Shown piece by piece: positions 1-64,000 of a stretch of 64,000 nucleotides of DNA; within the stretch, counting starts at the first letter, position 1, and every line of letters starts with the position of its first letter. Both the position numbers and the translations under genes were made by a program. Below the pieces are notes generated by a model. That model worked only from the letters and a program-made list of their open reading frames with translations. It ran no database searches and was not told the DNA's origin. Source of the DNA: a virus; IMG/VR virus record IMGVR_UViG_3300025435_000016, positions 12,416-76,415 of that record. The stretch is one strand, 5' to 3'.

Positions 1-1
1 G

Positions 2-1270
2 ACCTGTTTCTCTTCTATTGCTAGTAATTCTATTTTTGCTTATTATTCAACAGCAACAAATCCTTTAAGTTCTGGGACATATACAACAGCTACTATTACA
101 GCTTCTGGTACAAACTATGTTATCTTTAACAAAGACTTTAGTGCTTGTTCAAATGGCTTGTCAGCAACTAATTTATACCTCTATGATAGTACTGTAAACA
201 ATAATGGATGCTTTAACTTTATTGGTGGCGGTGCATTGAATACAGCTTCTGGTTGTTATAGTGTATTAGGTGGTGGTGTATGTAATTTAACATCTAGTGC
301 AAAAACAACAGTTGGCGGTGGTGTTTGTAATTGTGCTACTGGAGCCTGTGGTACAGTTTCTGGTGGATATAAAAACACAGCTTCTGGAACATATAATTTC
401 GTAGGTGGAGGAGCCAAAAATACAGCCTCAGGTAACCCTGGTAATGTTGTAGTAGGTGGTTTAGGTAATATTACTAATGGTAGAAATGGATTTATTGGTA
501 GTGGTAATGGTAATACATCTTCTGGTGGCTATAGTGCAATTGTAGCTGGAGCATGCAATTGCTCGTCAGGTACTGTATATCCAATACCTGCAGCACAATT
601 TATTGGTTCAGGTTGCTGTAATAGAACAAGTAATAGCTTTACATCTATCATTGGTGGTCTCTGCAATACAGCTTCAGGTAACTATTCCTTCGTTGCTGGA
701 GGTTCTGCTAATGATACAAAGGGATTTGCTAATACCTTTATCTTAGGTACAGGATTAAGTGCAACACAGGCTAATACAACATATGTTAATAATATTAGTG
801 CTCAGGGTATTGTTTATAGCAATCCTCCAGTGTTCAGTGGTTATGGTGTATCACAAATTACCTTCCCAACTGGCGTATGGGCAAAGGTTGTTATCGATAC
901 AAAAGAAACTGATACCAATAATAATTTTAATACTTTAACCGCCGCTGGTGGTTTAAGCGGCAGGTTTACGCCAACCATACCTGGCTACTACCAGTTAAAC
1001 GGATCTATACAATTATCGGTAGGTTCCCCTGCTACTTCGTCTGCTATATTTGCAATATATAAAAACGGTGCAGAATTCAAAAGAGGCGGTCGCATGCCTT
1101 TAAATACAGCAGGTGTTGGCTTGACTATAAATCAAATTGTATCAGCTAATGGTACAGGTGATTATTTTGAGCTCTATCTCAATCAAGGTTCATCGAGTAC
1201 AGTACAAAATGAAAACTCGAGCCCGAATGTTAGTCCGCAGTTTAATGGCGTCTTTGTAAGAAGCTTATAA
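2..1270 (+). CDS. Fibre/appendage protein with Gly-rich NTASG-x-S-x-I-GGG repeats and a C-terminal C1q/TNF-like beta-sandwich; 5'-truncated by the window edge
   Basis: Frame is open from base 2, so the ORF-track TTG start at 158 is an artefact. Repeats resemble those in 35026-40272; C-terminus has GRFTPTIPGYYQLNG...GDYFELY. Confidence 0.75.
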   Translation, partial: TCFSSIASNSIFAYYSTATNPLSSGTYTTATITASGTNYVIFNKDFSACSNGLSATNLYLYDSTVNNNGCFNFIGGGALNTASGCYSVLGGGVCNLTSSAKTTVGGGVCNCATGACGTVSGGYKNTASGTYNFVGGGAKNTASGNPGNVVVGGLGNITNGRNGFIGSGNGNTSSGGYSAIVAGACNCSSGTVYPIPAAQFIGSGCCNRTSNSFTSIIGGLCNTASGNYSFVAGGSANDTKGFANTFILGTGLSATQANTTYVNNISAQGIVYSNPPVFSGYGVSQITFPTGVWAKVVIDTKETDTNNNFNTLTAAGGLSGRFTPTIPGYYQLNGSIQLSVGSPATSSAIFAIYKNGAEFKRGGRMPLNTAGVGLTINQIVSANGTGDYFELYLNQGSSSTVQNENSSPNVSPQFNGVFVRSL

Positions 1271-1302
1271 TGTCGAGCTAGTTAAAATATAATGTAAATC
1301 AT

Positions 1303-2115
1303 ATGTCTAAGATTATAGTTAATAATAAGACCAGTGGGTATAGTACAAATATAATTAAATTTAAAAACACTAGATTAATAACTCGTACCTCTGTATCAAA
1401 TATAACTGTAACATATCTCATTGTTGGTGGTGGGTCTTCTGGGGGCACAAGTTATACAAACGCAGGTGGTGGTGGTGCTGTTGTAACAGGAAATAATTCA
1501 TATAGTTTGAATTCTCCATATTCTATAAGTGTAGGTAGTGGTGGTATTGTTAACAGTGGAGCTGGCGGCGGTACAATAACTTCTGGTGTATCTAGTGCTT
1601 TTGCAAACATTACAGCTAACGGTGGGAAGAGCAGCACTCTTGTAAGTAGTGCTTCAAGTGGCTCTGGATACGCAGGAGGGGTAAGTTATATAGATGGATT
1701 TGGCCAGACTTACGGTGGAGGTGGAGGTGGTGCGGCAGGTGTAGGTCAAGATGCTGGTCAATCTATCGGTGGACCACCAGGAGATGGTGGACCGGGAATT
1801 ACTTCTTCAATAACAGGAACATCTATAGTTTATGGTCAGGGTGGCCAGGGTGGTAACGATCAAACAGGGAATCAGGGTGGCGCTGGAGGTGGTAATAATA
1901 CAGGAGGTGGTGGTGGCGGTGGTGTTTCTAACGCAAATGGAAATACCCCCGCTGACGGAACAAATGGAGGTTCTGGTGTTGTTGTTCTTCAAATACCTCT
2001 AACACGCACTGCATCTTTTACAGGTTCTGTAACATACTCAACACCTACTACTTCAGGTTATAAAACATATGTTATAACATCAACAACTGGAACCTGTTCG
2101 GTAACTTTTTCTTAA
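1303..2115 (+). CDS. Glycine-rich domain virion protein
   Basis: YLIVGGG...GGGGA...GGSGVVVL pattern typical of phage glycine-rich domain proteins. Confidence 0.7.
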   Translation: MSKIIVNNKTSGYSTNIIKFKNTRLITRTSVSNITVTYLIVGGGSSGGTSYTNAGGGGAVVTGNNSYSLNSPYSISVGSGGIVNSGAGGGTITSGVSSAFANITANGGKSSTLVSSASSGSGYAGGVSYIDGFGQTYGGGGGGAAGVGQDAGQSIGGPPGDGGPGITSSITGTSIVYGQGGQGGNDQTGNQGGAGGGNNTGGGGGGGVSNANGNTPADGTNGGSGVVVLQIPLTRTASFTGSVTYSTPTTSGYKTYVITSTTGTCSVTFS

Positions 2116-2213
2116 TTTACGTACAGATACCAAGTAAAGTTGTTATTAAACTTAAATTTAAGATTCGCTTAATGTATAGCTCGAATTTTATAGTTTTTTA
2201 AGTAAATACTAAC

Positions 2214-4022
2214 GTGGAACAAGATCCGTTTATAAACTTTCTATCTAATCTCACCGAGAAGATTAGTGTTGAAAAAGAGCATAAGGCGTTGATGGAGAAA
2301 ATAAACTCCGAACAACCTACTCTAACGGTATCTCCATTAGAAGAAACTCTATCCAGATTACAAGAAAAAATAACTCAACAAGTTCAAGCTCATATAGAAG
2401 TTACTACGCCAAGGGAAGAAATTAAAGAAATAGTAATTAACGAAAATAAAGAAGAGCAAATATTAGAAGAAGAGAGTTTTGGTGACTTTGTTAATAAGCT
2501 TGAAGATATTCTTAAAACACCAAGAAAAGAAATACCTATTCAGGATATTGTTAAAGAAGAGGCTCCAATTGAAGAAGAGCCTGTTGATGAAATAGAGCCA
2601 GAAATAAACCCCTATGTTCAAGAACTCAAGAAGCAATCAATTGAAAAACAACCGGAATCAAACAAGTATATTAATGACCTTGACAAACTTACAACAAAAG
2701 TTGTAGCTGAAAAACAGCCTGAAAAAATAGAAGATGTAAAGAAGTTAATCGAAGAGTATGTTACAAAATACGCTAGGAGAATTTTGGATCTCGGTGGTGG
2801 TGGTGGTTCGGTAGCTCAGCAATTCGCCAATGGTGGTACAATGAATGGTGACCTTAATGTTACCGGGCAATACCTTTCCGGTGGTGTTGATCTTGCTACT
2901 GTTATTTTAAGTGACTTTACTACAGGTAATATTGCCTTTAGCGGTAATCAGATTTATACAACAAATGGAAATAATATATTACTAACTAATACATCTGTTA
3001 CTGATTTAACTGCTAATAATATTACGACTAATAATAGTGTTAAGTCAAATAGTTTTTATACTGGTGGTTTAATCTTAAGCGGGTATAATATTAACGCAGA
3101 CCCTGCCTATCCATCATATCCGATGATTATAGGTGGTAATAATCTCCCTGGTGTAAGCTTTTTATGTCCTGTTAACGTACCAGGTACTAGTTACTTCAGT
3201 ACATTAAACGTTACTAATTTAAATGTAGTTAGTGCAACAACAACCAATACAACAGTATTAACAAGCTTTACTGTTGGTGTTAATTCATTAATACCCGGTC
3301 AGTTCAATCAAGAACCTCTAACAGTTTTAGCACAGGCTGTAGGATCTGTTTATAATCAAATTCAGAATTCGTATGCCGGGGTTAGCGCTAGTTCAGATTT
3401 AGCAATTTATAACGATACTAATATAAGCTATATTGACATGGGTATTAATAGCTCATTGTATAACGGTAATCTCTATTCACCGACATTTAATGTTGTTGGT
3501 CCTAATGATTCTTATATTTATAGTTACGCCGGAAACCTTGGAATAGGTACAGCTACTAATAATAACTTACTATTTTTTACTGGTGGTACAACAACAGATA
3601 ATCAAAGAATGGTTATTAATTCTTCCGGTAATGTCGGAATCGGTACTAATAATCCAACCCAAACATTAAGTGTCTCTGGAAATATAAATGCTACCGGGAC
3701 TGTTTATGATGGAACATCGAATTCAAATGTTTGGAATACAACATACAATTATGTTTCTAGTAACTTTACTGCAACTGCTCCAAACTATTACGCTGTAGAT
3801 ACAACAACATCTGGTGTTACTGGATTATTACCCTCATCTCCGACTATTGGTAGAATTGTGGGCTTCATAGATCCATATTATTCTTGGGCTACGAAGAACT
3901 TTGTATTATCGGCAAATGTTAACATTGAAGGTCAAAATCAACCAATAGCTATGAATCTAGCCGGAATTGCACTTAAAGCACTCTATCTAGGTGGTTCATA
4001 TGGTTGGAGATTGACGCAATAG
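2214..4022 (+). CDS. Virion structural protein: acidic coiled N-terminus, GGGGG hinge, fibre-like C-terminus
   Basis: 602-aa ORF with GNVGIGT fibre motifs; GTG start 5 nt after TAAATA. Confidence 0.6.
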   Translation: MEQDPFINFLSNLTEKISVEKEHKALMEKINSEQPTLTVSPLEETLSRLQEKITQQVQAHIEVTTPREEIKEIVINENKEEQILEEESFGDFVNKLEDILKTPRKEIPIQDIVKEEAPIEEEPVDEIEPEINPYVQELKKQSIEKQPESNKYINDLDKLTTKVVAEKQPEKIEDVKKLIEEYVTKYARRILDLGGGGGSVAQQFANGGTMNGDLNVTGQYLSGGVDLATVILSDFTTGNIAFSGNQIYTTNGNNILLTNTSVTDLTANNITTNNSVKSNSFYTGGLILSGYNINADPAYPSYPMIIGGNNLPGVSFLCPVNVPGTSYFSTLNVTNLNVVSATTTNTTVLTSFTVGVNSLIPGQFNQEPLTVLAQAVGSVYNQIQNSYAGVSASSDLAIYNDTNISYIDMGINSSLYNGNLYSPTFNVVGPNDSYIYSYAGNLGIGTATNNNLLFFTGGTTTDNQRMVINSSGNVGIGTNNPTQTLSVSGNINATGTVYDGTSNSNVWNTTYNYVSSNFTATAPNYYAVDTTTSGVTGLLPSSPTIGRIVGFIDPYYSWATKNFVLSANVNIEGQNQPIAMNLAGIALKALYLGGSYGWRLTQ

Positions 4023-4041
4023 CTTATAAATAAACAAAAGT

Positions 4042-6039
4042 ATGATCCCCTTAACGTCGTTATTACAGCCTACTAGTAGCTATACATTAAACCCTGTAAC
4101 CTCGTTAAGTGCCACAATTCTCAACTCTGTTACAGCTGTTAGTATTCTTAATCCTGTAACAGCTGTTAATATCGCTTCAAGCAATGTAATATTACCTATC
4201 TCTGGTTCTGTTACAATTTTAAATTCTGTTACCTCTTTAAGTGCTTTTGTTATTAATCCTGTAACAGCTGTAACTATTCTCAATCCTGTTACCGCTCTTA
4301 ATGTAACAAATACTATAGCAATTAGTACAACACAGACATTTTCTGTATCTGTGGTAAACCCACAAATTGAAATCACTAATGATATTGGTAATCCAATACC
4401 GATTAATACAACTCAGACTCTTCCTGTATCGGGTAGTGTTACAGTAACAACACCTATAACATCATTACCATCTGGAATTCAGCTAGTAAGTAACGCGCCT
4501 GGCTATCAGCTTGATCAAACCGGTCGTGCGAGAACTGCTGTACTCGGTCAGCAATGGTGGTATAATTCAACAACCGATAAGGATGGTGATTATCGAATGA
4601 TTGAATCCTTTACGTCAACGGCAACTAGTATCTATGTTCAGAATTATGCTAGTACATTGATGACGTCAGGAACGGCAAATGGAGCTACAGCAATAAGAAC
4701 AAGTCGTCGTAGACATAAACTACGTCCTGGTGTTGGTATGCAGTATTTCGGCACCTGGTGCTGGGATGGATATGATACAAATGTTGTAAAACGTAAGGGT
4801 TGGTATACTAATTACAATGGAATGTTCTTTGAATTGTCTGGTGGTGATATGAACGCGGTTGTTCGTATGAGATTAATGGATGGAACTCTACTGGAAACAA
4901 GAGTACCAAGAAGTCAATTTAATGGTGATAAGATAGATGGTAATGGACCGAGTGGAGAGAATTGGAATTTACCTGCCTTATCTGCTTATACTACTAATAC
5001 TATTACCCCAACAGTTACTGCTGTTTCCGTTGGTAGTACCACTGTCTGGAATGTTCGATATAGTGTAACAAATGCAGCCCAGGCTAGTGCCTTCCTTATT
5101 GGTTCTAAAGTTACTGTAAATGGATTTACTCCGTTTACGTTTAATGGACCCGCTATTGTTCAGTCCTATAATACAGCTACGCCTTCTATTACTCTAACCT
5201 ATCCATTAAGTGTTGGTAATTATAGTGCAGGGGCTAGTACTGGAAATATAATACAAACTGCCTTCCACGGTACTCATACCTATTGGCTTGATATTATTGG
5301 TGATAGAACAAATCAAGTTCGTTTCGGTAAGGTAACCGATAAGGGTGAAGTTATTCTACATACAATGGCCTTTGATGGTCAATTTGGTTCTCCTTATTCT
5401 AATGCCCCAGCAATGCCTGTTAGAAAAGAAATTTACAATACAGGAACTGTTAATTATAATCCAACAATATCTATGTTTGGTTGCTCTATTAACGTTGAAG
5501 CAAGTGTTGAGCTTAATCCTTACTTTTCATCAGTATATAATAATACACCAATTAACTGTAATCTGAACCAAGAAGTAGTTATTCTAGGAGTCGGTCAGCG
5601 ATTTGGTGAACCATGGCAACGAGGAGATATTCAAGTTCAGAGTATTGGCATTCAGGATACAGCTAATCCTCCAGGAAAGAATGCAAACAACTCTATTATC
5701 TTTTGGCGTCTTTTATTAAACCCTGGATTAAGTGGAATGCCGACTTCTGTTAATACAGGTAAGTCTATTCAGTATTGGCCTTGTACATCAACAACAGGTT
5801 TAACGGGTAGTCAGCCTAGTGGATATGCTAATATGGGAGGTGGTTGGGAGTTGTTAACCGGATACGCACAATCTGGTGACACTATTAATGTTAATACTCA
5901 ATTAAACTTCCTTAACCTCGGATCTAATATTCAATACACAGATGCCGATAAAATCTTCTTAACTGGTAGAATAATAACAGCTGGTGGCAATACCCCGGCG
6001 ACTTTAGTAGCTAACATGAACGTAATTGAATCTCTTTAA
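4042..6039 (+). CDS. Putative structural protein, paralog of 28641-30458, with N-terminal (I/L)LNPVTA repeats
   Basis: 665-aa ORF after TATAAATA (4025-4032). RTSRRRHKLRPG...GWYTNYNGMFFE aligns by eye with RQSRPYHRYQPG...GFFDDSNGIFFE. Confidence 0.6.
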   Translation: MIPLTSLLQPTSSYTLNPVTSLSATILNSVTAVSILNPVTAVNIASSNVILPISGSVTILNSVTSLSAFVINPVTAVTILNPVTALNVTNTIAISTTQTFSVSVVNPQIEITNDIGNPIPINTTQTLPVSGSVTVTTPITSLPSGIQLVSNAPGYQLDQTGRARTAVLGQQWWYNSTTDKDGDYRMIESFTSTATSIYVQNYASTLMTSGTANGATAIRTSRRRHKLRPGVGMQYFGTWCWDGYDTNVVKRKGWYTNYNGMFFELSGGDMNAVVRMRLMDGTLLETRVPRSQFNGDKIDGNGPSGENWNLPALSAYTTNTITPTVTAVSVGSTTVWNVRYSVTNAAQASAFLIGSKVTVNGFTPFTFNGPAIVQSYNTATPSITLTYPLSVGNYSAGASTGNIIQTAFHGTHTYWLDIIGDRTNQVRFGKVTDKGEVILHTMAFDGQFGSPYSNAPAMPVRKEIYNTGTVNYNPTISMFGCSINVEASVELNPYFSSVYNNTPINCNLNQEVVILGVGQRFGEPWQRGDIQVQSIGIQDTANPPGKNANNSIIFWRLLLNPGLSGMPTSVNTGKSIQYWPCTSTTGLTGSQPSGYANMGGGWELLTGYAQSGDTINVNTQLNFLNLGSNIQYTDADKIFLTGRIITAGGNTPATLVANMNVIESL

Positions 6040-6045
6040 AAGGAT

Positions 6046-6189
6046 TTACTTTCTAGTTCTACGACTAATACAAGCACCTCTCCCCTCGGCGACAATTTGT
6101 GAGCGGGTTTTATAAACAGTAACGGGAACAGGTTTTGACTTTTTATGGTTAAAAAGTTGATTAACGAATTCTCGAAATACCCGCATCAT
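6046..6189 (-). CDS. Small basic hypothetical protein (47 aa), not in the ORF track
   Basis: MMRVFREFVNQLF...RRTRK*, preceded by TAAATA (6205-6200). Confidence 0.45.
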   Translation of the reverse strand: MMRVFREFVNQLFNHKKSKPVPVTVYKTRSQIVAEGRGACISRRTRK

Positions 6190-6260
6190 AGGATAAATTT
6201 ATTTAGTGACCCTTGTCACCAAATTTACCACAAAGAGAAACTTTTAGTTAAAAAAGTTTT

Positions 6261-6806
6261 TTAGGCGTTGTATACGATAACGGGCCCACCAGCGCTACAT
6301 GCAACCCCGGTAAACGGGCCGTAGATAACACCGACAGATGAGGCAATTGAAACACCAGTTATAGCGCCAACAAAGCTACCGGTAGCTGTAAGGCCGTTGA
6401 AGGTTGCACTTGTACCGAGAATCTGCAAAGCACCAAATGTACCGTAGGCCGAACCACCAGCCGTAATTGTTGTAAACCCACCCTGACCTACGATAAAGTC
6501 TTCAGAGTTTACTACATAATTAAGAGTAGCGAACTTTGGATAGATACTAACAGCAGTAAGGGAAGGAGGCGGGTTAGTAGGTGTCCAGAAACTACCTGAA
6601 AGGGGCTGGGTACCGAGCTTAACGTCGGAAGGAATATAGGCTTGAGTATTATCAGGCCATGCATTATCGGTTACAATAACTGAAGAGATAGCAGGAAAAC
6701 GATTATCACCTGTTATTTCAACATAAATAGCTTGCTCATATTGAGAGCGATTAACAACATATGAGGGATTATAAGCGTAAGGTAAAGGAATCTGCGGATC
6801 AGCCAT
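6261..6806 (-). CDS. Hypothetical late/structural protein
   Basis: 181-aa ORF with TAAATA upstream. Confidence 0.55.
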   Translation of the reverse strand: MADPQIPLPYAYNPSYVVNRSQYEQAIYVEITGDNRFPAISSVIVTDNAWPDNTQAYIPSDVKLGTQPLSGSFWTPTNPPPSLTAVSIYPKFATLNYVVNSEDFIVGQGGFTTITAGGSAYGTFGALQILGTSATFNGLTATGSFVGAITGVSIASSVGVIYGPFTGVACSAGGPVIVYNA

Positions 6807-6880
6807 AATATATAATTATTTAATGTAACGGTTATAAAAATAACAATTGTTTTTTTACTTTTAGAGCTTAATATATTTAT

Positions 6881-7822
6881 ATGTCTGATAAGTATATCAT
6901 TTTTCATATTGATGGCGGAGCTGGTAAAAACGTTATTGCTACAGCGGTTTGCCGATCAATTAAAGCAGCTTACCCCGAGCATAAGCTTGTTGTAGTAACA
7001 GCATGGCCGGAGGTATTCCTCCATAACTCAAACATATATAGGGTATACAAGTTTGGTAATATTCCTTATTTTTATGATGATTACGTAAAGAATAAAGAAT
7101 CGAAAATCTTAAGACTTGAACCCTATCACACTGAAGACTTTCTTTATCGCCGTAAACACTTAAGTGAAATTTGGTGTAACTTATTTGATATTCCTACAAC
7201 TGGTGAAAAGCCTGAGATTCATCTCACTCAAAGAGAGCTCATGTTTATTGAAAGGCAGCTACAAAAGAATGGTCCTGTTCTTCTTGTACAATCTTCAGGT
7301 GGAGCAGAGAATCAACCCCATCCCTATAGTTGGGCTCGGGATTTACCCCCTACTATTGCTCAGGATGTAGTGAACTCTGTTAAGGATAAGTTTAATAAAA
7401 TCTTACATGTTCGTCGAGACAATCAACCCTCCCTTGAAAATACAATTCAGGTTACAGATAATCTAAGAAACCTATTTTGCTATATATCTTTAGCTGATAA
7501 GATTTTAGGCGTTGATTCCTTGGTTCAGCACGTTGCAGCTGCTTTAGGAAAACAAGCTACCGTATGCTGGGTAACGAATGATCCGAAAGTATTTGGCTAT
7601 CAACTCCATAATAATATTCTAGCTGAAGGGCATAAGAACTTTAGTCATCAAATAGATCATTATCTTGATCAGGCAGATTGGATCGGTAATAACTTCTATC
7701 AGTGTGATTACGCCGACCTTAATCAAATCTTTAATAGAGAGCAGATTGTTGAATCTATTCTTGGTTCAAAGAATGAATTAGTATTTGATTTTGATGTTAA
7801 TAAGAATACAATTACGTTATAA
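6881..7822 (+). CDS. GT-B glycosyltransferase (GT9/heptosyltransferase-like)
   Basis: HIDGGAGKNVIATAV N-terminal motif and ADKILGVDSLVQHVAAALGK C-terminal motif. Confidence 0.75.
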   Translation: MSDKYIIFHIDGGAGKNVIATAVCRSIKAAYPEHKLVVVTAWPEVFLHNSNIYRVYKFGNIPYFYDDYVKNKESKILRLEPYHTEDFLYRRKHLSEIWCNLFDIPTTGEKPEIHLTQRELMFIERQLQKNGPVLLVQSSGGAENQPHPYSWARDLPPTIAQDVVNSVKDKFNKILHVRRDNQPSLENTIQVTDNLRNLFCYISLADKILGVDSLVQHVAAALGKQATVCWVTNDPKVFGYQLHNNILAEGHKNFSHQIDHYLDQADWIGNNFYQCDYADLNQIFNREQIVESILGSKNELVFDFDVNKNTITL

Positions 7823-8640
7823 TGATCTTCTTTAACTCTTCAATGCCTCGGTCGATGTCGACCTTACTTCAATGTATTCTCAATCAAAACCCTAATGTTG
7901 CTGCGACACCAACGGATGGTGTTCTCGAGTATCTCTATGCAGCTCGTGCCAACTATACGAGTACACCTGAGGTCAAAGCTATTGATCCGGAATTAGCTCT
8001 TCGTACCTGGAGAGGGTTCTGTTGGGGCGGACTCGAGGGATACGCTAAAACGTATACAGATAAGCCTAATCTTTGTATTAAAACACGGGGCGCTACTATT
8101 CATTATGAATGGTTTCAGAAGTTTATGCCTTATGATATGAAGTGTATTGTAATGGTAAGAAACATGAAGAGTATTATTGCTTCAATGGAAAAGCTCTTTA
8201 GAGTGAATCAAGAGAGTCATCAAGAAATACAAAACCATGCTCAGATGTCCGGTACTAATACACCAAAGCGTGTCGATGCTTGGTTTGCAAATCCACCGGT
8301 GGGACTTGCTCTAGAGCGTTTAAATCAATGCTTTCTCGAGGGTACGAATAAGAATTTCTTATACGTTAGAGCGGAGGACCTTACAAGTTATCCAGATCGT
8401 GAGATGACAAAGATTTACAAATATCTAGGACTTGAACCATATAAGCATGATTTCGATAACGTAGAGCAGACAGTAAAAGAGGATGACTCAGTATATGGTT
8501 TAACATCCAATCTTCATACCATTAGAGAGGCCGTCCGTCCATTAACACCTGACTACAACCAAGTACTAGGTCAGCAGGTGTGTGATTGGATTGACAATGC
8601 TCATCAAGGTTATCAACGTCTTTTCGGGTACATTAAGTAA
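7822..8640 (+). CDS. Sulfotransferase
   Basis: 5'-PSB loop SMPRSMSTLL, 3'-PB motif MVRNMKSIIAS, VRAEDL...IYKYLGL. Confidence 0.8.
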   Translation: MIFFNSSMPRSMSTLLQCILNQNPNVAATPTDGVLEYLYAARANYTSTPEVKAIDPELALRTWRGFCWGGLEGYAKTYTDKPNLCIKTRGATIHYEWFQKFMPYDMKCIVMVRNMKSIIASMEKLFRVNQESHQEIQNHAQMSGTNTPKRVDAWFANPPVGLALERLNQCFLEGTNKNFLYVRAEDLTSYPDREMTKIYKYLGLEPYKHDFDNVEQTVKEDDSVYGLTSNLHTIREAVRPLTPDYNQVLGQQVCDWIDNAHQGYQRLFGYIK

Positions 8641-8651
8641 TAAATATCTAT

Positions 8652-8924
8652 GTGAGCATAGATATTAAAAATAAAGAGAAAGAACCCTTCTTTAATAACG
8701 TTTATGGTAAGCTTGTATTGTATATACTCGCTGCATCATTAACCTCTCTCGGTAATGATCTCGGTCATTATACATGTCACGATTCAGGTTGGCATGATAT
8801 TACACCTGTTCATTGGACGACAATTATCATTAACCTTGTTGTTCAGGGATTAATTGCATGGAGAGCTTATATTGATGGAACTGCTGAAAAGCAAAGAGAG
8901 TATCTAAATAAGGGTAACGAATGA
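8652..8924 (+). CDS. Small two-TM membrane protein (holin-like size)
   Basis: Two hydrophobic segments and a charged tail; GTG 5 nt after TAAATA. Confidence 0.45.
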   Translation: MSIDIKNKEKEPFFNNVYGKLVLYILAASLTSLGNDLGHYTCHDSGWHDITPVHWTTIIINLVVQGLIAWRAYIDGTAEKQREYLNKGNE

Positions 8925-9115
8925 CATTTAAAGAATACTTAAAAACTCCTGCTGGTAGAAAAGCTGCTGTAAAGCTATATAGAAAGCTTAAAGCTAAGAA
9001 AAACATTACCGACCACCCTATATCTAAAGACTCTCGTTATATGGATTCCAGTAACATGGGGACAACTAGTAATCTTGCTGCAGCTACACAAGGTAATCAA
9101 CCAGGAATGAGTTGA
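8921..9115 (+). CDS. Small basic protein with MTFKEYL N-terminus
   Basis: ATGA overlap with the upstream gene. Confidence 0.5.
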   Translation: MTFKEYLKTPAGRKAAVKLYRKLKAKKNITDHPISKDSRYMDSSNMGTTSNLAAATQGNQPGMS

Positions 9116-9145
9116 AAAACTAAACTCAAGAGATAAATTATCTAT

Positions 9146-9334
9146 ATGTCAAATACACTCGAAACATTTAAGACAATCGTTGATACATTCACTACAGAAG
9201 TTACTAAGTTCCAGGCTGGTAATAATTCAGCTGGAACCCGTGCTCGTAAAGCTCTTCAGGAGCTTATTAAGTTTGCACGTACTGAGCGTAAGACAATTCA
9301 GGAAGAGAAGACAGCTAGAAAAACTGCTAAGTAA
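9146..9334 (+). CDS. Histone H1-like (Hc1 family) protein
   Basis: KFQAGNNSAGTRARKALQEL...ERKTIQEEK matches the Hc1 family signature. Confidence 0.85.
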   Translation: MSNTLETFKTIVDTFTTEVTKFQAGNNSAGTRARKALQELIKFARTERKTIQEEKTARKTAK

Positions 9335-9563
9335 TTGCTTTCCATGTCCCAAGAGGACATTCTGTTGTCGTTAATTTAAGCTTTACAATAGTAGAGCAAC
9401 CACATTCAGTACATTCACCGGTATTATTGAAACCTGTAGGATTCCAACTCTTACAGGCTTTACATTTATCTAATCGATCATCATACTGTTGATCAGTTAC
9501 AAGGCCAAAGTCATTCTTTGACCATTTAACAAGTTCTTTAACTACACTTTTAATCTTCTTCAA
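9327..9563 (-). CDS. Cys-rich hypothetical protein
   Basis: CKAC...CTECGC...CPLGTW motif. Confidence 0.6.
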   Translation of the reverse strand: MKKIKSVVKELVKWSKNDFGLVTDQQYDDRLDKCKACKSWNPTGFNNTGECTECGCSTIVKLKLTTTECPLGTWKAIT

Positions 9564-9744
9564 TTTCTACAAATCCCTCTCTAATTAAATAACTAGTAAG
9601 TTTACAGAGAACGTTTTCTTCTATATCTTCATCCGAATTTATATACTGAATAAAGATAGTTGTATCGCCACCTTGTGTTAATACCTCTACCTCATACTCG
9701 ACACCTTGAAACGTAATATCAAAGTATCTAGCGTCACTTTTCAT
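9550..9744 (-). CDS. Hypothetical protein
   Basis: Tightly packed in a minus-strand gene run. Confidence 0.5.
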   Translation of the reverse strand: MKSDARYFDITFQGVEYEVEVLTQGGDTTIFIQYINSDEDIEENVLCKLTSYLIREGFVEIEED

Positions 9745-9965
9745 TAGGGCACTCTACGGAGTATTTGAATCGCTTTTGGAGCTGAAAAAATATTTAAATA
9801 GAATTTCTTATCACCCTTCTCGAAAACCGTGCCCCAATTGGATGAGTTACTATAGGTTTCACGCTGAATAGAACCAGTATGCACCCAACCGTTTAGTTCA
9901 AATGCTAGTTGCGCTTCAGCTAAAACACGTAAATCGTTCTTAATAGATTCTGTAATCATATACAA
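9744..9965 (-). CDS. Hypothetical protein
   Basis: Tightly packed in a minus-strand gene run. Confidence 0.5.
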   Translation of the reverse strand: MYMITESIKNDLRVLAEAQLAFELNGWVHTGSIQRETYSNSSNWGTVFEKGDKKFYLNIFSAPKAIQILRRVP

Positions 9966-9992
9966 TATATTAACGCCTAATAACAGGAGATT

Positions 9993-10235
9993 CTACTTCT
10001 TTTTAAGCTGTATCTCTGTTTTCTCTAACTTATCGCCTTTCTTCCAAGTCTTACCCTCACAGTCGCATTTGTATTCAACTTTCTTACCAATAATATTACC
10101 CTTCTTACCTTTAATGTTCTTTACAGCAGTTACAGTGCCTTTGCTTTTATGCTGCTTACAATCTGGGTTAATGTTTTCTACTTTATCACCAGGTTTAAAT
10201 GTCTTTTCTACAAATGCTTTAAACGTGTCAATCAC
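9993..10235 (-). CDS. Small basic protein (possible SH3/KOW-like fold)
   Basis: FKPGDKV...GTV motif; GTG 5 nt after TAAATA. Confidence 0.55.
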   Translation of the reverse strand: MIDTFKAFVEKTFKPGDKVENINPDCKQHKSKGTVTAVKNIKGKKGNIIGKKVEYKCDCEGKTWKKGDKLEKTEIQLKKK

Positions 10236-10246
10236 GTTAATATTTA

Positions 10247-10825
10247 TTATCGACGGCGCTTAGCTGAGATAAACTGTCCCTTCTTATTACGAAGACGCTT
10301 TACAGCTTTTTTAGACTTGGTAACCTTTTTCTTTGTCTTTACTACCGGCTTCTTAACAACCTTAGCGGGTACCTTCTTTGATTGCTTTACATTCTTTACT
10401 ACAGTCTCCTTCAGAGACTTTGCATTATGAATAGCAGTTTGAATCTTATACAACCAATCCTCATGATTACGATCGTAAAGTGCGCTCATTGCCTCATTTG
10501 TCAAGAACTCAATCCTCTTAAAGATATACTCCTTATGCCCGGCATGATGGCTGCCGCGAACGAGTTCTTGAATTGTAAGGAGAGCGTTCTCAACGTTATC
10601 CTCGCCACCCTTATTGTACGATGCTTTAACGAGAATATCAGGCTGATAGCTCATTCCATAAATCATCTTAGCTTTGTGGTTAATCTTCTTGAGAAGAGAA
10701 TTATTGTGAAGATTTAGTTTACTGAAAATAGGATGCGTTGAAGCGTTTACTACAAGAGGTGTAAGATTGTGGTAAATTGCCCGGGCTACCTTTGCTTCAA
10801 TTGTCGGTGTTGTCGTTGTGCTCAT
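10247..10825 (-). CDS. Hypothetical protein with Lys-rich H1-like C-terminal tail
   Basis: KKVPAKVVKKPVVKTKKKVTKSKK tail. Confidence 0.6.
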   Translation of the reverse strand: MSTTTTPTIEAKVARAIYHNLTPLVVNASTHPIFSKLNLHNNSLLKKINHKAKMIYGMSYQPDILVKASYNKGGEDNVENALLTIQELVRGSHHAGHKEYIFKRIEFLTNEAMSALYDRNHEDWLYKIQTAIHNAKSLKETVVKNVKQSKKVPAKVVKKPVVKTKKKVTKSKKAVKRLRNKKGQFISAKRRR

Positions 10826-10828
10826 ATT

Positions 10829-11263
10829 TCAATTGATACTAGTTGATCTATTAGGAGATGGCAACTGAATAATTTCAATATTATAAAATTTAAAGATATC
10901 TAAAGCGCTCATATCTTTTGTATAGTTGTCTCGATAAACGACTTTCTTAATGCCGTGAGCAATAATCTGACGTGCACAACATGAACAAGGTAACAAAGTA
11001 CATGCAATCATTCGACCTTCCCCGCGCTTAAACAAGGAAAGTAAATTCGTTTCAGCGTGTAAGATATACGGTCGTCTTCCATCTCGATCAGCCCAGAAGT
11101 AATCTGACATTGTTGTACCTGGCGCTAGTCCATTATACGCTACACCAAGTACTCTATTATTATAATCCAAAGCACATGCCCCTACTTGAACGTAAGGGTC
11201 TTCACTTCTCATTGCAGCTGCCTCTGCTAAGGCTAAAGCATATTGTTCCCAAGAAGGTCTCAT
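10829..11263 (-). CDS. dCMP deaminase
   Basis: RPSW...RSEDP..QVGA...YNG...HAE...PCSCC motifs. Confidence 0.9.
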   Translation of the reverse strand: MRPSWEQYALALAEAAAMRSEDPYVQVGACALDYNNRVLGVAYNGLAPGTTMSDYFWADRDGRRPYILHAETNLLSLFKRGEGRMIACTLLPCSCCARQIIAHGIKKVVYRDNYTKDMSALDIFKFYNIEIIQLPSPNRSTSIN

Positions 11264-11265
11264 AA

Positions 11266-11502
11266 TTAAAAATCGACGTGTAAAACAGAATATGTCTTAA
11301 TAAGCTTAGAAATAGGATCTTGAACTGTATATCCAGTTAAAAGTAATGAATGATCCTTTTTAATATCAAGATTATACTTCTGTTTCATGTCAGTATTTAT
11401 AATGTCTAATTTATCGTTAGTAACGTAGGAGATGGCGTTTGTGTCACCGGCAACCATACTGCAAATAGGTAAACTTAATGCAGCAATAAGCGCTTTATTC
11501 AT
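11266..11502 (-). CDS. Hypothetical protein
   Basis: Likely ATG at 11502, coupled to the upstream small ORF. Confidence 0.5.
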   Translation of the reverse strand: MNKALIAALSLPICSMVAGDTNAISYVTNDKLDIINTDMKQKYNLDIKKDHSLLLTGYTVQDPISKLIKTYSVLHVDF

Positions 11503-11503
11503 A

Positions 11504-11656
11504 TCACCGCTTATAATAGGCTTTCTTTTTATTAAATGCAAATTGATAAGGCCGACTATCAGGATCGTAGACCTTACATTCCTTCCGTCTTTGTTGGTAC
11601 CAAATATATTCTTCTTTTGAGAGAACTACCTTTTCTATTTTCTCTTCTCTATACAT
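11504..11656 (-). CDS. Small hypothetical protein (50 aa), not in the ORF track
   Basis: MYREEKIEK...AYYKR* fills the gap between neighbouring genes. Confidence 0.45.
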   Translation of the reverse strand: MYREEKIEKVVLSKEEYIWYQQRRKECKVYDPDSRPYQFAFNKKKAYYKR

Positions 11657-11658
11657 AC

Positions 11659-12027
11659 TTACAACCGAATGCTCTCTGGTTTTGTAGAACGGATATAAAC
11701 CTCTCCGTAAACTTCTAGAATACCCATAACAGCTTGGAATTCACGCTGGGACATCTTATCCCAATCCTTAAGCTTTTTATAGGTTTCATCAGCCATCATT
11801 TTATAATGCTTATCTCTATCTTCTTTATTAGCATACTTGATGGCGTCTTTATAAGGTCTCATCTTGGCTTTATAATGAATAGCTGTAAGAAGACTGTAAC
11901 CACCTTTCTTTCTAGTCATCTTTTCAATCTTAATAGCTCCGGCTAGACGCTTATTAAGGAACTCTAAAAATGATTCGGTTGTGTTCAATGCAGATTTAAC
12001 TGCTTCCATTAATGCTTCTAATCTCAT
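11659..12027 (-). CDS. Hypothetical late protein
   Basis: ATG 5 nt after TAAATA. Confidence 0.55.
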   Translation of the reverse strand: MRLEALMEAVKSALNTTESFLEFLNKRLAGAIKIEKMTRKKGGYSLLTAIHYKAKMRPYKDAIKYANKEDRDKHYKMMADETYKKLKDWDKMSQREFQAVMGILEVYGEVYIRSTKPESIRL

Positions 12028-12035
12028 AGAATTAT

Positions 12036-12737
12036 TTATTCGAATTTATTTTTTAAATTAAAATATACAGATTTGCAAAGACTAAAGAATTCTCTATCTG
12101 ATAAGTCCATCTTTGCCTGATTATACTGTTTTAACACCAATTGGATATTATCTTTGTGATAACCTAACTTGGAATCTATCCTATCGACCGATACTGTGCT
12201 TATCTTCGCATCGGCACATAAAAACAACGGCTGCCCTGATAAAGCACATTTTTTATCTTGTGCGTTGTATAACGTATAAATATCGTCTGGCGTAATGCTT
12301 ACTTCAAGATCTCTAAGCTTAGCATTATTAATAATATTTGTCCAAAGTCTCGCCGGTACGTATTGATGTATTAATTTTGGTTGATTTTTGCGTATACCTA
12401 GTTGACGAACTCGAAGATGTATAAACTGAACAGGCTTATTGAGAGCATCGGCGCAAATTTGCGCACCATGTTTAGAATAATGTTCTTTTATAAATTCATC
12501 ATCTGAAACTACATGTTGTATTCTCCATTTTTCGATGCGCTTAAGATGACCACACTGTCGACATCCCTTGCCTTTAAGGTGCCTATAAGCATTTTGTTTA
12601 AACTGACCGTGCTTGCTGCATATAGCTATAATATCTTTTGTATGACCGCTGTACTTACATAGAGAATAGTCGTATAGATTACCGTGAACCGTTATAGCGT
12701 CCTTTATGAACTGATCAGTATCATACCCAACTGTCAT
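12036..12737 (-). CDS. Free-standing HNH-type homing endonuclease
   Basis: N-terminal HG..YDYS...CSKHG.F...H..G.GCRQC zinc module; C-terminal CALSG...SVDRIDS..GY...NIQLV...N.AK. Confidence 0.8.
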   Translation of the reverse strand: MTVGYDTDQFIKDAITVHGNLYDYSLCKYSGHTKDIIAICSKHGQFKQNAYRHLKGKGCRQCGHLKRIEKWRIQHVVSDDEFIKEHYSKHGAQICADALNKPVQFIHLRVRQLGIRKNQPKLIHQYVPARLWTNIINNAKLRDLEVSITPDDIYTLYNAQDKKCALSGQPLFLCADAKISTVSVDRIDSKLGYHKDNIQLVLKQYNQAKMDLSDREFFSLCKSVYFNLKNKFE

Positions 12738-12744
12738 AAGTCAG

Positions 12745-14397
12745 CTATGCCTCGCAAGAGGTGCATGTAAGAATAGAGCGCGCAAGCAACTGACTAGGAT
12801 TAGCACTACGCTGATAATATAGGCTCTTTATACCTTGCTCCCACGCAAAGATAATAAGTTCATTAACATCTTTTGGTTTTGTTTCAGGGGGAATCATTAA
12901 GTTTAATGATTGACCTTGATCGATATATTTCTGCCGTGCTGCAGCTTGTATGACAATTTCTTTTTGCGAAATTTCACCAAATGTTTTAAATACATCCTTT
13001 TCTTCCTGCGTTAAAAAGTCTAAATGTTGAACCGATCCTCCATGTTTAAGAATTGATAACCAAGTATCATCGTCGTGTTTATTTTTTTCTTTAAGAAGCT
13101 TTTTAAGGTAAGGGTTTCTGTATGTAAATTTACCTTTTGCAAGATCTTTTGTATAGTACGTCGAATCGAGAGGTTCAATAGAAGGTGAGACTTGACCAAG
13201 AATAAATGATGAGGATGTAGTCGGTGCAACAGCTAGTGTCGTCGTATTTCTACGCTTATAACCTTTAAGAAGAGGTGGTTCGCCTAATAAAACCGCAAGC
13301 TGTTCAGTGGCATGGTCCGCTTTCTCTCTAATATGCTTCCAAATTTGACCATTAAGCATTTTAGCAGTCATGGTTTCAAATCCAATCATTTTCGATTGAA
13401 GAAGCGAATGCCATCCAAGTACTCCGACACCAAGTGCTCGATGATTAACAGCGAAATTACGAGCATGTTCCATAAATTTAACACCTTCTGTTTTGATAAT
13501 AAATTCTGTCATTACAGCATCTAGGAAATAAACCAGAGTTTCAACAGCATCAGTATCTTTCCATTCATCCCAATGTAATAAATTTAAAGACGATAAATCA
13601 CAAACAAACGATTCATCTTTTGATGAAGGTAGAAAAATTTCGCTACAAAGATTACTTGCATTAATCCTCATGTTCTTATCTTTATAGATCTGTGGTTTAT
13701 TATTGTTAGCATTATCAGTGAAAAATATATATGGATATCCAGTTTCAAAACGCTTTTGAATAACCCTACCCCAAAGCTTTCTCTTATCCTTATCACCGTC
13801 AATCATAGATTTCATCCAATCATCTGATACACACACGCCAATTGAAAGATTTTGAATTTCATCACCTTCGCCGCGAATTTTAAGAAATTCTTCAATATCT
13901 CCATGATCCACTGGGAGATAGGCTGCAAATGATCCGCGGCGCACGTTACCTTGTGAAATGTAGTTTGTCAATGATTCAAAAACAGTTAATTGATGATGCA
14001 CGCCTGTTGCCTCGCCTCCTGTAGAAATGCTAGCGCCCCGCGGCCGCACGTCGCCAAAATAACCTGAAGTACCGCCTCCTACCTTCGACATGACCCCTAC
14101 TTCAGCCATCTTATAGAGAATAGAATCCATATCATCTTCTATATGCGAATTAAAACATGATATCGGCATTCCACGCTTACGTCCGAAATTTGACCAAATC
14201 GGTGAACTTAAGCTGAACCATCCTCTCGAGACGTAGTCTTCAAACTTATCAGCAAACCCTTTAACACCTAGATACTTCTCAGCAATTTTAGCGATATCAC
14301 TAATACGCTGTTCGGCAGTCTCACCTTCTAAAAGATAGCCTCGCTCAAGAAACTTACGCGAATCTTTGTTAAGCCAATAATATTTTTCTGTTACCAT
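12745..14397 (-). CDS. nrdA: Class I ribonucleotide reductase alpha subunit (no ATP cone)
   Basis: ISCF, GGG, NLCSE, APTTSS, SLYY and C-terminal CTSC. Confidence 0.95.
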   Translation of the reverse strand: MVTEKYYWLNKDSRKFLERGYLLEGETAEQRISDIAKIAEKYLGVKGFADKFEDYVSRGWFSLSSPIWSNFGRKRGMPISCFNSHIEDDMDSILYKMAEVGVMSKVGGGTSGYFGDVRPRGASISTGGEATGVHHQLTVFESLTNYISQGNVRRGSFAAYLPVDHGDIEEFLKIRGEGDEIQNLSIGVCVSDDWMKSMIDGDKDKRKLWGRVIQKRFETGYPYIFFTDNANNNKPQIYKDKNMRINASNLCSEIFLPSSKDESFVCDLSSLNLLHWDEWKDTDAVETLVYFLDAVMTEFIIKTEGVKFMEHARNFAVNHRALGVGVLGWHSLLQSKMIGFETMTAKMLNGQIWKHIREKADHATEQLAVLLGEPPLLKGYKRRNTTTLAVAPTTSSSFILGQVSPSIEPLDSTYYTKDLAKGKFTYRNPYLKKLLKEKNKHDDDTWLSILKHGGSVQHLDFLTQEEKDVFKTFGEISQKEIVIQAAARQKYIDQGQSLNLMIPPETKPKDVNELIIFAWEQGIKSLYYQRSANPSQLLARSILTCTSCEA

Positions 14398-14433
14398 AAT
14401 TTTATTATAATTTATAAATTTGCAATTTCTAGC

Positions 14434-15405
14434 TTAGAATAGATCGTCTTCAGAAAAACTTTGCGACTTCTTTGAATAATTTACTGGTCTGGAATGAAAA
14501 AAATCTGTTAAGTTGTTGCCATGTAACTCCTCGTTGAACCAGTTCGAAGCTTTTAACAGCTCTTTATCAACTTCAAACGGCTTATGGAATCCAATCCCTT
14601 CCAACGACTCATTAATCCTGTTCTTAATAAACTCTTTAAGAAGAGGAGCATTGAGATTCTCTTCATTAATACCGTTTAACATCCAATCGACAATATTTGC
14701 TTCAGCTTTAAACGCTTCGTGAGCTTCATGGAGGATCTTATCTTCAAGCTCTTGATCAAATAGCTCTGGATACTCTTCTCTGATTGTATTAATGATCTTT
14801 GTACCAACAAGTCCGTGAATGTTTTCTTCATTACGAGTATACTTGACTTGCTGATCGGTATCCTTAAGAACGTTCTTAAAACGTGCAAACCAATTGATAA
14901 CGTAGAACTGACTAAAGAGTGATACATTCTCAATAAGAAGAGTAAAGAGAGCAATAGCATATAGATACTGCTTCTTTGAATCCTTGAAACAACGCTTTGT
15001 ATACTTCTTAAGATACTTTACACGCCCTTGTATCCAAGGCAGTTCTAAGTTCTTTTCAAAGATATCTTCAAGGCCAAGAACAGAAAGAAGGCGTTCGTAA
15101 GCGTTGTTATGAATAACTTCTGTGTTGGCCATAACATACCCGAGATCATAGATAGAGGGATGTGGTAGATTATCTCCTAAACGTGCCCAGAACGTTTTAA
15201 CAGACACTTCAATCTGACCGATAGCTGATAGAACTCTAATTACAGCCTCTCTTTCCTGATCGGTTAAGTTAACTTTAAATTGTTGAATATCGGACTTAAA
15301 GCTGAATTCCTTATCTGTCCAGAAGCCATTGTGCATTGCCTCCACGAATTCTTCTGTCCATTTGTAGTTATTAGGTTTACGGTATATTTGTTCGTCGAAA
15401 ATCAT
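14434..15405 (-). CDS. nrdB: Class I ribonucleotide reductase beta subunit
   Basis: EVIHNNAY, EENIH and DFF...VNY diiron/tyrosyl motifs. Confidence 0.95.
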   Translation of the reverse strand: MIFDEQIYRKPNNYKWTEEFVEAMHNGFWTDKEFSFKSDIQQFKVNLTDQEREAVIRVLSAIGQIEVSVKTFWARLGDNLPHPSIYDLGYVMANTEVIHNNAYERLLSVLGLEDIFEKNLELPWIQGRVKYLKKYTKRCFKDSKKQYLYAIALFTLLIENVSLFSQFYVINWFARFKNVLKDTDQQVKYTRNEENIHGLVGTKIINTIREEYPELFDQELEDKILHEAHEAFKAEANIVDWMLNGINEENLNAPLLKEFIKNRINESLEGIGFHKPFEVDKELLKASNWFNEELHGNNLTDFFHSRPVNYSKKSQSFSEDDLF

Positions 15406-15554
15406 GGTTGTAGTTGTTTTTATTTATCAGGTTCTCACAAGTCATCTCATAGGTAAAACGAAACTTTAATGTGAAAATCTAATACAATAATAGCCTAAAT
15501 ACCAGCTAAAGCAATAGATACTTTTATAAAGTAAAAATTACTATAACTAATTAA

Positions 15555-15809
15555 TTAAGAACAAGTACTACGCGAAAAATTCTTAACACAACTCCTAGCA
15601 CCTACTGGCTCATAATACATCTTGGTCTCAGAGAAAGACTTAGGAGACATGATCTGAATCTCGGCACCGGTTTTGTGTGAGAACACCATTCGTCCTAGTC
15701 TTGGCTTTACAACGTTATGCTTATGGGCACAGGATGAACAAAACAAAGTATTTGGAAGTACTTCAAGGCGTTCGAGTTCAATACTATTATTACAGGTTCT
15801 ACAATTCAT
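15555..15809 (-). CDS. DksA/TraR-type C4 zinc-finger protein
   Basis: CRTC..SI..ERLEVLP...FCSSCA; likely start is the ATG at 15809. Confidence 0.7.
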   Translation of the reverse strand: MNCRTCNNSIELERLEVLPNTLFCSSCAHKHNVVKPRLGRMVFSHKTGAEIQIMSPKSFSETKMYYEPVGARSCVKNFSRSTCS

Positions 15810-15847
15810 ACAAATGAGAATATACAGAAATAAGAGAATACGCAAGC

Positions 15848-16081
15848 TTAAATTTTAACTACCATCTGATCATCAGAATTCCAATTTTGAATATTATATT
15901 TCGGAAAATATCTTTGAACCTTCTTCTTTGGTTTATAGTCTTTAATACGATAGGGGTTTTCATCTGTATAGTGCCACCAATAATCCTTTAGATGTTTATT
16001 TACTTCAGACATTGTCTTATAAGGTGAGCAGAGAGAAGGGACCCAGGCTTTACCTGTCCATCGTTCAATAACAAATTTCAT
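15848..16081 (-). CDS. Hypothetical protein
   Basis: 77-aa ORF coupled to the upstream gene. Confidence 0.55.
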   Translation of the reverse strand: MKFVIERWTGKAWVPSLCSPYKTMSEVNKHLKDYWWHYTDENPYRIKDYKPKKKVQRYFPKYNIQNWNSDDQMVVKI

Positions 16082-16281
16082 TATTTCTTCTCCTTATCAA
16101 TAAAGCGACCAGGTCGTGAGAAAGAATAATATAACATTGCTGCAGCAAACCAGGTTTCAATATTAATACAAATATGTAAACTAAACAATGTATTAATAGC
16201 CCAGATTAGGGCAATAGGGCAGGTAATAAACAGAATTACAGCAAATGCAATAAGACCGAGTCCGGAGATAGTGTTAATCAT
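16081..16281 (-). CDS. Small membrane protein
   Basis: Hydrophobic, PIALIWAINTLF motif; likely ATG at 16281. Confidence 0.55.
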   Translation of the reverse strand: MINTISGLGLIAFAVILFITCPIALIWAINTLFSLHICINIETWFAAAMLYYSFSRPGRFIDKEKK

Positions 16282-16331
16282 ATATCTATAATAAAATATA
16301 AAAAAATAAAAAGCAAGCAAACATTCAAATA

Positions 16332-16405
16332 TGGTAGGAGTAGAGGGTAACGCTCCCTCTTCAATAGATTAAAAGTCTATTGCATCACTTTAATGCTTTA
16401 CTCCC
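16332..16405 (-). tRNA. tRNA-Lys(UUU) with non-canonical D- and T-loops
   Basis: Acceptor GGGAGTA/TACTCCT-ACCA; anticodon arm ATAGA-CTTTTAA-TCTAT; T-loop AGCGTTA. Confidence 0.85.
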
Positions 16406-16410
16406 AAAAG

Positions 16411-16486
16411 TGGTACACCCGGCTGGATTCAAACCAGCGACCAAGGGTTTAGAAAACCCCTGCTCTATTCCCTGAGCTACGGGTGC
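16411..16486 (-). tRNA. tRNA-Arg(UCU)
   Basis: Canonical cloverleaf; anticodon loop TTTCTAA; CCA encoded. Confidence 0.95.
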
Positions 16487-16492
16487 GTAAAT

Positions 16493-16672
16493 TTAATGAT
16501 GATGAAGTTCAGCGGTTGGTAGAGGTCGATAGGATCGGATAAAGTTCTTAATAGGGTCACTAAGAATTAATCCTATTGATAGGACTGTTAAGAATGCAAA
16601 AACATATCCATAGAAAATTTGCATCTTAAGAGTTTGACTAAGGGTTTGTTTTTGTTGTTGTTCGAGTTTCAT
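16493..16672 (-). CDS. Small single-TM membrane protein
   Basis: ATG at 16672, directly after tRNA-Leu. Confidence 0.45.
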   Translation of the reverse strand: MKLEQQQKQTLSQTLKMQIFYGYVFAFLTVLSIGLILSDPIKNFIRSYRPLPTAELHHH

Positions 16673-16678
16673 ATAAAA

Positions 16679-16754
16679 TGGTAGTGGCGGAGAGATTCGA
16701 ACTCTCACTTAACGAGGCTTAAACTCGTTGCCTCTGCCGTTGGGCTACGCCACC
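16679..16754 (-). tRNA. tRNA-Leu(UAA) with a short variable loop
   Basis: ACGAG-TTTAAGC-CTCGT anticodon arm; 76 nt; CCA encoded. Confidence 0.9.
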
Positions 16755-16761
16755 AAATTTG

Positions 16762-17085
16762 TTAATACCATTTTAGATGAACTGGCTTATTATGGCAATC
16801 AAGAAATTCACCTTGTTTAAACTCAATACACTTATAGGTACCTATCTCTTCTAGGAATAGTTTATCTCCAGATGTCATAGGATTAACATATCGATTACCG
16901 TATTTAGTAATAGGGGCATTATTACAAATATATCCTAGTTCACAAGCTGCTTTGAGAAGGGACTTATCCTTACCAGTTCTTGATACCTTCTTCTGAGCAC
17001 GTTCAATAACTCGATGCATCTTTTTGAAAGAGCGTTCAAGGTCTTTAGCTTTAGAATCTATATCTTTTAGGATGTATTGTTTCAT
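16762..17085 (-). CDS. Hypothetical protein
   Basis: 107-aa ORF between tRNAs. Confidence 0.55.
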   Translation of the reverse strand: MKQYILKDIDSKAKDLERSFKKMHRVIERAQKKVSRTGKDKSLLKAACELGYICNNAPITKYGNRYVNPMTSGDKLFLEEIGTYKCIEFKQGEFLDCHNKPVHLKWY

Positions 17086-17093
17086 TTAAAAAT

Positions 17094-17184
17094 AAGACCT
17101 GCCCGGATTCGAACCGAGATTTCTGGATTATCTATCCAACGGCTAAGGTATAAGCTTAGTGTTTTACCCTTAAACTACAGGTCC
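17094..17184 (-). tRNA. tRNA with UAU anticodon (nominal Ile) and a long variable arm
   Basis: GGACCTG/CAGGTCT acceptor; CTAAG-CTTATAC-CTTAG; V-arm TGGAT-AGATA-ATCCA; GGTTCGAATCC; no CCA. Confidence 0.8.
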
Positions 17185-17192
17185 GTAAAATA

Positions 17193-17363
17193 TTAAGGCA
17201 GTTGCTCCTCTTCTGGGTTTAGAAGCTCTTTAATCTCAGCGTTAATACGCTTAATCTCTTCATTAAATCCTTTAGCTGATGCTTTCTTGCGGATTTTCAT
17301 ATCCTCAAGTTCTGTACAAAGTTGAAATACTTGAGCTTCTCTAGATGGTTTTGAAGTGGTCAT
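17193..17363 (-). CDS. Small coiled-coil protein (56 aa), not in the ORF track
   Basis: MTTSKPSREAQVFQL...EEEQLP*. Confidence 0.55.
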   Translation of the reverse strand: MTTSKPSREAQVFQLCTELEDMKIRKKASAKGFNEEIKRINAEIKELLNPEEEQLP

Positions 17364-17494
17364 AATTTACCAGGACATTATATAAAGAATTTCACTAATA
17401 AGCAAGAAAATAAAAAATAAAACTGCAACCCAACTATTCCAGATATTTTGAAAAAAGATTCTAAGTGGGTTGAGCTTAATCATTAACAATAATA

Positions 17495-18325
17495 CTACGC
17501 CAACTCTTCGGATGAGTCAAGCTTCTTCTTATCAGCTGCTTGTAATCGTTGATAGTAGAAATAAAGCTTCTTTTTGAAGTCTTTATAATACTTGGAGAAT
17601 TGCGGGTTATCTTTATTACGAAATAGAGCCTTTAAAAACCGAACCTCGTTCTTTAGATAATTTGGAAGATCTTGATCTGAAACAATTTTCGGTGAACGGA
17701 TGAACTTATCTAAGAGGCGTAAGAAACCTGTACGTTGATTCTCCCAAAATTTTCTATTTGAGCCTTTCTTTAAATTCTGAAGAATAAGCATGTACTGACG
17801 ATCCATTTCATGGATAAGAGAGGCAAGCTGAACGGGGTACTCACTAGGTGAGAGAAAATACCCTCGTTCACTTCGTATTGTCTCTCTACCACTTGGAAGC
17901 GTTCTTTTATTAAGAGCTCTCCTATACTCAGGGGTTAGTGTCTTATAGTGTTGTTTAGCGTGAAGCAGTTCATGAACAATCTTATTACGCTTCATTAAGG
18001 TTGTAAGTTTATTGAAATGTTTATAGTAAAGCTCTATAACATTTTCCTTTCTTTCATAAGCAGCATCTGCAGCAAAATCTTCAAATGAAACATAAACAGG
18101 AACGTAATTCTCTTCCTTTGTCTCGTTATCAAAATACTTAATTGTATTAATAAGCATTCGGTTATCCTTAATGACATCGGAAAATCTTTTCATAGCATTA
18201 TAGACGCTTAGATTCTCTTGACCGAAATACCGCTCATACGCATTAAGCGCGCCCTCTACCTGCTTATTTTCCTGGGCATTAAGCTCATAAGCTTTTTCAA
18301 CTATAAAGGACTTAAAAGAAAGCAT
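17495..18325 (-). CDS. HExxH zincin-like protein
   Basis: VHELLHAKQH plus downstream YFLSPSE; MLSFKSFIVEK N-terminus. Confidence 0.6.
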   Translation of the reverse strand: MLSFKSFIVEKAYELNAQENKQVEGALNAYERYFGQENLSVYNAMKRFSDVIKDNRMLINTIKYFDNETKEENYVPVYVSFEDFAADAAYERKENVIELYYKHFNKLTTLMKRNKIVHELLHAKQHYKTLTPEYRRALNKRTLPSGRETIRSERGYFLSPSEYPVQLASLIHEMDRQYMLILQNLKKGSNRKFWENQRTGFLRLLDKFIRSPKIVSDQDLPNYLKNEVRFLKALFRNKDNPQFSKYYKDFKKKLYFYYQRLQAADKKKLDSSEELA

Positions 18326-18334
18326 CAATGATAC

Positions 18335-18517
18335 TTATCTATTCTGTTTAATCCTCTTATCTAGAGCTTTTGCTTTACGCTTTTTCTTATCTATCGGCGT
18401 TTCAAAATAACGCTTAGCTCTAACTGTCTCAAGAACATAATCAACGTCCATTTTATTTTTTAAACGTTTTAGGGTACGGTCAATATCTTCCCCGCTTCTA
18501 GGTGTCACCGAATGCAT
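18335..18517 (-). CDS. rpsU: Ribosomal protein bS21
   Basis: GEDIDRTLKRLK.K......LETVRAKRYFETP..KKKRK fits the bS21 pattern. Confidence 0.85.
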   Translation of the reverse strand: MHSVTPRSGEDIDRTLKRLKNKMDVDYVLETVRAKRYFETPIDKKKRKAKALDKRIKQNR

Positions 18518-18522
18518 AAAAA

Positions 18523-18996
18523 TTAATCACCAAAATATCTATTTCGACTACCAGGTCCGTGGTAGTAGTCGTGCATCGTATCAGCGTGGCTCTTCTCTTT
18601 CTCTACTTCTTTCATATCAGCTGGCTGAACATCTTTAATAGCAATTTCTTTTCTTAACTCTTCAGGAGTACTACCAAATCCTGAATGATTTATCTTGTTC
18701 CAGAACTCATCTTCAGAGTGAGCAAAGATGTGACGTATATCAGGGCGTCCACTAGAGTGAGACTTATACTCCCAGCTTATGGCTTTCTTAGTCTTAGGAT
18801 CAAACTTATAATTAGTCGTATAGAGGATCTCGTAAGTATACTTCTTTAAGCTTTTTTCTTGATTAGCGTCATTTTGAGCTGTTTCTTTATCTTCGTGATC
18901 AAGAGCTCCAGCACGAAGGTCATCTGAGTTAAAATCTTTATCTGATTCGTGATAAATTCTTGTATACGCTTCGGCAATAAGTTGTTCGTCGTTCAT
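18523..18996 (-). CDS. Hypothetical late protein
   Basis: MNDEQLIAEAY N-terminus; TAAATA upstream. Confidence 0.55.
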   Translation of the reverse strand: MNDEQLIAEAYTRIYHESDKDFNSDDLRAGALDHEDKETAQNDANQEKSLKKYTYEILYTTNYKFDPKTKKAISWEYKSHSSGRPDIRHIFAHSEDEFWNKINHSGFGSTPEELRKEIAIKDVQPADMKEVEKEKSHADTMHDYYHGPGSRNRYFGD

Positions 18997-19011
18997 ATGT
19001 CGAATTATTTA

Positions 19012-19338
19012 TTAAAAATCATCGTTGTTTTCTATAATAGCAGTCTCTGCTTTAAGTTTTTCAAGATAAGCTACAATTTCTTGGGTTACAAGCTCTTTTG
19101 CTTCTTCTTCCATCCATCCATAATGACAAATAGCTTCATTACTCTTTCGTTCTTCAATAAGATAACAGAGTTCACTAAGCTCAGAGAAAATAGCTTTGAC
19201 TCTCTGATTATGTCCACGAACAAAATCAGCACGAGATAGCTCATGATTAATGATTCTATTCTGTACATACCAGTTATAGATATGCTTATTGAATTCCTCT
19301 GTTAGTTCGATTTCCTCTAATGTATATTCTTCACTCAT
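19012..19338 (-). CDS. Hypothetical protein
   Basis: Likely ATG at 19338, overlapping the stop of the upstream gene. Confidence 0.5.
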   Translation of the reverse strand: MSEEYTLEEIELTEEFNKHIYNWYVQNRIINHELSRADFVRGHNQRVKAIFSELSELCYLIEERKSNEAICHYGWMEEEAKELVTQEIVAYLEKLKAETAIIENNDDF

Positions 19339-19531
19339 TTTCTGGTAATTTCCATACAATATATCCCGCTCTCTCGTCGTAGTCAAGCGAAAGGGACATA
19401 AACTTTTGATACAATGACCAACAGGGACCTGAGATAAGTTTACGGGTAATTTCATTCCAATCCGTCCAGCAAATTACCTTCCAGGTAAAATCACCTAGAT
19501 GGTAAAAAAGTATAGCTAAGAACTCGTTCAT
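19331..19531 (-). CDS. Hypothetical protein
   Basis: ATGA-coupled to the deaminase gene. Confidence 0.5.
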   Translation of the reverse strand: MNEFLAILFYHLGDFTWKVICWTDWNEITRKLISGPCWSLYQKFMSLSLDYDERAGYIVWKLPENE

Positions 19532-19959
19532 ATAGATATATAATCACCGTTGTTATCAGACCAAATAATTTGTTTAAAGTTATGATACTTTAATAAGCTG
19601 TCACAACTCGAACAAGGTTTGGCTAAAGAAACATTATCCTTTCTATCAAAACGGATATTAACTAATGTACACTTTTTAGTATCAAAGTTTGTTAGTCGTT
19701 TAAGTTTGAGGATAGCATTAAGCTCGGAACATGTTTGCTTATACTCAGAATAATCCTCTCCTGTTATCTTCGATATCTTTCTATTAATGAGATTTAAGGG
19801 ATGAGTCTTATTGCAATTCATCCCTGTAGCGATTAATCGATTTTTATAAAGAATAAAAGTAAAGTGTCTACAACGATTGCTATTATTAGTACTAAGAAGA
19901 GAACGTGCAGTATCCTCTAACTGACGTAATACAGAACTTCTCTTCTTGGTTCTTGTCAT
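19528..19959 (-). CDS. Zinc-dependent cytidine/deoxycytidylate deaminase-like protein
   Basis: H...I.YK..LIATG.N..KTHP...CSE..AI...AKPCSSC. Confidence 0.7.
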   Translation of the reverse strand: MTRTKKRSSVLRQLEDTARSLLSTNNSNRCRHFTFILYKNRLIATGMNCNKTHPLNLINRKISKITGEDYSEYKQTCSELNAILKLKRLTNFDTKKCTLVNIRFDRKDNVSLAKPCSSCDSLLKYHNFKQIIWSDNNGDYISI

Positions 19960-20195
19960 TTCTTAGTAATGACTCGCTTTTTGACAAAGATATTAACCTT
20001 AGCTTTCTCCATTGTTTTCTCTACAATAATAAAGCGGAATGGCTTCTTTTCGTATTTATTTTGCTCCTGAATAAGAGCTCGACGTAGAATAGCATCTCTC
20101 TCTTCAATAGTACAGTCAGTGATAAATGGTACTTCAAGAGTATATTTGACTTCGTTCTTAGGATTTGATTTTGCTTTTGTCGGTTGTTTAGCCAT
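19956..20195 (-). CDS. Hypothetical protein
   Basis: 79-aa ORF with a sigma70-like promoter upstream. Confidence 0.5.
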   Translation of the reverse strand: MAKQPTKAKSNPKNEVKYTLEVPFITDCTIEERDAILRRALIQEQNKYEKKPFRFIIVEKTMEKAKVNIFVKKRVITKK

Positions 20196-20239
20196 TCCTA
20201 TATACTATAGGATTTCTAATAAGATACAAGCTTAAACTT

Positions 20240-20413
20240 TTATTGACAGTGATAATTTTGATAACGGCGAGCAGCCTTAGCCGTTAATCCGCCTTTACGT
20301 TCTAATCCCCGTGCTTTGGAGCAGGTCAATTTACCCTTTACCTGACGCTTAAGAATACCAGGATGACGAGGTTCATCAATACTCTTCTCTAAAACATACT
20401 CTTTAAATGTCAT
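20240..20413 (-). CDS. Small basic late protein
   Basis: MTFKEYVLEK...PGILKRQ; ATG 5 nt after TAAATA. Confidence 0.6.
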   Translation of the reverse strand: MTFKEYVLEKSIDEPRHPGILKRQVKGKLTCSKARGLERKGGLTAKAARRYQNYHCQ

Positions 20414-20431
20414 AAGAGTATTTATTAAAAA

Positions 20432-20509
20432 TGGAGCGTCAAGTAGGATTTGCACCTACGGCTTTAGAGTTTTGCAGGCTCTTCCTTTGGGCTTCTCAGG
20501 CATTGACGC
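20432..20509 (-). tRNA. tRNA-Cys(GCA)
   Basis: GCGTCAA/TTGACGC-TCCA acceptor; anticodon loop CTGCAAA; T-loop TGCAAAT. Confidence 0.85.
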
Positions 20510-20526
20510 ATTTAGATTATTTAAAG

Positions 20527-20555
20527 ATTATATAGCCTCTGACGCTCAAATACAA
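20527..20555 (-). promoter_or_regulatory. Sigma70-type promoter for tRNA-Cys
   Basis: TTGTAT-17 bp-TATAAT. Confidence 0.65.
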
Positions 20556-21117
20556 GGCTAAAATAAAACTTTAATTAACCTTCACGTCGATGTTTACGAC
20601 CTCCGGTTTTACAACAGGGACCTTAACTCGAAGTAGTCCGTCTGTGTATGTTGATGAGATGTTCTTAATGTCCGTATTGTCATTAAGGGTGAAGGACAAT
20701 TGTCCCTTCCTCCTACTAATGCCTCTGCGGTGGAAGTGGATGGTCTCATCATATTCCTCTTCCTCTTTATTAACATTAATGTGGAGTCGACCCTCCTTAA
20801 CATTAACGGTAATATTATCCTTACCAACTCCTGCCAATGCTACTTCAATGTAGTAAGCATATGGATTCCCATCAGGATCGGTTTCCGATACGATGTTATA
20901 AGGATATGTTGCATTTGGAATATCAAACGCTTTATCAAAATCCTTGATAACGCTTGTTAACCAACTTTCGTTAAACAGGCCTGGAAGTTGGCTATAACCA
21001 AGACCTGATGCCGGAATGACCCGACCTAGTGTGTATGTGTTGTGTGTTGTCATATGTGTTCTCCTTTGTTAAGCGAGTTAATATGTCGTACCTCAGCCTT
21101 TTTGAGCGTCAGAGCTA
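20533..21117. repeat. Inverted repeat flanking hsp20 (20533-20559 vs 21095-21117)
   Basis: Perfect 14-bp CTCTGACGCTCAAA (20537-20550) / TTTGAGCGTCAGAG (21101-21114), extendable to about 23 bp with two bulges. Confidence 0.85.
20571..21053 (-). CDS. Small heat-shock protein Hsp20/IbpA-like
   Basis: YPYNI...IEVALAG...HRRGIS.R...F.L...YTDGLLRV.VP; SD AAGGAG; TATAAATA at 21131-21124. Confidence 0.92.
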   Translation of the reverse strand: MTTHNTYTLGRVIPASGLGYSQLPGLFNESWLTSVIKDFDKAFDIPNATYPYNIVSETDPDGNPYAYYIEVALAGVGKDNITVNVKEGRLHINVNKEEEEYDETIHFHRRGISRRKGQLSFTLNDNTDIKNISSTYTDGLLRVKVPVVKPEVVNIDVKVN

Positions 21118-21153
21118 CAAAATTATTTATATAGGCTATTTTCTAGATAGCAA

Positions 21154-21828
21154 TTAAATTTTTATTTTTTCTTTGTAAGGTTTAAAGAAATTTTTTAATT
21201 CAAGAATAACAGATGTTAAATTATCTATTTCTTTCTTATTAAACTTTGTTTTAGACTTTAAAGAATGAAATTCTGTAGAGAGATAGGCTTGTAACTCATC
21301 ATCGATAACAGATTTATAATAACCGAGATCCAAGAGAACCCTTTCAGCCTTTTTATAAACAGACTTATGAAGTCTTTTAAGTATCTCTTTTGTCCTCTTT
21401 TTGTATTCTTTATCTAGAAAGAAGAGAGCGTGAGCGCATTCATGTGCTATTGTACTCTTATCGCTATTTGACCCAATGAGATAATAATGACTATTACCTA
21501 CTTCAGCTATAATTGTTTTATGGATATCAAGAATAATATCATCGTAGATGTTTTGATCATCGATTCCTCCCTTATATAATGCTTCAACAATAGGACCAGG
21601 GATATTAAACCCACCCCAGTCAATAGGGTATGAGAATGAACCATCGTTCTTTTTAGCATATCTAGACATGAGTTCAATTAACGTAAACTTCTTTCCGCGA
21701 ATCTCCTTGATTGGTGATTCGTAATATTCTTGAACCCTACAGAAGGTCATTGCCAGATCGTACATATTCTCTATTTTACAGAGATAGATACCAGGATATA
21801 GATTTTTTAAAGAATATTTAACCTTCAT
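21154..21828 (-). CDS. HExxH-containing hypothetical protein
   Basis: IAHECAHA plus DELQAYL. Confidence 0.6.
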   Translation of the reverse strand: MKVKYSLKNLYPGIYLCKIENMYDLAMTFCRVQEYYESPIKEIRGKKFTLIELMSRYAKKNDGSFSYPIDWGGFNIPGPIVEALYKGGIDDQNIYDDIILDIHKTIIAEVGNSHYYLIGSNSDKSTIAHECAHALFFLDKEYKKRTKEILKRLHKSVYKKAERVLLDLGYYKSVIDDELQAYLSTEFHSLKSKTKFNKKEIDNLTSVILELKNFFKPYKEKIKI

Positions 21829-21839
21829 TATTTATTTAT

Positions 21840-21915
21840 TGGCATTCCCGACGGGATTCGAACCCGTGCTAGATCCGTGAGAGGGATCGGTGCTAGGCCA
21901 CTACACTACGGGAAC
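21840..21915 (-). tRNA. tRNA-Glu(CUC)
   Basis: GATCC-CTCTCAC-GGATC; canonical T-arm; CCA encoded. Confidence 0.95.
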
Positions 21916-21925
21916 CAAAATAAAG

Positions 21926-21967
21926 ACCGGGCGTGAGATAGCTTGCATGTGCAGAGGCCCGCCCGGT
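21926..21967 (-). other. GC-rich stem with a 26-nt loop (terminator or small structured RNA)
   Basis: ACCGGGCG/CGCCCGGT followed by CTTTATTTT on the minus strand. Confidence 0.5.
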
Positions 21968-21980
21968 TTACTATTATTAC

Positions 21981-23081
21981 TTAGGCTTGGAGATTTGCAG
22001 GGGCAACTTCACGGAATGGATCCGGAGCTACAGAAGCAAAATCAGGTCCCTTGAAGAACAACTCCGAAGCAAGTCGGTTGAGCTCCATCCTGAACGCTAC
22101 GTCTCTATCAGCGGTACTATGGGTAGCAACGTTAGTGATCTTGTTAAAGAGATCATAAGCGTTGATGTTCGAGTTAGCTGTTGACTGCCAGCGAGACCCC
22201 TTAGAACGATTGAGATCGATACCTACCTCCTTATAACGAGCACGAATTTCGTGATCGGAGAATGCAGATACCGCTAGCTCCTTATTATACTTCATCGTAA
22301 GACCGCGAGCTGCATTAAACTCCCTAAGAGAAGCGTTATTGTTCCTGAGGCGGTTTGCGTTAGCAGAGACTTCCTGACGGAGAGCGTCACCAGTCAAGAA
22401 CTTACGAACCTGGGTGTCAAAGGTCTTCTGGCTGAAGTCTGCACTATCAATGAAGCGCTGGGCCATACGATGGACAGCAGTCATTCCGTTAGAGCAAACC
22501 AAACGAAGGAGATAAGGAAAGAACTGAGACTTGTTAAGAGAGAAGTTCATTCCAAAACCACCCTTCCACATATCATGACCATCTCCGAATACATCGATAT
22601 CAGAATCTGGATTCTTAAAGTTAATGCCAATACTAATATTAACAGGATCGAAATCGAAGTTTCGAAGCTCAAGGTTATTCTCGTTATCCTTCAAGAAAGC
22701 CTCAGTGTAGCGAAGACCGGCTGAAAGGTCAATCTGACGCTCTTCCTTAATAGGACGATCGAAGACATTAACAATCTCCTGATTATGACTATTAACAATT
22801 GCGGTCACACGCTTGTTCTTCTTAATGTTCGTAAGAGCATTATGGAGAGGAGCCCACTGAGAGCTGTCATCCTTAATCTCGTTAACGAGTTGATCCTTAA
22901 CTCCAAGAACTCCGAGAAGACTCTTAAGAGAGGTACCAGCTAGGCGATTGTTATTATAAGAAAAGGTATTACCACTCTTCTCAATTGACTCAATATCCAA
23001 AGGTGCGAGGGTATAGCCTTGCAGCGTTTGGCGAATATCGTTGCTCTTGGCGACGAACGTATCTAGTGTTGTTGTACTCAT
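21981..23081 (-). CDS. DUF932-like protein
   Basis: RLVCSNGM motif and C-terminal NAYDLFNKITNVATH. Confidence 0.65.
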   Translation of the reverse strand: MSTTTLDTFVAKSNDIRQTLQGYTLAPLDIESIEKSGNTFSYNNNRLAGTSLKSLLGVLGVKDQLVNEIKDDSSQWAPLHNALTNIKKNKRVTAIVNSHNQEIVNVFDRPIKEERQIDLSAGLRYTEAFLKDNENNLELRNFDFDPVNISIGINFKNPDSDIDVFGDGHDMWKGGFGMNFSLNKSQFFPYLLRLVCSNGMTAVHRMAQRFIDSADFSQKTFDTQVRKFLTGDALRQEVSANANRLRNNNASLREFNAARGLTMKYNKELAVSAFSDHEIRARYKEVGIDLNRSKGSRWQSTANSNINAYDLFNKITNVATHSTADRDVAFRMELNRLASELFFKGPDFASVAPDPFREVAPANLQA

Positions 23082-23122
23082 GACCCCTTTATAATAAGGG
23101 CACTCGAAAAGGAAATCCAGAA

Positions 23123-23251
23123 TTATTTTTTGATTCCCTTAAAATACTTTACAATTCTATTAGAAAATTTATAAAAAAACATTAAGCCATAAGCTGTTAT
23201 AAAGCCTAAAGTAAAAACCCCAACCATTGCAGCTTCAAATGGGCCGAGCAC
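23123..23251 (-). CDS. Small membrane protein (42 aa), not in the ORF track
   Basis: GTG 5 nt after TAAATA; one TM segment and a basic tail. Confidence 0.45.
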   Translation of the reverse strand: MLGPFEAAMVGVFTLGFITAYGLMFFYKFSNRIVKYFKGIKK

Positions 23252-23268
23252 ATAATTATTTAATCTCT

Positions 23269-23688
23269 TTAAACTTTGATTTTATTAAAGAGATCGGCAG
23301 AACAGTTATTCGTTGATGCATAACCGTGATCTACTAATAAACAAGGAATACCTGCCATTTCAGCTAATGTACATACCTCTACCATGTCATCAACATGTAA
23401 AGTACTATTTAACTCCTTTAATTTTTGTGTCTTATTACAACCGGAGGTATTATGAATACCTTTAATAGGTAGATTATGTTTTTTAATAAATGTTTCGACT
23501 TCAGGGAGATCAGAATCCTTTCGAAAGGTAACAATATGACAATCAAAACCTTCTTCATACTTTTCAAAGACCATATCGCAAATCTTTGCTATAGGTTTTA
23601 ATTCACCATCACCAACAGCAATCCAGCCACTGGAAAAAGTTTCCATGGCTAATGTATGGTCAAAGTCAAATGTTATTACCGGTCTCAT
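23269..23688 (-). CDS. HAD-superfamily phosphatase-like protein
   Basis: FDFDHTL, IVTFR, K, HVDD motifs. Confidence 0.75.
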   Translation of the reverse strand: MRPVITFDFDHTLAMETFSSGWIAVGDGELKPIAKICDMVFEKYEEGFDCHIVTFRKDSDLPEVETFIKKHNLPIKGIHNTSGCNKTQKLKELNSTLHVDDMVEVCTLAEMAGIPCLLVDHGYASTNNCSADLFNKIKV

Positions 23689-23720
23689 CAGATGATTATA
23701 TATCTTTTATACATTATAGC

Positions 23721-23758
23721 AAGAAAAACCCCTACTACCTGATCAGGGCAATAGGGGT
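23721..23758 (-). terminator. Intrinsic terminator ending the large ncRNA
   Basis: ACCCCTATTGCC-CTGATCA-GGTAGTAGGGGT followed by TTTTCTT. Confidence 0.85.
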
Positions 23759-24191
23759 GAGTTCGAACTCTGTTTTCCATTTCTTTATCTCTCTGCATTT
23801 TAGGGATAGCGACTCCTTTCCGGACTTGAGACCGGCAACTGGTAGCATTACTAAAGAGGTGATTGAAAGGATTTTATTCCGGATTTTGTTCCTTCCTTAA
23901 CGGAGATCAGGCATGGAGCCTCTACTTCCGTCCAGCTTGTGTTTAATCAATACGTTAGGATCAAAGCTTACCGTAGGTGTTTGGCTCCCCTAACTTGAAT
24001 AAGGACTACTAACATACCAACAAGCAACTCATCCTTACCCCTCTCTAGGATAATTCCTACAACTAGAGAGTATTAATTTTATGACCGGGGTGGTTAATCC
24101 ATCCTTGTGCAGCGGTTGATAAACGCGTTTTAGAGCAACCTAGTCACCCGCACGTACGGTAGCTCTTTCGATCGAGCCTGCGAACGGTCAA
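23759..24191 (-). ncRNA. Large ornate non-coding RNA, ROOL-like
   Basis: No credible ORF; more GC-rich than flanks; many helices (TGACCG/CGGTCA, CTCTCTAG/CTAGAGAG, GGAGCC/GGCTCC, GCTC/GAGC, CCGG/CCGG); own promoter and terminator; next to tRNAs. The ROOL resemblance is recalled, not computed. Confidence 0.65.
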
Positions 24192-24203
24192 ATTATTAAA
24201 ATG

Positions 24204-24261
24204 TACTATCAAAGATCAATTCTTATTCTCTTAATATAGTGCCTGAATAAGGAAGTGGCAA
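24204..24261 (-). promoter_or_regulatory. Sigma70 promoter plus boxA-like element upstream of the large ncRNA
   Basis: TTGCCA-17 bp-TATATT (24261-24233), then TGATCTTTGATAGTA (24218-24204). Confidence 0.7.
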
Positions 24262-24269
24262 CTAAAAAA

Positions 24270-24343
24270 TGGAGCCTAGTGACAGAATCGAACTGTCAAG
24301 ACGGATTTACAAAAACCGCATTATACCATTTAATTAACCAGGC
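24270..24343 (-). tRNA. tRNA-Thr(UGU)
   Basis: GCCTGGT/ACTAGGC-TCCA acceptor; loop TTTGTAA; GACAG-TTCGATT-CTGTC. Confidence 0.9.
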
Positions 24344-24348
24344 AAATT

Positions 24349-24421
24349 TGGCAGAGGAAGGAGTTGAACCTTCTATTTCAACGTTATGAGCGTTGCGAGA
24401 TGACCGTTTCTCTACTCTGCG
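24349..24421 (-). tRNA. tRNA-Met(CAU), initiator-like acceptor
   Basis: CGCAGAG/CTCTGCC with a C1:C72 mismatch; CAACG-CTCATAA-CGTTG; no CCA. Confidence 0.85.
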
Positions 24422-24431
24422 TTAAAAAATT

Positions 24432-24555
24432 GTAAGTTCCTTTGTCCTAAAAACTTGAAGCGTCCTTCATTATGTATTAGTTTTGTACGAACTTACGACG
24501 AACCGGTTCCATGCATACAACCTTTCGAACAGCTGTAGAGAGGGTTTTGCCGATT
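24432..24555 (-). ncRNA. Candidate ~125-nt two-domain structured RNA
   Basis: AATCGG/CCGGTT enclosing TACAGCT/GGTTGTA; GTAAGTTC/GAACTTAC enclosing AAAACT/AGTTTT and GAAG/CTTC. Confidence 0.4.
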
Positions 24556-24581
24556 ACTGTAAAGTGGTGGAGGCGAGGGGA

Positions 24582-24787
24582 CACTTAATCTCTAGCTTTC
24601 GCTAAAGCGTGGACTATATCTTCACCCGTAAGGGTGTTGGATGCTCTAGCCGGTACTCCGGTAGTCTCTGCACCTTCCTATTTCTAGGCTCGGCTCAGTA
24701 TTGCCATATTGCTTTCGCAATTTAGGTTTCACTGAATTCTTCCAATTTATTCATTATCTATTACTAGATAAGTCGACCTGCATGTTG
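24582..24787 (-). mobile_element. Group I intron (206 nt, no ORF, IC3-like) in the tmRNA T-loop
   Basis: P1 exon UCGAU / intron GUCGA with U:G at the splice site; R CAGAGACTA; S AAGATATAGTCC; Q GGCAATACTGAGCCGAG; terminal G. Confidence 0.9.
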
Positions 24788-25017
24788 ATCGAACCCCTGT
24801 GTTTATACTGTTAGGCTTGTACATCTACACGCTTAGCTAGCTTTCGTACTTTGGTTGACTAAAGGTAACCAGGCACCAGCGACCTATCCATGTTTAGAGT
24901 CCTACCTATGCAGATGGAAGAGCTCTGCATAACCCCTTGCACTTATTTTAAAGGTATCACAAGTTCTACCTTACCTATTATTTTTCCAAAAGCGTAATAG
25001 GATCTGCTTTTGGTTCC

Positions 25018-25125
25018 TTAGGCTGCGATAGCGAGAGGAGCCATTTCGTCACAGAGACAGAACTCTGTGATTGTATTGACTGCCTTCTTTACCTTGGCGA
25101 GGATTGCGTTGACGTTAGTCTTTGC
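25018..25125 (-). other. tmRNA tag reading frame, 35 aa: AKTNVNAILAKVKKAVNTITEFCLCDEMAPLAIAA*
   Basis: Translated by hand from the resume codon GCA at 25125 to TAA at 25020-25018. Confidence 0.8.
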
Positions 25126-25229
25126 GTTTATGTTTTGATTAGCTTTTTAAAGTGGCCAACTAATCAACCACTACGTGCAATACAAGTTTCGAGTATAAGT
25201 CGAATCCAGTACGCCCCCAAAATTATTTA

Positions 25230-25244
25230 TACTATCAAAGATCA
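25230..25244 (-). promoter_or_regulatory. boxA-like element upstream of tmRNA, overlapping a TATAAATA late promoter
   Basis: TGATCTTTGATAGTA, identical to 24218-24204. Confidence 0.6.
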
Positions 25245-25291
25245 TTTGTCCTAATGGACATTCTATTAATATATAGTCTATTTTAAGAAGC

Positions 25292-25876
25292 TCAAGCAGG
25301 AATATAATTAATATTCATCACTACTCTCCTAGCTGTTTGTGTCGGGAGGGTGCCAGTGTGATAATGCAAACCATCGAAGATTAAAAGTCTATTTGCTTTA
25401 GCCTTTACAGTATCTAGAACTGTTGGTGTTTGAAATGTATTCTTGAGATACGCATCAGATACAAAGTTCGATGTACAGTCGTACTTCTCCTTATAAACGA
25501 TAGTGTCGCCATCGGAATCATTTATATAAAGAAGTGCTGTTTTATGAGGTACACCTTCATCAATATGGACACCATTCTCATAAGGTTTATCTGCTATCGT
25601 ATTAAGAATTAATCGAACTCGGAGAAGAGTATCAATCTTCTCGTTAGCGTTTGAAAGAACTCTAGTAACCGTATTCTCAATAAGCCGATGAGGATCATAT
25701 AACCATCTTCCGTGATTAAACGCTATACACTGCCAACCTATGAGGTAGGGATTATCTTTTTCATTTGTCTCTCTAGTTGCCTTTCTTCCATAATTCCATG
25801 GAAAGTCAAATGACATAATATAATTTTGAAAAATATTAAATTCAGCTGACTTGAGAATATGATCTACAATTTGCAT
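25292..25876 (-). CDS. 2OG-Fe(II) oxygenase
   Basis: HID...LLYINDSDGDT...FDGLHYH...RRVVMNIN. Confidence 0.85.
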   Translation of the reverse strand: MQIVDHILKSAEFNIFQNYIMSFDFPWNYGRKATRETNEKDNPYLIGWQCIAFNHGRWLYDPHRLIENTVTRVLSNANEKIDTLLRVRLILNTIADKPYENGVHIDEGVPHKTALLYINDSDGDTIVYKEKYDCTSNFVSDAYLKNTFQTPTVLDTVKAKANRLLIFDGLHYHTGTLPTQTARRVVMNINYIPA

Positions 25877-25900
25877 TACCCTCTATGATATAGCATCTCT

Positions 25901-26548
25901 CTAACAAATCAAGTTAGAAAGTATTCTCTCTACATATTCGTTAAAGGATTCTTGAACAGGTCCGTCAATTTGTTCTCTAGCTGCACTAAGCTCTTTGGTA
26001 AGAAAGGTTTTTACCTGCTCAGGACTATGAAAACTATCTGTACGCATTTCTATGGCAATACCACCAGCGTTTCTCCAAGCTTTGATATATGGAGGAAAGT
26101 CATCAATAAGGACATTTGGCTTTCCAGTTTCCGTATTAATAGCGTTTATTGTTTTATTTTTAACAAAAGACATATCGTCGGGAAGCGGGTTAAGGTGTTT
26201 ATGAATCCAGATTCTCTTTCCAGTCTCTGAAGCTTTTGTATCAATACCCGCTGGGCAGGAACAAATACTGTACCCACCAGCTTCCTTAACTACAGTATCA
26301 ATAATAGCTTTTGTTAATTCTCCGTTCTCACCGAATGGTTTGAGGTTAGCGAAGAATTCCTCTACGCTTCCGAAATTATCAACAAAGTGCTCTCTATCAT
26401 ACCAGATCTTTTTAGCCTGATCTTTCTCTTCCGGAGTTAAATCTTTATAAGGTTTATCAAAAAACCGATTGCTAATAGCTCCGAAGAGATCGGCCAGAAG
26501 ACCATCCATATCGAGCATGACGCGCGGAATATGTTGCAAGGTTGACAT
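25901..26548 (-). CDS. 5'(3')-deoxyribonucleotidase, HAD family
   Basis: LDMDGLLAD...FFANL...GK..WI...LIDD...W..AGG; likely ATG at 26548. Confidence 0.85.
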   Translation of the reverse strand: MSTLQHIPRVMLDMDGLLADLFGAISNRFFDKPYKDLTPEEKDQAKKIWYDREHFVDNFGSVEEFFANLKPFGENGELTKAIIDTVVKEAGGYSICSCPAGIDTKASETGKRIWIHKHLNPLPDDMSFVKNKTINAINTETGKPNVLIDDFPPYIKAWRNAGGIAIEMRTDSFHSPEQVKTFLTKELSAAREQIDGPVQESFNEYVERILSNLIC

Positions 26549-26628
26549 AAATAATAATGCTGATCGCGATGGTCGAACATCCACCAGCACTAACAATACT
26601 TGAGATATGTCAGCTATAGATATTTATA
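26548..26628. promoter_or_regulatory. Structured element between face-to-face TAAATA promoters
   Basis: Plus-strand TAAATA 26548-26553; minus-strand TATAAATA 26628-26621; GCTGAT can pair with ACCAGC or GTCAGC. Confidence 0.5.
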
Positions 26629-26667
26629 ATATAGAGTTACCTATATATATGCTAGGTATAAAATATC

Positions 26668-27402
26668 ATGAATTATAATAAAATTTATGATAACATTATT
26701 AGCCGCGCAAAAGAACGCGGTGCAATGAATGCTTATACGGAAAAGCATCATATTATTCCACGTTGCATGGGAGGCAATGATGACAAGATAAACTTAGCTG
26801 TATTGACACCAGAGGAACATTTTGTATGTCACTTGTTATTATTGAAAATGTATCCAGATAATAAAAAGTTAGCGTATGCAATAAGGGTGATGTGTGGTGA
26901 AAGCGCACCCACTAATAAACGTAATAATAAACTCTACGGGTGGCTGAAGCGTAGGATATATAGGAACAAAACAGTAAAAACATGCTCCACATGTGGTAAT
27001 AACTTCTCTATATCATTCTGTTCATTAAAAAAGCAATTTTGTAGTAAGAAGTGCCATGATATTAATCAACGAAAATCGCGTATTAAGAAGATATGTAAAA
27101 CATGTAACATGATTTTTTATGCACCACTTAGTAAGAATCTGAAGCAATTCTGCAGCATAGATTGCTCTGCAAAAGATAGAGAAATAAAAATAATAAAAAC
27201 ATGTTTAGTGTGTAACCGTCAATTTAAAGTGCTACCTTCTATGAGTTTTATTAAATGCTGCAGTAGAGCGTGTGCAGATACAAACAAAATTAAAAAAATT
27301 ATAAAAACATGTCCTCTCTGTAATACACAATTTCAAGTTGTTCCTAGTAAGAAAAAGATATTCTGTAGTAGAAGTTGCTCAAAACGCAAACATATACAAT
27401 AA
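26668..27402 (+). CDS. HNH homing endonuclease with four C-terminal CxxC...CSxxC zinc-ribbon repeats
   Basis: EKHHIIPRCMGG...N...LTPEEHFVCHLLL; oriented opposite to its neighbours. Confidence 0.88.
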   Translation: MNYNKIYDNIISRAKERGAMNAYTEKHHIIPRCMGGNDDKINLAVLTPEEHFVCHLLLLKMYPDNKKLAYAIRVMCGESAPTNKRNNKLYGWLKRRIYRNKTVKTCSTCGNNFSISFCSLKKQFCSKKCHDINQRKSRIKKICKTCNMIFYAPLSKNLKQFCSIDCSAKDREIKIIKTCLVCNRQFKVLPSMSFIKCCSRACADTNKIKKIIKTCPLCNTQFQVVPSKKKIFCSRSCSKRKHIQ

Positions 27403-27404
27403 TC

Positions 27405-27614
27405 CTATTTGTTTTCTGCCTTGCGCTGTGACTTTTTCCACCACTTACACCAGCCATTTTTTGCAATTACACCACTAACAGCTGTACAGTGGCCACCTTT
27501 AATCCACATCGTACACCCATCACACCTTTGACCCTTAACTGTATGTCCAACATAACCTGCTTCAGCTTTAGAATGCTTTGCTTTTGTTTTTTCGAATAAG
27601 AATTTAAAGATCAT
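27405..27614 (-). CDS. HiPIP-like (high-potential 4Fe-4S) protein
   Basis: SKAEAGY...CDGCTMW....CTAVSG.I...GWCKWW has the HiPIP Cys and aromatic spacing. Confidence 0.7.
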   Translation of the reverse strand: MIFKFLFEKTKAKHSKAEAGYVGHTVKGQRCDGCTMWIKGGHCTAVSGVIAKNGWCKWWKKSQRKAENK

Positions 27615-27850
27615 TTTGATGCAACTATTAATGTAAATCTATAGAGAAAATAACCCTTAAAGTGTCTATTAACAAAATCCTTTTTAGCGCTAACTACGAG
27701 CTTATTCTCTACTATAGCAAAACGTTTTGCCTTTTCGTCTAAGTGTTCTTGAGCTTGTTCTGATGTTGCAAAATACCCACACCATTTAATACTATTTCGA
27801 TCAATTGCCGGTGCTGTATTATGAGGAGGATGGGTGTCAAGCAGTGTCAT
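27611..27850 (-). CDS. Hypothetical protein
   Basis: TAAATA upstream; ATGA-coupled to the HiPIP-like gene. Confidence 0.5.
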   Translation of the reverse strand: MTLLDTHPPHNTAPAIDRNSIKWCGYFATSEQAQEHLDEKAKRFAIVENKLVVSAKKDFVNRHFKGYFLYRFTLIVASK

Positions 27851-27882
27851 GGCATTAATTATTTAGTCTGTTTTTATAAAAA

Positions 27883-27969
27883 TGGTGGGCCATCTAGGTA
27901 ACGCTCCTAGCCAGTTCAATGAACATCGGATTTACAGTCCGAGCTATGTCTTTAATAGTATAATGACCC
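27883..27969 (-). tRNA. tRNA-Tyr(GUA) with non-canonical D- and T-loops
   Basis: GGGTCAT/ATGGCCC-ACCA; TCGGA-CTGTAAA-TCCGA; V-arm; T-loop AGCGTTA. Confidence 0.85.
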
Positions 27970-27978
27970 GATTAAATT

Positions 27979-28587
27979 TTATGTCCAGAAATATTGTCTA
28001 CGTTTTACAAATTCAACTAGTACCTCTGTATCTTTATCAGTAATAAGCTGCTCAAGACGGTTTACCTCACCGTAAAGCTCTTCGTAAGATTGACCACGAT
28101 CAGCCATTGTATAGCTCTTAACGGTACCATCTTCATTATATTCATTCGGTTTAAACCATTCATCTATTGGCGGCATTGGAGGGTAAGCGTCATCCATTTC
28201 TTTTTCTAGTTTTGGACGTTCAACTGTTATGTACTGATATGTACTCTCAAGCCATCGAGCAAACTCTACATGATGTTCTCCAGATTGTTCCCAGTCAACA
28301 ACTCCATCAATATATTCCTCTTCATAAAACTTCTTAACAAATTCAAAGTTTACATTTTCAATAAGAGAAGAAACATCAGCCCAAGTTCTAGGAATAACTT
28401 TTCTTAGGCGTTTATTCTGAGGTTTAAAGATCGGACGAATCCGATCATACCAATGATGTCGCCAGCTATAAGGTAATACATCCCAGATATCAAACGCTCC
28501 TAAAAATTTATACCTCCAACGAACCTTACCAATAATAGATAAAGGTTTTAAGGCATGGTTACGTGCTTTAAACGAGTCCGGCGTCAT
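27979..28587 (-). CDS. Hypothetical protein
   Basis: 202-aa ORF ending ...RRQYFWT; promoter TTGACT-16-TATAAT directly upstream. Confidence 0.65.
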   Translation of the reverse strand: MTPDSFKARNHALKPLSIIGKVRWRYKFLGAFDIWDVLPYSWRHHWYDRIRPIFKPQNKRLRKVIPRTWADVSSLIENVNFEFVKKFYEEEYIDGVVDWEQSGEHHVEFARWLESTYQYITVERPKLEKEMDDAYPPMPPIDEWFKPNEYNEDGTVKSYTMADRGQSYEELYGEVNRLEQLITDKDTEVLVEFVKRRQYFWT

Positions 28588-28621
28588 GCTATTATTATAT
28601 AGCTAATGACGCCGGAGTCAA
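28577..28621 (-). promoter_or_regulatory. Promoter embedded in a hairpin that sequesters the start codon
   Basis: TCCGGCGTCAT (28577-28587) / ATGACGCCGGA (28606-28616) plus inner GCTAT/ATAGC. Confidence 0.65.
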
Positions 28622-28640
28622 GCAATACAAGTAATAAAAC

Positions 28641-30458
28641 TTAGGACATTGCTTCCTGTCCAATGATATTTGCACCAGCCGTCAATCCTTGACCAAAGGT
28701 ATTAATGGCGAGTGTGAGAATATCAGGGATATTACCGCGAATAGTGTTGTAGAGCGGGAAGAAGTTTGACAAGTCCTTATCCTGAACGTTGAAACCAGGT
28801 GATACGTAGAAGGAATAAACAATCTCACCGCCAGTAAAGCTTGTAGCTGACTGGTCAACTTCAGCAAATGAGTTATATGAACTTAATGATGCCATTGATC
28901 TCCATTGTGGATTGGTTAGCACAATAGGATTGTAAGGTGTTGAAGCGTAAAACTGAAGTAGAGCTTGTTGATTGGTTGAAAGAAGAAGGTCAAGAGGAAG
29001 AATCTGACCACGATTAATGAGGCCGATCTGATAAGGTACACCGGAGAATGCTGTAATATATGTTACACCGGTTGATGTTACCGCTCCAAAGCTCTGTTGT
29101 GTACTAACGGTAATACCAGAGAGAGGGAGCGGAATTAAACCAGTGCTTGAACCGACACCGTAAGCTGATAGCCCCATTACAACGTCAACAGCAGTAATTG
29201 AACTTGATGTATTAGAGTAGATGCGACCTGTAACACCACTTGGATAACCGACACCTGTTATTGTTGGGAAATAAATTGATAAACCAGATAACGGGGTTGA
29301 TGTTGGCCAGGTATTAGGGGCAAAATTGAGCACAACGGGTGAACCTGTACCATTGAGCGTACTCACACCAGTAATAGCGCTTGAACCGGTATTGTATGTC
29401 AAATTATACGATCCAGGAATTGGTACACCATTAGAAGCATAATTTTGGTATGTATCGACAACACGAGTACCCATGATACGGTTTCTAATAGAAAGAACCG
29501 GTTTAGCGTAATTTGAATTTATTACAGATGGAGCTGATGTACTATAACTATAGGTAAAGCCACGCTGAGGGTCTCTACCGCCTTCGATAATTACCGATAC
29601 ACCGTAGTGATTGAATACCTGTAAAGCATTAGAAGAGTAATTACGTTGTTCATAGCGAACGGGGAGGTTACCAGTTCTTGCCCACGGTACAGCTATAGTA
29701 TTACCTGTTCCATATTCATGGAGAACAAACGCTTCACCGTTAATAAGAATGCCCCAACGTAAGCAACCAGCTCCATACCAGGCATATTCTAACCATAACA
29801 TCTGCACCTGACTCCAATTAAGACTATTCTTAACACCAAAAGGATCTGACCATTGTGAGAAATCAATTCTTGTATCGGTAGGTAATCCATTGACATCGCT
29901 TCTTACGACAACATACATACCGCTTAAATTACCAGTAGCGGTATTTGGTGCACCTTGCTCGAAGAAAATACCATTGGAATCATCAAAGAAACCAACACGT
30001 TGAACTTGACCAGCATTCGGGCCACCAAAATTAACATTGGTAGCCATGTACATGGTCTTACCAGGCTGGTAGCGATGATAAGGACGGGACTGACGAACAG
30101 TTACATCGCCAGGGTTAGAGATAGTCATCTGCACGCCACCTAATTGTGGAATTTGTTTAATTGTACCGCTTCCAGAAGTTACATTCTCCCAGCGAAGAGG
30201 CTGAGCACCATATTCAAAGTCAGCTTCATAGACGTTCTGATGAACGGAAACCTTTAAACGATTAACAACATCCTTTGTCTGCTTGCTAAGGGACATATTT
30301 ACAGACCCATCAGCTTTAACATTTGTTAAATATGTCGCTTGAGCGTAGAGAGGTACCCCTTGATCATTCTGAATATTAACAAATGAATTCGACCACCCTT
30401 GAATTGGTGTCGAAGGAGGTGCTTGAAAGTTAGGAGAAGCTGATAATACGGTCGACAT
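28641..30458 (-). CDS. Putative structural protein, paralog of 4042-6039
   Basis: RQS..Y.RYQPGK...GFFD..NGIFFE...Y.WYGAG motifs; TATAAATA upstream. Confidence 0.65.
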   Translation of the reverse strand: MSTVLSASPNFQAPPSTPIQGWSNSFVNIQNDQGVPLYAQATYLTNVKADGSVNMSLSKQTKDVVNRLKVSVHQNVYEADFEYGAQPLRWENVTSGSGTIKQIPQLGGVQMTISNPGDVTVRQSRPYHRYQPGKTMYMATNVNFGGPNAGQVQRVGFFDDSNGIFFEQGAPNTATGNLSGMYVVVRSDVNGLPTDTRIDFSQWSDPFGVKNSLNWSQVQMLWLEYAWYGAGCLRWGILINGEAFVLHEYGTGNTIAVPWARTGNLPVRYEQRNYSSNALQVFNHYGVSVIIEGGRDPQRGFTYSYSTSAPSVINSNYAKPVLSIRNRIMGTRVVDTYQNYASNGVPIPGSYNLTYNTGSSAITGVSTLNGTGSPVVLNFAPNTWPTSTPLSGLSIYFPTITGVGYPSGVTGRIYSNTSSSITAVDVVMGLSAYGVGSSTGLIPLPLSGITVSTQQSFGAVTSTGVTYITAFSGVPYQIGLINRGQILPLDLLLSTNQQALLQFYASTPYNPIVLTNPQWRSMASLSSYNSFAEVDQSATSFTGGEIVYSFYVSPGFNVQDKDLSNFFPLYNTIRGNIPDILTLAINTFGQGLTAGANIIGQEAMS

Positions 30459-30503
30459 AAATTTTAATTATTTATACGAACCGGTGTATTTTTGCAATAA
30501 CGA

Positions 30504-30629
30504 CTAGTACTTTTTAGTTAACTTACCCTTGACTTTTATAAATCCATCAACCTTACTTGTTGTTTTTGGGTAGTTCTCTTTATACTTTTTGAAATCTGTT
30601 GGACGTTGTTTTGGACCTTTACCTGCCAT
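30504..30629 (-). CDS. Small basic protein (41 aa), not in the ORF track
   Basis: MAGKGPKQRPTDFKKYKENY..., coupled to the ATPase gene stop. Confidence 0.5.
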   Translation of the reverse strand: MAGKGPKQRPTDFKKYKENYPKTTSKVDGFIKVKGKLTKKY

Positions 30630-30630
30630 A

Positions 30631-31539
30631 TTAGTGTTTGGTTATAATTGCTTCTACTTTATTTACCCTCCAACGGCACTTATTTCCACGGAGATTATTT
30701 TTAATTAGTCGACCTTCGGTGGTGAGCTCTCGAAGAAGCCAACCTGCGCGAGAGGCATCAACTTTAAGTTTATCGCAAATATCAGCGATAGAGAACTTAC
30801 CCTCCATGCAAAGAATCTGCTTACGAGCTTCTTCTTTTTTATCAGCTTTCGTATTCCTACCTGAACCTTCAGTAGCCTTTACAGGTGTAAAATCATAGCC
30901 ACGGCTTGTAAACGCACAAGTATAATCAATACCAGGACCGAAGCGATTCTTAACAAAATGAATTCTACGATGACTAGGCTCATCTTCAGCGATTTCAACA
31001 AAGACATTAACATCAACAGCGTACGTCAAAAGGTTTGTACCCTTAATAACGCCACCTTTCGTAAGATGACAGATAATAAGAACAACACACTCTGTCTCTT
31101 TGGCACGGTTAATAAGAGTCTCAATAAACTCCTTCTCTTCCATATTACCCTTATCTACAGCATGAAACGAATCAATGACAATGACATCAACATCGTTCAT
31201 AAAACCGATAATCTTCTTAGCACTGGATTCGTTGCAAATTCCAACATCCTCAATACCGAGACGCTTACACGCAAAAGCAACTTGATGAATAGACTCCTCT
31301 GCCGATACGAATCCAACCCTATGACCGTTCTTAGTCATTCCATTGAGTATCTGAAGAACCATTGTCGATTTACCGACACCAGCTTTCGAAGAAATCGTAG
31401 TAATCGACCCAGGAAGAATTCCTCCTCCGAACATATCGTCAACCTCTGGAATTCCAGATTTAACACGGCGATTGTAAATATCAGGGATCTGAACATCTTT
31501 AACTGCTGTAAACGAGGTACTCTGTAGGTTAATTTTCAT
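30631..31539 (-). CDS. RadA/Sms-like RecA-fold ATPase with a C-terminal HTH
   Basis: AGVGKST Walker A, SAEES, VIDS, HLTKGG.I.G, KNRFG. Confidence 0.85.
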   Translation of the reverse strand: MKINLQSTSFTAVKDVQIPDIYNRRVKSGIPEVDDMFGGGILPGSITTISSKAGVGKSTMVLQILNGMTKNGHRVGFVSAEESIHQVAFACKRLGIEDVGICNESSAKKIIGFMNDVDVIVIDSFHAVDKGNMEEKEFIETLINRAKETECVVLIICHLTKGGVIKGTNLLTYAVDVNVFVEIAEDEPSHRRIHFVKNRFGPGIDYTCAFTSRGYDFTPVKATEGSGRNTKADKKEEARKQILCMEGKFSIADICDKLKVDASRAGWLLRELTTEGRLIKNNLRGNKCRWRVNKVEAIITKH

Positions 31540-31579
31540 ACTATTAGTATATTGGAATTTAAAAGGAACTACAATAATA

Positions 31580-31852
31580 TTATTTGAGTTTTTTGAATTT
31601 TACTTCAGCTTCAGCAAGAGTACGGTGCGTCCATCCAGCAGTACCCCATTGTGAAGTAGAAGGGTAGGCTTCGCCCGGTGGAATCTTTTGTCCTCCGAGT
31701 TCGTAGCCATTGTGACGATTAATTTTAACAACCTCGAACGTCTTCCCTGTTTGACCCTTTTTCGTCTGTTCGTAGATTGCTTTATCACCTACACGCTTAA
31801 TTTGCTTGTAGGTAAATCCTTTCTTATCGAATTGTTTAGGTAGTATCTTCAT
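31580..31852 (-). CDS. Hypothetical protein
   Basis: EAYPSTSQWG..GWT motif; own promoter. Confidence 0.6.
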   Translation of the reverse strand: MKILPKQFDKKGFTYKQIKRVGDKAIYEQTKKGQTGKTFEVVKINRHNGYELGGQKIPPGEAYPSTSQWGTAGWTHRTLAEAEVKFKKLK

Positions 31853-31891
31853 GATTCTTTTATAATAGAGACTTTATAGGGAACTACAAGC

Positions 31892-32194
31892 TTATTTCCC
31901 ATTTATTTCTAAGGCACGTTTAAGAAAATCGCTTCCAAGGGCTATTGTAACACCTGTTGCACCGAGCTCTTTCCGAACATCAGCAACACTCTTTCCTTGC
32001 TTGAGAAGAGTGAGAGCATCTCGACAAATATAATGCTTAAGAAACTCTTCCTTCGATCCAACCTTCTTAGCCTTTTCTTCCAAATATTCACTATTTGTAG
32101 GGCGTTCCTTACCTGTGACAATACAAGTAAGAACATTCGGGTCCTTGGCAATCGCTTTCTTAAAGCGTTTATTAATCTCTTCTGCGTTTAACAT
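31892..32194 (-). CDS. Hypothetical protein, paralog of 33131-33706
   Basis: TCIVTG.ER...HYI...A..LL.Q domain. Confidence 0.6.
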   Translation of the reverse strand: MLNAEEINKRFKKAIAKDPNVLTCIVTGKERPTNSEYLEEKAKKVGSKEEFLKHYICRDALTLLKQGKSVADVRKELGATGVTIALGSDFLKRALEINGK

Positions 32195-32242
32195 TCTTTT
32201 ATAGTAAAAAATAGTTTAGGAATATGCAATATAAAAAGTTGC

Positions 32243-32280
32243 AAAAAAAGGACCGGCTCCTAAATCATAGCAGCCGGTCC
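32243..32280 (-). terminator. Intrinsic terminator
   Basis: GGACCGGCT/AGCCGGTCC followed by T7. Confidence 0.85.
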
Positions 32281-32299
32281 CTCTCATTGTTAGTTAAGA

Positions 32300-32494
32300 T
32301 TAAGCAACGGTAATTGCGTTAGTCTTGATAGCACGGGTAATGTCGCGAGCGTCAACGCGCTGGATAGAGCGCTTGAACTGATTGGTGCGGTTAAGCACCT
32401 TCGCACGCTTAACGGTAAAGCTACCGTCGCGGTTACGTTCCATTGTTACAAAGAATGTCTTCGGACGAAGATTCTTATTTGTGTAGTCGATCAT
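32300..32494 (-). CDS. Small basic protein with a perfect Shine-Dalgarno
   Basis: AAGGAGGTGA at 32512-32503; terminator downstream. Confidence 0.7.
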   Translation of the reverse strand: MIDYTNKNLRPKTFFVTMERNRDGSFTVKRAKVLNRTNQFKRSIQRVDARDITRAIKTNAITVA

Positions 32495-32555
32495 TTTTTA
32501 TTTCACCTCCTTTTTGTTTTCTCAATATTGGATACTAATTTTTAGTAATCCACTA

Positions 32556-32753
32556 TTAAATTTTAAAATTTTCTGGAAGAGCGATCTCCTCAGGTTGCGG
32601 GAGAAGAAAACTATCCGTCTTTGCTTTTCTACTAGTGCTCTTACGCTTGTAGCCAATAAGATAGTGCTTTCCGTTTTGTTCACTCTTAATAACAGGTACC
32701 AATCTTCCCTGTTTAACGAGTTTTTCAATATTACTTGGTGTCATCTTTCCCAT
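32556..32753 (-). CDS. Hypothetical protein
   Basis: 65-aa ORF with AAGGA upstream. Confidence 0.5.
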   Translation of the reverse strand: MGKMTPSNIEKLVKQGRLVPVIKSEQNGKHYLIGYKRKSTSRKAKTDSFLLPQPEEIALPENFKI

Positions 32754-32789
32754 ATGATTCCTTAATGGTATATTGTTTGAAAATATAAA

Positions 32790-33056
32790 TCAAGCAGTTT
32801 TTGGATATACATCCGAATTTTCTGCAATCTTTACACCTTCGTAAGGAGCAACAACACGACGATAGAATTCAATCTTACAACACTCTAAAGCTCCTACAAT
32901 TTCATTGAGCGTATTATAGCAAAGCTTATGATCATCAATGTATTGTTGACAAACTTTGGTGATAAAATAATTCAGTTCACCAGGGTTTTCAAGATTTGGA
33001 AGAGCAGTAAGTGCTTTATTAAACCTTGTTCGATCTTGTTTCTTAATGTAAGGCAT
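32790..33056 (-). CDS. Conserved phage hypothetical protein
   Basis: MPYI...GELNY...YN....IVGALEC.K.EFYRR...PYE..KI.EN.DVY motif recognised from phage proteins. Confidence 0.7.
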   Translation of the reverse strand: MPYIKKQDRTRFNKALTALPNLENPGELNYFITKVCQQYIDDHKLCYNTLNEIVGALECCKIEFYRRVVAPYEGVKIAENSDVYPKTA

Positions 33057-33130
33057 AAAAACGATACTAGTTTAAACTTTTTTTAAAATCAAGCTTGAAA
33101 TTCCTTTTTAGCATACATAATATACATCCA

Positions 33131-33706
33131 ATGAAACATGCCAAGGTAAAGAAACTTCCAAAGCAAACTAAAAAACTATCTTCAAAAAGAATTGAGGTGG
33201 TTGATGAAAGTATTGTAAAGAGTAAGATTATGACCTGTATTGTTACAGGTCTTGAACGACGTGTCTCAAAGGCAGGTATTGCCAAGGGTAATAAAAAGTT
33301 TGGAGGACCTGTTCCTTTCGCTGATCACTATATTAGTAATGAGGCGAAAAGACTTCTTAGACAAAGAATTTCACCAGAAGAAGTACAAAAACAACTTCGC
33401 CCAGCTAATAAAAAACCGTTCTCTATTGATCATCAAGTCTTAGCTCGCTTAAAACTTCTCAAGAAGCCTAAAAATTCAAAAAGAGTTACTGAGGAGGAAG
33501 CAAGAGAGATTGCTGTAAAATGGGTACCGAAAGAGGCACGTTTTTACTCGAATATAAAGGAATATGTTATGGATAACACAAAAAACGGCTCCTGCATTGC
33601 TCCTCAACTTTATTTGGATTCTGATAGGGTATGCGATCACTGTAAGTACACTGAGCATTGTCTGTCAACAGTTAAGACTTTTTCTAAGAGATATAAAGCA
33701 GCTTAG
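33131..33706 (+). CDS. Hypothetical protein with a TCIVTG domain and C-terminal Cys cluster
   Basis: Likely ATG at 33131; C..P.LYL....CDHC.Y...C. Confidence 0.6.
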   Translation: MKHAKVKKLPKQTKKLSSKRIEVVDESIVKSKIMTCIVTGLERRVSKAGIAKGNKKFGGPVPFADHYISNEAKRLLRQRISPEEVQKQLRPANKKPFSIDHQVLARLKLLKKPKNSKRVTEEEAREIAVKWVPKEARFYSNIKEYVMDNTKNGSCIAPQLYLDSDRVCDHCKYTEHCLSTVKTFSKRYKAA

Positions 33707-34830
33707 TATCCGTCGTATGTTTTAGAGTATTTTACTCTACGTAATAAATCATCTTCTTTCTTTATTAGAGGAACAGGTACTCTCTTTTCATATCGAATAG
33801 TATAAGTGATAATAATATCACCGATTTCCATGAGGAATGCTAAGAGAAAACAAACAAGAGCAGTTATATCCGCTTGTGTTAGTGCTGTAAAGGATACTTT
33901 AATAATATTATCTGTACCTAGAATTTTAACTGGTTCAAATTTTGTATTAAGATTTGATGCAATTGAAGAAATAAGACTATTTGCATCAATTACGGAGAGC
34001 TCAAGATCTTTAAAGCTTGTTACCTGGTTAATTGATTTCTTACATGCAACAATCTTACTACCGAGTAATTTATTTGAGTTCTCTAGAGCTTGAAGCTGTT
34101 CTTGAATCTGTTGATCTATAGCATCGTTTTGTTTTTTGATTTCCGTCTTTGTACCTTGAAGCTCTATATCAATTTGTGCTTGAAGTTTTCTAGCTGTAGC
34201 TTGTAGCTCTTTAGCTCTCGGTCCATCGCCTGCCTTGCCCTTGACTCCTTGCTTTTCGTCAAGGACCTCTTGGTTTGCATCTTCCACCTGTTGCTTAAGC
34301 GCTGTGGATTTAGATAACAGGTTCTTTTCTATCTCTATTTTTTTGTCTCTCCCATTATTATTAATATCGAGTTCCTGCTGTTGAATAGCTTTCTTACTCT
34401 CAGCTTCAAAATAGGATAAAGTTTCTGTTATTTTTTCTTTACTAGTTTTTAAGCTATCCTGAACTCCGGTTTCAGAGTAAAGACCGGCAAAATCAAAAAT
34501 CGTCGGTAAAAGACTAAGAAAGAGACAGAGTATAGCTGCTTTGAAGGGAAATTCCTTTCTACCGAAGAGAATAATTTTTACACAATAGGGTAATCCCACA
34601 ACAGCAATACTAGCTAATGCAATTAAGAACCAATTCCACGAAATGAGAATTACATTTAATGCATGAAAAGCAAAACAATACGCTACAAAAATTATAAACC
34701 AGTATACTATATCAATAGCGGTAGAGGCTATTTGATTATTTGTTGTGAACCCAAAGATCGTATGATACTGAGATAAAACAGTATTCTCTGTAACAGCTTC
34801 ACGTTGAAATAGTTTTTTCAAAAATTCCAC
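33703..34830 (-). CDS. Multi-TM membrane protein with a long coiled coil (DUF4407-like architecture)
   Basis: Three N-terminal TMs, coiled coil with G..G.GP.A, C-terminal TM; GTG 5 nt after TAAATA. Confidence 0.65.
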   Translation of the reverse strand: MEFLKKLFQREAVTENTVLSQYHTIFGFTTNNQIASTAIDIVYWFIIFVAYCFAFHALNVILISWNWFLIALASIAVVGLPYCVKIILFGRKEFPFKAAILCLFLSLLPTIFDFAGLYSETGVQDSLKTSKEKITETLSYFEAESKKAIQQQELDINNNGRDKKIEIEKNLLSKSTALKQQVEDANQEVLDEKQGVKGKAGDGPRAKELQATARKLQAQIDIELQGTKTEIKKQNDAIDQQIQEQLQALENSNKLLGSKIVACKKSINQVTSFKDLELSVIDANSLISSIASNLNTKFEPVKILGTDNIIKVSFTALTQADITALVCFLLAFLMEIGDIIITYTIRYEKRVPVPLIKKEDDLLRRVKYSKTYDGY

Positions 34831-35025
34831 ATCATTATTTAATCGAAGTTAAAAAATAACGTACGTCTTCTCTAAGAATCTCGATCTGTTCATGAAACAT
34901 ATGATCAAGAATTAAAAGGATAATTCTCATATTTGTGCCGCGAGGACACGTATATATTTATTCCTTACCTATTAAGTATTCTAGCCCTCACTATTTTAGA
35001 GATTTACCCATAAATAATTCTAACC

Positions 35026-38000
35026 ATGTCCGACAACGCCCGGTTCCATAATAAGCTTCATAGAAAGAATCACCACTCGAATCCAACAGGTGGTTATCCT
35101 GATTCAGCTACAGATCCTATTGCTTCATACGCTGAACCGTTTCAGGGGGATTTTGTTATTCAGGGTAATCTTAGTGCTTCAGGCTCAATTTTTACAAATT
35201 ATTATACGCTTTCTAATATTAGTATACCGCAACCGGTGTTGTCAGCGAATGCAAGCTTTGTACCGACGAATTCTCTTATTGTTCAGTTAAGTGGAGCAAA
35301 CTATGCTATTCCGGTTACCCTTCTCAAATATGACGTTTTTGGTAACTATACAGGTGATGTGCCCTATACGAACGGTTCGGTACCTGTTTACGATTTTACC
35401 AATCAGATTACTGTTCTTAGTGGTTTAAGTGCGCTCGGCCCAATCTACGGACCTAGTAGTACAAACTGGAATACAGCTTTTTCAATAGCTACAGCTATTA
35501 GTACCCAGTATCTTAAGCTTTCAAGTCAAACGTTCTTATTAAATGGTACTCAAATTACGCCTAACTTTGGAACAAATACTGCTTCAGGTAACTACACCTC
35601 AATCTTAGGTGGTAATAATAATCGAGTCTCTGGTAATTACTCAAGTGTCGGCGGTGGTTTAGGTAATACAGCCTCTGGAGCTTATTCAAATATCGGGGGC
35701 GGAACTGCTAACGTTGCTTCAGGTAATTACACCTTTGTAGGTACTGGATGCACTAACATCGCCACAGGAAGCTATTCTAATGTTGCAGGTGGTTGTACGA
35801 ATACAGCACCTGGTGATTACACACATATTGGTGGCGGTTTTGGTAATCAAGCTCTTTCAGCCTTTAATACTGTTCTCGGTGGTTATCAAAATATTGCCTC
35901 TGGACTTTATTCTAATATCGCTGGTGGCCAATTAAACCAAGCAACCGGTCAGACTTCAAACGTAGCAGGAGGCTGTGGTAACATCGCTTCAGGAAACTGC
36001 TCTACTGTTGTCGGTGGTCAATCGAATTATGCCTCCAACTATACGGCTGTTGTTGTAGGTGGGTTGGGTAATATTGCTTCTGGTTCAGGTTCTATTATCG
36101 GTGGGGGATTGACAAATACAGCATCTGGAACTTATTCAAGTGTTGGTGGTGGTAGAAACTCTACAGCAGTAGGTAATTACACTCATATTGCTGGTGGTTA
36201 TAATAATAACGCTTCTGGTGCTTATTCATTCGTTGCTGCAGGTTCTGCTAATAGCGATTTAGGTTACACAAATACTTTTATTCTTGGATCAAATCTTAGC
36301 GCATCAAAAGCAAATTTTGCTTATGTAAATAACCTCAGCTCTCAAGGAGTTGTTTATGGTGCACATTATGGTGATGGTTCCAATCTCACTAATACAATAG
36401 GTAATAACGTATATACAACTGTTAATGGAAATAGTGCTAATTGGAATAGCACATATACAACTGTTCAATCAAATAGTGCTAGTTGGAGCGGTACGGTTGC
36501 TGTAGCAAATTACGTTGTATCGACGAGCGCTACAAATAATCCTACCTATAATCAAACAACTTATGCGTTAGCATCAGCACAGGCTCTCATAGCAGTTCCA
36601 AGTGTTTCTGGTATTGGTAATATTTTAAACCCTTATGGTATTACTACCTTAGGTAATTGGGCTGCAGATTTAGGTGGCTATGGTAATAACGCTACAGGTA
36701 ATTACTCTATTGTCGCTGGTGGTGCTGGTAATCAATCTATTGGTAATTATTCGGGTGTTTTAGCTGGTGCTAATAACAATGCAACAGGAATTAATACATT
36801 CATAGGCGGTGGTAACGGTAATACAGCTTCAGGTAATTATTCTATTATTGGTGGTGGTTATGGTAATGTAACTAGTGTATGCCAGGCTGTAATTCTTGGT
36901 GGTTGCTTGAATACAGTATCTGGTAGCGCATCAAATGTTGTTGGTGGCTGTAATAACGTTGTTTCAGGTAACTACTCAGGTATTCTCGGTGGTCAAAATA
37001 ATAATGCTTCCGGTAATAATGCCTTTATACTTGGATCAAACATCACATCAACTGTTTCCAATTATACTATTGTTAATAATCTCTCTTCTTTAGGTAATGT
37101 AAATTCACTAAGTGCGTGTACCGGTTATATTAATATTAATCCATTAGGTTTAACACCTACATTTGGTAATTCGGTAGGTCAATTTACAACTTGCTCTAAT
37201 ACATATCTACAATTTGCTGGTCAAAATTTATGTAATGGTAATAGCGCATCAACCGATTTTGTAGCTACAGCTGATAACGGATCGAATACATCAAACTTCG
37301 TTAATTTTGGTATTAATAGTAGTGGTTATACGAATTCAGCTTACAGTATAACTACAGCTCTCGATAGTTACCTTTACAACAGCGGTGGTAATCTCGCTGT
37401 TGGTACAGCTAGCTCAAATGGTAATCTTATCTTACACACTGGTGGTACCCTTAGTACTAATGAACGTGTTAGAATTACAAATACCGGTCTTGTTGGTATT
37501 AATACAACCTCTCCAAACAAAACATTAACTGTTATTGGAGATATTTCAGCAACTGGAATTATCTATAATGACTCTATTGGATATACAGCAAATCCTACAC
37601 TATCGTCTATTGTTCCAGTTTATGGTAGTAATAATATCACAGGTTATAATTCAAATATTGAAGGCGGTACAGGTAATTCAATCACCGGTCAATACTCAGT
37701 AATAGGTGGTGGTTGTGGTAATACCAATTCAGATACAGGTTCTGTTGTCGCTGGTGGCTTGGGTAATACCGCTTCCGGTCCATACATTGTAATTGGTGGC
37801 GGTAACTGCAACAGCGCAACAGGCCGATATAACGTTGTCGAAGGTGGTCAATGTAATACTATTACTACCGGATCGTATTCAAATATCAACGGTGGGTTTT
37901 ACAATACAATTAGCAATAATTACGTTGCAATTAATGGCGGATTTAAGAACAGTGTTCAAGGATGCGCGACTTCAATAGCTGGCGGCATAGGTAATACAGC

Positions 38001-40272
38001 GCTTGGTTCTTATTCTTTCGTTGCCGGTGGTTCTGGAAATTGTATTAATAACAACGTAACTAATGCATTCGTTCTCGGATCAAATATCACTACATCACAA
38101 TCAAATTTTACATATGTAAACAATTTGACTGCAGCAGGTGTAATCTACGGTATATCATTCTATGGTGATGGGTCTAATCTAGTTAATGTAGGTGCTTATA
38201 ATCTTTGCAGTACATATGCATCTATTAACCCTGTATGTGGTAATAATATTGCTTCAGGAAATTATTCTAGTGTGGCTGGTGGTTGTACCAATACAGCTTC
38301 TGGTAATTATTCAAGCATAGTAGGAGGATGTGGTAATATTGCTTCAGGAAACTACTCATTTATTGCCGGTGGTAGTGGTAACAACGTATTAAACGCATCT
38401 AATACCTTTATCCTAGGTAGCAACATAACAGCACCAAGCGCTAACTTTACATATGTTAATAATCTCTCCACAAATGGTGTAATATGTGGCTCTACAATCT
38501 ACGGTAATGCTATTTGCGGTACTACATTCTATGGCGATGGTTCGAATCTTAGAAATATTGGTGGTAAGACAGTATATGTAGTAGGGCCCGGTACATACTC
38601 CGTCCAGCCAGTTCAGGGTGGTAATTGCGCCAGTGGTCAATTCTCTGTAATTAATAATGGTAGATCAAATACAGCTTCCGGAAATTACTCTATCGTCGAT
38701 GGTGGTCTTTGCAATACAGCTTCAGGAACATATTCCTTTATTGCTGGGGGTTGCCGTAATAATACAAATAACTTTAGGAATACCTTTATATTAGGTTCTA
38801 ATTTATGCGCCGGTCAAGTTAATTTTACATATGTTAATAATCTCTCATCACCAGGTGCCATATTCAGTTCAACATATTTCGGTGATGGTACAAATCTAAC
38901 AGGCATTACTACAACAACAGTTCTCGATAGTTGCATCAATACTGTTAACACAGAAATTAACGCTGTAAGTGCTTCAGTTGTTGCTCTATCCAACAGTTTG
39001 ACTGCATACCCAACAACGTCAAACTTCCCGTATACAACCGGTGGTGATGGTACTGCAATTATACCTGCTTCCGGTTATAATACAGCGTCCGGAATTTATT
39101 CGAACATAGGTGGCGGTTATTGCAATTCTATTATTAATTCCGGTAACTACTCGCATATTGGTGGTGGTTATTGCAATACAGCATCTGGTAATTATACGAC
39201 CGTTCTCGGTGGTAAGTGTAATACTTCTTCTGGTAGCTGCACTGTAGTCGCTGGTGGTTTACAAAACGTAGCGTGCTGTAATTACTCCGGTGTATTTACA
39301 GGTACAAGTAACTGCGCTGTATGTGATCTTGACGTTGTACTCGGTGGTAACTTTAATACAGCGTGTGGACTTAATAGCTTTATTATCGCTGGTTACAATA
39401 ATACCGCATCAGGTAATTATTCCGGTATTCTCGGTGGTCAAAATAGCATAGTAAGCTATCCAAACTCATTCATTATCGGTACGGGATTAAGTGCCTCACA
39501 GGCTAATTACACTTTCGTTAACAATTTAAGTGCACAGGGCATCATAAGTGATGGTACAAGCAATAGCACACAGTGGGGTAATAGATCTTATACTTTTGTA
39601 AATGCTACCTCTTCTATTCAACCTTTAATTGGTAGTAATGCTGCTTCTGGTCAATTCTCTAGTATTGCCGGTGGGTATAGAAATACTACAGTCGGTTTAT
39701 ATTCTAATATTAACGGTGGTACTAATAACCAAGCTCTCAGCTCCTGGGCTACTGTTGGTGGTGGTAATCTTAACCAAGCTCTTAGTGGTTACAGTGTTGT
39801 AGCTGGTGGTTGGTCAAATTGCGCTACCGACTGGGCATCAACTGTTAATGGTGGTTATGGAAATAGAGCTACTGCATCTGGTACAACAGTCGGTGGTGGA
39901 TTGAATAATACATCATCCGGTGTTTATTCACATATTGGTGGTGGCAGAAATAATAGTGTAGCTGGTAATTACGGTGTTATAGTTGGTGGATACAATAATA
40001 CTGCTTCAGGAAATTACTCCTTTATTGCAGCTGGCTCAGCAAACTACACTAATTACCCTAATACCTTTATTCTTGGTACTGGATTGAGCGCTGTTTCTGC
40101 AAATTACACTTATGTTAATAACATTAGCGCACAAGGTCGCATATCAACTAACACGTTACAGGTCGCTAGCATCTCTGCAACAAATACAGCAGTAGGCTCT
40201 TTAACTGGTAAAATGCCAATTTATAATGCAAGTGGTACTTTACTTGGTTATATTCCAATTTATACAAGTTAA
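35026..40272 (+). CDS. Giant fibre/adhesin-like protein with several blocks of ~14-aa Gly-rich beta-roll repeats
   Basis: 1748 aa; dozens of N-x-A-S-G-x-Y-S-x-I-x-G-G units; blocks end in NTFILGS...TYVNNLS. Confidence 0.8.
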   Translation: MSDNARFHNKLHRKNHHSNPTGGYPDSATDPIASYAEPFQGDFVIQGNLSASGSIFTNYYTLSNISIPQPVLSANASFVPTNSLIVQLSGANYAIPVTLLKYDVFGNYTGDVPYTNGSVPVYDFTNQITVLSGLSALGPIYGPSSTNWNTAFSIATAISTQYLKLSSQTFLLNGTQITPNFGTNTASGNYTSILGGNNNRVSGNYSSVGGGLGNTASGAYSNIGGGTANVASGNYTFVGTGCTNIATGSYSNVAGGCTNTAPGDYTHIGGGFGNQALSAFNTVLGGYQNIASGLYSNIAGGQLNQATGQTSNVAGGCGNIASGNCSTVVGGQSNYASNYTAVVVGGLGNIASGSGSIIGGGLTNTASGTYSSVGGGRNSTAVGNYTHIAGGYNNNASGAYSFVAAGSANSDLGYTNTFILGSNLSASKANFAYVNNLSSQGVVYGAHYGDGSNLTNTIGNNVYTTVNGNSANWNSTYTTVQSNSASWSGTVAVANYVVSTSATNNPTYNQTTYALASAQALIAVPSVSGIGNILNPYGITTLGNWAADLGGYGNNATGNYSIVAGGAGNQSIGNYSGVLAGANNNATGINTFIGGGNGNTASGNYSIIGGGYGNVTSVCQAVILGGCLNTVSGSASNVVGGCNNVVSGNYSGILGGQNNNASGNNAFILGSNITSTVSNYTIVNNLSSLGNVNSLSACTGYININPLGLTPTFGNSVGQFTTCSNTYLQFAGQNLCNGNSASTDFVATADNGSNTSNFVNFGINSSGYTNSAYSITTALDSYLYNSGGNLAVGTASSNGNLILHTGGTLSTNERVRITNTGLVGINTTSPNKTLTVIGDISATGIIYNDSIGYTANPTLSSIVPVYGSNNITGYNSNIEGGTGNSITGQYSVIGGGCGNTNSDTGSVVAGGLGNTASGPYIVIGGGNCNSATGRYNVVEGGQCNTITTGSYSNINGGFYNTISNNYVAINGGFKNSVQGCATSIAGGIGNTALGSYSFVAGGSGNCINNNVTNAFVLGSNITTSQSNFTYVNNLTAAGVIYGISFYGDGSNLVNVGAYNLCSTYASINPVCGNNIASGNYSSVAGGCTNTASGNYSSIVGGCGNIASGNYSFIAGGSGNNVLNASNTFILGSNITAPSANFTYVNNLSTNGVICGSTIYGNAICGTTFYGDGSNLRNIGGKTVYVVGPGTYSVQPVQGGNCASGQFSVINNGRSNTASGNYSIVDGGLCNTASGTYSFIAGGCRNNTNNFRNTFILGSNLCAGQVNFTYVNNLSSPGAIFSSTYFGDGTNLTGITTTTVLDSCINTVNTEINAVSASVVALSNSLTAYPTTSNFPYTTGGDGTAIIPASGYNTASGIYSNIGGGYCNSIINSGNYSHIGGGYCNTASGNYTTVLGGKCNTSSGSCTVVAGGLQNVACCNYSGVFTGTSNCAVCDLDVVLGGNFNTACGLNSFIIAGYNNTASGNYSGILGGQNSIVSYPNSFIIGTGLSASQANYTFVNNLSAQGIISDGTSNSTQWGNRSYTFVNATSSIQPLIGSNAASGQFSSIAGGYRNTTVGLYSNINGGTNNQALSSWATVGGGNLNQALSGYSVVAGGWSNCATDWASTVNGGYGNRATASGTTVGGGLNNTSSGVYSHIGGGRNNSVAGNYGVIVGGYNNTASGNYSFIAAGSANYTNYPNTFILGTGLSAVSANYTYVNNISAQGRISTNTLQVASISATNTAVGSLTGKMPIYNASGTLLGYIPIYTS

Positions 40273-40289
40273 TAAATAATTAACGTTGT

Positions 40290-41339
40290 ATGTACACCTT
40301 ACCTACTGATGCCATAGCTAGTAGTATTATTTTTACTCAATTCTTGGATACATCAAAAGACATTGTTATATCTTTTGATTACGCTTGTTATGGGCCAGCG
40401 CAAACAGGTAGTGAAGGATTTTGTGTATTCTTTACCAATACGTTCGCTCAAAATATTGCAGGTGGTGGACCAGGTCCAGGGTTAGGCTATGCTACAACAA
40501 ATGGTGTATATGCAGCTGAAGGTAATTCTAGATATAATAACGATGGTGGCCCGGTTATTTCTGGCATTAGCCAGGGCATATTAGGAATAGGGTTTGATAT
40601 TACAGGTAATTTTGGAAGTAATTTATATCTTAGCGGTGGCTCAGCAAAGTTTACTCCAAATTCAATTACATTAAGAGCAGATCAAGTTAGTAATTTTAAT
40701 TTTATTACACAAACCCCTGATTTGAGATTTATTCCCGGAATACCGTCAATGAGTATCTATCAACAGGTATCAGGAACAGCTCCTACATACAAGAGAGTGA
40801 GAATAAGAATGACAGATTACGGTAGCCGTATTATTGTTGATATGAAAAATGTTGGAGATTTAAATTTTGTTAATTATCTCAACTATTCTATTTCACTCTA
40901 TAACAATACAATTACATATAACCCGTTTTTAAGTTCTAATCAACTATTCTTCCCATCATCGTTATGGTGTGGGTTAGCTTTTACAACTGGACTTACAACG
41001 AATACAACATTTAAAATAAAGAATTTTAATATAAATGGTAATATTACATCAAATATCGGTAATTCTTCTTATACTTACTATTACGCTGTCGATACAACAA
41101 CATTAAGCGCTACTTTCAAATATCTGAATACACCTGCATTATTCTCTTACGGTGATACACTTTCCGCCGTGGATACATACGATGGTGTGAATCCGTATCC
41201 AAATACTACAACGAACCCTGCTATTACCGCAAATCCGCTCATTATTGTCAATCCACCAGCAAACGCAGCTCCAGGTAGCGGGGGTGCACCATATCAATCA
41301 GGTGATAGTAATCAATATCTTATTGTAACCCCGCGGTAA
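40290..41339 (+). CDS. L-type lectin/ConA-like virion protein
   Basis: EGFCVFF...GPGLGY...LGIGFD..GNF...GLAFTTG pattern. Confidence 0.55.
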   Translation: MYTLPTDAIASSIIFTQFLDTSKDIVISFDYACYGPAQTGSEGFCVFFTNTFAQNIAGGGPGPGLGYATTNGVYAAEGNSRYNNDGGPVISGISQGILGIGFDITGNFGSNLYLSGGSAKFTPNSITLRADQVSNFNFITQTPDLRFIPGIPSMSIYQQVSGTAPTYKRVRIRMTDYGSRIIVDMKNVGDLNFVNYLNYSISLYNNTITYNPFLSSNQLFFPSSLWCGLAFTTGLTTNTTFKIKNFNINGNITSNIGNSSYTYYYAVDTTTLSATFKYLNTPALFSYGDTLSAVDTYDGVNPYPNTTTNPAITANPLIIVNPPANAAPGSGGAPYQSGDSNQYLIVTPR

Positions 41340-41392
41340 GGTTATAAAGCCATCAAGATTTTTGTTATTTAGAATAAATAACATTGTCATAT

Positions 41393-44300
41393 ATGAGTAT
41401 TGCAGCAACCCTTTCATTAAATCTACCAGCTATTACCGCACTATGTATTGGTACAAGGGGTAGTCAAATTTGGTCAGGCTACGGGCCAGCGGCAACAGGA
41501 GCTTCATCGTTTCAGGTGTTGTCAGGTGATTATTATGTAGATAGAAATACAGGTAATTACTACGGACCGTATACAACAACCTGGGCAACATCAGCTCTCT
41601 TCACGTTAAGCTTTCCTCAAACTGCAATTCCGTTTACCATCTATAATTCCAATAGCTCGTTAGTTGTTCCTGTTTATAATGTCAATAATACAATATTATC
41701 TGGTAGTAATTACTCAATAATTTTCAGCGGTCAGACTAATACATTATCAGGTTCAAATTTAATTATTTTTGGTGGTTTGAACAATGCACTCACTGGTAGT
41801 AACTCCTTTGTTTTAGGTTCAAATATTATTGCTGGTTCTGCAATTGATTTTACATTTGTTAATAACCTTTCAAGTACAAATAATATCTTTGCATCAAATA
41901 ATATCACTGCTTTAAACAGCGTTTTTGTAAATGGTGGTAATAGTAATCAATGGAATAATTCCTACACAACTGTTAAAAATACGTCAGCTAATTGGAGTAA
42001 CGTATTTACATCAGTTAACAATACATCAGCTAACTGGAATAACTCATATAGTACATTAACAGCAAATTCAGGTACTTGGGTAACATATACTGCTCTTACC
42101 AACGTTAGTGGTAATTGGCAAAATACCTATACTAATGTCAATTCAAATAGTGCCAACTGGAATAGCTCATATAGCACTTTAACAGCGAATTCTGGTACAT
42201 GGGTAACATATACCGCTCTCACTAATGTTAGTGGTAATTGGCAAAATACCTATACTAATGTCAATTCAAATAGTGCTAACTGGAATAGTACATATACTAC
42301 AGTAACCGGTAACTCAGCTACGTGGTATAATACCTATACCACAGTTCAAACTTATAGTGCAGGTTGGTCAAGTGTTACGTCAGCTTCAGCAGCTACATAT
42401 ACCTTAAACACAAATAATAGCCTATTACCTATTAAGGGCAGTAATACAGCTTTTGGAACTTATTCAAATATCGGTGGTGGTACAAATAACGCAAATTGTG
42501 CTAACTGCTCAGTAATCGGTGGCGGTGCTTATAATGCTACATATACAGGTAATGCCTATGCAAGTATTGGTGGTGGTTTAGGTCTTTCTGCTTACGGTAA
42601 TTTCTCACATATTGGTGGTGGGCAGAACAACTGTATATCAACCGGGGGTGGTAGTTCAAGTATTCTCGGTGGTAATTCAAATTGCGTATCCGGTCTCGGT
42701 AGTACTGTAGTAGGCGGTATGAGTAACTCAGCATCTGGCGTTTATTCATATGTTGCTGGTGGAAGTGGAAATACTGTTACTGCAAATAATGCGTTCATCT
42801 TAGGTAATAATATTACCGCTACTAATCCAAACACAACATACATTAATAATCTTAGTGCTACAGCTAACGCATATATAGGTGGTAAAATCGGTGTAGGTAC
42901 AACGACTGCAACATCGACATTAGCTATAGCTGGACTGGGTCAGAGTTATAATAATGCACCAGGTCTACCACTTTCTTCGATTAATACAAGCGGTTCCTTA
43001 GGCAATGCTATAACAGTTGGTGATACTGGGACTGCTGTTGGTAACGGTGGTACAATTCTATTTCAAGCAAATGCAGCACCCGCCGGTGCAGGACCTGCAC
43101 CTTGGAACTTTGCAGCAATACACGGTAATGTAACAAATGGTGGGGGTAATTCACAAGGAGATATTGGCTTCTATACAAGAACAAGTTCTACTGATGCCGT
43201 ACTGTCAGGTATACCACTTTATATACTGGGTGGTGCTAATTTTGTCGGTATTGGTACCCAAACTCCAAACGTAGCTTTAACTGTTGTCGGTGCAATAAGT
43301 GCGACAGGTTCAATAACTACAAAAAGTAGTGCTACAGTTGGTAATGGACTTACAGTATCTAGTGGTACAGCTTCTTTACAAGGCGGTGCGACAGTTAGTA
43401 GTGGTCTTACCGTGTCTACAGGCGGCTTAACAGTATCAAATGGTACAGCTTCATTACCTCAAACAACAACAAGTGGTATTACATCTAATGCTGCTAGTTA
43501 CTTTAATGGTAACGTTGGTATCTTTAAAAGTAATCCAGCGTATCCGCTCGACGTTGTTGGTTCTATTCAAATAGCAGGTGGAAATGCTGTAACCGGGTCA
43601 ACCGGGACATTCTACGCAAATGACCAATCAACAACAGGCTACGCTGCTATTTCACGTAATGCCGGTATTACCAATTTCTACGATAGTGTCTACGGTACTG
43701 GTAGCCCTATTATATCCTATACAACTACCGGCAGTGTTGGTATAAAAGGTTCTCCCGGTACAGGTGTAACTTTTGATGTAACCGGAAATACAAGAAGTAG
43801 TACTGGATATCTAATAGGAACAAATGGTGGGACCTCAGGTCATTATCTTTATGACGCAGGCGCTGGTAGCATTGGATTACGCGCTTACGGTCCAGGTGGA
43901 ACCACGTATTTTAGTTTTAATAGTAGCGGTACTTTCTCTGCTTCAAATGGGGGTGGTTATTTTAATGGCAATGTTGGTATTGGTACACCATCTCCTTCCT
44001 CTCCGTTACATGTTTTCAATACACTTGGCGCCGGTGGTAATGTCGCTCCTTCTCTTACTTACGGTTCAGCTGCTACAACTATTATAAACGCCGGTTATCA
44101 GGATATTGCCTTTGGTAGTGCTAATACAGCAAGTCCATACGCAGCATGGTTACAAACTCGTACAAATCTAAATAATGCCGGTGTATTTTCAATTAACCCG
44201 TTAGGTGGGAGTGTTGGTATTGGTACATTGACACCAAATTCAACTTTATCAGTCAATGGTACAATAAGTGCTAGCTCAGCATTAGGTATGTATAGTAATA

Positions 44301-45478
44301 ATTTACTACTACAAGGTGATGGGAGTAATGCTTATATTAGACCTACTAATAATGGTGGTAGTTTATATCTTGGTCCATATAATAATAATTTATTAAATCT
44401 TAATACTAATGGTAATGTTGGTATTGGTGGTGTATCATCTCCAGGCTATCAATTAGATATTAATGCTGGTAATACTGGATCAACAGCAGGTAGTCAAACA
44501 AGTGGTATACGAATTTCTGTAACTGACGCGAACGTTGATCAACTATTAATAACAAATACAAGAGCAATTAACGGTAGTGATTGGGGCACAGCTGGGTGGA
44601 GAATACAGGAAAAAGTTGATGCTACTTGGATGAATTATATTCAATTAAATGCCGGAACTATTGGTTCGTCGACAAATGCGGGTATTAGTTTTGGTACAGG
44701 GACTAGTACCGTTTCACCAATATCGATACCTGAAGTAATGCGTATTACTACTAGTGGTAATGTTGGCATCGGTACAACAAATCCTGGTGCTACATTGACT
44801 GTTAATGGTGCAATAAGTGCATCATTTGGTACCACTATCGGAACACTTACCGCTCAAAATCTAATAACAAACGGTAATGAGGTTGTATTCTCCGATGGTG
44901 TTGGTACAAATGATACAGGGAATGGAGCTAATACAGTCTCTCTTAATTATACAAACGGTACTTATGTAGGTCTTAGTGGATCAGGTCAGCTCTACGCATT
45001 AGGTGTACCGCGTTACACTTATCTGAATGCTCAAGCCACACCTATCGGCCCGGGTCTTGCAGCATTCTTTACAGCAGCGCCGACAGACTCGCTTTTCGGT
45101 GCCGGTGTTTATGAGATTGAAGCATTCTTAGTGTTTTTAAAAACGACAGCTGGTACTTTATCTGCTGTATTTAATGGAACATCTAGTTTTGCAGCTACTA
45201 CCGAACTACATATCAATACAACTATAACACCGACAGGTTCGCTTCTTACAACTACGGTAGGTGAATCGTATGTGTCACAAAACAGTAACGGTAGTAATAA
45301 TGCGCCTCTAGGTGTATCGGCAACACTAGCGAATGGTTCTTTTTATGGTGTGAGAATTAAAGCGTTATTACAAAATCTAACTGGTGCTACGAACAATGTT
45401 GGTATATACCTACTCCAAAGTGCTGGTACTTTGACACCGCAGAATGGTAGCTATAGAAAAATAACAAGAGTAGCATAA
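41393..45478 (+). CDS. Long fibre protein (coiled NW repeats, Gly repeats, GNVGIGT repeats)
   Basis: About 1360 aa; likely ATG at 41393. Confidence 0.75.
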   Translation: MSIAATLSLNLPAITALCIGTRGSQIWSGYGPAATGASSFQVLSGDYYVDRNTGNYYGPYTTTWATSALFTLSFPQTAIPFTIYNSNSSLVVPVYNVNNTILSGSNYSIIFSGQTNTLSGSNLIIFGGLNNALTGSNSFVLGSNIIAGSAIDFTFVNNLSSTNNIFASNNITALNSVFVNGGNSNQWNNSYTTVKNTSANWSNVFTSVNNTSANWNNSYSTLTANSGTWVTYTALTNVSGNWQNTYTNVNSNSANWNSSYSTLTANSGTWVTYTALTNVSGNWQNTYTNVNSNSANWNSTYTTVTGNSATWYNTYTTVQTYSAGWSSVTSASAATYTLNTNNSLLPIKGSNTAFGTYSNIGGGTNNANCANCSVIGGGAYNATYTGNAYASIGGGLGLSAYGNFSHIGGGQNNCISTGGGSSSILGGNSNCVSGLGSTVVGGMSNSASGVYSYVAGGSGNTVTANNAFILGNNITATNPNTTYINNLSATANAYIGGKIGVGTTTATSTLAIAGLGQSYNNAPGLPLSSINTSGSLGNAITVGDTGTAVGNGGTILFQANAAPAGAGPAPWNFAAIHGNVTNGGGNSQGDIGFYTRTSSTDAVLSGIPLYILGGANFVGIGTQTPNVALTVVGAISATGSITTKSSATVGNGLTVSSGTASLQGGATVSSGLTVSTGGLTVSNGTASLPQTTTSGITSNAASYFNGNVGIFKSNPAYPLDVVGSIQIAGGNAVTGSTGTFYANDQSTTGYAAISRNAGITNFYDSVYGTGSPIISYTTTGSVGIKGSPGTGVTFDVTGNTRSSTGYLIGTNGGTSGHYLYDAGAGSIGLRAYGPGGTTYFSFNSSGTFSASNGGGYFNGNVGIGTPSPSSPLHVFNTLGAGGNVAPSLTYGSAATTIINAGYQDIAFGSANTASPYAAWLQTRTNLNNAGVFSINPLGGSVGIGTLTPNSTLSVNGTISASSALGMYSNNLLLQGDGSNAYIRPTNNGGSLYLGPYNNNLLNLNTNGNVGIGGVSSPGYQLDINAGNTGSTAGSQTSGIRISVTDANVDQLLITNTRAINGSDWGTAGWRIQEKVDATWMNYIQLNAGTIGSSTNAGISFGTGTSTVSPISIPEVMRITTSGNVGIGTTNPGATLTVNGAISASFGTTIGTLTAQNLITNGNEVVFSDGVGTNDTGNGANTVSLNYTNGTYVGLSGSGQLYALGVPRYTYLNAQATPIGPGLAAFFTAAPTDSLFGAGVYEIEAFLVFLKTTAGTLSAVFNGTSSFAATTELHINTTITPTGSLLTTTVGESYVSQNSNGSNNAPLGVSATLANGSFYGVRIKALLQNLTGATNNVGIYLLQSAGTLTPQNGSYRKITRVA
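42032..42290 (+). repeat. 123-bp (41-aa) tandem duplication
   Basis: Units start at 42032 and 42155, with a partial third at 42278. Confidence 0.85.
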
Positions 45479-45491
45479 GTTATATTATACT

Positions 45492-47432
45492 ATGCCTGGT
45501 AAAATATTAAATTTCCTATCTGTAGCACCGACTCTAGATGGGATAACATATGATTTAACTCAAGGGGATCCGTTTCATTTTTATCAACCCTCTGGTTCAC
45601 CTCCTACTTATATTCAACCGGGATTTACGTCCTTTGCTTTTGGAAGCGCTAATAAAGGGTTTATACCTTCTTATTTTGTACCTGGTGGTGATGACGGTAT
45701 GCCGTATCCCTATCTTCGTTTAAATAATGATCCATCTGGTAATGGATCTTCACCGTACGGTGCTGGGAGTGATTTGGTTGGGTTCGATTTACCTGTGGTG
45801 CAACCTAGTTCTGATAGTTATACAATGAGTTTAGCTACAGATTTTAGATTTTATCAAAATGCTGGTGATGCGGACATGCTAGGATTGTATTTACTCGATA
45901 CTTCCTATCACGGTAATTCCGGTCCAATGAATAATACAACTTATAATTGGTTTGATGCTACAGGTGGCAATTATTCGCATGGGTATAGTACAGCATCATG
46001 TGTACCGGCCTCTATAACAGTAGCTCTTCAAACTTATTATGCACCGGGTATATTTGTTTATTATAAGGATAAAAATAATAATGTTGTTACATTACTCGCT
46101 ACTGCTGTTCCTTCATCTCTTTTTCCCTTTAGTATACTCGATGGTTCATCTCATAGATTTTTAGCTAATTTTGTAATAAGTGGAACTACATTAACAACAT
46201 ATATATCAGTCATTCGATATGTATATGGGACCCAAGCTAATACAAATAGTATAACAAATAATTACTGGAATAAGGTTACCCCTACTGTGTATACAGCTTA
46301 TAATGTCGTAACAAATAGCGCTATAAGTGCTTTTTCTCCTCGTCTTATGGTTGGTGGATGGTCAGGAAGCGGATACTGGGATACAAAAGATATTAGTAAC
46401 GTGTCATTTAGTGTTAATAAACAATTAAACACATCAAAGACTAGATTTTTAACAAATAAAAAAACTAGCACATACGGCACCTCGAGTACAAAAATTATTA
46501 GTAACAATTCTTCGAGAATACCATCAAATACTCTTATTACACTGCAAGCCATTGCTGCTGGAGGAGGGGGAGGTGGCGGAGCAGGTGTCGGTGGTGGTGG
46601 AGGAGCTGGCGGATTTATACGAAAGATTTACAGCGGTCTTAAACCAGGTCAAGTGATTCCAATAGCTGTCGGTGCAGGTGGAGCCAGTGGTACCGGAACT
46701 GGTTCTACCGGTGGTACGACACGTGTTTTTGATCTATCAGCTTTTGGTGGCGGCGGAGGCGGAAGTACACAGGGTCCAACAATTTCCGGTCTTGCGGGTT
46801 CATCAGGAGGCGGCGCTGGGCCTGGTCTCTATACGATTGGGCAGAATTTTTACGTATATCAAGGAGGAAGTGCTATACCGTATCTCAATTACGAATATCA
46901 AGTAGGTGGTAACGGTGGTCAAGGTGCCTTCGGTAATCCTCAATCCGGTGGCGGAGGCGGTGGTTGGTACGGACCAGGAGGCAGTGGTACTACTTCTAGG
47001 GGCGGGGCAGGTGGCAATGCATATCCGTTTTTACAGGATCTCTATAATGAGTTTAATTTCGACGGTCTCGGTGGTGGCGGCGGCGGTGGTGGATCGTACA
47101 ATGGCAATCTTGCCGCTGACGGCGGAAGTAGTCAGGGCGGTGGTGGTGGCGGTGGTGGTGTTAATATAAGTATTCCTCTCTTTGGTAGTACCGCTGTTAT
47201 TACACCGTATGGCGCCGGTAACGGTATTCAAAATACATCAGGAGGAGGCGGTGGTGGTGCTGGTTATACTGGATACACTACAGGTGGTAACGGTGGTTCG
47301 GGATTTGCTTGTATTATTGTACCTACGGTACAGTATTCTGGTGTATATACGGGGACACCAACTATATCACAAAGCAGTGATGGTGTATATACGATGTTAT
47401 TGTTTAGATCTCTTGGATCCTATACAACATAG
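45492..47432 (+). CDS. Lectin-like plus glycine-rich domain virion protein
   Basis: N-terminal beta-sandwich-like region; C-terminal AIAAGGGGG...GGSG domain. Confidence 0.65.
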   Translation: MPGKILNFLSVAPTLDGITYDLTQGDPFHFYQPSGSPPTYIQPGFTSFAFGSANKGFIPSYFVPGGDDGMPYPYLRLNNDPSGNGSSPYGAGSDLVGFDLPVVQPSSDSYTMSLATDFRFYQNAGDADMLGLYLLDTSYHGNSGPMNNTTYNWFDATGGNYSHGYSTASCVPASITVALQTYYAPGIFVYYKDKNNNVVTLLATAVPSSLFPFSILDGSSHRFLANFVISGTTLTTYISVIRYVYGTQANTNSITNNYWNKVTPTVYTAYNVVTNSAISAFSPRLMVGGWSGSGYWDTKDISNVSFSVNKQLNTSKTRFLTNKKTSTYGTSSTKIISNNSSRIPSNTLITLQAIAAGGGGGGGAGVGGGGGAGGFIRKIYSGLKPGQVIPIAVGAGGASGTGTGSTGGTTRVFDLSAFGGGGGGSTQGPTISGLAGSSGGGAGPGLYTIGQNFYVYQGGSAIPYLNYEYQVGGNGGQGAFGNPQSGGGGGGWYGPGGSGTTSRGGAGGNAYPFLQDLYNEFNFDGLGGGGGGGGSYNGNLAADGGSSQGGGGGGGGVNISIPLFGSTAVITPYGAGNGIQNTSGGGGGGAGYTGYTTGGNGGSGFACIIVPTVQYSGVYTGTPTISQSSDGVYTMLLFRSLGSYTT

Positions 47433-47449
47433 AGATAATTATATAATAT

Positions 47450-47815
47450 ATGAGTCATTTTGCCCAGGTTATAGACGGTGTCGTTCAGCAGGTGATAGTT
47501 GCCGAACAGGATCAAATTGATCTATTAATGTCTGATCCAGAAAATTGGATACAAACATCTTATAATACATTAGGTAATGTTCACCTATTATCAGCTGACG
47601 GTGGTATTGCATTGAGAGGTAATTTTGCCGGTATTGGTTATATCTATGATAAAGATTTAGATGTCTTTTACCCGCCATCTCCCGGTTCTAAGTATATTTT
47701 AGATACAGAGACATATACATGGAAAAAGAACGTAACTCCATTATATCCGCATCCTAATGATGGACATCAATATGAATGGAATGATGAAACAAATACCTGG
47801 ACATTTATACAATAA
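47450..47815 (+). CDS. Conserved small phage protein accompanying Gly-rich fibre genes
   Basis: MSHFAQV...WIQTSYN...RGNFAGIGY.YD...D.F.PP.P...W.E....W. Confidence 0.7.
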   Translation: MSHFAQVIDGVVQQVIVAEQDQIDLLMSDPENWIQTSYNTLGNVHLLSADGGIALRGNFAGIGYIYDKDLDVFYPPSPGSKYILDTETYTWKKNVTPLYPHPNDGHQYEWNDETNTWTFIQ

Positions 47816-47856
47816 AGGTATCTTGTAGTTAAAAAACTTTCCATTAAATAATTACT

Positions 47857-49266
47857 GTGAAGTCCTATACAGTAACTTTATCTTCATCTCAACCCTTTGC
47901 ATCTCCTGTTGTTCTAGATCACTATCTATTTTTAGATCCTACATCGGGATCAAATTTCGTGTACCCAAATTCTGCTTGGGGTACAGATTATTTTTATACG
48001 TCTGGTGTACCAACGGTTACAGCAAATGGAGATATCTTTACACCTTGGGGATACCAAGTTCAAGACATTTATATAAACTATAGTGTAGGTCCGCTTAAGG
48101 GTCCGTATACAGTTAATTTTTCACCTACTACACTCGATATAAGTACTTACGCAATATCTGAAATTAATTATAATTTTGGTGACGGTAGCCCAGAGGTATC
48201 GATAACACGTAATCTAAACCCCACATATACGCAAGGTCAAGCACTCAGCGCTGTCCCGGATCCAAACTCTGTAATTGTTAGTAATAACTATTACCCGTTA
48301 AGCAATATTGGATTAACCCTTTACTACCCATCGGTTACGGCAATTTATAGTAATCTCTCTAGATACATCTTTAACATAACGTTATCTTCTGTTCCTACCT
48401 CTATATACGACTTTACAGATATTCATCTTATTAACAGTACCCAACAATTATCCTCTACGGAAACGCAAAATATCTTTGAGATTGAGAATCCAAATTATTT
48501 GACTGTAAGTAGGGTTCTTAGCACATCTATTCCCGTCTATACTCCTGCTGTTCCATTCTATCCTACTTCACTTAGTGGTTTAGCTCTATGGTTAGATGCA
48601 TCTGACGCGCTAACAGTGTTTAGACAAAATATTAAAAACATAAGTTATGTAGTAGCATGGAATGATAAGAGCGGAAACGGTAATAACTTCATTGCATATA
48701 ACAATCCAACTTACAAATACCCAAGACAGAGTCTAGGGTTAAGAAGTATAGAACTTGCAGGGGGTTCATATTTTAGTATACCTTCTCTTTCAAGCTCATC
48801 ACTCGGTCAGGGGTATTCTTTATTTGTAATTGCAAGAATGAGAACACCAGGTGGTACTCTATTCTCAAACGATATTAATACTAATACTTCTAATATTAAT
48901 GTATCTATTAGTGGTGTTGCTCCGTATGCGCTTGTAGTAAAACAAGGTAGTTCAACACCAAGTACAGTAATTAGTAATATTTCTTACAACCTCTCCGGTT
49001 ATAGTCTATTTTCAACAACATTAAATAACGCAAATGCGTATATTACAGCAGATTCATTAATCATTCAACGTGCTAATCAAAACTATGTATATTTTCCGAA
49101 TAATACATCAACTGCCTATATTGGTTCAGATAGTAATGGTAATTCACTAGCGGGTACGTACATTTCAGAAGTTATATTATATAACACCCCGCTTACCCCG
49201 ACACAGGTACAAGCTGTAGAACAGTATCTTATCAATAAATGGAGCTTAACACTCCAAACAAACTAG
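47857..49266 (+). CDS. Virion protein with PKD-like and LamG-like domains
   Basis: YNFGDGS; LALWLDASD...WNDKSGNGN...ISEVILYN..LT...VEQYL..KW. Confidence 0.7.
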   Translation: MKSYTVTLSSSQPFASPVVLDHYLFLDPTSGSNFVYPNSAWGTDYFYTSGVPTVTANGDIFTPWGYQVQDIYINYSVGPLKGPYTVNFSPTTLDISTYAISEINYNFGDGSPEVSITRNLNPTYTQGQALSAVPDPNSVIVSNNYYPLSNIGLTLYYPSVTAIYSNLSRYIFNITLSSVPTSIYDFTDIHLINSTQQLSSTETQNIFEIENPNYLTVSRVLSTSIPVYTPAVPFYPTSLSGLALWLDASDALTVFRQNIKNISYVVAWNDKSGNGNNFIAYNNPTYKYPRQSLGLRSIELAGGSYFSIPSLSSSSLGQGYSLFVIARMRTPGGTLFSNDINTNTSNINVSISGVAPYALVVKQGSSTPSTVISNISYNLSGYSLFSTTLNNANAYITADSLIIQRANQNYVYFPNNTSTAYIGSDSNGNSLAGTYISEVILYNTPLTPTQVQAVEQYLINKWSLTLQTN

Positions 49267-49297
49267 TGTACGCTTAGAAGCGTTAATAAATAAAGAC

Positions 49298-52200
49298 ATG
49301 GAGGTTATTTCTCTTAATTCAGCTAATTTTATCGGCCTATCGTCGAATTATAGTCCTGATTCTTCTCTATCTTTTAATCAGCAAATTTATTACACTGAAC
49401 AAGGTACAGCTTTTCCTGTCTCACAAGCTCTAATGCTGCCTAACGATAGCTCAACTAATAATTATTCTAATCTTTTCTTAACCTCACTACAGCCCCTATC
49501 CAGTGTTGTATCTATCAATAATTTACAGCCAATAACCGATGATGGGTTCACCACATACCTTGCTCTTTACAGCTTAAACGGCATTAATCCGTCTACATCC
49601 TTATTTATGAACGTACAGGAACCTGCAAATGCAGTGTCTGTCGCTAATATTTCACTCTCAAGTAACGTACTTAGTAATATTGATAACACATATATGTTCA
49701 CTATTAAATTCTATAGTGATGTACTGTGTAAGGTTGAGCATGTTAATGCATATGTTACCCGGTATCTAACAATTGGTTCAGATGCATCGTTGTATTTTGC
49801 GTTCGATACAGGTACCGATTATCTTGGTGACCGTAGTCCACAATTATTCAATTATACCTACGACCGTATTAACAACTGCATTGTTTTTTCAAAGAGATTA
49901 CAGGATATCTCATATACTATTGCTAATACTAGTTCCGGTCTTGCAGCGATACAAATAAGTACTGGTCCTTATCCTTATCTACCTAGCTCTATTTGGTCAT
50001 GTGCCTTAAGACCGCAAGAGCCAAACGATACTCTTCTCTACGATCCCTGGGTAAGCTATAATAAGAATACTGCAACTAATACACAAGACATTAACCTTAG
50101 TAGAACGGTTTCAAATATTAATTCTAATCTACTAATTAATAGTCAATACCTTTCTTTAACTGGTACTGCTCTTGACGTAAACGCGTTATCCTTAAAAAAT
50201 ACAAACACACCTGAAAATTATCAATCAAGAAATAATCCGTTTCAAGCAAATAAGTCACAGTTTTTATCGGAAAATGAAGTAGAGTTTAGAGATTATAAAA
50301 GACTCTTTACTGGGTCCAATCAAGCTCTCGGTAACGATAATATTACAATGGGGTATGAAGCATATACAACGGATATAGTCTTACCTAAAGATGCTGTAAC
50401 ATATTTTCACGTTCCACAAATTATCTACCCATTTAAAGAAATTAATATTAATGACTCTGGCTTGATACAAGCTGGAGCTATAGCAGGTGATCACCCGGTA
50501 AAATCGGATAAAATCTTTAAAAAACTCGCTGATGCTAAATATACTTCACCATTTGGCAGTGCCACAGATAATGAATTAAATGGTTCGTTCCTATGTAGCT
50601 GGCTTTCTGGTAGTTCTGATATTACCGTAGCTCCTATTTGGGTTGATAGGTACTATAACCCGTCAAAAGTGACATTCATAACTGCCCTTACAACCCGTTC
50701 CTTACACGCAAATACATATAGCACTGTTTTCGATGGGTTTGTTCAAGCTGCTGGTACACCGCCAAGTACTGATGAAGTGTTTGACGTTCCCTCTGATCTT
50801 ACTTTTGAACCGGGGTGTTATTATGCTTATCATCACTACGGTCCGAGTGACGTTCAAAAGTATATTGATATCTTTACCCCATATCTCATAGAGCAAGATT
50901 TTCCAAATTATTATTCAAGTCTTTCAAACTCAAGTCTGCAACAGCCGCTAACTAATGAATACGATTTTAGTGATGGTACAAAATACGCTATAACGAATTC
51001 ATTGTCTAGTATCCAGGACACAAATCAATTTACAATGTGTTTTGATTTACATAATAGTGATTGGTCAAAACCGTTTGGTAGTCAAGTTATCGGTAATCTA
51101 TTAAACGACGGATTCGGTATCTTTAATGAAAATATTAATACACCGACCATATTTGTACGATCAATATCCGGTACGTCGGCAGGTCTTACTATTTTAAATA
51201 CGGATTTTACAACACTTAAATCTGTGATATACCCATCCACCTACCAACCGTTAGCTTATATTAGAGGTCGATTTGGTAGTAACTACTCAGCTATTTTTAG
51301 CGATAATAACGTAAGACAATATTCTTGCGATGATAAACTATTAAGACAGACATATTCACCATATCTCTCTACATATACTTCGTATACAAATACAGATAGT
51401 ACAGCTTATATTATATGTTCAGGGGCATCACAGTTTACACTTCTTTCTCTGGATTTAGTTAGTAATATCATAACTAGAATTACAAATGCACAGAATTTCT
51501 ATTATGCGCCAAATACAGCAGGTAATAATGCAACAACAATAAACTATTATAATAGTGGATTCTATTTTACAAACGGCACTATATCAAGACGAGTCAACGA
51601 TACCCTCTATTATCTTACAGACAATAATACATCTATTATTAAATGGGGTAAACTCGGCACCTCAAATACAACAACGACAACGGCATTTAAAATAAGCGGG
51701 ACAAATACGTTTGTTGATTTTAATATCGATTATGACGGTAATATTTGGATTATTAATAGTAATAATAGTTATTACAAATATACACAAAATAATGTCTATC
51801 TGTTATCTGGTACCCTTACCTCGAATACTCAATTAACAACAACAATTAACCTAACCGGTAACGGTGCAACAACTGTTGTCAATCTATCTACAACTGCGAC
51901 TCCTAATAATATTGTCATAAACATTAATAATTCCACTCTAAGACAATCGTTTGATTATAGTCTTAGTGGTAATCGTATAGTATTTTCAAGTCCTCTTGTA
52001 AACGGAGCTATAGGTAATATAACATACAATACAACGCAAGATACTTTTAGTAACTATAAGGTAAGTTTTATATCGGAATTCAATAATGGCGCGTATTACA
52101 CCAATACACTTTTTGCTCGTACCGGGTATAAAACACCTCCCCAGACGAGTACCACACCGAGTATATCCACTCAAGCATATCAATTTGTATATGTAGATAC

Positions 52201-52933
52201 AAACGGTAATCCTCTATCAAGTACAATATATTATTCTGCTACCGGTGTACTTTCACTTACAAATACCAATTATTTGAGAGAATTTGTACAGGGCACGTAT
52301 CCTGCTTCAAATTTAAATATCAAAGCTATAACAACGAATATTTATAATAGTGCAGATGTGTCCACAAGTGAGATTATATACAATCTATCAGCTTTAGATC
52401 CTGGTTATCATCATTTTGCTATTAGATTTGACGCATATCACGGGTATATGACCCTCTTCATTGATGCGCAAGTTGCTGGTAGCGTACAATTTACCCCGCG
52501 TAAATATAAATTCAGTAATTTAATCTATAGACCGTTCCTAATTGGATCTGCATGCTTTAATAATTCAACACCTCTATACAAATACCTTAAAAAGAATTCT
52601 TATTTAACAGAAAATATAAAAATTAGAAATTTCTACCTCTACGATACACCACTTAACGACTATGATATCATCATGCATGCACGTCAAAGCAGAGATATTC
52701 AAGATATACACTTTGATGTTTCGTGCGGTAGGAGGAATTATCTTGAAGAAATCGAACGCTACTTTAAAGCATCGCTACCTGGTACAAAATCAACACTTTA
52801 TAATACCGTTATCCGTAATACAGGTATTACTGACCCTGGTCTTCAACAGTCACTTGAAAAAACTATTGCCCGGGTATTAGCCAACTCGGCACCAGCATTT
52901 ACCAAATTAAATACGGTAAAGTGGATAAATTAA
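49298..52933 (+). CDS. Large virion/baseplate-associated protein with a C-terminal LamG-like region
   Basis: 1211 aa; YHHFAIRFD...LFID...IG...YD.PL. Confidence 0.6.
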   Translation: MEVISLNSANFIGLSSNYSPDSSLSFNQQIYYTEQGTAFPVSQALMLPNDSSTNNYSNLFLTSLQPLSSVVSINNLQPITDDGFTTYLALYSLNGINPSTSLFMNVQEPANAVSVANISLSSNVLSNIDNTYMFTIKFYSDVLCKVEHVNAYVTRYLTIGSDASLYFAFDTGTDYLGDRSPQLFNYTYDRINNCIVFSKRLQDISYTIANTSSGLAAIQISTGPYPYLPSSIWSCALRPQEPNDTLLYDPWVSYNKNTATNTQDINLSRTVSNINSNLLINSQYLSLTGTALDVNALSLKNTNTPENYQSRNNPFQANKSQFLSENEVEFRDYKRLFTGSNQALGNDNITMGYEAYTTDIVLPKDAVTYFHVPQIIYPFKEININDSGLIQAGAIAGDHPVKSDKIFKKLADAKYTSPFGSATDNELNGSFLCSWLSGSSDITVAPIWVDRYYNPSKVTFITALTTRSLHANTYSTVFDGFVQAAGTPPSTDEVFDVPSDLTFEPGCYYAYHHYGPSDVQKYIDIFTPYLIEQDFPNYYSSLSNSSLQQPLTNEYDFSDGTKYAITNSLSSIQDTNQFTMCFDLHNSDWSKPFGSQVIGNLLNDGFGIFNENINTPTIFVRSISGTSAGLTILNTDFTTLKSVIYPSTYQPLAYIRGRFGSNYSAIFSDNNVRQYSCDDKLLRQTYSPYLSTYTSYTNTDSTAYIICSGASQFTLLSLDLVSNIITRITNAQNFYYAPNTAGNNATTINYYNSGFYFTNGTISRRVNDTLYYLTDNNTSIIKWGKLGTSNTTTTTAFKISGTNTFVDFNIDYDGNIWIINSNNSYYKYTQNNVYLLSGTLTSNTQLTTTINLTGNGATTVVNLSTTATPNNIVININNSTLRQSFDYSLSGNRIVFSSPLVNGAIGNITYNTTQDTFSNYKVSFISEFNNGAYYTNTLFARTGYKTPPQTSTTPSISTQAYQFVYVDTNGNPLSSTIYYSATGVLSLTNTNYLREFVQGTYPASNLNIKAITTNIYNSADVSTSEIIYNLSALDPGYHHFAIRFDAYHGYMTLFIDAQVAGSVQFTPRKYKFSNLIYRPFLIGSACFNNSTPLYKYLKKNSYLTENIKIRNFYLYDTPLNDYDIIMHARQSRDIQDIHFDVSCGRRNYLEEIERYFKASLPGTKSTLYNTVIRNTGITDPGLQQSLEKTIARVLANSAPAFTKLNTVKWIN

Positions 52934-52937
52934 ACTA

Positions 52938-54578
52938 ATGAATATTAACGATATCATAACTCAACAAGGAATAATCTACGATCGTTATCTTGGATCTACA
53001 CTTTCTTTACCTTATTCGAGTTTTGATACAATAAAAATTCAGCCTAACGAGACGGTTACAAATTATAATATCAATAATATTATTAGTAGGTTATATTCTA
53101 ACTATCTCTATTTGTATAAATCATCACACGTTGCTTCAAACATTATTCCTTTAAATTTACTTACAACAGCCGGTGTATCGGGTAATAGTTTGTCCTGTAT
53201 ATGGTATCAAGGGTTAAGTTCAAATCAATTCACTCCGTTATCATCTATTGGTTATAATATTGATACAAGTAATGTGTTGTCTGTACAATATAATAACATT
53301 TTAAATCAATACGTTATCTTTACATCAACAGGAAAGTCATTATTAATCTTTAATTGTAATCAATCATCTATTAATACCCCTAATACTTTTTCTTTGGCTT
53401 TAAGTACAAATCAGATTTACTCAGGATCCAATATTAACTGGCAGCAAATACAGGATATTACCTTTGGTGATAATAATCAGATGTATGTATTAGATTTAAG
53501 TGCTAATATAGTAACGTTATTTGATGCATCAGGGTTTTTAACTGATAATAATGTATTACAAAACATACTCGTCTATCAAAATAGTGTAGGAGGGTTAGGC
53601 TCGTTTACTGATGATACGAAATTTAACGCACCAAATAGTATTATGTATTATAACTCCCAGCTCTATGTTTTAGATGCTGGGAATAGTTGTATTAAAAAGT
53701 TTGATAAAAATTTAAACTGGTTACTTACTTACAGACTCTTTAAGGATTTTCTTTCTGCCGGTCCTATTCAAATAAATTACGACTACAACGATAATATCTA
53801 TGTCTTGAACAATAATTGGACAGCGTACAAGTATAATACTGACTTTACTTCAAAGCAAATCCTCGACTTTACTCCGCTTTCCGGACTAGGAGGTAAAGGC
53901 GAAACATTAACGCGTATTGTATTTTCAACATCTGATGCGAATGTCTTCTATCTTATAACAAATAAGAACGTTTACAAAAAATTAGTTGACTACCCTGATG
54001 ATACTGTAGGTAGATATCTATTATCTAACTTTAATATTGTAAGTGGTGAACAAATTACAGCATTCAGTACACTCTCTACAACTAATAACGGTGTAAATTA
54101 CGATTATAATTTCACTCTAAGTAATTATAATAACGCAGGTAAGATTAATCTATTTGAAGATAATCTTAATGTAACAACGATTCTAACAAATGACGTTTTT
54201 GATGTATATCCATTGAGTGCCATTACAATATCACCTGATGAATATCTTCAAAATTGGGTTATCAATAAATCAATCTCCAAGCTCTTAATCAACCATATGA
54301 GATTGCGTGATAATATTTCAAGTAAGTTCCTCTATCAACAGTCTAATTTAGGAGATGTATTGTTAGCTGGTAGTCGATATCTTCTTCCAAATGAACTTCA
54401 AAATATTTACTTTCAACAGGATATTACAAACTTTATTGGAGCTAATGAAATATTTCAGAATAATATTATTAATAGACCGTTTGAAATAATCTTCAATATC
54501 CAGACTAATCTGCTGTCTGCTTTAGCCCCTGATGTTAAAAACTACTACGCAGTTCCCCAAATAGTGTATTTGACTTAA
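52938..54578 (+). CDS. Beta-propeller (NHL-like) virion protein
   Basis: KFNAPNSI...LYVLDAGNSCIKKFD repeats. Confidence 0.6.
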   Translation: MNINDIITQQGIIYDRYLGSTLSLPYSSFDTIKIQPNETVTNYNINNIISRLYSNYLYLYKSSHVASNIIPLNLLTTAGVSGNSLSCIWYQGLSSNQFTPLSSIGYNIDTSNVLSVQYNNILNQYVIFTSTGKSLLIFNCNQSSINTPNTFSLALSTNQIYSGSNINWQQIQDITFGDNNQMYVLDLSANIVTLFDASGFLTDNNVLQNILVYQNSVGGLGSFTDDTKFNAPNSIMYYNSQLYVLDAGNSCIKKFDKNLNWLLTYRLFKDFLSAGPIQINYDYNDNIYVLNNNWTAYKYNTDFTSKQILDFTPLSGLGGKGETLTRIVFSTSDANVFYLITNKNVYKKLVDYPDDTVGRYLLSNFNIVSGEQITAFSTLSTTNNGVNYDYNFTLSNYNNAGKINLFEDNLNVTTILTNDVFDVYPLSAITISPDEYLQNWVINKSISKLLINHMRLRDNISSKFLYQQSNLGDVLLAGSRYLLPNELQNIYFQQDITNFIGANEIFQNNIINRPFEIIFNIQTNLLSALAPDVKNYYAVPQIVYLT

Positions 54579-54611
54579 TTGATTTTATAACTTCAACATT
54601 AAATACTCATA

Positions 54612-57005
54612 ATGGGAAATCTATTACAGCAAATTACATCGGATACCGTTGTTAAACTTCTACTTAGAAGAGGTCAAGAATCTGATCGAAAGAATGTAGT
54701 TCTTACATCAGGTGAGCTCGGTTATACTGTTGATGGTAAGCGTGTATTCGTCGGTGATGGTGTTACACAAGGCGGTAACCTTGTTGGTAATTTAAATTTC
54801 GGTGTACAGCAAAATATTAATAACTTCATCGGTGTAGCTCAGCCAGGTGACTTTATTTTTCAAAGCTTTGATAACAATAATATTCCTGATAATGTTCTTT
54901 ACATGTTTAGCAATAATCAATGGCAAGCTGTACACCCAACATATGGCCCGGCGTTTACATATAATAACACATTTGATGCATCTCGTACCGGTACTCTTGA
55001 CTTCAACCCACAATATTTTTATCTAAACACGGTAACAGGTAATTTTGGCGTTGGTACTGATGTACCCGGAGCTAAATTAACTGTCGCTGGTGGTATTAGT
55101 GCTCAAAAAAACGTCACATTACCAAATTTACCTACAATTACTACTGATGCTACTAACAAGTTATATGTTGATCAGGCCATAGCTACAGCTTTTGGTACAG
55201 GTGGTTTCGGTATATTCTTGCCTTTATCCGGTGGTATAATGACTGGTGGTATTCAAATGAATACTAATGCTATATCTGCTACCAATGTACCAAATACAGG
55301 AGTTGAATTAGCTAATAAGAATTATATTGATGGTCAGATAACCAACTTAAACAATACTATTGGTGCTACCTTTTTACATCTTTCGGGTGGTATAATGACT
55401 GGTGGTATTCAAATGAATACTAATGCTATATCTGCTACCAATGTACCAAATACAGGAGTTGAGTTAGCTAATAAAAATTATGTTGATATAGCTGTTGGAA
55501 ATGTTCCGGGTGGTCAGGGTATATTCTTACCTCTTCTAGGTGGTACGATGATTGGTAGTATTCAGATGAATACTAATGCTATTTCAGCTAGCTATACGCC
55601 TACAACAAGCGCACACCTTACAAATAAAGCGTATGTCGATAAGGCTGTTGCTGGCGGACCTTATTTACCTCTCACCGGTGGTACGATGACTGGTAGTATT
55701 CAGATGAATACTAATGCTATTTCAGCTAGTTATACACCTACAACAAGCGTGCACCTTACAAATAAAGCGTATGTTGATAATACTATTCTTGCTAACAGAG
55801 GCGGTGCTTATGTACCGCTCTCAGGTAATGCTACTATTACGAATCCGTTATCTGTTGTAACAAATAACGCTGGTGGTCTTCAAATTACAAGTAGCTCCAC
55901 TAATACACTATACACTCTTTTGCAAGTCAATGATACTATCGGTAATACGGATGGTCTCGTTGTTAAAAACAATGGTAATGTGGCACTGGGTAGCAGAAAT
56001 GTTATTAATGGTATTACTAACGCAACTCTCACTGTCGGCGGAACAATTAGCGCATCAAATAACGTTACAGCTTCGAGATTCTTTGTTACAACGGCATTCC
56101 CTGTTCTATCATCTGAGCTCACTAGTAAATATTACGTGGATCAGTACGCTGGTCAAGGGTATACATTAGGACCTGGAGATGGTATTAATACAGCAGCTAT
56201 TTTTGGTAGTCCCGCGGGTAATTATACATCTGTAAACGGTAGAAACGCCTTAGAATTTAGAACATTAAGTGCAGGTACCGGTATTTCGATTAATGCATCA
56301 AATAACGTAATCACTCTCTCCAGTCGTGGAGCTGGTATTCAGCCTATCTATACGAGAATACAGGGTGACGGTAGAACAACTACCTTCGGTCTACAGGGTG
56401 GTACCTCATTAAGCGCTGCTGCCTATAGAGTGGATATTGACGGCGTTCTTCAAGAACCAACAGTAGATTATACTGTTCCTGCGGCTGCACAGATTCAATT
56501 CACTGTAGCACCATACGATGGTGCAAAGGTAGTTGTTGTATCATACATTACTACGGATTATTATGGTAATCTTGTAATTCCATCGAACGCATATCTTGCT
56601 GTACAGGATTCACCTACGGTCAACCTTACCTATAATTCTAATACCGGTACACTAAGTGCTGATTATATTGGCGGACAACAAGTAACACCCCCTGGAGCTG
56701 TAACATTCTATGCAGGTTCAACAGTACCAAATGGTTGGGTAGCATGTGACGGTAATGCCTATTCAATAGGTAACCCTGGTTCAACATATTATAGTCTCTA
56801 TCAAGCTATTGGAGGCACTTACAGTAATCCAACAGATATTAATGGTGGTAAGTTCAGGGTACCTAATCTTCAGGGTAATTTCATACGTGGCTTTAATCCA
56901 GCCACTGATGGTGGCACGGTAGGTGCTCCTAATACAAAGAACTCTGTAACAGTAGGTGCAGGAACCGGTGTAAGTATTGCTCTGTTAGCCATTATTAAGT
57001 TATAA
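54612..57005 (+). CDS. Tail fibre protein with N-terminal anchoring domain, LPLxGGTMTG repeats and a tail-collar domain
   Basis: LLRRG...GELGYTVD..RVFVGDG; P.GAV...AG...PNGW..CDG...FRVPNLQG.FIRG. Confidence 0.8.
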   Translation: MGNLLQQITSDTVVKLLLRRGQESDRKNVVLTSGELGYTVDGKRVFVGDGVTQGGNLVGNLNFGVQQNINNFIGVAQPGDFIFQSFDNNNIPDNVLYMFSNNQWQAVHPTYGPAFTYNNTFDASRTGTLDFNPQYFYLNTVTGNFGVGTDVPGAKLTVAGGISAQKNVTLPNLPTITTDATNKLYVDQAIATAFGTGGFGIFLPLSGGIMTGGIQMNTNAISATNVPNTGVELANKNYIDGQITNLNNTIGATFLHLSGGIMTGGIQMNTNAISATNVPNTGVELANKNYVDIAVGNVPGGQGIFLPLLGGTMIGSIQMNTNAISASYTPTTSAHLTNKAYVDKAVAGGPYLPLTGGTMTGSIQMNTNAISASYTPTTSVHLTNKAYVDNTILANRGGAYVPLSGNATITNPLSVVTNNAGGLQITSSSTNTLYTLLQVNDTIGNTDGLVVKNNGNVALGSRNVINGITNATLTVGGTISASNNVTASRFFVTTAFPVLSSELTSKYYVDQYAGQGYTLGPGDGINTAAIFGSPAGNYTSVNGRNALEFRTLSAGTGISINASNNVITLSSRGAGIQPIYTRIQGDGRTTTFGLQGGTSLSAAAYRVDIDGVLQEPTVDYTVPAAAQIQFTVAPYDGAKVVVVSYITTDYYGNLVIPSNAYLAVQDSPTVNLTYNSNTGTLSADYIGGQQVTPPGAVTFYAGSTVPNGWVACDGNAYSIGNPGSTYYSLYQAIGGTYSNPTDINGGKFRVPNLQGNFIRGFNPATDGGTVGAPNTKNSVTVGAGTGVSIALLAIIKL
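55230..55780 (+). repeat. Two pairs of near-identical shaft repeats in the tail fibre
   Basis: Identical block of about 77 nt at 55230 and 55386; second near-identical pair near 55540 and 55678. Confidence 0.75.
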
Positions 57006-57015
57006 ATAATGGTGT

Positions 57016-58236
57016 ATGCCTACACAAGCAATTAATCAAAGCATTTATCTGCCTAAAGATCCTGTCGTCTCGACAGATATCGTGAGTAAGCATTATGCAG
57101 ATAGTAAGCTTAGTAGGGGTAATTTTTGCCGTATTGTGGAAACAACGTTACCCGCACCTTCTTTAATATCTGGTGGTACAGCAAAATTGCAGTTTAATAC
57201 AACATATAATTTAAGTGATTATGGACGTGTAAATATAACTCTTGACGGAAGGAATACAAATGTTGGTACAATTACTGTTGTTTTTAAATCTTCAAGCGGG
57301 TTAATTCAATCTATTAGCTATACAGCACCGGGTAATGCATCTGGTGTCAGTGCAGGGCAAGGAAAGGATGCAACTTCAATATCATGGGTAGAAAACACGG
57401 TCTTATATTCATATAGTTCTTTTGGATATAATACACCAACTACACTAGTTCAGTCTGTAGCCTTACCGTTTGTTGGTGTACCAGGGACACAATTTACAAT
57501 ATACTATTCAAACGGATTACCGGGCAGTACAAATACAAATATTACAGGATATACATATACTAGTTCTTATGATAGCCCGGGTAATTCCAAACTCTCAGGT
57601 TATTTAGGGCTTTTAGATAGTACATATATTAACAAGGGACAGAATTATCAACCGAATTTCTGGTGGTCACAAAAAAATCCTTTTGGTGCACCGGATATTA
57701 ATGCTCCTGTTACAAGTCTTTTTCGTCAGTTTAATAATGTAGAGTATATTTCTACTATTACCGGTAACGAGGGATTTGCGACACTCAATCCTGGTAATAC
57801 ATCAGGTAATTTTGCTACTGTTTCCTTAGACCCGGGGACATATCAAATTACTGCAGGTGGTACATTACTCCAAGCTAGTACTCATTGCGTGGGATTAGTT
57901 GAGGTCACTAACGGCGTTACACCAAAAATAATCGCCACAGGTACTATCTGTAATAGTAATAATACAAGTCTTGGTAACTCAAATACATCAACAGTAACGA
58001 CAAGGTGGACAACTACTGGTTATAATACCACAAATGCATCAATCGGACTATTACACGCATTTACTGCTCATAGTGCTAATATCGGTACTGCAAAAGCACC
58101 GGAATATAATTATGCAAGTTTAGGTCGACCCTTACAAGCAACACCAGTGACAAATACCTTACAATATCCATCTTGGATCAGTGAGTATTTACCTTATGTA
58201 ACTACAGCGTGGATGGACATAGAAAAGATATCCTAA
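57016..58236 (+). CDS. Fibre-tip-like protein, paralog 1 of 3
   Basis: TATAAATA at 57001; shares motifs with the next two genes. Confidence 0.6.
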   Translation: MPTQAINQSIYLPKDPVVSTDIVSKHYADSKLSRGNFCRIVETTLPAPSLISGGTAKLQFNTTYNLSDYGRVNITLDGRNTNVGTITVVFKSSSGLIQSISYTAPGNASGVSAGQGKDATSISWVENTVLYSYSSFGYNTPTTLVQSVALPFVGVPGTQFTIYYSNGLPGSTNTNITGYTYTSSYDSPGNSKLSGYLGLLDSTYINKGQNYQPNFWWSQKNPFGAPDINAPVTSLFRQFNNVEYISTITGNEGFATLNPGNTSGNFATVSLDPGTYQITAGGTLLQASTHCVGLVEVTNGVTPKIIATGTICNSNNTSLGNSNTSTVTTRWTTTGYNTTNASIGLLHAFTAHSANIGTAKAPEYNYASLGRPLQATPVTNTLQYPSWISEYLPYVTTAWMDIEKIS

Positions 58237-58240
58237 TAAT

Positions 58241-59545
58241 ATGAATTTTACTTCGCAAACCAACAAATATACTCAGTTAGGTACCCAGCCTGTATCGGGT
58301 AGTTTTTACCTATCTACAAGTCCTGTCAATGACTACGACGCTGTTAATAAGTCATATACTGATAAAATTGCTTCAAATAGACAACTCTTTTATAGATTTA
58401 CCGAGCAGTATTCAACATCTACTGATTTATCTCTCGCTAATACATCATATAATTCTACCTCACCTATTACACCATTTATAACAACTAATCCTGTTAGCGG
58501 TCACCCTGCTGTTCTTTGGAGACAGTTAAATACAACGGAATATAACCCGACACCTTCACAGGTAATTTTAAAAAACGTATCAGGTTATACACAGGCTCCG
58601 TTTATTGTATTACCTGCTGGTACGTATGATATCGAGGCAGCGGCCTCTATTGAGGATATAAATTCTACTGCCAATGGCAGTACACATATACTTTCACTTA
58701 TTAGCTCTACATTAATAGATAGCTATATTACAGAAACTCTGACATCTATAAATCAATCAAGTTGGGTCGTACCATCTGACGTTACAGCAGTCAGCGCCTT
58801 TATTGTTGGCGGCGGAGGAAACGGCGGTAATTCATTAGGAGCCGGTGGGGGCGGGGGTGGTATTTCAAGAGTCATATATTCTATACCATCAAATGCATCA
58901 TCTGTGTCCTATACTGTTGGTGGCCCGGGTCAAAAAAGTGTATTCGGTGATACAACCGCTTATGGTGGTTCGAAAGGATTAAGTGCTAGTTCAACATATA
59001 CGCGTGGTGGTAGTGGCACTCTGTTTATCGGTGGTTCTGGTGGAGGAGCTAGTTTATCTGGTTATGCCGGGTATCTTTATAATGGTGTTTATTATTCTGC
59101 GGGCGGAGCGGGTTCTAACGTTACAACCGGTACAGCAGTTAATGAAGGTGGCGGTACCGGTGGTACAGCAAAAATAGCTGCTACTAACGCGAGTACGTAC
59201 GGATCGGGCGGAGGCGGTGGTGGTAGTTTGAAAAATGCAACTAACGGCGGGAGCGGTCGACAAGGTGTAATTATAATAACCTACCCGGTAGTATCATCTT
59301 CTTCTTTCAAAACACTTGCTACAGGAAATCTTTGTTGGACAGGCGACTCATCTACCTCACGCGTATCTGGTAGATTTAAATTCTCTACCACTACGGGTAT
59401 TGCATTAGTACAGTCGCAATCTACATATTATAAAGATAATAACGTAAATAGTGTTTCAATAGGAGCAACACAATTTGTTTCTAATACAACAAATCCATTA
59501 TCTCAAGTTAATACGGCTTGGATAAACATACAAAAAATCTGTTAA
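58241..59545 (+). CDS. Fibre-tip-like protein, paralog 2, with an inserted Gly-rich domain
   Basis: DAVNKSYTD...RFTE...LPAGTYDI...AWINIQKI. Confidence 0.6.
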   Translation: MNFTSQTNKYTQLGTQPVSGSFYLSTSPVNDYDAVNKSYTDKIASNRQLFYRFTEQYSTSTDLSLANTSYNSTSPITPFITTNPVSGHPAVLWRQLNTTEYNPTPSQVILKNVSGYTQAPFIVLPAGTYDIEAAASIEDINSTANGSTHILSLISSTLIDSYITETLTSINQSSWVVPSDVTAVSAFIVGGGGNGGNSLGAGGGGGGISRVIYSIPSNASSVSYTVGGPGQKSVFGDTTAYGGSKGLSASSTYTRGGSGTLFIGGSGGGASLSGYAGYLYNGVYYSAGGAGSNVTTGTAVNEGGGTGGTAKIAATNASTYGSGGGGGGSLKNATNGGSGRQGVIIITYPVVSSSSFKTLATGNLCWTGDSSTSRVSGRFKFSTTTGIALVQSQSTYYKDNNVNSVSIGATQFVSNTTNPLSQVNTAWINIQKIC

Positions 59546-59550
59546 TTATT

Positions 59551-61482
59551 ATGACTACACAATTACACGAACCAGATGTTTATCTGCCACTTCTCCCTGT
59601 GAGTCAAACAGATGCGGCTAATAAATTCTACGTCGATAATATTGGAGATACATATGGTACAAATTTCTTTCGTGTAACTGAAAGCTATAGTTCATCGTCT
59701 ACTGTAGGCAGTCTTGTACTATCAAGTGCATATGTAACAAATGGTTATAATCCTGTAGCCCCATTTCAGTCAACATGGCAAACAACGCCGAATAACGTTT
59801 TAAGAAAATTTAATACAGTCAATTTCTCTTCAACGCCGTTCGCTTCATTATGCGCAATACCGGCGAGTTTTTCATATATTCAACTACAGCCTGGTATATA
59901 CCATATTACGGCTGAAGCATCATTACAAAACGCTGAATCCCATTGCACGTCATTATTAGCGTTTCAAGGGGCACCAGGTTATGTTACAGAAGTTTTTACA
60001 ACACCACAGGGCTCAACACCATGGCAAGTACCAGCTGCTGTTTCTGCAATCAATGTTCTCGTTGTTGGCGGAGGCGGTGGTGGTGGCAATTCAACAGAAA
60101 AATACACTGGAGCTGGCGGAGGCGGTGGAGGTGTTACGTATGTGTCTAATGTATCTGTTGTACCAGGTCAACTTCATAGTATTACTGTCGGTACCGGTGG
60201 TGGTCCAGGTACAGACGGTACGGCATCGTTTTTTGATAGCTACTACGCACTAGGTGGCTACGGGGGGACGGATGCAACGCAAAACGGAGCAGGACGAGGT
60301 GGGTACTCAGGTGGTACAACATTTGGTACCGGTAATTCTGTTACCTATAATGCAGGTTTATCAGGTGGTATTGCTGTAGGTAATTATGGCGGAGCTGGAG
60401 GTGGTGTAAGTTATCCTGCCCCACGTGGATCTACACCAGGTGTTTATCCTATACCCACTCTTACAGCTGGTGGTGGATTCTATTCATCTGATTTACAGAA
60501 TATTGTTGCCGGTGGCGGTGGATCAGCTCCAGAGCCTGTACCTGATAGTATAATTAATTACGGTTTTGGTGGTAATGGTGGTTTATTCCAAGCCAATGGT
60601 AGTAGCGGTGGTGATGGTGCTGTTGTTATAACCTATAAACAAAGTATCTACAATAATACTAAATCAATACCTTTTTCTTCCTATACAAGTGATATGTTCG
60701 CAAGTCTTCTTTATAGTTGCGCTAATTGGGACGGTAACCCCGGTGGGGGGGCGTATAATAAATTGTCAGCTTTAGGGAAATTTGGTAAACCATATGGAAA
60801 TTTTGGCGGTCAATTAACATATCTACCTGGCTGGTACCGGGTATATTATAAAAACGGTGCTTATAGAAGTGGTGGTGCAACATCTTACTACGGGTGCAAT
60901 CTAGTATATTCTGACGGTGCAAGTGATATTTATATAGGTGGCGGTCTTGTGGGAACCTATGCACAAGCTGAAGCTGCAGGTAAAGATTTTAACGGAACTG
61001 GTATTCCTTGGTATACAGATATCTATCATAAAGGTGGTGCTATAGGTATCTATCTTGTCGATGGTCAATATGATAACAATAGTTACGATTACACAAACGG
61101 TACACCTGTTTGGGGACTTCAACGTCTGGCAGGCAGCTATCCGCAAAACTTTTCCGTTGTAACCTGTGGTACACTTGCGTATTCGACATCAGCCTGGAAC
61201 AGTCGTGATGGTAGCAGTACGTCTTATCTCACGGCAAGATTAAATCTCGATACTACAACTAACATTGCTTTAATGCACGCTTATAGCGGAGGTGTAAAAA
61301 CAAGACTCGGTGGTCTACCTTACGATTATGAAGGGATAGCACCCGGTGATTGGGTAAATCAATATCAACCTAAATTCACTACTGCTGAGATGAGGATCTG
61401 GCAAATAGGAACAGCTTCAGATGTGACACAGGTATCGGATGGCGTCGGTGATGATAGAACAGGTACAGATCTTAACGTATAA
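59551..61482 (+). CDS. Fibre-tip-like protein, paralog 3, with Gly-rich and additional inserted domains
   Basis: Likely ATG at 59551; DAANKFYVD...RVTE...LQPGIYHI...TTAEMRIWQI. Confidence 0.6.
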   Translation: MTTQLHEPDVYLPLLPVSQTDAANKFYVDNIGDTYGTNFFRVTESYSSSSTVGSLVLSSAYVTNGYNPVAPFQSTWQTTPNNVLRKFNTVNFSSTPFASLCAIPASFSYIQLQPGIYHITAEASLQNAESHCTSLLAFQGAPGYVTEVFTTPQGSTPWQVPAAVSAINVLVVGGGGGGGNSTEKYTGAGGGGGGVTYVSNVSVVPGQLHSITVGTGGGPGTDGTASFFDSYYALGGYGGTDATQNGAGRGGYSGGTTFGTGNSVTYNAGLSGGIAVGNYGGAGGGVSYPAPRGSTPGVYPIPTLTAGGGFYSSDLQNIVAGGGGSAPEPVPDSIINYGFGGNGGLFQANGSSGGDGAVVITYKQSIYNNTKSIPFSSYTSDMFASLLYSCANWDGNPGGGAYNKLSALGKFGKPYGNFGGQLTYLPGWYRVYYKNGAYRSGGATSYYGCNLVYSDGASDIYIGGGLVGTYAQAEAAGKDFNGTGIPWYTDIYHKGGAIGIYLVDGQYDNNSYDYTNGTPVWGLQRLAGSYPQNFSVVTCGTLAYSTSAWNSRDGSSTSYLTARLNLDTTTNIALMHAYSGGVKTRLGGLPYDYEGIAPGDWVNQYQPKFTTAEMRIWQIGTASDVTQVSDGVGDDRTGTDLNV

Positions 61483-61529
61483 TTTTTTTAGTTGCACCTC
61501 TCTTTCTAGCATATACTATTATAGAAATT

Positions 61530-62162
61530 ATGGGAATGTTCGATTATGTATTTTGTGAGCGTAAGCTCCCACTAACTAAACAAATTAAAAAAGCCTTTCC
61601 TAACAAGGATTGGACAAAAGCAGACTTTCAATCAAAGTCTTTAGATAATACAATGTCTGCTTATTATATTAAGAAGAATGGTTACCTCTATACTGAAAAA
61701 GTAGAAGGAGAGCATGTTCGTACAATGACTGAAGCTGAGGAAAAGAAGATTAAGAAGCAAGGTAAATTTTGCTGGCCTTATGAGTTTGTAGAGTCAAGTC
61801 GTACTTCTGTAAAAGAAGAGATTACAGATACTATTAACTTCTACGATTATAGTGAAGATGACGAAGGTAATACCTGGGACATTGAATTTGATGCTGTATT
61901 TGTAAAAGGTAAGCTTAAGTCTTTAGAGCTTGTAAAGGCAGAGATTATAACAACAGCAGAAGTAAATGCAGCTAATGAAAAAGCTTGGCAAGATCGACTC
62001 AAGGCTCATGAAAATCATCCTTGGACTAAGACTAAGAAAATTCTTAATAAGATTACTTTTAGATACTGGTCTACAGTTTGGCAGAATATTTCCAAGATTC
62101 TTGGAACATGGTCTAAAACTTTAAGTAGTGCCCAAATGTGGGTACTTAGAAACATGTATTAA
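61530..62162 (+). CDS. Conserved phage hypothetical protein
   Basis: MGMFDY...FQSKSLD...W.IEF.A.F..G motif. Confidence 0.65.
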   Translation: MGMFDYVFCERKLPLTKQIKKAFPNKDWTKADFQSKSLDNTMSAYYIKKNGYLYTEKVEGEHVRTMTEAEEKKIKKQGKFCWPYEFVESSRTSVKEEITDTINFYDYSEDDEGNTWDIEFDAVFVKGKLKSLELVKAEIITTAEVNAANEKAWQDRLKAHENHPWTKTKKILNKITFRYWSTVWQNISKILGTWSKTLSSAQMWVLRNMY

Positions 62163-62245
62163 TATGAATAGAGACTTTGTACCGCTAGCAACTTGGTTGA
62201 CTGTAATTATTCTCGGTGGATTGATGTGGTATGGTTTGATTAGAG

Positions 62246-63097
62246 CTATTCTTTGTTTTTTCCATTGACCTGTCCTAAGCCTGTATATTTTAAATATTTT
62301 TCATATTTTCTCTTTAAGCAGAGTTCGGGATCAGAATCTGTATAAATTAACTTAAGAAATTTAATAGCTTTATTTGTAGTTATATTTGTATTGTATATAG
62401 AGCATATAGGTCTAATTTTATTAGGTATTATATTGTTTCGTTTTAAAAAATCAGTAAATGCCGTTACTGTATTTAAATGCCCGCAAATACCAACGTAAAT
62501 TCGTCTCTTTGTTTTATTGCAAACTATAGTACCGTCTCCATCAAATACGCCGCGCCAAAAGTGTTTTTCTAAATTAATGGCAAGTTTCGGTAATGTAATA
62601 TTATATGTTTTTCTTTCACCTAATCCAAGATCTTTTAAATTCATTACCATTGTATCAGTTGAATACAAAGACAATGTTGATACCTGACTACCTTGTTTTG
62701 ATAAAAAACCACCCTTTACAATACGGTCTTTTATTTGATTGTTACCATCAATACGTTTGAGAAACGTTTCGAGTATATGTCTATCGCGTGTTTGTAATCC
62801 AATAATAATATCTTCTTTATGTATACATCCATCAGCCAATAGTAAACCTAAAAAATAGGCTTTGGCTTCTGTATCAATTATATTAAAAAAATTATGATTA
62901 AATGTATATTGACGTGCAGCCTCACTTAATGTTCTTACCTTCAAACCAGCTCTACGCACGTTAATACGTACAGTAGTTGGATTAACATTATATATTTTTG
63001 CAAGAATTTCAGCACTCTCGCCATTGATATATCTATCAACCATTTCTATTTTTTTATCATGAGAAAGAACAATGCGTTTTCTATTTAATTTCTTCAT
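62246..63097 (-). CDS. Free-standing LAGLIDADG homing endonuclease with an N-terminal HTH
   Basis: AYFLGLLLADG and FWRGVFDGDG motifs, L.RKY end; ATG 5 nt after TAAATA. Confidence 0.88.
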   Translation of the reverse strand: MKKLNRKRIVLSHDKKIEMVDRYINGESAEILAKIYNVNPTTVRINVRRAGLKVRTLSEAARQYTFNHNFFNIIDTEAKAYFLGLLLADGCIHKEDIIIGLQTRDRHILETFLKRIDGNNQIKDRIVKGGFLSKQGSQVSTLSLYSTDTMVMNLKDLGLGERKTYNITLPKLAINLEKHFWRGVFDGDGTIVCNKTKRRIYVGICGHLNTVTAFTDFLKRNNIIPNKIRPICSIYNTNITTNKAIKFLKLIYTDSDPELCLKRKYEKYLKYTGLGQVNGKNKE

Positions 63098-63157
63098 ATA
63101 TTTATTTATATAAATCATGCTTGACTTTCATACTACACCGCTTTAATATATTTATAT

Positions 63158-64000
63158 ATGGCGCAGAAAATTATAGCTATTGGAGATGTTCATAACCGCT
63201 TTGTGTACGCTCAAACTATCATTGACAAGTATATTAATACACATAAGATTATTATGGTCGGTGATTATTGGGATAATTTTGGAGATACAGCTATTGATGC
63301 AGATCAAACTGCTAGATGGGTTAAGCAATGCTTAGCTAATCCGAACATTATTATGCTAATGGGTAACCATGACATTAATTACGATTACAGAAATGCTCGT
63401 AATAGTGGTCAGGTTTATCATTGCTCTGGATATTCACCTGCTAAGGACGATGCCATTAACAGGATTATGACCAATGAGGATTGGGATAAGATTAAAATGG
63501 CTCACTTTGAGAATGGTTTTTGGTTTTCTCATGCTGGATTCCATCCTTTCTGGTTTGGTAATCCTGTAACTGGGATGACTAATGAGTCTATTATAAAAAA
63601 GCTTGATATGATTAGACAGGATATTAAGGACAGAACTTATAGTAATGAGCTCTGTGGTGCTGGTCGATGCAGAGGAGGCAGTCATCGAGTAGGTGGTCTT
63701 CTCTGGAGAGATCAGAACCAAGAGTCATATACTGGTGAGTACTGGAATGATCAGTCTGGTATTAAACAAGTCTGTGGTCATACTCCAATGCGCAAGGGTA
63801 TTGATATAGAGGAGACTCGAAATAAGGGACTCTGTATTGATATTGATTGTGGTCTTCAACAAGTTCTTGAAATCCTAGAAGATGGTACATATAATATTAT
63901 TGATACAGGAGTAGAGAACTTTTACCAAGAATCAGAAAGAAAGTTCCAAGAGGAGCAAAAAGCATTAAAAAAGAAACAGTATGCTTCTCTTGGAGCTTAT
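63158..64000 (+). CDS. Calcineurin-like metallophosphoesterase, 3'-truncated; absent from the ORF track
   Basis: IGDVH, GDYWD, GNHD, HAG, GHTP motifs; promoter TTGACT-17-TAATAT at 63121-63149. Confidence 0.88.
   Translation, partial: MAQKIIAIGDVHNRFVYAQTIIDKYINTHKIIMVGDYWDNFGDTAIDADQTARWVKQCLANPNIIMLMGNHDINYDYRNARNSGQVYHCSGYSPAKDDAINRIMTNEDWDKIKMAHFENGFWFSHAGFHPFWFGNPVTGMTNESIIKKLDMIRQDIKDRTYSNELCGAGRCRGGSHRVGGLLWRDQNQESYTGEYWNDQSGIKQVCGHTPMRKGIDIEETRNKGLCIDIDCGLQQVLEILEDGTYNIIDTGVENFYQESERKFQEEQKALKKKQYASLGAY

What the first reader, a model, noticed from the sequence alone, without database searches (positions are those of the whole stretch)
24565..25218. Phage tmRNA split in its T-loop by a minimal 206-nt group I intron
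Seen: removing 24787-24582 restores AGGGG-TTCGATT-CCCCT followed by CGCCTCC-ACCA. The intron has P1 with the U:G splice-site wobble, P7-forming R/S elements, a terminal G and no ORF. Established: T-loop group I introns are known in a few bacterial tmRNAs (e.g. Clostridium botulinum), and IC3-type tRNA introns are about this size. Inference: phage ribosome rescue here depends on self-splicing, and standard tmRNA finders may miss the gene.
Basis: partly seen in the sequence, partly recalled or inferred. Interest (0 to 1): 0.85.

Follow-up and report, generated by a model that had tools for sequence, protein, structure and literature searches.

The report
Phage tmRNA gene split by intron
A large uncultured freshwater phage carries its own ribosome-rescue RNA (tmRNA) gene, cut in two by a small self-splicing-type intron; bacteria are already known to have this gene layout, so this is a well-supported new host and a new intron lineage, not a new mechanism.

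Summary
On the minus strand, 25218-24788 and 24581-24565 are the two exons of a tmRNA. The 206 bases at 24787-24582 are an ORF-less group I intron (Rfam RF00028, 84.6 bits; RF00023, 53 bits unspliced).

Eleven related viral contigs carry the same tmRNA without the insert, and the gap matches the proposed splice sites. Six others carry the same 206-nt intron, with compensatory changes in P5, P8 and P9.

The site is T-loop position 7, the main site among 883 bacterial intron-form tmRNA sequences (PMC11915505). So the kind is known. Three things add to it:
- The host is a phage.
- The intron resembles phage capsid-gene and tRNA introns, not three clostridial tmRNA introns examined here.
- It is present or absent among close alleles and is more conserved than its exons.

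Splicing itself is inferred. The one RNA run laid gave no junction evidence. ARAGORN misses this whole tmRNA clade, intronless members included, probably because of a conserved 33-35-residue tag. This scan noted the same intron earlier on other DNA (e1-5898312, e1-5898334).

Verdict: first reading supported; new member of a known kind; moderate interest.

The parts
24788..25218 (-). tmRNA exon 1 (431 nt): 5' acceptor strand GGGGGCG, tRNA-like domain 5' half, pseudoknot 1, tag reading frame, further pseudoknots, and the 5' half of the T-arm up to T-loop nucleotide 6 (ends GGGGTTCGAT)
   Evidence: RF00023 53 bits at 25210-24786; aligns along its length with intronless homologues that score 100-115 bits
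25018..25125 (-). Tag reading frame inside exon 1: resume codon GCA at 25125, 35 codons ending ...PLAIAA, then stop TAA
   Evidence: Read from the Rfam alignment. An open frame of 33-35 codons ending in AA is kept in all ten alleles of this clade despite peptide divergence
24582..24787 (-). 206-nt ORF-less group I intron with P1, P2, P3, P4, P5/P5a, P6/P6a, P7 (bulged A), an extra hairpin between P7 and P3' (P7.1-like), P8 and P9; it ends in G at 24582
   Evidence: RF00028 84.6 bits. A manual structure is 99.7% paired in 5 alleles, with double compensatory changes in P5a, P8 and P9. The minimum-free-energy fold recovers most helices, z = -4.26. Precisely absent from 11 homologous loci
24773..24792 (-). 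P1: exon bases UCGAU (24792-24788) pair with the internal guide GUCGA (24777-24773); U at 24788 pairs with G at 24777 as the 5' splice-site wobble
   Evidence: 5 of 5 alleles paired; minimum-free-energy fold forms the same hairpin
24565..24581 (-). tmRNA exon 2 (17 nt): last T-loop base, 3' T-stem CCCCT, 3' acceptor strand CGCCUCC, discriminator A and encoded CCA
   Evidence: identical 16-17-nt end in all intronless and intron-bearing alleles
24270..24421 (-). tRNA-Met (24421-24349) and tRNA-Thr (24343-24270) directly downstream on the same strand, with no terminator-like site between them and the tmRNA; probably one transcript (inferred)
   Evidence: ARAGORN and Rfam; promoter/terminator scan

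Best explanation
The segment is a phage-encoded one-piece tmRNA gene of the 'intron form'. A compact, ORF-less group I intron sits between nucleotides 6 and 7 of the T-loop (position 7). The primary transcript, probably made together with the downstream tRNA-Met and tRNA-Thr, cannot form the T-arm or the acceptor stem until the intron is removed. The ribozyme pairs exon UCGAU with its guide GUCGA (the U:G wobble marks the 5' splice site), binds guanosine in P7, and uses its terminal G to define the 3' splice site. The exons are then ligated into a 448-nt tmRNA with a G3:U70 alanine identity pair, an encoded CCA end and a 35-codon tag. Working with the host's SmpB, this RNA would release stalled ribosomes and tag the nascent peptides. 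Shown here: the gene, the intron boundaries, the conserved ribozyme fold, and the intron's presence or absence among alleles. Inferred: self-splicing, use of host SmpB, and ribosome rescue. The intron belongs to an intron pool that circulates in phages. It appears to have entered this site independently of the three clostridial tmRNA introns examined here, and it has been gained, lost or exchanged among related phage tmRNA alleles.
For: RF00028 84.6 bits and RF00023 53 bits. Eleven homologous viral loci lack exactly these 206 nt and score 100-115 bits for tmRNA. Intron-bearing alleles score 53-55 bits or fall below threshold: L011 scores 114.8, against 54.7 for L024, whose exons differ from L011's only at the base before the intron. 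Six further contigs carry the same intron. All 60 proposed base pairs form in 5 alleles, with compensatory double changes in P5a, P8 and P9. The tag frame is intact and conserved in intron-bearing and intronless alleles alike; L013 with the intron and L020 without it encode the same tag. That implies intron-bearing genes remain under selection and so must be spliced. Introns are 93-95% identical where their exons are 70-82% identical. The window's closest exon relative, L020 at 90%, has no intron. The window intron shares a 48-nt stretch at about 90% identity, and 61% overall, with introns that split capsid genes of marine podophages, but only 41-43% with three clostridial tmRNA introns at the same site. 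No SmpB gene was found in this record or in two relatives at least 91% complete.
Against: There is no direct evidence of splicing. The only RNA run holding related sequence gave contigs over the tag region and part of the intron, none across a junction. P10 pairing with the 3' exon is weak (one U:G pair). The independent-lineage claim rests on three bacterial tmRNA introns out of 883 catalogued. The cleanest case of one allele with and without the intron (L024 against L023) could be a chimeric metagenome assembly, because the two types share a 21-nt word at the switch point. The record is only about 35% of the genome, so an SmpB gene elsewhere in it is not excluded.
Confidence: 0.9

Rival explanations
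1. The insert is a dead or non-splicing remnant and the tmRNA gene is a pseudogene disabled by the insertion.
For: Splicing is not shown; P10 is weak; the intron has no endonuclease gene, as expected of a decaying element.
Against: Every core helix is intact and 99.7% paired in five diverged copies, with compensatory changes. The CM score, 84.6 bits, is higher than for the three clostridial tmRNA introns examined here (29-38 bits). Exons of intron-bearing alleles keep the acceptor stem, T-arm halves and a full open tag frame, identical to that of an intronless allele.
Confidence: 0.04
2. The intron splices, but the mature phage tmRNA is not a plain ribosome-rescue RNA. Its conserved 33-35-residue tag gives tagged proteins another fate, or the RNA competes with the host tmRNA. 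Intron removal could then also time its activity during infection.
For: The tag is about three times the usual 10 residues and is conserved as a peptide across alleles. The paper cited says the most frequent tag length is 10 aa, and that a phage tmRNA-like RNA (mycobacteriophage DS6A) inhibits the host tmRNA (PMC11915505). No phage SmpB was found.
Against: All parts of a canonical tmRNA are present (G3:U70, CCA, resume codon, a tag ending in AA plus stop), so ordinary trans-translation is the simplest reading. Nothing here speaks to regulation of splicing.
Confidence: 0.15
3. The intron spreads, or persists, because a neighbouring free-standing homing endonuclease cuts intronless tmRNA alleles (collaborative homing, or the intron acting as protection).
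For: The tmRNA neighbourhood in this phage group is rich in endonuclease genes. There is a mobD-like gene 1.45 kb away in the window at 26668-27402. A conserved 120-aa HNH gene lies just downstream of the tmRNA in many relatives. L022 carries GIY-YIG and endonuclease VII genes.
Against: The window's mobD-like gene has no homologue in any of the 18 related loci searched. The 120-aa HNH occurs with the intron (L022, L028) and without it (L005, L007, L011 group, L012), and is absent from the window, L013 and intronless L020 and L016. Presence of the HNH gene therefore shows no association with intron status.
Confidence: 0.1

Closest known systems
Intron-form bacterial tmRNA genes (group I intron in the T-psi-C loop; first reported by Williams 2002, cited as ref. 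11 in PMC11915505; 2025 census of 883 unique sequences in 21 phyla)
   Same: Same gene form and the same insertion point, T-loop internucleotide position 7, with U at -1 and a terminal G. Three clostridial examples fetched here (L121, L123, L125) have the junction GGTTCGA(T/C)|...G|TCCC..GCCTCCACCA, as the window does.
   Different: The host genome is a phage of about 200 kb, not a bacterium. The intron is shorter (206 nt against 284-419 nt in the three examples), scores far higher on RF00028 (84.6 against 29-38 bits), and is only 41-43% identical to them. I could not run the census paper's tmRNA_intron model.
Group I introns that split capsid genes of marine podophages (KT997847, Chosvirus; OQ984150, phage C72C1)
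   Same: These are the closest DNA matches to the intron in GenBank phages: a 48-nt P5'-to-J6/7 stretch at 90-92% identity, RF00028 scores of 77-82 bits, a similar compact size, and matching P8 and P9 helices with compensatory differences.
   Different: They interrupt protein-coding genes, KT997847 lacks the hairpin between P7 and P3', and their P1 guide sequences fit other exons.
Bacterial tRNA anticodon-loop group I introns (compact, about 200-250 nt)
   Same: The exact 20-nt P6a/J6/7 word of the window's intron occurs in introns inside tRNA genes of Parachlamydia, Micavibrio and Acidimicrobiaceae genomes. Those introns are likewise small, lack an ORF, and sit in a loop of a tRNA-shaped domain.
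   Different: They sit in the anticodon loop, which tmRNA lacks. I did not determine the subgroup (IC3 or IA3) rigorously.
Phage-encoded tmRNAs (for example in mycobacteriophages and huge phages; PMC11915505, PMC7162821)
   Same: A phage carries its own tmRNA next to tRNA genes and has no SmpB of its own.
   Different: Those described in the papers I could search are standard or CDS-less forms. I found no published intron-form phage tmRNA in three literature searches.

Membership tests
Group I intron (Rfam RF00028) | Covariance-model score at or above the curated gathering score | tested here: met
   84.6 bits against a cut-off of 50, E 4e-20, full model 1-253
Group I intron (Rfam RF00028) | U at -1 paired with G of the internal guide in P1, and G as the last intron base | tested here: met
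   U24788:G24777 within a 5-bp P1; G at 24582
Group I intron (Rfam RF00028) | Conserved core P3-P8 including the P3/P7 pseudoknot, maintained by selection | tested here: met
   All core helices are 100% paired in 5 alleles except one A.C cell in P5; double compensatory changes in P5a, P8 and P9; the slid controls pair only 28-38%. The diversity is small (97% mean identity).
Group I intron (Rfam RF00028) | Guanosine-dependent self-splicing with exon ligation | not testable with these tools
   The one RNA run laid gave no junction-spanning contig
tmRNA (Rfam RF00023) | Covariance-model score at or above the gathering score | tested here: met
   53 bits against a cut-off of 47 for the unspliced gene. 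The nearest intronless allele, L020 (90% identical exons), scores 102.1, and others score 100-115. The spliced window sequence itself could not be submitted.
tmRNA (Rfam RF00023) | tRNA-Ala-like domain: 7-bp acceptor stem with G3:U70, T-arm, and a CCA end | tested here: met
   Formed only after removal of 24787-24582: GGGGGCG/CGCCUCC, AGGGG-UUCGAUU-CCCCU, ACCA
tmRNA (Rfam RF00023) | Internal tag reading frame with an alanine resume codon, ending in hydrophobic-Ala-Ala plus stop | tested here: met
   GCA resume codon, 35 codons ending LAIAA, then TAA; conserved in ten alleles
tmRNA (Rfam RF00023) | Works with SmpB | tested here: inconclusive
   No PF01668 match in this record (35% complete) or in two relatives 91-100% complete; use of host SmpB is inferred
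Intron-form tmRNA (PMC11915505) | Group I intron inside the T-psi-C loop at one of the four catalogued subsites | tested here: met
   Between loop nucleotides 6 and 7 (position 7), the main catalogued site
Intron-form tmRNA (PMC11915505) | Intron homologous to the bacterial tmRNA intron lineage | tested here: not met
   41-43% identity to three clostridial tmRNA introns, against 61% to a phage capsid-gene intron; the relative L003 does carry the bacterial type. Only 3 of 883 catalogued introns were compared.
Mobile group I intron with its own homing endonuclease | Endonuclease ORF inside the intron | tested here: not met
   No ORF over 40 codons overlaps the 206 nt

The most novel reading that the evidence does not exclude
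A phage-pool group I intron, unrelated to the classical bacterial tmRNA introns, independently colonised the same T-loop position of a phage tmRNA. It is now moving, or being lost, among diverged phage tmRNA alleles without an endonuclease of its own. In these lake phages the tmRNA gene is a hot spot for several kinds of selfish insert: this intron, a bacterial-type intron carrying a LAGLIDADG-like ORF, and a stem-closed endonuclease cassette in pseudoknot 1.
Probability: 0.45. Interest if true: 0.5.

Novelty: new member of a known kind. Interest (0 to 1): 0.4.

Why it matters
It extends the intron form of tmRNA from bacteria to phages. It also shows that T-loop position 7 has been invaded by at least two unrelated intron lineages, which fits the census paper's idea of multiple founding events. 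Practically, ARAGORN misses this tmRNA clade altogether, and Rfam finds it only in truncated form or not at all when the intron is present, so counts of phage-encoded tmRNAs are probably too low. The natural set of near-identical alleles with and without the intron is a ready system for testing how an endonuclease-less intron spreads, and whether splicing limits phage trans-translation.

Tried and rejected
- **ARAGORN on the spliced sequence.** I joined the exons in silico and ran ARAGORN. It found nothing, as with the unspliced gene. It also misses the intronless relatives, so this says nothing about the intron.
- **Rfam on the spliced window sequence.** I used natural intronless alleles as proxies.
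- **RNA evidence.** One search for sequencing runs returned 23 DNA runs and one metatranscriptome with a 0.04 share of words. Laying it gave two contigs, one over the tag region and one over 34 nt of the intron. Both came from a relative and neither crossed a junction, so there is no verdict on splicing or expression.
- **Association with endonuclease genes.** The window's mobD-like gene is unique to the window. The conserved 120-aa HNH gene downstream of the tmRNA shows no association with intron status.
- **Second copy of the L022 cassette.** A scan of viral contigs for the ends of the cassette found only L022 itself.
- **The intron's core word in bacterial genomes.** The scan of bacterial genomes found 12 loci: prophage protein-gene introns, tRNA introns and one match with no evident intron context, none in a tmRNA.
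- **Promoter scan.** A 9-of-12 site lies about 50 nt upstream of the tmRNA, but the number of sites equals the shuffle expectation, so it carries no weight.
- **Considered and rejected.** An integrase-type island in the tmRNA 3' end: the insert is only 206 nt, has no integrase and shows a ribozyme fold. A permuted two-piece tmRNA: the RF04321 match scores only 23 bits. An assembly artefact: ruled out by an independent DNA run and six further contigs.

Full report
**The observation**

The finding was checked on the minus strand. The sequence begins at 25218 with GGGGGCGTACTGGATTCGAC, a typical tmRNA 5' end. It runs to ...ACAGGGGTTCGAT at 24788. A 206-nt insert follows (24787-24582, starting CAACATG and ending AAGTG). 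The gene ends with TCCCCTCGCCTCCACCA at 24581-24565.

Removing the insert restores a 5-bp T-stem with the loop TTCGATT. It also restores a 7-bp acceptor stem (GGGGGCG/CGCCUCC) with the G3:U70 wobble that marks alanine identity, then a discriminator A and an encoded CCA.

**Model-based checks**

- Rfam at curated thresholds reports Intron_gpI (RF00028) at 24822-24590(-), 84.6 bits, E 4e-20.
- It reports tmRNA (RF00023) at 25210-24786(-), 53 bits against a cut-off of 47. The tmRNA match stops at the intron and lacks the 3' acceptor strand.
- These are the only tmRNA and group I matches in the 76.4-kb IMG/VR record that holds the window. CheckV rates that record about 35% complete.
- The surroundings are clearly phage: virion structural proteins, ribonucleotide reductase, endonuclease V, a homing endonuclease and eight tRNAs.

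**Comparative evidence for the boundaries**

Short exact words from the tmRNA retrieved related viral contigs.

- Eleven contigs carry the same tmRNA uninterrupted: L005, L007, L011, L012, L014, L016, L017, L019, L020, L021, L023. They read ...GGGGTTCGACT-CCCCTCGCCTCCACCA, and the alignment shows a clean 206-nt gap at the proposed splice sites.
- Six further contigs carry the same 206-nt intron: L013, L015 (cut by the contig end), L018, L022, L024, L028.
- One contig, L003, has a different 654-nt intron at the same point.
- Intron-bearing alleles have T at the -1 position where intronless alleles have C. That matches the need for a U:G pair in P1.
- The four intronless alleles scanned score 99.7-114.8 bits on RF00023 (L005 and L007 scored 111.7). 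L024, whose exons differ from L011 only at that one base, scores 54.7 against 114.8. L013 and L028 fall below the gathering score. This natural comparison stands in for the before-and-after-splicing test, which the tools could not run on a joined sequence.

**The DNA arrangement is real**

A contig from a DNA run of a different sample (X2) covers 24300-25093 with no differences.

**Intron anatomy**

- P1 pairs exon UCGAU with the guide GUCGA, with U24788:G24777 at the splice site.
- P2 is a 7-bp hairpin with a GNRA loop.
- P3, P4, P5/P5a (GAAA loop), P6/P6a (GAAA loop) and P7 (a bulged A) are all present.
- A 4-bp hairpin lies between P7 and P3', in the P7.1 position.
- P8 and P9 (GAAA loop) follow, then 8 nt ending in the terminal G.
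- In the five distinct copies, 99.7% of 300 pair cells are standard pairs. Shifting the partners by 1-3 columns drops this to 28-38%.
- P5a, P8 and P9 each show a change on both sides that keeps the pair, and one allele shows the G:U intermediate in P5a.
- An unconstrained minimum-free-energy fold recovers P1, P2, P4, P5, P6a, the extra hairpin, P8 and P9 (z = -4.26).
- No ORF longer than 40 codons overlaps the intron.
- P10 is weak. I did not assign a subgroup.

**The tmRNA looks functional**

The tag frame starts at GCA (25125) and encodes 35 residues ending PLAIAA before TAA. All ten alleles of the clade keep an open frame of 33-35 codons ending in Ala-Ala, although the peptides differ. Intron-bearing L013 and intronless L020 encode the same tag. 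Intron-bearing genes therefore appear to be under the same constraint as intronless ones. That only makes sense if the intron is removed from the RNA.

No SmpB gene was found in this record or in two relatives that are 91% and 100% complete. Use of the host protein is inferred.

ARAGORN finds no tmRNA in any member of the clade, with or without the intron. I think the long tag and the 445-451-nt length are the likely cause, but I did not test this.

**What is known**

[quoted passage not shown] It suggests several founding invasions (PMC11915505; phylum table).

The window's intron lies between loop nucleotides 6 and 7, which is position 7. Three clostridial intron-form tmRNA genes that I fetched (L121, L123, L125) have the same junction. 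The gene form is therefore known.

The census also searched RefSeq viruses, but neither its text nor the one table held mentions a viral intron form. Three literature searches found no report of one. This scan has noted the same 206-nt intron on other phage DNA before (e1-5898312, e1-5898334).

**Lineage of the intron**

- Its best GenBank phage matches are introns that split capsid genes of two marine podophages. They share 48 nt at 90-92% identity and score 77-82 bits on RF00028.
- Its 26-nt P6 word occurs on 74 viral contigs, and a 20-nt version occurs in bacterial tRNA and prophage-gene introns.
- Global identity is 61% to the KT997847 capsid intron. It is 41-43% to the three clostridial tmRNA introns, which also score only 29-38 bits.
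- The intron of L003 starts like the clostridial type.
- This points to a separate invasion of the same site from a phage intron pool. The comparison covers only three of the catalogued bacterial introns.

**Gain, loss and exchange**

- Introns are 93-95% identical between alleles whose exons are 70-82% identical.
- On an exon tree the intron sits mainly in one well-supported clade (window, L013, L028) that also contains intronless L020; intron-bearing L022 falls just outside it.
- L024 carries the intron but falls inside the otherwise intronless L011 group.
- L024 is 100% identical to L023 over 3901 nt, up to the base before the -1 position, and then switches to an L022-like sequence. This is either recombination at the insertion site or a chimeric assembly at a shared 21-nt word. 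I cannot tell which.

**Endonucleases**

I tested whether a nearby endonuclease explains the spread.

- The window's mobD-like gene (26668-27402) has no counterpart in related loci.
- A conserved 120-aa HNH gene downstream of the tmRNA occurs with and without the intron, and is absent from the window.
- No association was found.

**Limits**

Splicing, expression and function are inferred. The single metatranscriptome that could be laid gave no junction-spanning contig.

**Verdict**

This is a new member of a known kind: a phage host and a distinct intron lineage. Interest is moderate.

Noticed in passing
L022:5141-5729 (IMGVR_UViG_3300025372_000164): A related tmRNA carries the 206-nt T-loop intron and also a 589-nt insert in the last loop of pseudoknot 1. 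The insert is closed by a 24-bp stem formed by its own ends and holds an endonuclease VII-family ORF (5206-5745; Pfam PF02945, 73.6 bits). No Rfam intron family matches it. Only this one copy was found in viral contigs.
   Followed up: partly
L003:3009-3662 and L003:2145-2212: A more distant phage tmRNA has a 654-nt intron at the same T-loop site. Its 5' end resembles clostridial tmRNA introns, and it carries a weak LAGLIDADG-like ORF (20.8 bits, below cut-off) on the strand opposite the tmRNA. A Pistol ribozyme (RF02679, 59.7 bits) lies about 380 nt upstream of that tmRNA.
   Followed up: partly
window 25018-25125 (-) and homologues: The tmRNA tag is 35 residues, and 33-35 in all ten alleles of the clade, against the usual ~10. 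It is conserved as an open frame ending in Ala-Ala. ARAGORN misses every member of this clade, even the intronless ones.
   Followed up: partly
window 26668-27402 (+): A free-standing mobD-like homing endonuclease gene (phrog_655, E 3e-46; 79% DNA identity to T4 mobD over 94 nt) is inserted between the 5'-nucleotidase gene and a small ORF. It has no counterpart at this place in any related locus.
   Followed up: yes
L005:10455-10835, L023:4723-5085, L012:4284-4685, L028:5254-5622(-), L022:7563-7925: A 120-133-aa HNH protein, 75-100% identical between loci whose other proteins are only 45-70% identical, sits just downstream of the tmRNA (sometimes after one tRNA) in many relatives. It is absent from the window, L013, L016 and L020.
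   Followed up: partly
L024:1-3901 against L023:698-4598: The two are 100% identical over 3901 nt, and the identity ends one base before the intron's -1 position. After that, L024 follows an L022-like sequence. This is either a recombination joint at the intron site or a chimeric metagenome contig.
   Followed up: partly
window 23721-24261 (-): About 540 nt with no ORF of 100 or more codons lie between tRNA-Thr and the next conserved gene, bounded by promoter-like and terminator-like sites. Other first-stage notes call it a candidate structured RNA. No Rfam family matched at gathering thresholds.
   Followed up: no
window 17094-17184 (-): The tRNA-Ile (anticodon TAT) is 91 nt long, unusually long for an isoleucine tRNA.
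   Followed up: no
L004, L006, L008: Other viral contigs share the same 20-nt tmRNA 5' word but carry circularly permuted (two-piece) tmRNA genes (RF04321, 99-120 bits).
   Followed up: no
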